Shown here: positions 1 to 8,653 of the stretch, in pieces | How the letters are laid out: every line of letters begins with the position of its first letter | Numbering within the stretch: position 1 is the first letter of the stretch | Notes under the pieces: model-generated | Databases searched by the model: none | What the model was told of the DNA's origin: nothing | What the model saw: the letters and a program-made list of their open reading frames with translations, nothing else | From: a virus | Taxonomy: Duplodnaviria; Heunggongvirae; Uroviricota; Caudoviricetes | Direction: 5' to 3' (one strand) | DNA length: 8,653 bases | IMG/VR virus record: IMGVR_UViG_2526164666_000018 | Location: 1-8,653 of that record | Translations under genes and position numbers: made by a program

Positions 1-348
1 GTTCCTGATGGTGTGGCGATGACGGGTACCGGTAATCCGTTCCTGATGTCGTACTTCACTCAGACCACTGACGGCAGAGTGAATCTGATGCATCACAGGA
101 AAGCCGGAAACACGAAGCTGGGGGAGTTCGGCGATTACGGTAACGACTGGCAGACGCTGGAGCTGGTGTTCACCGCCGGCAGTGCCACGGTTACTCCGAA
201 ACTGAATGGAGTGGCTGGCCCGGCATTCCAGGTTATAAAAGACAGTCTGACACTGGGACTGAATGCGCTGACGGATGTTACAAAAAATGCAGCGTATGGC
301 GTTGAGATAGAAAGTCTGGTGCTGGAGATAAATGCACCGGCAGCATAA
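1..348 (+). CDS. 3'-terminal part of a larger ORF that begins upstream of the window; product unknown. Its position immediately upstream of the holin is where Stx/lambdoid prophages often carry a nanS-p-type esterase gene, but the sequence itself was not recognised.
   Basis: Frame 1 is open from base 1 to the TAA at 346-348; the track ORF 13..348 is an internal GTG. Translation is protein-like with no low complexity. Product assignment is synteny-based inference only. Confidence 0.5.
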   Translation, partial: VPDGVAMTGTGNPFLMSYFTQTTDGRVNLMHHRKAGNTKLGEFGDYGNDWQTLELVFTAGSATVTPKLNGVAGPAFQVIKDSLTLGLNALTDVTKNAAYGVEIESLVLEINAPAA

Positions 349-349
349 T

Positions 350-650
350 AAAAAAAGAGCCAGCGACTGACCTGAAAGAAGACGCTGGCTAAAAGGCCTT
401 ATATGTTTGTAGAGACTTATTTTTCACAGACAGCAATGATGCCTGTCAATATATTATCAATATGCGGATTGTTTCAGTTACAGATGCTTTATTAAGGAAA
501 AAAACAGCCAGCACTGACTTTCGGTGGAGAGGTGCTGGCTCAGAAGGATAGTTGGATTTCACATGATACTTATGCCTGGCGGTATATTTTCTGACAGACA
601 GTGACGGGTGTTGTCAAGATATTGTGTCATTTATAACCTGAATCAGGGGA
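350..650. repeat. Degenerate tandem duplication (two units of ~150-170 bp), each with an A7 tract, an 8-9 bp stem hairpin and a conserved TTTTC..ACAGACAG...TGTCAA(T/G)ATATT block
   Basis: Unit 1: A-run 350-356, stem AGCCAGCG 358-365 pairing CGCTGGCT 383-390, then ttttcacagacag at 421-433 and tgtcaatatatt from 444. Unit 2: A-run 498-504, stem AGCCAGCAC 506-514 pairing GTGCTGGCT 532-540, then ttttctgacagacag near 587-600 and tgtcaagatatt from 612. Aligned by eye. Confidence 0.5.
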
Positions 651-715
651 GGCCGGAATGTTATCTGGCATTTTTAGCAGAGCCTGAATGCCATAATCAC
701 GGCTCCCGGAGTTGG

Positions 716-750
716 CCGTCAGTGGGTGACACTGGCGGTTTTTTTGTTTT
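716..750 (+). terminator. Candidate rho-independent terminator 46 bp upstream of the S start
   Basis: Stem CCGTCAGTG (716-724) pairs with CACTGGCGG (730-738) with one G-U wobble, loop ggtga, followed by TTTTTTTGTTTTT (739-751). Confidence 0.55.
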
Positions 751-795
751 TCTTTACTTTCATTTTCTGTCGGCGGTGACGGAGACATACATCAG

Positions 796-1002
796 ATGGA
801 AAAAATCACAACAGGTGTGTCATACACCACGTCAGCGGTGGGGACGGGATACTGGTTACTGCAGCTGCTGGACAAAGTCTCTCCGTCCCAGTGGGTGGCA
901 ATAGGTGTGCTGGGGAGTCTGCTGTTTGGCCTGCTGACGTATCTGACAAATCTTTATTTCAAGATTAAAGAAGATAAGCGTAAGGCTGCACGGGGAGAGT
1001 AA
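796..1002 (+). CDS. S: Class II holin (pinholin), phage 21 S / Stx-phage S type
   Basis: 68 aa ([13 protein letters not shown]...[22 protein letters not shown]) with two hydrophobic segments and a charged C-terminus, closely resembling phage 21 / 933W S as I recall it. GGAG at 781-784 precedes the ATG. It is first gene of a lysis cassette. Confidence 0.9.
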
Positions 1003-1006
1003 TTCA

Positions 1007-1558
1007 ATGACTCAAAACTATGAACTGATTGTGAAAGGGATCCGCAATTTTGAGAATAAAGTTACGGTAACCTTAGCGTTACGGGACAAAAAACGCTTTG
1101 ACGGTGAAATTTTTGACCTGGACATCTCGCTGGACCGTGTTGAAGGTGCCGCGCTGGAGTTTTATGAGGCAGCAGCCAGAAGGAGCATCAGACAGGTCTT
1201 CCTGGATGTTGCTGCCGGGTTATGTGAAGGGGGTGAGCAGTCGCCGGAAAAGCGCCCCATAATTTTAGAGGCGCAGAATGTGTGGATAACCTACAAAGGA
1301 AAGCTACCGGGAAGAATTACTGGTTCTCTGAAGACTCCACCGGCGGCATTGCGGTCAGAAAAAGACGATATTGAATCGCCCATTGAAAAACTGGAGGGCA
1401 GAGTCGCTGATCTGAATAAAAAATTGTCGGTGCTGATCCCTTCTGAAGATGAAAAAAAACGCCGCGATGAGCAGTTTGCGGCGTTTTACGATTATTGCAT
1501 TGAGGTTACTCGCAGGAATTTTGTGAAGATTTTTGAGGAGGGTAAATCTCTTCAGTAA
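1007..1558 (+). CDS. Hypothetical 183-aa soluble protein inserted between holin and endolysin; function unknown
   Basis: ATG at 1007 lies 4 nt after the S stop (1000-1002) with GGGGAGAG upstream, suggesting translational coupling to S within the late operon. No TM segment and no recognisable catalytic motif; the C-terminal half is charged and helical-looking (IEKLEGRVADLNKKLSVLI). Confidence 0.7.
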   Translation: MTQNYELIVKGIRNFENKVTVTLALRDKKRFDGEIFDLDISLDRVEGAALEFYEAAARRSIRQVFLDVAAGLCEGGEQSPEKRPIILEAQNVWITYKGKLPGRITGSLKTPPAALRSEKDDIESPIEKLEGRVADLNKKLSVLIPSEDEKKRRDEQFAAFYDYCIEVTRRNFVKIFEEGKSLQ

Positions 1559-1768
1559 GCTTAATGGCGGACTCTGCAATTAATTCTGGAAGGTCCGCAA
1601 GGTCATCTGTCAGTGGGAATGATGAAAAATCGGCGGCAGTTCTGTTAAGAATTGTTTTAACGAACTCCTTTTCATTATCCGGCAACAAGTTGATTAGAGC
1701 CACGACAGCTTGCCTGAGTGCGATTAAATCAGCAAAAGTTTGTTTTGGTAGATTTGGATAATCCATAG
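1506..1768 (-). CDS. Hypothetical 87-aa acidic protein, antisense to and overlapping the 3' end of the 183-aa gene
   Basis: Minus-strand ATG at 1766-1768 preceded by AGAGGTGA (reverse complement of 1774-1781) at good spacing. Product begins MDYPNLPKQTFADLIALRQ and ends QNSCE, stop at 1506-1508. The track's longer 1506..1991 version would run into R and lacks this RBS. Confidence 0.45.
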
Positions 1769-1877
1769 TCACCTCTGTGTTTATCAGATTGACATACCCT
1801 GGCCAGTGCCCACCACTGGCGGGGTGAAGGCTTAACATATCCAGGGATTCGGAACCGATAAATCCTGATAAATATCC

Positions 1878-2411
1878 ATGAACGCAAAAATCAAATACGG
1901 CCTGTCGGCTGCCGTTCTGGCGCTGATTGGTGCAGGGGCGTCTGCGCCTGAAATCCTCGACCAGTTTCTGGATGAAAAGGAAGGTAACCACACCACGGCA
2001 TACCGTGATGGTGCGGGTATCTGGACCATCTGCCGTGGAGCCACCCGGGTGGATGGTAAGCCTGTTATTCCTGGCATGAAACTGACGAAGGAAAAATGCG
2101 ACCAGGTTAACGCTATTGAACGTGATAAGGCGCTGGCATGGGTGGAGAAAAACATCCGGGTGCCGCTGACCGAACCCCAGAAAGCGGGGATCGCGTCATT
2201 CTGTCCGTACAACATTGGCCCCGGTAAGTGCTTCCCGTCGACGTTTTATAAACGAATTAATGCAGGCGATCGAAAAGGTGCCTGTGAGGCGATTCGCTGG
2301 TGGATTAAGGACGGTGGCAGAGACTGCCGTATCCGTTCAAATAATTGCTACGGTCAGGTCTCACGGCGTGACCAGGAGAGCGCGCTGGCGTGCTGGGACA
2401 TCGACAGATAG
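1878..2411 (+). CDS. R: SAR (signal-anchor-release) endolysin, T4-lysozyme-like muramidase, Stx-phage R type
   Basis: 177 aa. N-terminal Gly/Ala-rich weakly hydrophobic segment (YGLSAAVLALIGAGASA) typical of SAR domains, followed by an E-x8-D-x5-T catalytic pattern (EGNHTTAYRDGAGIWT). Closely resembles the R endolysin of Stx2 phages as I recall it. Pairs with the pinholin. Confidence 0.9.
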   Translation: MNAKIKYGLSAAVLALIGAGASAPEILDQFLDEKEGNHTTAYRDGAGIWTICRGATRVDGKPVIPGMKLTKEKCDQVNAIERDKALAWVEKNIRVPLTEPQKAGIASFCPYNIGPGKCFPSTFYKRINAGDRKGACEAIRWWIKDGGRDCRIRSNNCYGQVSRRDQESALACWDIDR

Positions 2412-2502
2412 CAGAATATTTTCCTGAAAAATGACGTTGGCCAACGCGGGTGGATAACACGAAATCCTGAAAACTGGTAAAACCTAAGTGAATAAAAGTA
2501 AA

Positions 2503-2540
2503 AACCCCGTTTGTTGGCAGCAAGCGGGGTTTTGTGTTTT
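2503..2540. terminator. Candidate hairpin/terminator in the R-Rz spacer, plausible on either strand
   Basis: Stem AACCCCG (2503-2509) pairs with CGGGGTT (2525-2531) across a 15-nt loop, followed on + by TTGTGTTTT and preceded by AAAA (a U-run on the minus strand). The large loop lowers confidence. Confidence 0.4.
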
Positions 2541-2746
2541 CTGACCTTGAGCAAGGCAAGGGAGAAATTATGGGTAGGGAGGTACTTTCCCTGTGAGGAA
2601 GTATAAAAGATTCTTTCTGAGGTTGTCCATTATGAAAGGCATTGAAGTGGAGACGCCAGCCAGTCTGGATTTAACAAGAGCGGCAGCTTTTGCCATTCGT
2701 ATTGTGGCCATTGCTGTTCTGGTCTGGGCAATCCGTTGGTGGTGAT

Positions 2747-3214
2747 ATGAACCGTGTTCTGTGCGTGGTTATCATTGTCCTGCTGGTGGCCTGTGGTGCG
2801 CTTAGTCTGGGGCTGAATCATTACCGTGATCACGCCATCATCTACAAAGAGCAGCGCGATAAAAAAGCCAGTGAGCTGGAGCTGGCGAACGCGACAATTA
2901 CTGATATGCAGATACGCCAGCGTGATGTCGCTGCACTTGATGCCAGATACTCGAGGGAATTAGCCGATGCGAGAGCTGAAAATGAAACTCTGCGTGCTGA
3001 TGTTGCCGCTGGTCGTAAGCGCCTGCGGATCAACGCCACCTGCTCCGGTACCGTGCGTGAAGCCACCGGCACCTCCGGCGTGGATAATGCAACCGGCCCC
3101 CGACTGGCAGACACCGCTGAACGGGATTATTTCATCCTCAGAGAACGGCTGATGGCAATGCAGAAGCAACTGGAAGGAGCACAGGAATATATCCGTACCC
3201 AGTGTATACCGTGA
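2747..3214 (+). CDS. Rz: Rz i-spanin (inner-membrane spanin subunit)
   Basis: Translation from the ATG at 2747 (MNRVLCVVIIVLLVACGALSLGLNHYRDHAIIYKEQRDK...) has an N-terminal TM helix and coiled-coil periplasmic domain and is highly similar to lambda Rz. The track ORF 2690..3214 has an N-terminal extension not matching Rz. Confidence 0.9.
   Translation: MNRVLCVVIIVLLVACGALSLGLNHYRDHAIIYKEQRDKKASELELANATITDMQIRQRDVAALDARYSRELADARAENETLRADVAAGRKRLRINATCSGTVREATGTSGVDNATGPRLADTAERDYFILRERLMAMQKQLEGAQEYIRTQCIP
2967..3152 (+). CDS. Rz1: Rz1 o-spanin lipoprotein, embedded in the +1 frame within Rz
   Basis: 61 aa with a lipobox (LPLVVSAC) and a proline-rich mature part (PPAPVPCVKPPAPPAWIMQPAPDWQTPLNGII), fully embedded in Rz as in lambda. 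An alternative start is the Met at 2982. Confidence 0.85.
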   Translation: MRELKMKLCVLMLPLVVSACGSTPPAPVPCVKPPAPPAWIMQPAPDWQTPLNGIISSSENG

Positions 3215-3679
3215 TATTTTGTTATGAAGGTGTTACTGGTAACGTTAAGGTAATTTAACAAAGAGTCAGTTCCGGACTTTATAGTGTGCTCAGTTCATGG
3301 CCAAAAACGATTTCTGTGATAAATATTTTGAATATTATTTACAGGTAAATGGAGTGGGGCACATGGATAGAAATATTACAATAGAGAATGAAGTATATGC
3401 CCGTATTGTATGGGCAGAGAAGGCAAAAACACGGTAATTCCGTGTGTTGCCATGATACCTGATTGGCAGAATAGTTGTTTGGTTTTGAGTATATAGTCAG
3501 CGTTTTTTGTTCAGTAATTGCTCCCTCAAAAAATAATAAAACAAGGTGATTATTTTTGTTTATTATTTAGTTTTTTTTGTGTGTTGTTTTATTGTTTTTG
3601 CGTGGTTTGTTTTTTATTGTTATTTCATTAAGGGAAGGTAAATTCAGGATGGCAGTCTGTAGATAATCGGAGGTCACTT

Positions 3680-3994
3680 ATGCTACATGATCACGTGGCA
3701 GAATGTCTGGAGAAAAAAGGACTGTACCGGAGAGCAGCTGAACGATGGGCAAAAGTGATGGTACAGCTAAGTGATGACCAGAAAAGAAAAGTGGCGGCAC
3801 AGAAACGAGCAGAGTGTTTGCGTAAGGCGCGCCGGACTCCGGTTTCACCGGTGAACCTGACCGAAATAAAACAAGCGGTCAACAGACTACATTCTGAGTT
3901 GGGAATGGGATTTGAAGAGCGGCGGGTATTCCGACGATATAAAGGGACAGGAGAACAGAATACGTCCGGAAACGCGCGGTCAAAAAAATGCTAA
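3680..3994 (+). CDS. Small basic 104-aa protein, tentatively a PerC-family (Pch-like) transcriptional regulator; moron-type cargo
   Basis: GGAGGT at 3669-3674 lies 5 nt before the ATG. The N-terminal motif AECLEKKGLYRRAAERW resembles what I remember of PerC/Pch regulators from EPEC/EHEC; this assignment is from memory and unverified. The gene is flanked by AT-rich DNA and followed by a terminator. Confidence 0.6.
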   Translation: MLHDHVAECLEKKGLYRRAAERWAKVMVQLSDDQKRKVAAQKRAECLRKARRTPVSPVNLTEIKQAVNRLHSELGMGFEERRVFRRYKGTGEQNTSGNARSKKC

Positions 3995-4030
3995 AAAATA
4001 TCTGAGAGAGTTATTGCCTGTTACCATAAG

Positions 4031-4057
4031 AAAAAGCGACTTTAGTGGTCGCTTTTT
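4031..4057. terminator. Bidirectional rho-independent terminator between convergent genes
   Basis: Perfect 10-bp palindrome AAAAAGCGAC (4031-4040) / GTCGCTTTTT (4048-4057) with a 7-nt loop, so a GC stem flanked by A and T tracts, sitting between the ends of the 3680..3994 (+) and 4076..4300 (-) ORFs. Confidence 0.6.
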
Positions 4058-4075
4058 GTGTCATATATAAGTCGT

Positions 4076-4300
4076 TTAAGTAAACCTGTCTGAACAGGTG
4101 CTCTGGTCGTGTTTGTCTTTGTTGGGTACAAATTGAGAATATTTTTCATTAATTAATCTTCTTCTGCAGGCTTCAATAACCCACGCTGAAAAATTACCTG
4201 AACCTTTCAGGTCAAGAGCGATGTTAATTTGTTCAATTATCTGGTTTGGAAATCGGATGTTGCGGGTTGTTGTTCTGCGGGTTCTGTTCTTTGATGACAT
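4076..4300 (-). CDS. Small 74-aa basic protein with a ribbon-helix-helix-like pattern (possibly YlcI/DUF3950-like); putative DNA-binding regulator
   Basis: Minus-strand ORF MSSKNRTRRTTTRNIRFPNQIIEQINIALDLKGSGNFSAWVIEACRRRL...: a basic N-terminus, a short beta-strand-like segment then helices, as in Arc/CopG RHH proteins. Family assignment is from memory only. The RBS is weak. Confidence 0.5.
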   Translation of the reverse strand: MSSKNRTRRTTTRNIRFPNQIIEQINIALDLKGSGNFSAWVIEACRRRLINEKYSQFVPNKDKHDQSTCSDRFT

Positions 4301-4469
4301 AATGTTGCCCCGTATTCAGTGTTGCTGATTTGTATTATCTGAAGTTGCTTTTACGCTAATTTGATGCAGATCAATTAATACGATACCTGCGTAATAATTG
4401 ATTATTTCTCGTGGTTTGATGGCGTACACACATGTCGTGATAAACCTCATGTAGATGATAATTATTATC

Positions 4470-4690
4470 ATTTTCGTGGGTCCTTTCCGGCGATCCGACA
4501 GGTTACGGGGCGGCGACCTCGCGGGTTTTCGCTATTTATGAAAATTTTCCGGGGAAAATCATGTCGGTACTTCTCGAACATAACTATTTGTTTTTCTAAT
4601 ATCGAATCCGTAAAGGTCCGACATGAAAACGCCTGAAAAAGTCATTTTCGGGCACTTTCATGTCGGACCCTGTATTTGTTGTGAGACTGT
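4470..4690 (+). other. cos: Phage cohesive-end site cos (cosQ-cosN-cosB); the 12-nt cohesive end GGGCGGCGACCT is at 4508-4519
   Basis: tcgtgggtcctttccggcgatccgacaggttacg|GGGCGGCGACCT|cgcgggttttcgctatttatgaaaattttccgg matches the lambda right-end/left-end junction almost base for base (from memory). Downstream are three CATGTCGG-type repeats at about 4556-4571, 4614-4632 (inverted) and 4650-4665, taken as cosB R elements, immediately upstream of Nu1. Confidence 0.85.
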
Positions 4691-4693
4691 TTC

Positions 4694-5213
4694 ATGAAGG
4701 TTAATAAAAAGAAACTTGCCGAAATTTTCAAAGTGGATCCGCGAACGATTGAACGCTGGCAGTCTCAGGGGCTCCCTTGCGTCTCCGGAGGTGGTAAGGG
4801 CGTTGAATCTGTATTTGATACCGCCACGGCAATTCAGTGGTATGCGCAGAGGGAAGCTGATATCGAAAATGAAAAACTCCGTAAAGAGGTTGAGGATTAC
4901 AGGGCTGCCAGCGAGGCAGATCTCCAGCCTGGGACTATTGAGTACGAACGCCATCGACTTACGCGTGCGCAGGCTGACGCCCAGGAGCTGAAGAATGCCA
5001 GAGACTCCGCAGAAGTGGTGGAAACCGCATTCTGTACTTTCGTGCTGTCACGGATCGCAGGTGAAATTGCCAGTATTCTTGACGGGATCCCTCTCTCAGT
5101 ACAGCGGCGTTTTCCGGAACTGGAAAACCGACATGTTGATTTCCTGAAACGGGATATTATCAAAGCCATGAACAAAGCAGCCGCGCTGGATGAACTGATA
5201 CCGGGGTTGCTGA

Positions 5214-5239
<26 letters not shown>
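4694..5239 (+). CDS. nu1: Terminase small subunit (gpNu1-like)
   Basis: 181 aa. From about residue 55 onward (IENEKLR...[59 protein letters not shown]...[12 protein letters not shown]) it is near-identical to lambda Nu1 as I recall it; the N-terminal ~50 aa DNA-binding region differs. It sits immediately downstream of cos and overlaps the start of A. Confidence 0.95.
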
Positions 5240-7338
<2,099 letters not shown>

Positions 7339-7342
<4 letters not shown>

Positions 7343-8653
7343 AAATGTCCACCATTCCCACCCTTCTGGGGCCGGACGGCATGACATCGCTGCGTGAATA
7401 TGCCGGTTATCACGGCGGTGGCAGCGGATTTGGTGGGCAGTTGCGGGCGTGGAACCCACCGGGTGAAAGTGTGGATGCAGCCCTGCTGCCCAACTTTACC
7501 CGTGGCAATGCCCGCGCAGACGATCTGGTACGCAATAACGGCTATGCCGCCAACGCCATCCAGTTGCATCAGGATCATATCGTCGGGTCTTTTTTCCGAC
7601 TCAGTCATCGCCCAAGCTGGCGCTATCTGGGCATCGGGGAGGAAGAAGCCCGTGCCTTTTCCCGCGAGGTTGAAGCGGCATGGAAAGAGTTTGCCGAAGA
7701 TGACTGTTGCTGCATTGACGTTGAGCGAAAACGCACGTTTACCATGATGATTCGGGAAGGTGTGGCCATGCACGCCTTTAACGGTGAACTGTTCGTTCAG
7801 GCCACCTGGGATACCCGTCCCTCGCGACTGTTCCGGACACAGTTCCGGATGGTCAGCCCGAAGCGCATCAGCAACCCGAACAATACCGGCGACAGCCGGA
7901 ACTGCCGTGCCGGTGTGCAGATTAATGACAGCGGTGCGGCGCTGGGATATTACGTCAGCGAGGACGGGTATCCTGGCTGGATGCCGCAGAAATGGACATG
8001 GATACCCCGCGAGTTACCCGGCGGTCGTGCTTCGTTCATTCACGTCTTTGAACCCGTGGAGGACGGGCAGACCCGCGGTGCAAATGTGTTTTACAGCGTG
8101 ATGGAGCAGATGAAGATGCTCGACACGCTGCAGAACACGCAGCTGCAGAGCGCCATTGTGAAGGCGATGTATGCCGCCACCATTGAGAGTGAGCTGGATA
8201 CGCAGTCAGCGATGGATTTTATTCTGGGCGCGAACAGTCAGGAGCAGCGGGAAAGGCTGACCGGCTGGATTGGTGAAATTGCCGCGTATTACTCCGCAGC
8301 ACCGGTCCGTCTGGGAGGCGCAAAAGTGCCGCACCTGATGCCGGGGGACTCACTGAACCTGCAGACGGCTCAGGACACGGATAACGGCTACTCCGTGTTT
8401 GAGCAGTCACTGCTGCGGTATATCGCTGCCGGGCTGGGTGTCTCGTATGAGCAGCTTTCCCGGAATTACGCCCAGATGAGCTACTCCACGGCACGGGCCA
8501 GTGCGAACGAGTCGTGGGCGTACTTTATGGGGCGGCGAAAATTCGTCGCATCCCGTCAGGCGAGCCAGATGTTTCTGTGCTGGCTGGAAGAGGCCATCGT
8601 TCGCCGCGTGGTGACGTTACCTTCAAAAGCGCGCTTCAGCTTTCAGGAAGCCC
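7339..8653 (+). CDS. B: Portal protein (gpB-like), 5' portion; the ORF continues past the window end
   Basis: ATG at 7339 overlaps the ancestral W stop (ATGA). Frame 1 is open to the window end (438 codons). Translation MKMSTIPTLLGPDGMTSLREYAGYHGGGSGFGGQLRAWNPPGESVDAALLPNFTRGNARADDLVRNNGYAANAIQLHQDHIVGSFFRLSHRPSWRYLGIGEEEARAF... is near-identical to lambda gpB as recalled. It is absent from the ORF track only because no stop lies in the window. Confidence 0.9.

Follow-up and report, generated by a model that had tools for sequence, protein, structure and literature searches.

The closest described relatives of the feature analysed here are PasA and PasC of EPEC. PasA is one of five "pathogenicity-associated" small RNAs (sRNAs) found by RIL-seq in EPEC E2348/69 (Pearl Mizrahi et al. 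2021, PMC8550237), all of which gave Northern bands of the predicted size and depended on Hfq for their stability (PMC8550237). It is encoded on the minus strand between the esterase gene E2348C_0688 and the holin gene E2348C_0689, with a 5' end at 743,499, a major 3' end at 743,415 (85 nt) and a minor 3' end at 743,264 (236 nt), and PasC was mapped in the same work at 1,290,909 to 1,290,832 (Table S6, PMC8550237); for both PasA and PasC, a discrete, Hfq-stabilised RNA of ~80–85 nt has been published in EPEC (PMC8550237). PasA has 41 RIL-seq partners, including the 3' ends of the esterase genes E2348C_0688 and E2348C_1246, and the motif CUGaUGCUGG shared by its targets can pair with the 5' arm of the PasA terminator itself (PMC8550237); the seed proposed for it in fig. 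S5 of that study is GCCAGCACCU (Pearl Mizrahi et al. 2021, PMC8550237). More recently, Zhu, Shabalina & Storz (2026, bioRxiv 10.64898/2026.05.13.724894) described an esterase-PasA-holin-lysozyme synteny and a common origin of PasA and PasC, called the position of the PasA seed unusual, named a variant, PasA-2, that differs from PasA in the first 40 nt, and pointed out that the mature 5' end of PasA may arise by cleavage of a longer transcript.

A second line of work concerns E. coli O157:H7 Sakai, where EcOnc51 (prophage Sp12), EcOnc52 (Sp4) and EcOnc35 (Sp4) were recorded as orphan Hfq-CRAC peaks (Tree et al. 2014, PMC4104026, Table S2) and listed as predicted sRNAs with Rho-independent terminators (PMC4104026). 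Two further RNAs of that strain, EcOnc32 (~112 nt) and EcOnc33 (~71 nt), were seen on Northern blots (Tree et al. 2014, PMC4104026). For EHEC, EcOnc51 and EcOnc52 were later listed as homologous to PasA (Table S6 of Pearl Mizrahi et al. 2021, PMC8550237). EcOnc35, EcOnc51 and EcOnc52 are candidates only in the published list, on the minus strand relative to the late operon, as in the DNA analysed here, and no mention of them was found in the main texts that were searched.

The window, i.e. the whole stretch of 8,653 nucleotides that was analysed (positions 1 to 8,653 of IMG/VR record IMGVR_UViG_2526164666_000018), belongs to the late region of a lambdoid prophage of the H-19B / 434 / Stx1a-phage type, its first 1,041 bases being 96% identical to phages of that type. 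An esterase reading frame, labelled "SASA family carbohydrate esterase" in RefSeq and phage annotations, enters from the left edge and ends at 348, with its stop codon adjoining an A7 run; a spacer of 447 bp separates it from the holin gene, which is followed by genes for a DUF1327 protein and then a phage lysozyme (Pfam). Two repeat units, numbered here from the esterase end, are contained in this spacer on the minus strand. The features to which the text refers are as follows, from left to right.

13 to 348, plus strand: 3' end of a SASA-family sialic-acid esterase gene (nanS-p type, DUF6645 C-terminal domain), from the ORF list and a Pfam match to DUF6645 (E 2.4e-10).
350 to 390, minus strand: intrinsic terminator of unit 1, with the pyrimidine-rich 17-nt loop UCUUCUUUCAGGUCAGU and U7 at 356 to 350, from the pattern, folding and the phage 434 annotation.
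350 to 417, minus strand: unit 1 RNA, predicted to be ~65 nt long (about 414 to 350) if it has its own promoter, and equated with Sakai EcOnc51/EcOnc52 from sequence identity, CRAC peaks and an inferred start.
420 to 449, minus strand: promoter-like element of unit 1 (TTGACA at 449 to 444, a spacer of 17–18 nt and the A-rich -10 region TGAAAAAT at 426 to 419), an architecture common to 37 units of the family.
498 to 540, minus strand: intrinsic terminator of unit 2, with the 17-nt loop CUCUCCACCGAAAGUCA and U7 at 504 to 498, from the pattern, folding and the phage 434 annotation.
498 to 582, minus strand: unit 2 RNA, an 85-nt sRNA of the PasA family equated with Sakai EcOnc35, from mapped PasA coordinates, the EcOnc35 CRAC peak at 514–587 and CLASH reads at 499–581.
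588 to 617, minus strand: putative promoter of unit 2 (PasA), with TTGACA at 617 to 612, a spacer of 17–18 nt and the -10 sequence TCAGAAA at 594 to 588, from the PasA/PasC 5' ends and family conservation.
714 to 745, plus strand: intrinsic terminator, given for context and probably outside the sRNA genes, from a scan, folding (z -3.4) and the phage 434 annotation.
796 to 1002, plus strand: S21-type (P21-type) class II holin gene, the first lysis gene, from a Pfam match to Phage_holin_2_1 (E 1.2e-32).

When these features are taken together, positions 350–617 probably hold two tandem paralogous sRNA genes on the minus strand, opposite the Q-dependent late operon (esterase, holin, endolysin), of which unit 2 would be a PasA variant and unit 1 would be EcOnc51/52, both acting in trans on Hfq; we put the probability of this reading at about 0.75. 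Each gene would comprise a sigma-70-type promoter, a short body and a terminator with an unusually large pyrimidine-rich loop and a U7 tract. The feature as such is already known, unit 2 as PasA and EcOnc35 and unit 1 as EcOnc51/52. It seems not to have been stated in published papers that EcOnc51/52 correspond to the downstream unit, not to PasA proper, that unit 1 has the full build of a separate paralogous gene, or that EcOnc32, probably EcOnc33 and a Stx-phage unit share the cassette build. Little is added to the literature; of possible use are a base-level split of the EHEC peaks into two tandem units, a wider list of relatives and a description of the cassette build that they share, in which a consensus -35 box is combined with a covarying GCCAGC stem and a terminator loop that is large and CU-rich.

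Both units contain an A7 run followed by AGCCAGC, which begins at 350 in unit 1 and at 498 in unit 2. The runs themselves (350–356 and 498–504) are read on the minus strand as a U7 after each hairpin, starting one base past the stem in both units, and each stem includes six G-C pairs. Hairpin 1 (358–390) is formed by AGCCAGCG and CGCTGGCT, with 8 bp and a 17-nt loop, and hairpin 2 (506–540) by AGCCAGCAC and GTGCTGGCT, with 9 bp and a loop of the same length, while the hexamer TGTCAA, which is TTGACA on the minus strand, lies at 444–449 and 612–617. An earlier note, made from the letters alone, had placed A7 runs, hairpins and TGTCAA blocks upstream of the holin, and all of them were confirmed in the sequence. 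The tandem degenerate repeat of which it spoke is real, since the best local alignment of the two units scores 32 against 15.5 ± 2.2 in shuffles, but the likeness is concentrated in three blocks, namely the promoter, the terminator arms and the U-run, and is weak elsewhere; the predicted unit 1 and unit 2 RNAs are ~60% identical. The note's impression of intrinsic terminators on the minus strand also held, with the U7 after each hairpin and published 3' ends at the U-run. A GC-rich stem directly followed by a U-run, by which such terminators are recognised, is present in both units, their 17-nt loops being atypically long, and the arrangement AGCCAGC-N8-30-GCTGGCT occurs twice in the window and in none of 200 shuffles. 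The curated record of phage 434 has both hairpins as minus-strand terminators, and a third, plus-strand terminator just before the holin. Since it allowed loops of at most 8 nt, a simple terminator scan did not detect the hairpin of unit 2 and picked up no more than a sub-hairpin of unit 1.

As the note had also held, no protein-coding explanation fits: none of the ORFs of at least 20 aa in 349–650 looks coding, and those of 20–98 aa in or near the spacer gave no Pfam match where tested and are not protein-like. A type I toxin-antitoxin system was considered and rejected. The sole candidate for it is a 30-aa ORF at 403–495 on the plus strand, in which no clear membrane segment is visible by eye and which has no counterpart in unit 2, where the plus-strand ATG at 563 opens only 10 codons.

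When folded, the 67-nt minus-strand RNA of unit 1 is more stable than its shuffles (z = -3.7), but the stretches of unit 2 that were folded are not significantly so (z -0.7 and -1.5). On the plus strand, the values are -5.5 for unit 1 and -0.9 for unit 2. The former value, together with the ARN- or SD-like loops GAAAGAAGA and GGUGGAGAGG, speaks for a function of the plus strand, on which the hairpins, whose loops are purine-rich there, would act in the late mRNA or the esterase 3' UTR as elements for stability, processing or Hfq (A-R-N) binding; processing or stability elements in the late transcript were also the second option of the note. Such a function is highly improbable. A U-run follows the hairpin on the minus strand only, the G.U wobbles found in PasC-type and L044-type stems of the family pair only on that strand and become C.A mismatches on the other, the Hfq-CRAC, CLASH and RIL-seq signals for these elements all come from the minus strand, and the plus strand of unit 2 is not unusually stable. 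The plus-strand stability of unit 1 is taken as a side effect of the hairpin that both strands share and of a chance second helix over the promoter. The minus strand is thus regarded as the functional one because of the side on which the U-run lies, the wobbles and the strand-specific reads, covariation alone giving no strand.

The identity of unit 2 follows from the comparison with the PP2 prophage of E2348/69, whose locus has the same two-unit layout and aligns base for base with the window. Mapped in this way, the 5' end of PasA falls on 582 and its major 3' end on 498, the last U of the unit 2 U7, while the minor 3' end (743,264) falls on about 347, just past the U-run of unit 1. PasA and unit 2 thus have their locus, strand, two-unit arrangement, 85-nt length and ends in common. 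The two are identical at 74 of 85 positions (87%); the 11 mismatches are confined to the 5' 40 nt, and no change is seen in the 3' 46 nt, which include the terminator and the proposed seed. Judged by this alignment, unit 2 is a variant of the published Hfq-dependent sRNA PasA, and it may be the variant that Zhu et al. named PasA-2. The traits by which the PasA/PasC family is recognised are present as well, i.e. the locus and the opposite strand, the 3' stem-loop with its U-tract and, for unit 2, similarity of the seed. PasC, from the EPEC prophage PP5, is a single-unit relative with 73% identity to unit 2.

Both units are 100% identical to the copies in the Sp4 and Sp12 prophages of E. coli O157:H7 Sakai. 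Since the Sakai coordinates of 2014 and those of NC_002695.2 differ by +137 nt at Sp12, the EcOnc peaks were anchored by means of the reads whose sequences appear in the CLASH tables of Waters et al. 2017 (PMC5286369). The EcOnc51 and EcOnc52 peaks map to window positions 339–416 and 342–418 on the minus strand, i.e. to unit 1, although the two may be one signal mapped twice, because the Sp4 and Sp12 copies are identical; the EcOnc35 peak maps to 514–587 on the minus strand, i.e. to unit 2. By this mapping, PasA proper corresponds to EcOnc35, and EcOnc51/52 to the downstream unit. RNase E CLASH reads (Waters et al. 2017, PMC5286369) fall on 352–395, 414–438 and 499–581, all on the minus strand, and several of them end within the U-runs; the CLASH chimeras for EcOnc51, EcOnc52 and EcOnc35 are few, and most are statistically weak (p 0.03–0.3). 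The strand, the ends of unit 2, the binding to Hfq and RNase E and the expression in uninduced lysogens have mostly been established by published work on identical or near-identical sequences. Of the two short minus-strand transcripts of 60–100 nt that the earlier note had envisaged, the one from unit 2 is therefore on record as the 85-nt PasA and the Hfq-CRAC peak EcOnc35, and that from unit 1 is on record as an RNA (EcOnc51/52), its own promoter being presumed.

With regard to the promoters, the distance from the first T of TTGACA to the reported 5' end downstream of it is exactly 35 nt in PasA and PasC alike, and these ends fit the sigma-70 geometry, in which the hexamers are 16–18 nt apart and transcription starts ~7 nt after the -10 box. 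TTGACA accordingly fits a -35 box, as the note had suggested in calling it -35-like. In unit 1 as in unit 2, a perfect TTGACA stands at an equal spacing of 17–18 nt from the same CTGTCTGT..AAAAT block. The -10 regions are weak and A-rich (TCAGAA/CAGAAA in unit 2 and TGAAAA/GAAAAA in unit 1) and were not reported by a consensus scan. The pairs which that scan did propose, CAGACA/TATATT on the plus strand and CTGAAA/TATATT on the minus strand, do not fit the published 5' ends. Likewise, an arrangement with TTGACA at the transcription start and a promoter further upstream (GATAAT / TATAAA) was rejected in view of the ends of PasA and PasC. If the 5' end of PasA results from cleavage, the promoter assignment is weaker.

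Unit 1 is only ~63% identical to PasA, with gaps, and does not contain the seed, and it is on these grounds that it is considered a paralogue, not a copy, of PasA. In the EPEC papers on PasA and PasC it has no name of its own and is treated as the tail of the 236-nt isoform, to the 3' part of which its region corresponds. From the 35-nt distance between TTGACA and the 5' ends of PasA and PasC, its start is expected at about 414–417, and unit 1 may be a shorter paralogue with its own start in that interval. An independent promoter is a presumption here, since the region is annotated in EPEC as the 3' part of a PasA read-through RNA. It is possible, if rather unlikely, that the locus contains one gene, in which only the unit 2 promoter is active and unit 1 is a decayed duplicate that serves the 236-nt isoform as a back-up terminator, the EcOnc51/52 peak being the 3' end or a processing product of that isoform. 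The minor 3' end of Table S6 at the unit 1 terminator, the merging of "pasA.E2348C_0688.IGR" with PasA and the weak -10 region of unit 1 are consistent with this, as are two CLASH reads, of which one extends 4 nt beyond the U-run of unit 2 and the other (438 to 414) lies upstream of the predicted unit 1 start; because the latter crosses the presumed unit 1 promoter, some transcription enters unit 1 from upstream. Against a single gene stand the perfect TTGACA that unit 1 retains, at a spacing like that of unit 2 and ahead of the shared block, the 5' edges of the EcOnc51/52 CRAC peaks at 416–418, which agree with the predicted start (~414), and the existence of single-unit relatives such as PasC that are complete genes with mapped ends. 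In the two-gene reading, the unit 1 terminator would still act as a second stop for PasA transcripts that read through the first one, i.e. those that give the 236-nt isoform.

To place the two units among their relatives, 80 E. coli phage contigs that had been collected via the holin, together with annotated loci and the window itself, were searched for TTGACA followed 30–110 nt later by a stem of at least 7 bp and a T-run. This combination of promoter and terminator gave 82 matches, 77 on the stored minus strand and five on the plus strand; four of these five are Sakai loci with the holin on the minus strand, and the fifth is a short match of 69 nt. Once the latter is dropped, 37 distinct units are obtained, all of them antisense to their holin, with a perfect -35 TTGACA, the same spacer length and an A-rich -10 region. 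Their hairpin loops are pyrimidine-rich and 8–28 nt long, with the exception of one PasC-type variant to which the stem search assigns a 4-nt loop, and a GCCAGC/GCUGGC core underlies most of their stems. Counted over the 700 nt that precede the holin, 10 contigs carry two units, 30 carry one and 31 carry none. Among 62 loci with an S21-type holin from GTDB species genomes of other Enterobacteriaceae, units occur only in E. albertii, apart from one chance match. The family takes in PasC, the Sp3 unit (EcOnc32), a type with the EcOnc33 loop and the Sp5/Sp15 Stx-phage type, which follows immediately on the esterase gene or on what remains of it.

When 15 representative terminators are aligned, four of the nine stem pairs have changed on both sides (one pair, for instance, is A-U in seven sequences and C-G in seven), 91.6% of the cells are paired as against 19–50% with one arm slid, and the observed covariation score is reached by none of 500 shuffles. 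The hairpin is thus under selection. The conservation in related prophages for which the earlier note had asked is seen in 37 distinct units with covarying stems, and neither of the two outcomes that it had named as fatal to its proposal, namely a lack of both minus-strand transcripts and conservation, or a remnant of duplicated coding sequence, was encountered.

The same family data bear on the view that the units are passive insulators or junction scars, whose terminators block stray antisense transcription into the esterase and toxin region and are kept as marks of recombination junctions, the RNAs being by-products. The region is indeed a mosaic, in which the number of units over the 700 nt ahead of the holin varies from none to two, and the hairpin always abuts the esterase stop codon, even in the case of the esterase remnants of Sp3 and of IS-rich plasmids. 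We nevertheless consider this view very unlikely, as every terminator goes together with a consensus -35 box that stands at a fixed distance from it, the type of loop, large and CU-rich, is preserved even where the stems are unrelated in sequence, and the RNAs are abundant, Hfq-dependent and provided with many specific partners.

As far as the mode of action is concerned, we infer that the two RNAs are trans-acting, Hfq-dependent base-pairing regulators, because uninduced lysogens produce them, Hfq and RNase E bind to them, and most of their chimeric partners are unlinked mRNAs. Both would pair in trans with host and prophage mRNAs on Hfq through surfaces in or beside the terminator hairpin, which would be the seed on the 5' arm in the case of PasA and the CU-rich loop UCUUCUUUCAG in the case of unit 1. 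In one CLASH chimera, for instance, the unit 1 loop is joined to the ECs0154 mRNA, the two being perfectly complementary over 12 nt, GUCUUCUUUCAG / CUGAAAGAAGAC (Waters et al. 2017, PMC5286369), and EcOnc32 pairs with a ribosome-binding site through its UUCUCCAC stretch (CLASH, PMC5286369). PasA-type RNAs are among the best-connected sRNAs of the accessory genome in EPEC and are multi-copy in EHEC, and since their neighbours are genes for Shiga toxin, the esterase and lysis, such RNAs may connect the carriage of a prophage with gene regulation in the host.

An additional cis-antisense contact with the 3' end of the esterase mRNA would be possible, given that positions 316–326 of the window (CTGGTGCTGGA) match the PasA target motif of the EPEC esterase 3' ends. 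In a stronger form of this idea, the main role of the units lies in cis, on plus-strand RNA of the spacer (the esterase 3' end and leaky late transcripts), by complementarity and convergent transcription, so that together with the terminator at 714–745 they provide a fail-safe against untimely lysis genes. Every family member is antisense to the late operon spacer, and the two EPEC esterase 3' ends are found among the RIL-seq targets of PasA. The terminator at 714–745, ~50 nt upstream of the holin start, faces both minus-strand units, and a plus-strand terminator at most 120 nt from the holin start occurs in 44 of 71 related loci, with different stem sequences. A main role in cis is nonetheless doubtful. 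The RIL-seq and CLASH partners are mostly unlinked core-genome mRNAs, the RNAs overlap neither the holin ribosome-binding site nor any coding sequence, and a duplex search against the holin start region gave no convincing site (z -0.5 for unit 1 and -2.4 for unit 2, with implausible structures). Lambda OOP and P22 sar are short, terminator-ended RNAs that are transcribed against a phage operon and overlap the coding or ribosome-binding region of the gene which they control. The units of the window are unlike them, as they are located in a spacer and most of the partners on record for them are unlinked mRNAs.

AgvB and AsxR (RF02702 and RF02703) as well as HnrS are also short, Hfq-binding and encoded in the late regions of EHEC lambdoid prophages, and the first two are antisense to the late transcript, as are the window units. 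However, AgvB and AsxR lie upstream of the esterase, the HnrS copies are found ~5 kb beyond the AgvB-type sRNAs of the same prophages (Table S2 coordinates), and the sequences and terminators of all three differ from those of the window units. The Rfam search that the earlier note had recommended returned no match in the window at the gathering score, be it to RF02702, RF02703 or another family, and only chance snoRNA-like matches at E of at most 10 in 250–850; PasA-type families are absent from Rfam, and the positive control, AsxR in Sakai Sp5, was found with 88 bits. With this result and the absence of the HnrS sequence from the window, an identity with AgvB, AsxR or HnrS is ruled out.

Somewhat further than the main reading goes the tentative proposal, which we regard as plausible without favouring it, that unit 1 is an independent, unnamed PasA paralogue with its own promoter, whose 17-nt pyrimidine-rich terminator loop is the pairing surface, and that PasA, PasC, EcOnc32, probably EcOnc33 and the 933W/Sp5-type unit form one cassette family, in which the scaffold of promoter and terminator stays the same and bodies and loops are exchanged, so that every prophage has a target set of its own; at the same time, the 3' end of the esterase mRNA may be contacted in cis by the tandem pair. 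EcOnc33 (Sp6) is likened to the others via a contig type of the same build, with a different stem (GCCGCCGG), in which the terminator loop agrees with the CLASH reads of EcOnc33. EcOnc32 (Sakai Sp3) has the build TTGACA-N17/18-A-rich -10, a body, a GC hairpin with a large CU-rich loop and a U-run, and, like the window units, it precedes a holin gene in antisense orientation; its GCCAGC stem core is related to theirs. The bodies and seeds of both EcOnc32 and EcOnc33 differ from those of the window units, and the predicted length of EcOnc32 is ~91 nt, as compared with the ~112 nt of its Northern band.

When the names in the literature are considered from the point of view of sequence, the assignment of the EcOnc peaks to the two minus-strand units can be refined. 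According to Table S6 of PMC8550237, PasA has its EHEC homologues in EcOnc51/EcOnc52; judged by sequence, EcOnc35 is the counterpart of PasA proper (window 498-582), and EcOnc51/52 correspond to the downstream unit (window 350-417), that is, to the tail of the 236-nt isoform. At Sakai prophage Sp12 (NC_002695.2 around 2,237,500), the supplementary-table coordinates of both Tree et al. 2014 (PMC4104026) and Waters et al. 2017 (PMC5286369) lie 137 nt below those of NC_002695.2, and thus EcOnc51 is put on the wrong unit if mapped by coordinate alone, while at Sp4 (1.18 Mb) the table coordinates show no shift. In Sp4 (locus L004, 5131-6203), an IS629 insertion at window-equivalent ~472 splits unit 1 from unit 2, and the segment from unit 2 to the holin gene is inverted and lies about 4.5 kb off, so that unit 1 of this prophage is out of reach of read-through from the PasA promoter. 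Since the Sp4 copies are identical to those of Sp12, reads do not tell which copy is expressed.

The Sakai prophages Sp5 (Stx2a) and Sp15 (Stx1) carry a different type of unit, which shares the same cassette build and is not among the EcOnc entries listed by Tree et al. 2014. In Sp5, it is directly preceded by an IS-disrupted esterase gene and followed by the small ORF ECs_1210:

L149 (Sp5) 6590-6705, minus strand: TTGACA...CCGCCAGCG-UCCAUUCCUGU-CGCUGGCGG-U7

Just upstream of the esterase gene, on the late-operon strand, STnc100 (Rfam RF02076) is present in all four Sakai prophages examined, corresponding to the PasD/EcOnc13-type partner of the literature; the window begins too far downstream to include this site.

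L003 (Sp15) 8338-8547, late-operon strand: STnc100
L004 (Sp4) 2746-2936, late-operon strand: STnc100
L005 (Sp12) 7674-7846, late-operon strand: STnc100
L149 (Sp5) 2923-3128, late-operon strand: STnc100

The esterase gene itself contains a match to the MEME motif of PasA targets:

window 316-326, plus strand: CTGGTGCTGGA

The PasA seed region has 8 nt, CCAGCACC, that can pair by complementarity with GGUGCUGG, and the RIL-seq target list of PasA includes the equivalent stretch of both EPEC esterase genes (PMC8550237). PasA could therefore contact the 3' end of the neighbouring gene's mRNA. The esterase 3' end and unit 1 also occur on plasmid NZ_CP027601.1 (locus L152, 2501-2701; 92% identical to window 300-502) as an isolated fragment amid IS elements, which two similar ~92-kb plasmids carry as well.

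Opposite unit 1 lies a small ORF, and the RNA of this unit would extend with its 5' end over the start of the ORF:

window 403-495, plus strand: 30-aa ORF MFVETYFSQTAMMPVNILSICGLFQLQMLY, AAGG 6 nt before ATG

As unit 2 has no counterpart of this ORF, a role as a type I toxin is unlikely.

Finally, a strong intrinsic terminator, already present in the phage 434 annotation, precedes the holin start codon by ~50 nt:

window 714-745, plus strand: GGCCGTCAGTG...CACTGGCGG followed by T7

Such an element would leave the lysis genes reachable for Q-modified polymerase only. Of 71 related contigs, 44 have a terminator no more than 120 nt from the holin start; its stem sequence varies between contigs (GCCGTCAGTG, GCCATCAGG or GACCATCGG).

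Follow-up and report, generated by a model that had tools for sequence, protein, structure and literature searches.

The window analyzed here is an 8,653-nucleotide stretch of an E. coli prophage classed in the Caudoviricetes (IMG/VR record IMGVR_UViG_2526164666_000018, positions 1 to 8,653), in which the lysis genes S and R stand 875 bp apart as read from the sequence, a distance that the original prediction had put at ~870 bp. Two convergent open reading frames occupy this interval (Table 1). The first, ORF-A, is preceded by the Shine-Dalgarno sequence GGAG and begins 4 nt past the stop codon of S, and its position and length of 183 aa can be read in the sequence just as they had been given. 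The second, ORF-B, lies on the minus strand and had been described as an 87-aa frame spanning positions 1506 to 1768, but that span translates with stop codons, and the actual frame begins at position 1766 and encodes 86 aa. Its characterization as acidic and equipped with a good ribosome-binding site is borne out by a predicted pI of 4.34 and by a GAGGTG motif placed 3 nt before the ATG, and the 53-bp overlap of the two 3' ends is exactly as had been proposed.

Table 1. Features of the S-R interval and its borders, in window positions
Feature	Position	Strand	Remarks
Holin S, class II (phage 21 type)	796..1002	+	Pfam Phage_holin_2_1, E 1.2e-32; PGAP, class II holin family protein
ORF-A	1007..1558	+	183 aa; YdfR/DUF1327 N-domain joined via conserved linker to the tail
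YdfR core domain	1007..1237	+	aa 1-77; predicted three beta strands, then helix
Linker	1238..1357	+	aa 78-117; SPEKRPIILEAQ.V.ITYKGKLPG.ITGSLK.PP; nearly invariant alignment columns; predicted disordered
Direct repeat, imperfect, 10 bp	1337..1346 and 1813..1822		CCAC[C/T]GGCGG; brackets the cassette segment
Cassette segment	1347..1822		~476 bp; missing in O157:H7, whose S-ydfR(114 aa)-R locus is otherwise collinear
Tail	1358..1558	+	aa 118-183 (66 aa); two predicted helices; conserved core E[KQ]KRRDE..A..Y
Weak terminator-like hairpin with T-run	1363..1381	-	125 nt downstream of ORF-B stop
Coding overlap of ORF-A and ORF-B 3' ends	1506..1558		53 bp; opposite strands
ORF-B	1506..1766	-	86 aa, acidic, predicted three-helix; phrog_2572, E 3e-50; ATG 1766..1764
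ORF-B Shine-Dalgarno	1770..1775	-	GAGGTG; 3 nt before ATG
Hairpin in ORF-B leader, 7 bp	1802..1820		GCCAGTG-CCCAC-CACTGGC; on the other strand, within the late transcript
Remnant of older ydfR 3' end	1826..1881	+	translation RLNISRDSEPINPDKYP, then stop; TGA overlaps R start codon (ATGA)
Candidate weak ORF-B promoter	1834..1862	-	-35 TTTATC (1857..1862), -10 TATGTT (1834..1839); 17-nt spacer
Endolysin R (phage lysozyme)	1878..2411	+	Pfam Phage_lysozyme, E 3e-25

ORF-A and the YdfR proteins of the S-R junction

The original prediction found no recognizable motif in either product, which does not hold for ORF-A: residues 1 to 112 match Pfam DUF1327 (PF07041) over model positions 1 to 92 of 93, with an E value of 5.9e-42 and a score of 142.2 bits against a gathering cutoff of 25 bits. 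A PHROGs family, phrog_2091, matches over the full length of the protein, and RefSeq and phage records label it a YdfR family protein, while the PGAP call is limited to positions 1007 to 1342 under the description "YdfR family, missing C-terminus." By its sequence, ORF-A is thus clearly a member of YdfR/DUF1327, a named and annotated family that normally occupies the position between S and R.

The closest point of comparison is YdfR of the Qin prophage in Escherichia coli K-12, which shares 79% identity with ORF-A both across the N-terminal 77 residues and across the 72-residue region of interaction with RNase E. Residues 1 to 72 of the K-12 protein bind the N-terminal domain (catalytic half) of RNase E, and RNA copurifies with the protein; its overproduction alters few transcripts, growth arrest being reported for YegJ only (PMC13232886). 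The published fold, three strands followed by a helix (PMC13232886), matches that predicted for ORF-A, for which an AlphaFold model places strands at residues 5-14, 18-27, and 34-43 and a helix at residues 50-73 (pLDDT of 62 to 79). Both genes lie on the late strand in the interval between a class II holin and a lysozyme, and both start 4 nt past the holin stop. Beyond the core domain, however, the two diverge. K-12 YdfR has 103 aa and ends in a short helix (...HHKYL, then stop), its stop codon overlaps the start of the lysozyme gene rrrQ, and it has no antisense gene, whereas ORF-A continues through the conserved linker (pLDDT of 26 to 37 in the model) into the tail and is uncoupled from R by 319 bp that contain ORF-B.

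The expectation that R comes immediately after S holds for 933W, which has no ydfR between the two, but not for Qin, the O157:H7 prophages, Stx2 phage 86, and many others, all of which carry ydfR there. In Stx1a phages, the size of the S-to-R span alone suggests the same arrangement; a paper on Stx-phage architecture mentions neither ydfR nor extra ORFs (PMC8136144). Overall, ydfR is often the occupant of the S-R position in lambdoid prophages. Membership of both ORFs in a well-characterized family normally found at this site had been named as one outcome that would refute the original prediction, and although YdfR/DUF1327 is indeed normal here, it is not well characterized.

The C-terminal tail takes several forms. 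Homologous to free-standing proteins of 67 and 73 aa (43% identity over 35 aa, E of 3e-5, between the ORF-A tail and the 73-aa protein), it occurs on its own right after S (L012) or, in Salmonella prophages, right after Rz and ahead of the small terminase subunit, and it is fused to at least three YdfR subtypes as well as to one unrelated N-terminal region. The model assigns it helices at residues 123-143 and 147-181 with low confidence. It is hydrophilic (GRAVY of -0.77) and displays no hydrophobic or toxin-like features and no catalytic motif. Close pairs of tails give dN/dS values of 0.17 to 0.56; in the part of the tail frame that lies in the overlap, comparisons between lineages give no sign of purifying selection (dN/dS of ~1 to 1.9).

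Longer YdfR forms of 268 and 296 aa (phrog_1085) share the N-domain, the linker, and the S-R position with ORF-A but end in a different C-terminal domain, and the 296-aa form, which retains a degenerate tail, has neither ORF-B nor any other convergent ORF. In Stx2 phage 86 (gp05/gp06), a small convergent ORF also follows an extended ydfR, but this 104-aa frame (phrog_1853) shares no homology with ORF-B and stays clear of ydfR. The nonhomologous partner in phage 86 and the partnerless 296-aa form weaken the notion of a polymorphic toxin, in which a variable YdfR C terminus would be matched by a cognate convergent gene.

A recurrent cassette of tail and ORF-B

The interval had been described as holding a two-gene insertion, but the inserted unit is smaller, comprising ~476 bp that encode only the ORF-A tail, in frame with ydfR, and the convergent ORF-B. 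Four features delimit it: an otherwise collinear O157 S-ydfR-R locus differs by precisely these 476 bp, the presence/absence pattern expected of a moron; an imperfect direct repeat brackets the segment; beyond it, the remnant of an older ydfR 3' end still overlaps the R start codon; and the GC content of the segment is 0.41 to 0.44, versus 0.50 to 0.55 in its flanks. Sequence comparison therefore lends good support to a mobile cassette of ~476 bp, consisting of tail and ORF-B, that lies in the 3' part of the resident late gene ydfR, and, similarly, to the view that the two travel together as one module in lambdoid lysis cassettes. The cassette is an unstudied prophage accessory module and not a new kind of system.

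As the original prediction had anticipated, the lysis cassette carries extra, uncharacterized cargo, and this cargo is recurrent. Many EHEC chromosomes have the S-R arrangement at 100% identity. Of 5,426 complete E. coli genomes, 311 cover at least 80% of the ORF-B segment, which also occurs in 7 distinct isolated phages (8 database records) and 80 IMG/VR contigs. The isolated phages are plaque forming and grow normally on laboratory hosts.

ORF-B is convergent with an ORF ending in the tail at every one of 96 loci, which fall into three lineages whose ORF-B sequences are 39 to 100% identical. Every intact E. coli-type locus has a 3' overlap of 53 nt, and the two remaining lineages each have one of 59 nt. 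Pairing and overlap length persist in all three lineages and at three genomic positions, even where identity falls to ~40%. This conservation agrees with the predicted layout of a late gene facing an antisense gene. At 7 loci the start codon of ORF-B is lost, and all 7 also bear a 7-aa deletion in the tail, and no locus was found in which ORF-B is lost and the wild-type tail is kept. This correlated decay probably reflects a single clade, and as a sign of functional coupling it is anecdotal. Several loci have frameshifted tails.

Coding capacity, relatives, and expression signals of ORF-B

Two properties, the ratio of nonsynonymous to synonymous change (dN/dS of 0.26 to 0.45) and a conserved ribosome-binding site, make ORF-B look protein coding. 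Its Shine-Dalgarno sequence is kept across lineages, with AAGGA at the equivalent position in the others, and its polymorphic sites are enriched at third codon positions (6, 7, and 13 sites at positions 1, 2, and 3, respectively). We consider it extremely unlikely that ORF-B is a chance antisense frame in a decaying, variable ydfR-R spacer, even though some genomes lack a PGAP annotation for it, some copies have no start or stop codon, significant domain matches are absent, and its family is narrow. Against such a reading stand, besides the substitution pattern, the finding that ORF-B is intact at 73 of 82 tabulated loci of the E. coli type and the homologues at 39 to 56% identity in other lineages and genomic positions, in which length, Shine-Dalgarno sequence, convergent overlap, and amino acid pattern are all maintained.

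The modeled protein consists of helices at residues 8-26, 30-48, and 56-74 (mean pLDDT of 70), and it contains no signal peptide, lipobox, or membrane segment. Searches of Pfam, NCBIfam, and PADLOC returned no significant match for ORF-B or the tail, and PHROGs returned only families of unknown function; no PADLOC-DB v2 family matches ORF-A or ORF-B at E values up to 1, and neither contains a Pfam or NCBIfam toxin or antitoxin domain. The label DUF1823, applied to ORF-B in phage record PV340545, scores 13 bits (E of 0.12), below the gathering cutoff of 25. An exhaustive HMMER search with ORF-B added two true homologues; giant TPR/CHAT proteins that also surfaced owe their scores to repeats and were set aside. 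A Foldseek structure search against viral models found nothing, and neither did a literature search on the ORF-B accession. In profile searches against PDB sequences, a match to the BRCT region of PARP1 (E of 0.005) fell in the charged helical tail and is not convincing.

The ORF-B profile aligned in these searches with the anti-CRISPR protein AcrIIC4 (88 aa), collinearly and over its full length, with a shared LP..7x..K.L..6x..FSS pattern but at a nonsignificant E value of 0.57, which likewise does not convince us. This is the sole database similarity of the ORF-B profile, and it would favor ORF-B as an anti-defense or host takeover protein whose antisense position is incidental, a role that its small, acidic, helical, and prophage-restricted product would suit. 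Nevertheless, the similarity is nonsignificant, the structure search was empty, and, to our knowledge, E. coli and Salmonella have no type II-C CRISPR system of the kind that AcrIIC4 targets; moreover, such a role would leave the conserved pairing with the tail unexplained, and we regard it as very improbable.

Standard promoter and terminator scans disclosed no convincing signals for ORF-B, the counts being at chance level and not conserved across lineages. The candidate promoter listed in Table 1 was not called by the standard scan, yet all 96 loci, from three lineages, carry its hexamer pair (TTTATC-17-TATGTT) at a distance of 96 to 115 nt ahead of the ORF-B start, with a diverged spacer. 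The same sequence also lies upstream of R in prophages that have no ORF-B, and its conservation may have another cause. The terminator-like hairpin is seen in the E. coli type only and is absent from Salmonella-type and type 2 loci. Leader hairpins are lineage specific, one per lineage, and the consensus RNA structure is weak; Rfam matches are at chance level only, and there are no tRNAs.

Possible roles of the pair

We tentatively propose, with somewhat less than even confidence, that the cassette is a sense/antisense pair resembling a moron, with ORF-B as antagonist of the late-expressed tail, by a mechanism that we infer as follows. The tail would be made only late, translated off the Q-antiterminated pR' transcript along with S, R, and Rz, and ORF-B would be made from its own weak antisense promoter in the lysogen or during early infection, at times when the late operon is off. 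The ORF-B protein, together with its mRNA through an obligatory duplex of at least 53 nt, would serve as the cognate antagonist of the tail, or its safety catch. With the onset of late transcription, convergent transcription and duplex formation would turn ORF-B off and leave the tail active. Because the tail is fused to a YdfR N-domain, whose K-12 counterpart binds RNase E and copurifies with RNA, the expected output would be a shift, at a late stage of infection, in RNA turnover or the timing of lysis; given how few transcripts respond to overproduced K-12 YdfR, the effect on RNA turnover may be subtle. Several points weigh against this antagonism: the standard scans yielded no convincing ORF-B signals, the candidate promoter recurs where ORF-B is absent, the overlapping part of the tail frame gives no sign of purifying selection between lineages, the correlated decay probably reflects one clade, coinheritance of tail and ORF-B could follow simply from their physical overlap, and the 296-aa YdfR form keeps its degenerate tail with no ORF-B present. 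A bolder version, which we think quite unlikely, would have the pair represent an unrecognized class of prophage switch, in which a lysogen-expressed antisense partner checks a late effector at both the RNA and protein levels and, by way of the RNase E-binding YdfR fusion, reprograms host RNA decay or lysis timing or excludes superinfecting relatives.

Convergent pairs with overlapping 3' ends have precedents in lambda cII and oop RNA and in the type I toxin-antitoxin systems txpA/RatA and bsrG/SR4 of Bacillus prophages. The tail and ORF-B resemble these in being prophage located and convergent, with ~50 to 60 nt of complementarity between the transcript 3' ends, here as predicted from sequence, but differ in that both partners are conserved proteins and neither is a small hydrophobic toxin. 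A type I system combines a hydrophobic toxin with a noncoding antitoxin RNA; here, a hydrophilic tail is paired with a conserved coding sequence, ORF-B. The Bacillus precedent nonetheless lends something to a broader toxin-antitoxin, abortive infection, or defense cargo, in which toxicity would come from the tail, acting by itself or brought to RNase E or RNA by YdfR, and ORF-B would supply the immunity protein or antitoxin. So do the two-gene format with a small, acidic, helical partner and strict coinheritance, the loss of ORF-B only alongside a tail deletion, and the appearance of the tail on different N-terminal domains, which loosely recalls polymorphic effectors. We find such cargo improbable: the domain and defense searches were negative, the tail is hydrophilic with no catalytic motif, and its gene belongs to the late operon and does not share a lysogen-expressed operon with ORF-B. 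Furthermore, several loci have frameshifted tails, some have no ORF-B start, and isolated phages with the pair grow normally.

The remaining possibility is that ORF-B is an independent lysogenic conversion moron that benefits the host, in the manner of lambda bor, and that the tail is an unrelated late protein or appendage traveling with it by virtue of their overlapping ends. The bor gene is a lysogen-expressed moron of lambdoid phages that lies on the opposite strand next to Rz, and ORF-B parallels it in several ways: it is an additional gene read from the opposite strand within or beside the lysis cassette (the situation of bor in 933W), it is variably present among otherwise collinear prophages, its GC content is lower, and it has its own ribosome-binding site. 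The narrow, prophage-restricted family and the degenerate tail unaccompanied by ORF-B in the 296-aa YdfR form are also as expected of an independent gene. ORF-B, however, resembles Bor in neither sequence nor fold and carries nothing that would point to surface conversion, be it a signal peptide, a lipobox, or a membrane segment; its promoter and terminator are candidates only; and it overlaps a second, late-strand coding region, which bor does not. Pairing and overlap length have been kept in three lineages and at three positions, although a simple overlap would easily be lost, and both genes decay together at damaged loci. On balance, we hold an independent moron to be unlikely, if far from negligible, and retain antagonism between ORF-B and the tail as our working interpretation.

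Whichever reading applies, the S-R junction of lambdoid prophages, EHEC prophages and relatives of Stx phages among them, emerges as a variable site at which ydfR carries interchangeable C-terminal modules. The experimental target is thereby redefined as a 476-bp cassette, a late tail with its antisense partner, mounted on YdfR, for which RNase E binding has recently been demonstrated in K-12. If the cassette is no switch, it would be just another small accessory gene with no known function; a true switch would tie lysis cassette control to the turnover of host RNA and add a protein-coding sense/antisense pair to the types of accessory modules carried by prophages.

The S-R junction and its resident gene

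The window is a lambdoid prophage late region that matches the E. coli 2013C-4538 chromosome over its full length (99.5% identity), and many O111:H11 and other EHEC-type genomes carry an identical copy (100%) of the interval between its phage 21-type holin gene S and its lysozyme gene R. Reading of the sequence bears out the 183-aa ORF (ORF-A) that the original prediction placed 4 nt after the S stop codon, and its figures for the S-R separation (about 870 bp; precisely, 875 bp) and for the 53-bp overlap of the 3' ends are correct. The minus-strand ORF that it drew at 1506..1768 (87 aa) is 2 nt too long, the translation of that range containing stop codons; the convergent product, ORF-B, has 86 aa and a pI of 4.34.

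Coordinates of features in and around the lysis region of the window
Feature	Position	Strand	Basis or remark
Gap, sialate esterase gene (end 348) to holin	349..795		
Strong intrinsic terminator with T-run	714..740		
Phage 21-type class II holin S	796..1002		Pfam, E 1e-32
ORF-A, 183 aa	1007..1558	+	Sequence reading; start 4 nt past holin stop
ORF-A linker, aa 78-117	1238..1357		
Direct repeat, imperfect	1337..1346 and 1813..1822		CCAC[C/T]GGCGG
Block relative to O157, ~476 bp	roughly 1347..1822		
Weak terminator-like hairpin	1381..1363		
ORF-B, 86 aa, convergent	1506..1766	-	ATG 1766..1764
Overlap of 3' ends, 53 bp	1506..1558		
ORF-B Shine-Dalgarno sequence	1770..1775		GAGGTG
Leader hairpin	1802..1820		
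ydfR relic frame	1826..1881		TGA overlaps R start codon
Hexamer pair	1857..1862 and 1834..1839	-	Candidate promoter
Phage lysozyme R	1878..2411		Pfam

ORF-A belongs to the YdfR family: the Pfam model DUF1327 scores 142 bits on its N-terminal 112 aa (cut-off, 25), residues 1-77 share 79% identity with the YdfR protein of Qin, a K-12 prophage, and the match to phrog_2091 runs the entire length of the protein. RefSeq labels this same copy "YdfR family protein," a pseudogene "missing C-terminus" that spans only 1007..1342. Such genes are regular residents of the S-R junction, as in Qin (essQ-ydfR-rrrQ, where the ydfR stop codon runs into the start of the lysozyme gene), in O157:H7 prophages (S-ydfR-R, 114 aa), and in Stx2 phage 86 (268 aa); YdfR proteins from 103 to 296 aa long are frequent in the protein collection. 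The expectation that R directly follows S therefore holds for 933W, in which R starts 4 nt after S with no gene between, but not as a general rule, and ORF-A, in which the original prediction had recognized no motif, is a DUF1327 protein in its normal position.

The only functional data on YdfR that we found in the literature (PMC13232886, 2026) report that the K-12 protein interacts with RNase E through the catalytic, N-terminal half of the enzyme, as seen by two-hybrid assay and copurification, that residues 1-72 are enough for this binding, that RNA copurifies with YdfR, and that its overproduction alters few transcripts, growth arrest being reported for YegJ only. Unlike K-12 YdfR, ORF-A carries a linker (SPEKRPIILEAQ.V.ITYKGKLPG.ITGSLK.PP) that is near-invariant across long YdfR forms and predicted to be disordered (pLDDT, 26 to 37); it could be a binding motif.

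Elsewhere in the window, a strong terminator lies between the esterase gene and the holin. A 2026 preprint locates a group of prophage small RNAs, the Pas RNAs (PasA, PasC, and PasD1), in the stretch that separates the esterase gene from the holin-lysozyme operon, and the corresponding gap may encode one. Relative to NZ_CP027582, the A-run at 6929 is longer by one A, which breaks the large terminase gene into two parts, 5214..6971 and 6925..7140, and 1 nt is deleted near 7265; these changes reflect either a defective prophage or homopolymer sequencing errors.

A discrete two-gene cassette in the 3' part of ydfR

Aligned to the O157 S-ydfR114-R locus, whose holin is identical, the window is collinear apart from one clean block, flanked by an imperfect direct repeat and with a GC content of 0.41 to 0.44, versus 0.50 to 0.55 in the flanks. 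The block holds the last ~66 codons of ORF-A (aa 118-183, the tail), the complete ORF-B, and the ORF-B leader. Whether it was gained here or lost from O157 by a deletion between the repeats, the block is a discrete unit, and a discrete sense/antisense cassette sits in the 3' part of ydfR. This unit is smaller than the two-gene insertion of the original prediction, as ORF-A contributes its tail only. The frame that reads RLNISRDSEPINPDKYP* on the 3' side of the block is what remains of a former ydfR terminus, whose translation was coupled to that of R, as it is in K-12. In K-12 this coupling runs through an ATGA overlap; here it is broken by the cassette, the ATGA surviving only in the relic frame, and R has no obvious Shine-Dalgarno sequence.

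ORF-B forms a narrow family (phrog_2572), with relatives among E. coli, Shigella, and Salmonella proteins only in an indexed search, in E. coli only among 185,579 species-representative genomes, in 8 of 50,697 phage records (7 distinct phages), and on no plasmid in a plasmid search; exhaustive HMMER and profile searches added two further lineages at 39 to 56% identity. It is convergent with a tail-ending ORF in all 96 collected loci, with a 3' overlap of 53 nt in every intact E. coli-type locus; in each of the two further lineages the overlap is 59 nt. The tail itself occurs in several settings: fused at differing junctions to at least three YdfR subtypes (169, 171, 176, 183, 211, and 243 aa); joined, downstream of Q-TerB-DUF3927, to an N-terminal region of unrelated sequence (L096 and L099); free-standing as a 67-aa gene 3 nt after S (L012); and, in Salmonella prophages (L091-L094 and L006-L008), as a 73-aa gene that overlaps the Rz stop, 5' of the small terminase subunit. 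The 73-aa protein is homologous to the ORF-A tail (43% identity over 35 aa, E 3e-5; common core, E[KQ]KRRDE..A..Y). The cassette is a conserved unit that has changed place among lambdoid lysis cassettes, and viable phages carry it. Since Salmonella copies keep the relic ...DKY[T]* and adjoining sequence upstream of ORF-B, their sequence suggests an origin at a ydfR-R junction.

Other versions of the junction (L003 and L100-L103) differ. In phage 86 (L003, 3215..4345), the YdfR form has a different C-terminal domain, and the convergent 104-aa ORF (phrog_1853) neither overlaps ydfR nor is related to ORF-B; the 296-aa form has a degenerate tail and no convergent ORF. Databases already list both ORFs of the pair, ORF-A as "YdfR family protein" (phrog_2091) and ORF-B as "hypothetical protein" (phrog_2572), so a known family at its usual site accounts for half of the finding; we found no literature description of the tail and ORF-B as a conserved, mobile, 3'-overlapping pair.

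Coding evidence and joint damage

Both ORF-B and the tail look protein-coding. Outside the overlap, dN/dS is 0.26 to 0.45 for ORF-B and 0.17 to 0.56 for the tail in close pairs, between-lineage values being saturated; inside it, between lineages, ORF-B has 0.35 to 0.84 and the tail about 1 or higher, and the ORF-B frame is the better conserved. Fourteen E. coli ORF-B alleles have 6, 7, and 13 variable sites at codon positions 1, 2, and 3, ORF-B length and Shine-Dalgarno sequence are kept across lineages, and the tail frame is open in all contexts. That ORF-B is no gene at all is, against this record, highly improbable.

Some copies are damaged. The ORF-B start is changed from ATG to ACG in seven loci, all of which carry a 7-aa (one-heptad) tail deletion; a single locus has this deletion with ORF-B intact (start-loss and tail-deletion loci: L062-L067, L078, and L041). 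In four loci a 1-nt indel in the overlap deletes the ORF-B stop codon, and the tail is also disrupted wherever it can be read. No locus combines a lost ORF-B with a normal tail, and the 176-aa ORF-A bearing the deletion is widespread in Shigella. This joint damage fits functional coupling, but a single clade probably lies behind the pattern. That ORF-B is a bor-like moron unrelated to the tail is unlikely, though the most credible of the rival readings.

Expression signals and possible role

In every setting the tail is positioned to be expressed late, either as a fusion to S, ydfR, or Rz or in tight coupling with one of them. For ORF-B, a standard scan finds no sigma-70 promoter and only a weak terminator-like hairpin that is not conserved in other lineages. 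A hexamer pair (TTTATC-17 nt-TAT[GT][TG]T, spacer diverged) lies 96 to 115 nt upstream of the ORF-B start in 96 of 96 loci, a pattern with just 118 occurrences in the 1.3 Mb of locus sequence; because the same sequence is found 5' of R in prophages that lack ORF-B, it is a candidate promoter only. Salmonella-type leaders (L091, ~4916..4960; L006, ~1250..1295) contain a 10- to 11-bp stem (ATCCGAA.../...TTCGGAT) in which the two loci differ by compensatory changes and which encloses a GTGGTGGGACACTG core similar to the leader hairpin of the window; over all lineages the consensus fold is weak.

PADLOC, NCBIfam, and Rfam searches returned no match. A toxin-antitoxin or defense module, which the paired layout would allow, is improbable. 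An anti-defense role for ORF-B is less probable again. Its profile gives a collinear, nonsignificant match to the anti-CRISPR AcrIIC4 among PDB sequences (E 0.57), a lead only.

We rate the cassette as prophage accessory (moron) cargo on a YdfR scaffold. Our tentative reading, held at somewhat less than even confidence, is that ORF-B would be expressed while the late operon is off and would antagonize the tail through the obligatory RNA duplex, perhaps with protein binding too, and that late antiterminated transcription would silence it. Because the tail is here joined to a domain whose K-12 counterpart binds RNase E, the pair may act on RNA turnover or on the timing of lysis.

What the first reader, a model, noticed from the sequence alone, without database searches (positions are those of the whole stretch)
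2412..2746. Unusual R-Rz spacer with a hairpin/terminator and a 37-codon hydrophobic micro-ORF stop-start coupled to Rz
Endolysin and spanin genes are usually adjacent or overlapping; here they are 335 bp apart. The spacer holds a hairpin (2503-2531) with U-runs on both strands and a small ORF (2632..2745, MKGIEVETPASLDLTRAAAFAIRIVAIAVLVWAIRWW) with a GAGG upstream, a single hydrophobic helix, and a stop (2743-2745) one base before the Rz ATG (2747). It could be a small membrane peptide co-translated with the spanins or a remnant of a deleted gene (some Stx phages are reported to carry an extra gene near R/Rz; I cannot verify which).
Basis: partly seen in the sequence, partly recalled or inferred. 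Interest (0 to 1): 0.4.

Follow-up and report, generated by a model that had tools for sequence, protein, structure and literature searches.

The report
Conserved microprotein gene between endolysin and spanin
The 335-base gap between the phage lysozyme and spanin genes holds a conserved, portable cassette (a hairpin plus a gene for a roughly 50-residue membrane microprotein of unknown function); it is not a deletion scar, and about one in eight complete E. coli genomes carry it.

Summary
R ends at 2411 and Rz starts at 2747. A strong hairpin lies at 2501-2533. An ORF ends at 2745, one base before the Rz ATG.

The ORF is a real gene. It is Sakai ECs_1094 (WP_000675931.1) and belongs to PHROG family 4493, whose function is unknown. 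Across lineages dN/dS is 0.03-0.19 while synonymous sites are saturated.

Distant homologues conserve a basic N-terminal extension (YKRFFLRLS). In the window this extension starts at GTG 2593, giving 50 aa. They also conserve the internal Met at 2632 and a GAGG built from a rare AGG codon. This suggests two starts giving a 50-aa and a 37-aa product.

Hairpin, leader and ORF move together as one cassette. It follows four different endolysin contexts. Its stop is always 0-2 bases from the next gene's ATG; that gene is usually Rz.

The most likely role is a late-expressed, C-terminally anchored membrane microprotein that assists lysis, possibly like a holin or antiholin. That role is inferred, not shown. 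The deletion-scar idea is rejected. An antisense sRNA or type I toxin reading remains a weak rival.

The parts
1878..2411 (+). Endolysin R. It is a phage-21-type lysozyme of 177 aa with an N-terminal hydrophobic segment.
   Evidence: Pfam PF00959, E 3e-25. PGAP annotates it as 'lysozyme' in the identical locus L001.
2412..2500 (+). 3' flank that travels with R. It ends in the motif AAGTGAATAAAAGTAAAAA, which is the A-tract of the hairpin.
   Evidence: About 88% identical in 150+ Stx phage records as far as window position 2567, whatever gene follows. In Sakai Sp10 the homology stops at GTGAATAAAGT, where the ant module begins.
2501..2533 (.). GC-rich hairpin with A-tract and U-tract. It looks like an intrinsic terminator on both strands and is a conserved part of the cassette.
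   Evidence: Terminator scan, 15 pairs. RNAfold gives -20 kcal/mol; a hairpin sits at this position in all 29 distinct upstream sequences, although the automated search did not recover a clean stem in the Citrobacter one. 5 of 14 consensus pairs keep pairing through changes on both sides. It is also present upstream of the distant homologues.
2570..2596 (+). Lineage-specific 8-codon upstream ORF (MGREVLSL*) with GGGAG at 2560-2564. Its TGA overlaps GTG 2593 (GTGA).
   Evidence: Read from the sequence. Its start and stop are kept in the window lineage and in Citrobacter, but the peptide sequence is not conserved.
2593..2745 (+). Long form of the microprotein gene, 50 codons, starting at GTG, with GGAGG at 2578-2582. 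The product has a basic N-terminal segment RKYKRFFLRLS, then an acidic linker, then a C-terminal helix.
   Evidence: The extension is conserved as protein in 8 lineages, with R6, R10 and L11 invariant. In L099, L104 and L105 the start codon directly follows an in-frame stop. GTG has become ATG in L054 and L094. PHROG 4493 is matched at profile positions 1-54 of 56 with E 1.4e-24, against 5.5e-16 for the 37-aa form. pN/pS of the extension is mostly 0.2-0.5.
2619..2622 (+). Internal Shine-Dalgarno sequence GAGG, formed by the Leu9-Arg10 codons (CTG AGG).
   Evidence: Arg10 uses the rare AGG codon in 7 of 8 lineages and AGA in the other, while Arg6 uses AGA or CGA. The block is nearly invariant even though synonymous sites in the ORF body are saturated.
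2632..2745 (+). Short form, 37 codons from ATG. This is the ORF of the finding, equal to PGAP WP_000675931.1 and Sakai ECs_1094.
   Evidence: Annotation. dN/dS 0.03-0.19. The Met is present in every lineage. Only this form remains open in the Citrobacter lineage (1-nt deletion) and the LT-II lineage (GTG changed to GAG).
2743..2749 (+). Stop-start junction TGA-T-ATG between the microprotein gene and Rz.
   Evidence: Read from the sequence. The offset is identical in all loci that carry the cassette. The spacing is 0-2 nt in the distant homologues.
2747..3214 (+). Rz i-spanin, with the embedded Rz1 o-spanin at 2967-3152.
   Evidence: Pfam PF03245, E 8e-49. The Rz1 ORF has a lipobox. Sakai annotates the pair as ECs_1092 and ECs_1093.
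2600..2629 (-). Speculative sigma-70-like promoter on the minus strand, TGGACA-18-TATACT. It could drive an antisense RNA of about 100 nt (roughly 2594 to 2486) ending at the hairpin.
   Evidence: The consensus scan scores it 10 of 12, but the region is not enriched for such sites (2 found, 2.2 expected). The predicted RNA folds with z = -2.7. The hexamers coincide with the conserved codons Tyr-Lys and Leu-Ser, so their conservation is not independent evidence.

Best explanation
The spacer is a portable three-part cassette inserted into the late (lysis) operon of a lambdoid prophage.

Shown:
(1) A GC-rich, terminator-like hairpin comes first.
(2) A short leader follows.
(3) Then comes a gene for a microprotein of the PHROG 4493 family. 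Its stop codon abuts the start codon of the next gene, here Rz.
(4) The protein is under strong purifying selection.
(5) It has a basic N-terminal segment, an acidic linker and one C-terminal hydrophobic helix ending in (R/K)WW.

Inferred from sequence:
(6) The gene has two starts. GTG 2593 gives a 50-aa form with about +4 extra charge N-terminal to the helix. ATG 2632, served by a GAGG built from a rare AGG codon, gives a 37-aa form.

Inferred from context:
(7) No plus-strand promoter is visible, and a terminator-like hairpin stands in front. The gene would therefore be expressed only when Q-modified polymerase reads through during lytic growth.
(8) The product then inserts into the inner membrane.
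(9) Ribosomes terminating at TGA 2743-2745 re-initiate at the Rz ATG. This replaces the direct R-Rz overlap seen in simpler relatives.

Most likely function: an accessory lysis factor that acts on the membrane and tunes the timing or efficiency of permeabilisation. The long and short forms may behave like an antiholin and holin pair. This step is conjecture. It rests on gene position and the two-start layout only.
For: Real gene:
- dN/dS is 0.03-0.19 with dS about 1.5-2, and variable columns fall 11, 3 and 27 by codon position.
- PHROG 4493 match, E 1.4e-24, full length.
- A search of 1.84 billion representative proteins found only 21 clusters. All keep the motifs G-(L/I)-E, P, FA(I/V)R and (R/K)WW.

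Long form and two starts: (start codon, Shine-Dalgarno sequence, conserved extension, AGG codon, invariant Met, lineages that keep only the short form).

Cassette behaviour:
- The same hairpin-leader-ORF unit follows a SAR-type lysozyme, a GH108 endolysin, an M15 peptidase, or the LT-II toxin genes.
- It precedes three divergent Rz types or a 60-aa lipobox protein.
- The hairpin shows compensatory changes.

Link to lysis, in five of six divergent lineages:
- L100: endolysin, cassette, Rz.
- L105: lambda-type holin, endolysin fragment, cassette, then a DUF3757 gene, then an Rz-like spanin.
- L099: the cassette overlaps the start of a TM-anchored lysozyme, which is the holin position; no holin was detected among the neighbouring ORFs scanned.

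Membrane helix: the best 17-residue segment is residues 18-34 of the short form, mean Kyte-Doolittle 2.5. AlphaFold2 pLDDT is 92-94 for residues 31-50.

Baseline architecture without a spacer: K-12 Qin and Sakai Sp3 have R and Rz overlapping by 4 nt.
Against: - No experiment or paper on this protein was found.
- It has no similarity to any Pfam, NCBIfam or PADLOC family, including holin families.
- In one distant lineage (L101-L103) the cassette sits between a gpV-like spike gene and baseplate genes, not in a lysis cassette.
- Its neighbours use at least three unrelated holin and endolysin sets, so no specific lysis partner is implied.
- The charged domain is N-terminal, whereas classical holins have a charged C-terminal tail.
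- The helix is only marginally hydrophobic and contains an Arg.
- The two starts are 13 codons apart, whereas (from general knowledge) the dual starts of lambda S and phage 21 S are one to three codons apart.
- Use of either start is not demonstrated.
- A real terminator inside an essential operon (L101) would be hard to reconcile with pure insulation.
Confidence: 0.55

Rival explanations
1. Type I toxin-antitoxin-like or antisense-RNA module. A minus-strand promoter inside the 5' end of the gene (TGGACA-18-TATACT, 2629..2600) would drive an sRNA of about 100 nt that ends at the hairpin. That sRNA would be complementary to the leader, the upstream ORF and its Shine-Dalgarno sequence. It would silence leaky synthesis of a toxic membrane peptide in lysogens, or act in trans on host RNAs.
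For: - Promoter-like site scoring 10 of 12.
- The predicted RNA has three hairpins including a terminator and U-tail, z = -2.7.
- The minus-strand U-tract is kept even where the plus-strand one is lost, as in the LT-II lineage.
- The left border of the cassette coincides with that U-tract.
- The layout of upstream ORF, overlapping GTGA and main ORF recalls mok/hok (general knowledge).
- Published RNA-seq and Ribo-seq report a weak antisense-strand signal, XECs106, at Sakai 1184893-1184994. This maps to window 2365-2466 on the minus strand, just beyond the hairpin.
Against: - Promoter-like sites are not enriched in the region (2 found, 2.2 expected).
- The hexamers fall on conserved codons (Tyr-Lys, Leu-Ser), which explains their conservation. 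They are poor in L099 and L105.
- The body of the putative RNA is poorly conserved between lineages.
- Rfam has no match in the spacer.
- None of the peaks in the Hfq-bound sRNA table for Sakai (Table S2 of PMC4104026) falls in the Sp4 spacer.
- There is no similarity to the Pfam type I toxin families.
Confidence: 0.15
2. A coupling or insulating device only. The ORF would exist to carry ribosomes from the leader to the next gene after a terminator-bearing insertion broke the native R-Rz overlap. The peptide itself would have no function.
For: - The stop lies 0-2 nt from the downstream ATG in every context, whatever the downstream gene is.
- The C-terminal WW-stop codons (TGGTGGTGA) supply the only Shine-Dalgarno-like sequence in front of Rz.
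- The 3' half of the ORF travels with Rz in recombinants such as L003.
Against: - Amino-acid sequence is strongly conserved along the whole ORF (dN/dS 0.03-0.19).
- Motifs persist at about 50% identity in distant phages.
- A pure ribosome shuttle needs neither a hydrophobic helix nor a conserved basic N-terminus.
Confidence: 0.12
3. A late-expressed membrane microprotein with a role unrelated to lysis, for example superinfection exclusion, interference with a host membrane protein, or defence or counter-defence. On this view it merely uses the endolysin-spanin junction as a permissive insertion site.
For: - The junction is a general insertion hotspot. It holds ant plus PHROG 4906 in Sp10, PHROG 6632 in a Stx2a phage, four tandem small membrane ORFs in vB_EcoS-569R3, and the LT-II toxin genes.
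- One lineage carries the cassette among baseplate genes.
- No specific lysis partner co-varies with it.
Against: - No plus-strand promoter is apparent, and a terminator-like hairpin stands upstream, so expression in the lysogen is unlikely (with inspection).
- Five of six divergent lineages place it next to an endolysin or spanin.
- No PADLOC match.
Confidence: 0.13
4. Deletion scar or remnant of a larger gene with a fortuitous ORF.
For: - Chimeric and truncated variants exist, such as the 28-aa MSAELIRA... form and N-terminal swaps with PHROG 4906.
- Related phages carry larger inserts at the same site.
Against: - The cassette is complete and identical in hundreds of genomes.
- It is under purifying selection.
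- It has its own conserved start signals and hairpin in distant phages.
Confidence: 0.03

Closest known systems
PHROG families 4493, 1115 and 3246 (phage proteins of unknown function)
   Same: The 50-aa form matches the PHROG 4493 profile at positions 1-54 of 56 (E 1.4e-24). It also matches PHROG 1115 (E 2e-11) and PHROG 3246 (E 9e-5). The 38-aa PHROG 1115 ORF in vB_EcoS-569R3 shares the R-A-x-A-F-A-I-(R/K) core.
   Different: These families carry no functional annotation, so membership names the gene without explaining it. PHROG 1115 and 3246 members have a longer and different C-terminus.
Dual-start holin and antiholin genes (lambda S105/S107, phage 21 S68/S71, P22 gene 13); recalled from general knowledge
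   Same: It is a small membrane protein gene in a lysis cassette. It has two in-frame starts, and the longer product carries extra positive charge at the N-terminus. The shorter product suffices where the upstream start has been lost. In one lineage (L099) the gene sits directly before an endolysin and overlaps it.
   Different: There is no sequence similarity to any Pfam holin family. It has one C-terminal helix rather than two or three transmembrane domains. It lacks a charged C-terminal tail. The starts are 13 codons apart rather than one to three. In E. coli it lies after the endolysin, in cassettes that already have a holin. Hole formation has not been tested.
hok/mok/sok-type type I toxin-antitoxin loci; recalled from general knowledge
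   Same: It encodes a small hydrophobic peptide. A short upstream ORF has a stop overlapping the main start. A possible antisense promoter and terminator would give an RNA complementary to the leader.
   Different: There is no homology to the Hok, Ldr, TisB, Ibs, Sho or Zor families. The antisense RNA is unproven. The locus sits inside a late operon and is coupled to a downstream structural or lysis gene.
Morons of lambdoid phages (Hendrix-type extra transcription units between conserved genes); recalled from general knowledge
   Same: It is an extra unit inserted at a junction that is seamless in relatives (K-12 Qin, Sakai Sp3). It is mosaic and exchanged horizontally between unrelated backbones.
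   Different: A classical moron has its own promoter upstream and a terminator downstream, and is expressed from the prophage. Here the terminator-like hairpin is upstream, no plus-strand promoter is seen, and the ORF is translationally tied to the next gene.
Other small membrane ORFs at the same R-Rz junction (PHROG 6632 in Stx2a phage EH2201, PHROG 4906 in Sakai Sp10 and 933W-like phages)
   Same: They occupy the same position, are 43-48 aa long, have a single hydrophobic helix, and end a few bases before the Rz ATG. PHROG 6632 also ends in IRWW and follows the same hairpin.
   Different: No significant sequence similarity was detected outside the shared IRWW end, which belongs to the Rz-proximal junction. 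Their functions are also unknown.

Membership tests
PHROG 4493 (uncharacterised phage microprotein family) | Significant full-length match to the family profile HMM | tested here: met
   50-aa form: E 1.4e-24, profile positions 1-54 of 56. 37-aa form: E 5.5e-16, profile positions 14-54.
Holin / antiholin | Small integral membrane protein with at least one transmembrane domain | tested here: met
   One hydrophobic segment at residues 18-34 of the short form, mean Kyte-Doolittle 2.5, containing one Arg. AlphaFold2 predicts a helix with pLDDT 92-94 over the C-terminal 20 residues. This is prediction only.
Holin / antiholin | Encoded in the lysis cassette next to the endolysin | tested here: met
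   It lies between the endolysin and Rz in the window and in most loci. It overlaps the start of an endolysin in L099. Exception: L101-L103, where it sits among baseplate genes.
Holin / antiholin | Highly charged hydrophilic C-terminal (cytoplasmic) tail | tested here: not met
   The protein ends ...AIRWW directly after the helix. The charged segment (RKYKRFFLRLS) is N-terminal.
Holin / antiholin | Dual-start motif giving two products that differ in N-terminal charge | tested here: inconclusive
   Use of either start in vivo has not been shown.
Holin / antiholin | Sequence membership in a described holin family | tested here: not met
   No Pfam hit at E <= 1 for the short form or E <= 0.1 for the long form. 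No NCBIfam hit for the short form.
Holin / antiholin | Timed lethal permeabilisation of the membrane, and release or activation of the endolysin | not testable with these tools
   This needs expression and lysis assays.
Type I toxin-antitoxin | Small hydrophobic peptide of 60 aa or fewer | tested here: met
   37 or 50 aa with a hydrophobic C-terminus.
Type I toxin-antitoxin | Cognate antisense or divergent sRNA with its own promoter and terminator | tested here: inconclusive
   A promoter-like site scores 10 of 12 but the region is not enriched for such sites. The predicted RNA folds well. No Rfam match. No listed Hfq peak lies in the Sakai Sp4 spacer. A weak antisense signal, XECs106, lies nearby.
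Type I toxin-antitoxin | Homology to a known toxin family (Hok, Ldr, TisB, Ibs, ShoB, Zor, DinQ) | tested here: not met
   No Pfam match.
Spanin (Rz / Rz1) | i-spanin: N-terminal transmembrane domain plus a long periplasmic coiled coil. o-spanin: lipobox Cys. | tested here: not met
   The protein is 37-50 aa, has its helix at the C-terminus, and has no Cys. The true Rz (PF03245) and Rz1 follow at 2747 and 2967.
Moron | Autonomous unit with its own promoter upstream and terminator downstream | tested here: not met
   No plus-strand promoter-like site lies between the hairpin and the ORF, and the hairpin is upstream.
Rho-independent terminator | GC-rich stem-loop followed by a U-run | tested here: met
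   Consensus scan. Stem energy -20 kcal/mol and conserved with compensatory changes. Termination in vivo cannot be tested here.

The most novel reading that the evidence does not exclude
The cassette encodes a previously unrecognised kind of portable lysis regulator or pinholin. It would be a single-helix, C-terminally anchored microprotein made in two forms from one gene. The basic 50-aa form would be held N-in as an inhibitor. The acidic-tipped 37-aa form would be the active, membrane-depolarising species. It would plug into unrelated lysis cassettes and carry its own insulating hairpin and a built-in hand-off of ribosomes to the next gene. In phages such as L099 it would be the only holin serving a membrane-anchored endolysin.
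Probability: 0.2. Interest if true: 0.65.

Novelty: new member of a known kind. Interest (0 to 1): 0.45.

Why it matters
Lysis timing sets phage burst size. In Shiga-toxin and LT-II prophages it also governs toxin release.

This cassette sits inside the lysis operon of prophages in about 12% of complete E. coli genomes. These include O157:H7 Sakai (ECs_1094) and O103 and O145 strains. In LT-II prophages it lies about 0.6 kb downstream of the LT-II toxin genes.

It is annotated only as a 37-aa hypothetical protein. If the 50/37-aa pair modulates lysis, it would add a portable, single-helix component to the holin-endolysin-spanin scheme. It would also give a handle on toxin release.

Two practical points follow in any case. 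Current annotation probably truncates the gene. The endolysin-spanin junction is a recurrent slot for small membrane ORFs and toxin genes.

Tried and rejected
- Rfam scan of the whole window at E <= 1. Nothing in the spacer. The only hits were a spurious MIR8001 hairpin at 4610-4672 and a sub-threshold GcvB hit at 1451-1628.
- Pfam, NCBIfam and PADLOC scans of the peptide. No match.
- Literature searches for the accession, the peptide sequence, ECs1094, 'between R and Rz', and lysis-cassette small-ORF terms. Nothing specific.
- Known EHEC prophage sRNAs.
  - AgvB and AsxR lie upstream of the lysis genes.
  - EcOnc32 and EcOnc13 lie upstream of the Sp3 holin.
  - EcOnc11 lies 3' of Rz in Sp10 and has no homologue in the window.
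  - No listed peak falls in the Sp4 spacer.
- Cappable-seq supplements for EDL933, searched by promoter sequence strings. No hit, and the files are truncated as stored.
- The Enterobacteriaceae microproteome preprint. It does not mention prophage or lysis genes.
- tblastn of the peptide against phage genomes. The low-complexity filter masks the helix, so only GER2 and phiSTEC1575-Stx2k were found.
- The idea that the invariant 40-nt leader block proves an antisense promoter. Dropped once distant homologues showed that the block is coding and carries the internal ribosome-binding site.
- The idea that the microprotein plus the 60-aa lipobox protein form a miniature spanin. Rejected on size: at most about 16 plus 30 periplasmic residues.
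- AlphaFold2 model. One long helix with a low-confidence N-terminal half. It was not informative enough for a fold search.
Full report
**What the window is.** It is the late region of a lambdoid (Stx-phage-like) prophage. The layout is as follows.
- Phage-21-type holin at 796-1002.
- A DUF1327/YdfR-like ORF at 1007-1558.
- A minus-strand 86-aa gene at 1766..1506.
- Lysozyme R at 1878-2411.
- Rz at 2747-3214, with Rz1 embedded at 2967-3152.
- A PerC/Pch-family regulator at 3680-3994.
- The small and large terminase subunits from 4694 onward.

The stretch 2350-2800 is 100% identical in many E. coli chromosomes, including O103, O145 and O157:H7 strains. It is present at 80% coverage or more in 668 of 5426 complete genomes. 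In O157:H7 Sakai it lies in prophage Sp4 at 99.6% identity over 501 nt. There the ORF of the finding is annotated as ECs_1094. PGAP calls it WP_000675931.1, 'hypothetical protein'.

**Checking the observation.**
- The gap 2412-2746 is 335 nt.
- The hairpin spans 2501-2533, with 15 pairs and a stem energy of -20 kcal/mol. An A-run lies 5' of it and a U-run 3'.
- The 37-codon ORF runs 2632-2745, with GAGG at 2619-2622.
- The TGA at 2743-2745 lies one base before the Rz ATG.

Simpler relatives lack the gap. In K-12 Qin (rrrQ/rzpQ) and Sakai Sp3 the endolysin and Rz genes overlap by 4 nt.

**The ORF is a real gene.** I compared six lineages: the window, phage GER2, a Citrobacter prophage, phage phiSTEC1575-Stx2k, a GH108-endolysin prophage and an LT-II toxin prophage.
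- Nei-Gojobori dN/dS is 0.03-0.19, with dS about 1.5-2.
- Variable columns fall 11, 3 and 27 on codon positions 1, 2 and 3.
- The other two frames are full of stops.

The peptide matches PHROG 4493, whose function is unknown. It matches PHROG 1115 and 3246 more weakly. It matches nothing in Pfam, NCBIfam or PADLOC. A profile search of 1.84 billion representative proteins found only 21 clusters. The family is therefore small and essentially confined to enterobacterial phages and prophages.

**The gene is probably longer than annotated.** The 40 nt before ATG 2632 are almost invariant between lineages whose synonymous sites are otherwise saturated. That stretch is open in the frame of the ORF, and the few substitutions in it are mostly synonymous in that frame.

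The decisive evidence comes from distant homologues at about 50% identity. All of them have these features.
- A GTG or ATG lies 11-13 codons upstream of the conserved Met and is preceded by a Shine-Dalgarno sequence. In L099, L104 and L105 it directly follows an in-frame stop.
- The intervening residues are conserved as protein (x-N/K-Y-K-R-F/I-F/L-L-R-L-S, with R6, R10 and L11 invariant) even though the codons differ.

Three further results agree.
- pN/pS of the extension is mostly 0.2-0.5.
- The PHROG 4493 profile has 13 N-terminal positions that only the long form fills. Its E-value is 1.4e-24, against 5.5e-16 for the short form.
- In the window the long form starts at GTG 2593, with GGAGG at 2578-2582, and is 50 aa.

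**Evidence for a second, internal start.**
- The Met at 2632 is present in every lineage.
- The GAGG before it is formed by Leu-Arg codons. That Arg uses the rare AGG codon in 7 of 8 lineages and AGA in the other. The other conserved Arg uses AGA or CGA.
- In two lineages only the short form can be made. Citrobacter has a 1-nt deletion. The LT-II lineage has GTG changed to GAG.
- In two other lineages the upstream GTG has become ATG.

I read this as a two-start gene producing a 50-aa and a 37-aa form. This is an inference from sequence only.

**The unit is a portable cassette.** Across 98 loci the hairpin, leader and ORF occur together.
- Upstream neighbours are a SAR-type lysozyme, a GH108 endolysin, an M15 peptidase with a 93-aa ORF, or the LT-II enterotoxin A and B genes.
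- Downstream neighbours are three divergent Rz types or a 60-aa lipobox protein (PHROG 7528).
- The junction is always TGA-N-ATG.

A hairpin sits at this position in all 29 distinct upstream sequences, although the automated search did not recover a clean stem in the Citrobacter one. Its stem sequence differs between lineages while pairing is kept. It also precedes the distant homologues.

The distant homologues sit in these contexts.
- L100: endolysin, cassette, Rz.
- L105: lambda-type holin, endolysin fragment, cassette, then a DUF3757 gene, then an Rz-like spanin.
- L099: tail-fibre assembly gene, then the cassette overlapping the start of a 233-aa membrane-anchored lysozyme. No holin was detected among the neighbouring ORFs scanned.
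- L101-L103: a gpV-like spike gene, the cassette, then gpW-like and baseplate J genes.

**The junction is a hotspot.** Other phages carry different inserts at the same place.
- A 45-aa PHROG 6632 membrane ORF that also ends in IRWW, in Stx2a phage EH2201.
- The antirepressor ant plus a 48-aa PHROG 4906 membrane ORF, in Sakai Sp10.
- Four tandem small membrane ORFs in vB_EcoS-569R3, including an unannotated 28-aa version of this protein.

Recombinant N-termini show that exchange happens inside the ORF at the AFAIR motif. The 3' half of the ORF travels with Rz.

**How it most likely works.**

Shown: it is a conserved protein-coding gene. Its product has a basic N-terminal segment, an acidic linker and one C-terminal hydrophobic helix. 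A conserved terminator-like hairpin lies upstream. Its stop abuts the next start.

Inferred: no plus-strand promoter is visible and a terminator-like hairpin precedes the gene. It would therefore be made only during Q-antiterminated late transcription. The protein would insert into the inner membrane. Terminating ribosomes would re-initiate on Rz.

Conjectured: it is an accessory lysis factor. The positively charged long form and the short form would behave like an antiholin and holin pair. The grounds are gene position, the two-start layout and the L099 arrangement. Against this, it has no homology to known holins, it lacks a charged C-terminal tail, it has no fixed partner, and one lineage places it among baseplate genes.

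**The antisense-RNA rival.** A minus-strand TGGACA-18-TATACT site at 2629..2600 could drive a roughly 100-nt RNA ending at the hairpin. A published Sakai data set lists a weak antisense signal just beyond the hairpin, XECs106, which maps to window 2365-2466 on the minus strand.

The case is weak for these reasons.
- The hexamers fall on conserved codons.
- Such sites are not enriched in the region.
- The RNA body is poorly conserved.
- Rfam has no match.
- None of the peaks in the published table of Hfq-bound sRNAs for Sakai falls in the spacer.

I keep it at about 15%.

**Verdict.** The interpretation 'small membrane peptide coupled to Rz' is supported and can be sharpened: the gene is about 50 aa, probably has two starts, and is part of a portable hairpin-plus-gene cassette. 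The interpretation 'remnant of a deleted gene' is rejected. The gene is already annotated as hypothetical and already belongs to a PHROG family, so the ORF itself is not new. As far as the searched literature shows, its true extent, its cassette behaviour and its possible lysis role have not been described. Interest is moderate.

Noticed in passing
window 1506-1766 (minus strand), and the terminator-like hairpin near 1455-1480 (minus strand): An 86-aa minus-strand gene (PHROG 2572, E 2e-49) lies between the YdfR-like ORF and R. It is antisense to the late operon and overlaps the end of the 183-aa ORF. PGAP leaves it unannotated in the identical RM8385 locus, but Sakai annotates the equivalent as ECs_1097. 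A sub-threshold Rfam GcvB hit (19.8 bits, E 0.59) covers 1451-1628 on the minus strand, mainly through its terminator.
   Followed up: partly
window 1007-1558: The 183-aa DUF1327/YdfR-like ORF matches PHROG 2091 over its full length (183 of 183, E 2e-109). PGAP nevertheless marks the same ORF in RM8385 as an incomplete pseudogene covering only 2659-2994 of L001.
   Followed up: no
L013-L015, positions 2287-3424 (LT-II prophages): The heat-labile enterotoxin LT-II A and B genes sit in the same endolysin-to-cassette slot. A pertussis-toxin-S1-like gene lies further upstream. The microprotein cassette is therefore about 0.6 kb downstream of a toxin operon in these prophages.
   Followed up: partly
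L003 (vB_EcoS-569R3), positions 612-1175: Four tandem small single-helix ORFs lie between R and Rz: PHROG 6632-like, PHROG 4906, PHROG 1115, and an unannotated 28-aa MSAELIRAMAFAIRIVAIAVLVWAIRWW at 1091-1175. The annotated start of the first ORF (GTG 612) lies inside the hairpin and is doubtful.
   Followed up: partly
L005 2655-2837, and 25 or more other loci: In many prophages the cassette is coupled to a 60-aa lipobox protein (PHROG 7528, MNRKHW...LLVGC...) instead of Rz, and no Rz/Rz1 was detected in the flanks fetched. Either these phages lack spanins here, or this lipoprotein has an unrecognised role.
   Followed up: no
L098 (Sakai Sp4, record 1182130-1189826): In Sakai the whole segment from holin through R, the microprotein gene and Rz to pchA is inverted relative to the Q-proximal esterase gene and the terminase genes. 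IS629 and ISEc8 copies bracket it. The late operon of Sp4 is therefore broken, yet the cassette sequence is 99.6% intact.
   Followed up: no
window 2365-2466 (minus strand): This corresponds to XECs106, a 'novel small gene' of Huecker et al. 2017 (PMC5597208). It has low RNA-seq and Ribo-seq signal (RPKM 6-60) antisense to the 3' end of R.
   Followed up: partly
window 2690-3214, compared with 2747-3214: Sakai annotates Rz (ECs_1092) from the upstream TTG, giving 174 aa that overlap the microprotein gene in another frame. PGAP and the position of the Rz N-terminal membrane helix favour ATG 2747.
   Followed up: no
window 3297-3445: A 46-aa ORF (PHROG 2157, E 3e-37) lies downstream of Rz. A minus-strand terminator-like hairpin at 3445..3429 follows it. 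Neither is annotated in RM8385.
   Followed up: no
window 4610-4672 (minus strand): A long imperfect inverted repeat lies just upstream of the small terminase gene. Rfam scored it as a spurious MIR8001 precursor (28.7 bits against a threshold of 90). It may be part of the cos region.
   Followed up: no

What the first reader, a model, noticed from the sequence alone, without database searches (positions are those of the whole stretch)
3215..4500. AT-rich moron-like island between Rz and cos, with a putative PerC-like regulator and a convergent RHH-like gene
In lambda this interval holds bor; no bor-like lipoprotein ORF is present here. Instead there are two convergent small genes (3680..3994 + and 4076..4300 -) sharing a perfect bidirectional terminator, in DNA visibly more AT-rich than the flanking Rz and Nu1 genes. 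The + gene has an N-terminal motif (LEKKGLYRRAAERW) that I associate with PerC/Pch virulence regulators of EPEC/EHEC; the - gene looks like a ribbon-helix-helix DNA binder. A prophage-borne regulator pair here could control host or prophage genes in the lysogen.
Basis: partly seen in the sequence, partly recalled or inferred. Interest (0 to 1): 0.6.

Follow-up and report, generated by a model that had tools for sequence, protein, structure and literature searches.

The report
Known EHEC pch virulence-regulator cassette
This stretch of a lambda-like E. coli prophage carries pch, a well-studied gene that switches on the gut-attachment machinery of enterohaemorrhagic E. coli, next to a small conserved phage gene of unknown function, so the finding is correct but already known.

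Summary
ORFs 3680-3994(+) and 4076-4300(-) exist and converge on a perfect 10-bp inverted repeat (4031-4057). The interval is 39% GC against 45-59% elsewhere in the window.

The + gene matches Pfam PerC (E=3.8e-44). It is 100% identical over 104 aa to PchA (ECs_1091) of E. coli O157:H7 Sakai, a characterised anti-H-NS activator of the LEE1/ler promoter. The whole interval is 100% identical in many STEC genomes, where it is annotated 'PerC family transcriptional regulator | YlcI/YnfO family protein'.

The - gene is DUF3950/YlcI-YnfO (E=1.3e-17). It is probably ribbon-helix-helix: several weak lines of evidence agree, but none is significant.

The two genes are not a functional pair. YlcI is lambdoid backbone: lambda has an unannotated 64-aa copy at 48109-48303, and K-12 DLP12 has ylcI in the same place. 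Its N-terminal part is in 3804 of 5426 complete E. coli genomes. The pch cassette is in 673.

Against lambda, the segment 3193-4152 replaces bor and two ORFs. Its right joint falls inside ylcI near codon 50, which gives YlcI a cassette-specific tail.

Verdict: already known, low interest. The only open point is what YlcI does.

The parts
3193..4152 (.). pch cargo cassette: the segment that replaces lambda's bor / p78 / p79 region
   Evidence: Homology to lambda stops at 3192 (end of Rz) and resumes at 4153. The core 3440-4060 is in 673 of 5426 complete E. coli genomes (1881 places, median 3 copies). The right-end piece 4058-4152 is also in 673 genomes, 1855 places.
3215..3679 (+). AT-rich non-coding leader/regulatory region of pch, including the T-rich tract 3500-3640
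   Evidence: 33.3% GC overall and 25.5% in 3500-3640. 3520-3660 is the most divergent part between the window and the A25 allele. The only 9/12 sigma-70-like site is at 3447-3475, and such sites are no more frequent than in shuffles. The regulatory role is inferred from the literature on pchA (LrhA, H-NS) and was not mapped here.
3297..3437 (+). 46-aa ORF of doubtful reality inside the leader
   Evidence: Full-length hit to phrog_2157, function unknown. Not annotated by PGAP in identical genomes. No Shine-Dalgarno upstream (sequence). Found only with the pch cassette in phage records.
3665..3683 (+). Shine-Dalgarno (GGAGG, 3669-3673) and start codon of pch
   Evidence: Read from the sequence. 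Its best intramolecular partner lies within the CDS at 3820-3844.
3680..3994 (+). pch gene (group 1 Pch, PchA-identical), PerC family
   Evidence: Pfam PF06069 E=3.8e-44. 104/104 identical to Sakai ECs_1091 PchA. UniRef name 'PchABC family transcriptional regulator'.
3820..3844 (+). Predicted anti-SD/anti-AUG segment within the pch CDS
   Evidence: Best duplex partner of 3660-3684 in the CDS, -20.0 kcal/mol against -15.9 for the next best. This fits the cis anti-SD described for pchA mRNA (review PMC7769764). Both substitutions in the A25 allele within these helices (C3668T, C3839T) keep wobble pairs. Whether this is the published site was not verified.
4031..4057 (.). Bidirectional terminator-like hairpin shared by pch and ylcI
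   Evidence: 10-nt arms, 100% complementary. Fold z-scores -3.7 and -3.9. 100% conserved in the divergent A25 allele.
4076..4300 (-). ylcI/ynfO-family gene (DUF3950), 74 aa. The N-terminal 49 aa (4153-4300) are conserved backbone; the C-terminal tail (4076-4152) is cassette-specific.
   Evidence: Pfam DUF3950 E=1.3e-17. NCBIfam NF041551. 88.7% identical to lambda/K-12 YlcI over residues 1-53. Against lambda there are 14 synonymous and 8 non-synonymous-codon nucleotide differences in codons 1-50. Tails are hypervariable across the family.
4301..4507 (.). cos-proximal spacer shared with the right end of lambda (up to the cosN nick)
   Evidence: Aligned to lambda 48304-48502.
4508..4519 (+). cosN 12-nt cohesive end, GGGCGGCGACCT
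   Evidence: Read from the sequence. The lambda genome ends exactly at 4507 in the alignment.

Best explanation
The interval is the cargo ('moron') slot of a lambda-like prophage of Shiga-toxin-producing/attaching-effacing E. coli. It lies between the lysis genes Rz/Rz1 and cos. In place of lambda's bor-ybcV-ybcW genes it holds the well-known pch cassette.

The cassette consists of an AT-rich leader, a 104-aa PerC-family gene identical to PchA, and a hairpin terminator.

Published work on this exact protein says that Pch binds the LEE1 (ler) promoter and other H-NS-silenced loci and displaces H-NS/StpA. This de-represses the type III secretion island. The same literature says pch is activated by LrhA and by nutritional signals, that its translation is held back by an anti-Shine-Dalgarno segment in its own coding region which the sRNA DicF relieves, and that it is strongly induced together with the prophage late genes on SOS induction.

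The convergent 74-aa gene is not part of that cargo. It is the lambdoid backbone gene ylcI/ynfO, a small, probably ribbon-helix-helix DNA-binding protein of untested function that sits immediately left of cos or the terminase genes in lambda, DLP12 and thousands of prophages. The recombination joint of the pch cassette lies inside it at about codon 50, so the cassette supplies its last 25 codons and the shared terminator.

Shown here: the identities, boundaries, distribution and hairpin. Taken from the literature: Pch function and regulation. Inferred: the YlcI fold and any role for YlcI.
For: - PerC Pfam hit, E=3.8e-44.
- 100% identity to Sakai PchA (locus).
- Interval 100% identical in many STEC genomes and annotated accordingly.
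- Exact protein named PchABC family and seen on at least 1000 contigs.
- Pch mechanism and role: PMC4764244.
- Pch groups and induction by SMX-TM/SOS: PMC6265319.
- LrhA control: PMC4456613 and PMC13012123.
- Anti-SD/DicF: PMC7769764, with a matching predicted SD:CDS helix.
- Boundaries against lambda, K-12 DLP12 and the A25 prophage.
- Distribution: pch core in 673 genomes, ylcI tail in 673 genomes, ylcI N-terminal part in 3804 genomes.
- YlcI is under protein-level constraint.
- ylcI is transcribed convergently with the slot gene ybcW in K-12 RNA-seq: PMC12288877 Table 1.
Against: - Nothing contradicts the identification.
- No transcription start site for pch or ylcI was mapped here, and consensus promoter matches are no more frequent than in shuffles.
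- The minimum-energy fold of the pch leader is not unusually stable, z -1.09.
- Every RHH indicator is individually below significance, and Foldseek against the PDB found nothing.
- This copy sits in a window with two homopolymer frameshifts in head genes, so the prophage may be defective. That does not bear on pch, which is intact.
Confidence: 0.9

Rival explanations
1. pch and the convergent RHH-like gene form a functional two-gene regulatory module. For example, YlcI might repress pch or act as its partner, or the convergent transcripts might silence each other as an excludon.
For: - The genes are 81 bp apart, convergent, and share one hairpin.
- The 74-aa tail variant of ylcI is found in exactly the pch-bearing genomes.
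- The two genes stay together next to a different packaging module in strain A25.
- ybcW-ylcI in K-12 is listed as a convergent excludon.
Against: - The conserved, presumably DNA-binding part of YlcI occurs in 3804 genomes against 673 for pch.
- YlcI is present with bor/ybcV/ybcW instead of pch in lambda and DLP12.
- In Sakai the pchA locus has ylcI disrupted: the homology ends at the IS629 copy at window position 4157. Yet pchA is the functional reference copy in the literature.
- The tail linkage is explained simply by the recombination joint lying inside ylcI.
Confidence: 0.07
2. The 74-aa ORF is not a real gene. Its conservation reflects a DNA-level function of the cos-proximal region (packaging termination, cosQ), and the ORF is incidental.
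For: - It lies within 210 bp of cosN, in DNA conserved with lambda.
- It is unannotated in the reference lambda record.
- No promoter was found.
Against: - Differences from lambda in codons 1-50 are mostly synonymous: 12 codons with silent changes against 5 with conservative replacements.
- The family profile finds relatives at 30-45% identity that keep the same beta-alpha-alpha pattern.
- The gene occurs next to non-lambda packaging modules: HNH plus a different terminase in A25, and Terminase_2 in P0253.
- ylcI is transcribed in K-12.
Confidence: 0.04
3. This particular pch copy is an inert remnant in a decaying prophage and contributes nothing to regulation.
For: - The window has +1 and -1 homopolymer frameshifts in the terminase large subunit and gpW relative to its closest relatives.
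- Strains carry a median of 3 copies, so copies may be redundant.
Against: - The pch ORF, leader and terminator are 100% identical to copies in hundreds of genomes and to characterised PchA.
- Prophage morphogenesis defects do not affect a lysogen-expressed cargo gene.
- The indels sit in A-runs and may be sequencing errors.
Confidence: 0.05

Closest known systems
PchA/PchB/PchC (group 1 Pch, 'PerC1') of EHEC O157:H7
   Same: 104 aa and 100% identical to Sakai PchA, ECs_1091. It lies on a lambdoid prophage downstream of the lysis genes. The annotation is the same in identical STEC loci.
   Different: Nothing at the protein level. In Sakai Sp4 the locus is rearranged and the downstream ylcI is interrupted at the IS629 copy. 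Here the Rz-pch-ylcI-cos-Nu1 order is intact. Which lettered paralogue (A, B or C) this locus corresponds to in its own strain was not determined.
PerC of the EPEC EAF plasmid (perABC operon)
   Same: Same Pfam family, PF06069, matched over the full profile 1-89/90. By the literature it has the same target, the LEE1 promoter.
   Different: PerC is plasmid-borne and sits in an operon with perA and perB. Here the gene is monocistronic prophage cargo with its own leader and terminator.
YlcI (DLP12) / YnfO (Qin) of E. coli K-12 and the unannotated 64-aa ORF of phage lambda (48109-48303, complement)
   Same: DUF3950 / NF041551 family. Same position and orientation, just left of cos/Nu1 (nohD), and convergent with the last gene of the cargo slot. 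88.7% identical over residues 1-53.
   Different: The C-terminal tail differs: 25 residues here against 15 in lambda/K-12, and the two tails are unrelated in sequence. The joint falls at about codon 50.
Ribbon-helix-helix (Arc/MetJ/CopG) DNA-binding domains, e.g. ParD/TacA/HicB antitoxin DNA-binding domains
   Same: The sequence follows the pattern hydrophobic-R-hydrophobic-P, helix, G-x-x-(N/S)-F-S, helix. AF2 predicts an extended segment followed by two helices. The weak structural and profile hits are nearly all RHH proteins, and they align in register.
   Different: No statistically significant match. The beta-strand is not modelled in a monomer. No adjacent toxin gene. Dimerisation and DNA binding are untested.
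lambda bor / DLP12 borD-ybcV-ybcW cargo slot
   Same: Same genomic slot between Rz/Rz1 and ylcI-cos.
   Different: The content is entirely different. No Bor, YbcV or YbcW homologue is present.

Membership tests
PerC family (Pfam PF06069) | Profile match above the curated gathering score over the full domain | tested here: met
   149.3 bits against a cutoff of 22.6, E=3.8e-44, profile positions 1-89 of 90. Also phrog_994, E=1.4e-45, and PHROG 'transcriptional activator' families.
Group 1 Pch (PchA/B/C) of EHEC | About 104-aa protein, near-identical to the experimentally active PchA/B/C rather than to PchD/PchE | tested here: met
   104/104 identical to Sakai ECs_1091 'transcriptional regulator PchA'. 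The grouping by size and similarity is described in PMC6265319.
Group 1 Pch (PchA/B/C) of EHEC | Activates the LEE1/ler promoter by counteracting H-NS | not testable with these tools
   Shown for the identical protein in PMC4764244.
Group 1 Pch (PchA/B/C) of EHEC | Encoded on a lambdoid prophage | tested here: met
   Flanked by holin, lysozyme and Rz/Rz1 upstream and by cos, Nu1, terminase A, W and portal downstream.
DUF3950 / YlcI-YnfO family | Profile match above the curated cutoffs | tested here: met
   Pfam PF13132: 63.8 bits against a cutoff of 25. NCBIfam NF041551: 34.5 bits against a cutoff of 30. phrog_949, E=6.4e-31.
DUF3950 / YlcI-YnfO family | Position immediately upstream of cos / small terminase, on the opposite strand | tested here: met
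   Same arrangement in lambda, K-12 DLP12 and strain A25.
Ribbon-helix-helix superfamily | Significant sequence or profile similarity to an established RHH family | tested here: inconclusive
   Best results: CopG-family RHH 9kkd, E=0.09; PHROG HicB-like, E=0.0099; Pfam RHH_6, E=0.092, for one family member; hhalign to Arc, P=0.0078, probability 5%. All align in the expected register, but none is significant.
Ribbon-helix-helix superfamily | Beta-alpha-alpha fold | tested here: inconclusive
Ribbon-helix-helix superfamily | Homodimer forming an antiparallel beta-ribbon that binds the DNA major groove | not testable with these tools
   Only monomer prediction was available, and no binding assay.
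Phage moron (autonomous cargo cassette) | Absent from otherwise collinear related phages; sharp homology boundaries | tested here: met
   Lambda homology breaks at 3192 and 4153. DLP12 and lambda carry bor/ybcV/ybcW in the slot. The cassette is in 673 genomes against 3804 for the adjacent backbone.
Phage moron (autonomous cargo cassette) | Own terminator | tested here: met
   Perfect hairpin flanked by A and T tracts at 4031-4057. Its function is inferred.
Phage moron (autonomous cargo cassette) | Own promoter | tested here: inconclusive
   Only weak consensus matches, for example 3447-3475, and no more of them than in shuffles.
Lambda Bor lipoprotein | Bor-like ORF in the Rz-cos interval | tested here: not met
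   tblastn of lambda Bor against the window gave nothing better than E=1.8. No Pfam Bor hit.
Prophage anti-sRNAs (AgvB/AsxR) or any Rfam family | Covariance-model match, or the known location | tested here: not met
   No Rfam match at gathering thresholds in the whole window, and only chance-level hits at E up to 10. AgvB and AsxR lie 3' of PR', not here (PMC4104026).

The most novel reading that the evidence does not exclude
YlcI/YnfO is a ribbon-helix-helix DNA-binding protein that belongs to the lambda backbone itself and is unannotated in the reference lambda record. Its variable C-terminal tail is exchanged together with whatever cargo occupies the Rz-cos slot.

It could therefore be a so far unrecognised lambdoid regulator. 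It might gate expression of the adjacent cargo (here pch) through DNA binding or convergent-transcription interference, or it might act on cos or terminase. In that case it would link virulence-regulator output to prophage state.
Probability: 0.12. Interest if true: 0.45.

Novelty: already known. Interest (0 to 1): 0.14.

Why it matters
pch genes are master switches of EHEC attachment: they drive LEE type III secretion through ler. Recognising one in a raw window identifies the source as an attaching-effacing or Shiga-toxin-producing E. coli lineage with multi-copy prophage-borne virulence regulation. That is useful for annotation but is not new biology.

The one loose end with some value is YlcI/YnfO. 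It is present in about 70% of complete E. coli genomes and in lambda itself, next to cos. It is probably a DNA-binding protein, and it has no known function. The cargo-slot recombination joint runs through it.

Tried and rejected
- Antisense sRNA idea: I suspected the T-rich tract 3500-3640 might encode an antisense CA-rich sRNA such as AgvB (a GcvB sponge), ending at the minus-strand hairpin 3429-3445. Rfam gave nothing. Tree et al. place AgvB and AsxR 3' of PR'. The Pas sRNA preprint does not mention this locus. Dropped.
- Pasteurella phage Pmp7 tblastn hit labelled 'transcriptional repressor': the match is on the strand opposite the annotated gene, so it is spurious.
- Foldseek against the PDB with the first YlcI model: no hits.
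- phmmer of either protein against PDB sequences: nothing meaningful.
- Pfam scan of distant YlcI relatives for RHH families: only one marginal RHH_6 hit.
- Whole-leader minimum-energy fold of pch mRNA: not more stable than shuffles, z -1.09. I report only the local SD:CDS duplex scan.
- DicF-pch duplex prediction: this used a DicF sequence recalled from memory and gave implausible energies. It is not used as evidence.
- Literature searches for a mapped pchA transcription start site or LrhA site coordinates found no coordinates. Porter et al. 2005 (PMC543544) is not held.
- I did not determine which Sakai paralogue locus (pchB or pchC) is collinear with the window.
Full report
**Observation.** A perfect inverted repeat lies between them, AAAAAGCGAC / GTCGCTTTTT at 4031-4040 and 4048-4057, with a 7-nt loop. 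As RNA it folds on either strand much better than shuffled sequence: -14.7 kcal/mol (z -3.7) and -12.1 kcal/mol (z -3.9). The simple terminator scan missed it only because it absorbs the A and T tracts into the stem.

The interval 3215-4500 is 39.0% GC, whereas every other 1286-bp window in the sequence lies between 45.3% and 58.7% (profile). The low GC is not uniform. The pch coding region is 49.2% GC. The AT-rich parts are the 465-bp leader (33.3%; T-rich tract 3500-3640 at 25.5%), the intergenic spacer, the minus-strand gene (38.7%) and the spacer up to cos (38.6%).

Rz (Pfam E=1.2e-48) and Nu1 (E=5.9e-91) flank the interval. The lambda cohesive-end sequence GGGCGGCGACCT is at 4508-4519. 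No Bor, YbcV/p78 or YbcW/p79 homologue exists in the window.

**The plus-strand gene.** It matches Pfam PerC (PF06069) over the whole profile at E=3.8e-44, 149 bits against a gathering score of 22.6. It is identical at all 104 residues to ECs_1091, annotated 'transcriptional regulator PchA', in prophage Sp4 of E. coli O157:H7 Sakai. The exact sequence is named 'PchABC family transcriptional regulator' in UniRef and is recorded on at least 1000 contigs. The 1286-bp interval is 100% identical in many STEC genomes (O157:H7, O103, O145 and others), where PGAP annotates 'PerC family transcriptional regulator | YlcI/YnfO family protein'. This is therefore a group 1 pch gene, not merely a PerC-like one.

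**What Pch does (literature).** The following comes from the literature on the identical protein.
- EHEC carries five pch genes in three groups. Group 1 (pchA/B/C) is needed for full ler and espA expression and for adherence (PMC6265319; PMC4332760).
- Pch lacks homology to known DNA-binding proteins. It binds many chromosomal sites and activates the LEE1 promoter only when that promoter is silenced by H-NS/StpA/Hha/YdgT. It reduces H-NS occupancy in vivo and in vitro, so it is an anti-silencer (PMC4764244).
- LrhA activates pchA and pchB. Butyrate acting through Lrp and LeuO, and nitrogen status acting through NtrC, feed into the same pathway (PMC4456613, PMC13012123, PMC10714755).
- pch genes are among the regulators most strongly induced when prophages are induced by SMX-TM. 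This fits their position inside the late transcription unit.
- pchA translation is blocked by an anti-Shine-Dalgarno segment inside its own coding region, and the sRNA DicF relieves this block (review PMC7769764).

In the window, the best partner within the CDS for the SD/AUG region (3660-3684) is 3820-3844, at -20.0 kcal/mol against -15.9 for the runner-up. The pairing forms two helices, 3665-3672 with 3837-3844 and 3677-3683 with 3820-3826. The two substitutions that a divergent allele carries in these helices (C3668T, C3839T) both keep wobble pairs. I could not verify that this is the published site, and the global fold of the leader is not exceptional (z -1.09).

**The minus-strand gene.** It is a DUF3950 / YlcI-YnfO protein: Pfam E=1.3e-17, NCBIfam NF041551 above its cutoff and phrog_949 at E=6.4e-31. 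It is not cargo.
- Lambda has a 64-aa ORF at 48109-48303 on the complementary strand, unannotated in J02459. It is identical to K-12 YlcI.
- K-12 DLP12 shows the order rzpD/rzoD - borD - ybcV - ybcW - ylcI(-) - nohD. Lambda has the same genes in the same order.
- Between the window and lambda, codons 1-50 differ by 14 nucleotides in synonymous codon changes and 8 in replacement codons, and the replacements are conservative. That argues for selection on the protein rather than only on cos-proximal DNA.
- In K-12 RNA-seq the pair ybcW-ylcI is listed as convergently overlapping transcripts (PMC12288877), so ylcI is transcribed.
- The family is small: 189 clusters at 50% identity among 1.84 billion representative proteins. 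Its distant members keep the pattern K-x-I-R-F-P-x-x-L-I-E-x-I-E ... N-F-S-A-(W/F)-V-(I/V)-E-A.

**Is YlcI ribbon-helix-helix?** The indicators agree but are weak.
- AlphaFold2 gives an extended segment (residues 13-18) followed by helices 19-32 and 37-55. Mean pLDDT is 71, and about 85 in the core (an earlier model is).
- A family profile aligns in register to a CopG-family RHH chain at E=0.09.
- PHROGs gives a HicB-like hit at E=0.0099.
- One relative touches Pfam RHH_6 at E=0.092.
- hhalign places NIRFP on Arc's NLRWP with P=0.008 but a low probability.
- Foldseek found nothing.

I rate RHH as likely, about 0.8, but unproven.

**Boundaries and linkage.** Homology to lambda ends at 3192, the end of Rz, and resumes at 4153, inside ylcI at about codon 50. 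Three distribution searches define the units.
- The pch core 3440-4060 is in 673 of 5426 complete E. coli genomes, at 1881 places, with a median of 3 copies.
- The 95 bp that encode the YlcI tail plus spacer (4058-4152) are also in 673 genomes, at 1855 places.
- The conserved N-terminal part of ylcI (4153-4300) is in 3804 genomes, at 9013 places.

The cassette is therefore about 3193-4152, and it supplies the last 25 codons of YlcI. Across the family the tails are hypervariable in length and sequence while residues 1-49 are nearly invariant.

In a monkey isolate (A25) a pch allele 89% identical over the cassette core sits with the same ylcI next to an HNH endonuclease and an unrelated small terminase. 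There the homology stops exactly at the ylcI start codon, 4300. ylcI thus behaves as a junction gene between the cargo slot and packaging modules of several kinds. One relative is even called as a fusion with a Terminase_2 domain.

In Sakai Sp4 the homology to the window ends at 4157, where the annotated IS629 copy begins, so ylcI is truncated there. pchA at that locus is nevertheless the characterised reference copy. Together with the five-fold difference in distribution, this argues against a functional pch-YlcI pair.

The pch part is almost absent from deposited phage genomes. Only two fragments, from induced EDL933 material, match it. The YlcI part is found in 153 phage records.

**Verdict.** The corrections are as follows.
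- The regulator is exactly the known PchA-type protein.
- The 'island' ends inside ylcI at about 4152.
- ylcI and the DNA up to cos are ordinary lambdoid backbone.
- The two genes are not a pair.
- The RHH fold is probable rather than shown.

All of this is already known and already annotated in public genomes, so interest is low. The residual open question is what YlcI/YnfO does, given that it is widespread and present in lambda itself.

Noticed in passing
window 6929 and 7265 (also 4590 and 265): Compared with the closest complete genome (E. coli 2313, 99.8% identical), the window has an extra A in an A-run at 6929. This splits the terminase large subunit into 5214-6971 and 6925-7140. It also lacks an A in an A-run at 7265, which truncates gpW to 55 aa. 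There is a missing T at 4590 and a 6-bp in-frame deletion at 265 in the esterase gene. These are either homopolymer sequencing errors or real decay of the prophage.
   Followed up: partly
window 4559-4572, 4615-4639, 4645-4669: A 25-nt inverted repeat (88% complementary, 5-nt spacer) and a third copy of CATGTCGG lie between cosN and the Nu1 start. They are probably the cosB binding sites for the small terminase subunit. The sub-threshold Rfam 'miRNA' hits are this palindrome.
   Followed up: no
L003 2710-2904 (lambda J02459 48109-48303, complement): The reference lambda record has no feature for a 64-aa ORF that is 100% identical to E. coli K-12 YlcI.
   Followed up: yes
window 4076-4152 versus 4153-4300: The recombination joint of the cargo cassette lies inside ylcI at about codon 50. 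As a result the protein has a nearly invariant N-terminal 49 residues and module-specific, hypervariable C-terminal tails.
   Followed up: yes
L006 (E. coli A25) 1744-3624: A divergent pch allele, with the same ylcI, sits beside an HNH endonuclease and a different small/large terminase pair instead of lambda cos-Nu1-A. Homology to the window ends exactly at the ylcI start codon.
   Followed up: partly
window 3297-3437 (+) and 4316-4471 (-): Two small ORFs (46 and 51 aa) match PHROG families of unknown function over their full length (phrog_2157, phrog_9395), but PGAP does not annotate them in identical genomes. The first has no Shine-Dalgarno and occurs only with the pch cassette. They are probably over-called ORFs.
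   Followed up: partly
window 3429-3445: A hairpin, ACACGG-AATTA-CCGTGT, is followed by a T-run on the minus strand only, which makes it terminator-like for leftward transcription. It lies at the 3' end of the doubtful 46-aa ORF. One stem base differs in the A25 allele. No transcript is known to end there.
   Followed up: no
window 1007-1558: A 183-aa ORF with an N-terminal DUF1327/YdfR domain lies between the holin and lysozyme genes. In the near-identical genome this is annotated as an incomplete YdfR-family pseudogene, with an opposite-strand hypothetical gene overlapping it.
   Followed up: no
P0253 (metagenomic relative of YlcI): A 120-aa protein combines a DUF3950 domain (residues 19-47) with the N-terminal part of a Terminase_2 small-terminase domain (residues 67-119). 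This is either a true fusion or two adjacent genes called as one. Either way it links the family to packaging genes outside lambda.
   Followed up: no

Follow-up and report, generated by a model that had tools for sequence, protein, structure and literature searches.

A probable phage 21-type cosB and terminase cassette in the lambda-type packaging module of a lambdoid prophage

In this work, we describe the packaging region of a lambdoid prophage, from E. coli lineages of the Shiga-toxin type, in which a lambda-type module very probably holds a cassette of about 350 bp (~4553-4905) from a relative of phage 21. The cassette comprises cosB, in the order R3-I1-R2-R1, and about the first 71 codons of the gene for the small terminase subunit (TerS, or Nu1), and is expected to make the initiation of packaging 21-specific. 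By their sequences, cosQ, cosN, I2, the remaining part of TerS and the large terminase subunit (TerL) are of lambda type. The cassette is the natural counterpart of the hybrid lambda-21 hy51 and it is an ordinary one, widespread in E. coli prophages and of a kind that has been fully described. The first-pass annotation of this DNA had paired non-lambda cosB repeats with a chimeric Nu1. That reading can be sharpened, the non-lambda version being, as far as alignment tells, the phage 21 type.

Our own analysis established the anatomy of the site, its homologies and breakpoints, and the way in which recognition helix and R sites are linked; for which protein binds which site, we rely on published work on lambda and phage 21.

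The late region and its cos site

The window, that is, the whole stretch of 8,653 nucleotides that was analysed, was recognized from gene calls and Pfam matches as the late region of a lambdoid prophage (table 1). Rightward it continues in the order cos, small terminase subunit (4694-5239), large subunit, W and the start of the portal gene. The full 8.6 kb match prophages of O103, O145 and other Shiga-toxin-type E. coli with identities of up to 99.8%, and the whole window was found at a coverage of at least 80% in 443 of 5426 complete E. coli genomes. The holin and lysozyme genes of the lysis cassette (796-2411) are split by a DUF1327 (YdfR-like) ORF of 183 aa, which is labelled an incomplete pseudogene in the closest genome. 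Two cargo genes, of the PerC and DUF3950 families, lie between Rz and cos, where lambda has bor and other genes.

Table 1. Features of the window, from left to right; bp numbers are counted from the mature left end
Feature	Position	Strand	Remarks
SASA-family esterase gene			Window holds its end only
P21-type holin	796-1002		Pfam 'Bacteriophage P21 holin S'
Lysozyme	1878-2411		
Rz	2690-3214		
PerC-family gene, transcriptional activator homologue	3680-3994	+	Pfam E = 3.8e-44
DUF3950 / YlcI-YnfO family gene	4076-4300	-	
cosQ, GGGTCCT, packaging-termination element	4478-4484	+	Identical to lambda and 21; distance to cosN as in lambda and a 21-type prophage
cosN cohesive end, GGGCGGCGACCT	4508-4519	+	Identical to the annotated cos of lambda/DE3 and to bp 1-12 of phage 21 (X02501)
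I2 spacer between cosN and cosB, lambda type, bp 18-49	4525-4556	+	~100% identical to lambda up to 4552
R3 of cosB, bp 50-65, core CATGTCGG at 4560-4567	4557-4572	+	By alignment to X02501
I1, IHF-like site AAACAAATAGTTA between R3 and R2	4581-4593	-	One mismatch to WATCAANNNNTTR; consensus match only
R2 of cosB, plus strand GGTCCGACATGAAA, inverted relative to R3 and R1	4615-4628	-	Identical to phage 21 R2
R1 of cosB, TTTCATGTCGGACC	4656-4669	+	One base off phage 21 R1 (GGACC here, GGGCC in 21)
TerS 5' part, residues 1 to ~71, 21-type winged helix-turn-helix DNA-binding domain	4694-4905	+	
TerS 3' part, residues ~72-181, lambda-type oligomerization and TerL-binding part	4906-5239	+	
Large terminase subunit TerL, lambda A type	5214-7140	+	Gene broken at 6929 by a +1 insertion private to the window

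cosQ, whose role lies in packaging termination (PMC4669245, PMC9026076), and cosN had been called lambda-like, and both proved identical to their lambda counterparts, the identity running on to ~4552. Base pairs are numbered here with bp 1 of the mature left end at position 4508. The I2 spacer, the extent of which follows published work (PMC4856287), spans part of the left recombination boundary (4497-4553), and the earliest informative site of 21 type is position 4553.

Three elements of the CATGTCGG type had been noticed between cosN and Nu1. They were found at 4560-4567 (+), 4618-4625 (-) and 4659-4666 (+), and the window as a whole contains four copies of CATGTCGG against 0.23 expected, a number reached in none of 200 shuffles. 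The cores of the three start at bp 53 (+), 111 (-) and 152 (+), and the CGTTTCC cores of lambda start at bp 53, 114 and 154 in the same orientations. The repeats are thus not the R elements of lambda, as had been suspected, although they occupy the positions of lambda R3, R2 and R1, with R2 inverted, and match cosB of phage 21 (X02501). The start of the R3 core at bp 53 from cosN is common to the window, lambda, phage 21 and relatives.

The fourth copy of CATGTCGG (5128-5135, minus strand) is located within the lambda-type part of Nu1, ~620 bp from cosN. We considered it as a remote 'rR2' in the style of N15 and rejected it as such: the octamer also occurs in lambda Nu1 but not in phage 21 gene 1, which is why we regard it as a coincidence of the lambda coding sequence. 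A CATGTCG motif left of cosQ (4431-4437) was also taken as a chance occurrence, the 21-type locus being without a counterpart.

At the two base pairs of R3 reported as the contacts that discriminate lambda from phage 21, bp 56 and 59, the former being G:C in 21 (PMC4669245), the window has G (4563 and 4566, respectively), like X02501, whereas lambda has T and C. R3 differs from that of phage 21 solely at bp 54, which is A in the window and G in 21 (CGTGTCGG).

The putative IHF site I1 covers bp 74-86 and is preceded by an A/T tract; in X02501, 'IHF binding sequence 2' is annotated at 75-85. The T-run within I1 (4586-4590) has five residues in the window and six in all 649 matching genome records. 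This missing base (4590) reduces the distance between R3 and R2 to 58 bp, compared with 59 bp in phage 21 and in strain 2313 and 60 bp in the isolated phage IdasGreatGrand.

The overall layout is the one known from phage 21, with the order cosN-I2-R3-I1-R2-R1, the R3 core at bp 53, an inverted R2 and a putative IHF site at ~bp 75-85. cosB architecture and spacing are shared with lambda as well, and cosQ, cosN and I2 are identical to those of lambda, in contrast to the R cores. The N15/Monarch type also has a lambda-like cosQ and cosN and a Nu1-family TerS (PMC4669245), but N15 has a single R3, no IHF site, and another recognition helix and R sequence, whereas the window has the complex cosB with three R elements.

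Recognition helix, R sites and the R2-R1 palindrome

The whole TerS falls in the Phage_Nu1 family (Pfam PF07471), with 302.8 bits against a cut-off of 30 and over profile positions 1-164 of 164. Its fold could be placed by sequence matches in the PDB (6hn7_B, 1j9i_A and 7lwr_A; E = 1e-26 to 8e-42). Over residues 1-54, it is 87% identical (47/54) to phage 21 gp1, and likewise to the 54-residue PDB chain 7lwr_A, compared with 56% to lambda Nu1. Over residues 1-71 the identity is 85% to gp1 and 59% (42/71) to lambda Nu1. The phage 21 gene 1 product is identical to the 'P21 prophage-derived' TerS of the CFT073 lineage (UniProt TERS_ECOL6). The recognition helix (residues 17-24) reads RTIERWQS, exactly as in phage 21 gp1 (X02501) and 7lwr_A, and RTIQNWQE in lambda. 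The wing is SGGGKG in the window and SKGSKG in phage 21, with Lys35 retained. Alignment thus places both the repeats and the N-terminus of Nu1 apart from the standard lambda versions and with phage 21 X02501.

We looked at the association between helix and R sites in 86 loci, made up of IMG/VR contigs and reference loci, many of which are closely related and do not represent 86 independent events. The RTIERWQS helix, present in 28 loci, was always accompanied by three 21-type cores and never by a lambda core. In the other 58 loci the helix is RTIQNWQ[E/D], and the cores are of lambda type throughout, two or three in number, with none of 21 type. The same chimera, with a lambda-type C-terminus, was present in 27 of the 28 RTIERWQS loci. 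Because of the close relationship among the loci, this linkage is to be read as consistency rather than as many independent events.

Another cosB/TerS type, between those of 21 and lambda, was observed in Escherichia phage PhiR5_1 (locus L090, 639-1375). Its helix is RTIDRWQT, its cores are CATGTCAG (R3), GATGTCGT (R2, minus strand) and CATGTCGT (R1), and the C-terminus of its TerS is of neither lambda nor 21 type. PhiR5_1 suggests, at the level of sequence, that the family has more than two specificity alleles.

The existence of an intermediate type such as that of PhiR5_1 (RTIDRWQT; CATGTCAG, CATGTCGT) bears on the possibility that the cassette has a packaging specificity of a third kind, distinct from both lambda and 21, which would insulate it from phage 21. 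The SGGGKG wing, seven other substitutions in the DNA-binding domain, which is 87% and not 100% identical to gp1, and the perfect CATGTCGG in R3, where 21 has CGTGTCGG, could all be read in this sense, and the wing type and R3 bp 54 co-occur in the few loci available. Nevertheless, we consider such a specificity improbable, given that the recognition helix, R2 and the R1 core are the same as in 21, with R1 a single flanking base off, that 21 bases stand at the two published discriminating positions, bp 56 and 59, that the wing lysine K35 is kept and that bp 54 lies outside the reported critical contacts. Since the wing differs and the cassette DNA is 81-88% identical to that of phage 21, the phage 21-type cassette may have a shifted sub-specificity. 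It is unlikely that the SGGGKG wing and the three perfect CATGTCGG copies constitute a sub-specificity that partly insulates these STEC prophages against terminases of true 21 type, or that the 55-bp palindrome described below has a function of its own, as a hairpin of DNA or RNA, in packaging initiation or Nu1 expression.

An inverted repeat of 12 bp had been reported in this region. One of its arms is indeed located as reported (TCCGACATGAAA, 4617-4628), but the other (TTTCATGTCGGA) lies at 4656-4667 and not at 4650-4662. The repeat is also larger than had been stated, being perfect over 14 bp (4615-4628 / 4656-4669), and it forms part of an R2-spacer-R1 palindrome with arms of 25 nt (4615-4639 / 4645-4669) that are 88% complementary and 5 nt apart. 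As RNA, this segment (4615-4669) folds with -39.7 kcal/mol (z = -5.6), and a check for intrinsic terminators weakly flagged its inner hairpin (4631-4653) as terminator-like.

The full-length palindrome, spacer included, is kept in lambda and phage 21, the cosB regions of which are only ~55% identical. The spacer arms are alike in sequence across the types, with few double changes for covariation. In phi80 and in locus L086, the R arms are kept, the small central hairpin differs and the spacer palindrome is not kept. The folding energy, the terminator-like inner hairpin and the preservation of an equivalent palindrome in lambda and 21 would fit a main role of the CATGTCGG palindrome as an RNA or DNA hairpin, for example in termination or in translation control upstream of Nu1 on the late transcript, instead of as TerS sites. 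We hold this to be very improbable, as R3 has the same core and lies outside the hairpin, the elements fall on the R sites that experiments have defined in lambda and 21, and the spacer palindrome is not kept in phi80 and L086; moreover, any function as a hairpin would come on top of TerS binding and not replace it.

Breakpoints and the chimeric terminase

In a three-way alignment, the window is ~100% identical to lambda before 4553, 55-60% from there on and 95% again beyond ~4905, and its identity to the 21 type shows the reverse change at both breakpoints. Within 4553-4905, 116 informative sites are 21-like and 20 lambda-like; outside this interval the numbers are 7 and 134, respectively (Fisher p = 7e-47). 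The left junction lies within 4497-4553, in the conserved stretch of cosN and I2, and the right junction within 4888-4909 (codons ~65-72), directly before a conserved segment of 11 residues.

The same pattern holds for the two parts of the TerS gene. Its 5' part (4694-4905) has a DNA identity of 88% to 21 and 61% to lambda, whereas its 3' part (4906-5239) has 95% to lambda and 58% to 21. At the protein level, residues 72-181 are 98% identical (108/110) to lambda Nu1 and only 50% identical to phage 21 gp1, because this part is of lambda type in the window. A divergent N-terminus followed by a near-lambda remainder had been reported before; this was borne out, except that the divergence extends to residue 71 and not to ~50.

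TerL is 98% identical (560/571) to lambda gpA and 68% identical (375/553) to the 21-type gp2. The C-terminal part of TerS binds TerL (PMC9026076), and with both of lambda type in the window, the TerL-binding half of TerS matches its partner. The window is thereby set apart from phage 21, from which it also differs by a cosB that is 81% identical at the DNA level.

Stx1a-converting phages and lambda have flanks ~95% identical to those of the window, but the cos query matched them only over its first 83 bases. Considering that the flanks are common to these phages and the cassette is not, the cassette is allelic within one backbone. Experiments have demonstrated that lambda exchanges DNA with prophages by homologous recombination, the junctions falling at cos/nu1 (PMC3945230). 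The sharp breakpoints, together with a recognition helix equal to that of phage 21 gp1 and the linkage of helix and R cores in the 86 loci, argue for the swap of a specificity module that the first-pass annotation had proposed.

DNA-binding domains and their sites can co-evolve fast, and no sequenced donor is identical to the cassette, which would be compatible with gradual divergence of a fast-evolving N-terminal domain without any recombinational swap. This explanation seems to us highly improbable in view of the fall of lambda identity from ~100% to ~55-60% within a few bases at 4553 and its recovery to 95% after ~4905, with 21 reversed, of the distribution of informative sites given above, and of the fact that synonymous and noncoding sites shift along with coding ones.

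An engineered equivalent of the swapped cassette is lambda-21 hy51 (Feiss laboratory), which likewise combines a 21-specific cosB and a TerS of 21 type at its N-terminus and Nu1 type at its C-terminus with the TerL of lambda. It is a viable, 21-specific helper, and the 5' half of its TerS gene derives from gene 1 and the 3' half from Nu1 (PMC4669245, PMC9026076). Unlike the window, hy51 is laboratory made, with 21 itself as the donor, a half-and-half gene and a left end of ~600 bp; the window is natural, its donor is a relative of 21 and its crossover lies earlier (codons ~65-72).

A natural version was found in an isolated phage, IdasGreatGrand (PP925829), which has the same cassette and chimera (97.9% identity to the cos query and 99% identity in TerS), but differs from the window in its lysis genes and in the region left of cosQ. 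The viability of the chimeric design is indicated by the fact that hy51 works as a 21-specific helper and that IdasGreatGrand carries the natural version.

Although the architecture equals that of hy51, the probability of contamination by a laboratory lambda-21 hybrid, a cloning vector or a helper phage is practically negligible: the cassette is only ~85% identical to phage 21 DNA, the junction lies ~bp 380-400 from cosN in contrast to the left-end segment of ~600 bp in hy51, the flanks contain non-lambda genes (P21-type holin, PerC-family, DUF3950), and the whole 8.6 kb occurs in the prophages of the 443 E. coli genomes mentioned above.

Packaging, distribution and the present copy

Based on the packaging model for lambda and 21 (PMC9026076, PMC4669245, PMC4856287), TerS dimers with the 21-type winged helix-turn-helix would read the CATGTCGG elements, occupying R3 and R2 and, in addition, R1. 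Bending of the DNA by IHF at I1 would put R3 and R2 face to face, and the lambda-type C-terminal half of TerS would anchor the lambda-type TerL on cosN. TerL would then make the staggered nicks at cosN that produce the GGGCGGCGACCT ends and would package rightward. Termination at the next cos would need cosQ, cosN and I2 and would be independent of the type of cosB. By analogy, initiation is expected to be 21-specific, with no cross-use of a lambda-type cosB, and the motor, the docking to the prohead and termination are expected to be lambda-like.

The window would thus provide a natural example of a principle that laboratory lambda-21 hybrids were the first to reveal: packaging specificity in lambda-like phages resides in a small exchangeable cassette, made up of cosB and the DNA-binding domain of TerS, which can be combined with a TerL-binding domain of foreign origin. 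Where Shiga-toxin-type E. coli harbour many lambdoid prophages side by side, the set of prophage genomes, including defective ones, that a given terminase can mobilize should be determined by the cosB allele. Stx1a phages have the same backbone with the lambda-type allele. The distinction is of use in annotation and in the prediction of cross-packaging. In the literature that we searched, we found no paper discussing a natural lambda/21 TerS chimera and none dealing with cosB, Shiga toxin and terminase together.

The cassette (4540-4910) was found at a coverage of at least 80% in 1174 of the 5426 complete E. coli genomes. The matching records include 547 at identities of at least 95%, which represent this allele including its lambda-type junction, and 808 at 80-90%, which represent the true 21 type. 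The exact TerS protein was present on at least 999 contigs, where it is named merely 'terminase small subunit', and among 50,697 phage records it was found only in IdasGreatGrand.

The copy in the window has single-base changes of its own. An extra A at 6929 causes a frameshift in TerL, such that the ORF starting at 5214 stops early, at 6971, and the lambda-like C-terminus goes on in another frame (6925-7140); a missing A at 7265 causes a frameshift in W. The insertion at 6929 was found in none of 3168 matching E. coli genome records, the deletion at 7265 in none of 670 and the short T-run at 4590 in none of 649, and relatives of the window have intact genes at the 6929 and 7265 sites. The three changes represent either sequencing errors or recent decay. 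In view of the frameshifts in TerL and W and of the short T-run in I1, this copy may be nonfunctional, or its sequence may contain errors. A further difference from strain 2313 was observed at position 265, where the window has one unit fewer of a 6-bp tandem repeat (GCGCTG/CGCTGA); this change is in frame and affects the SASA-family esterase gene at its C-terminal end.
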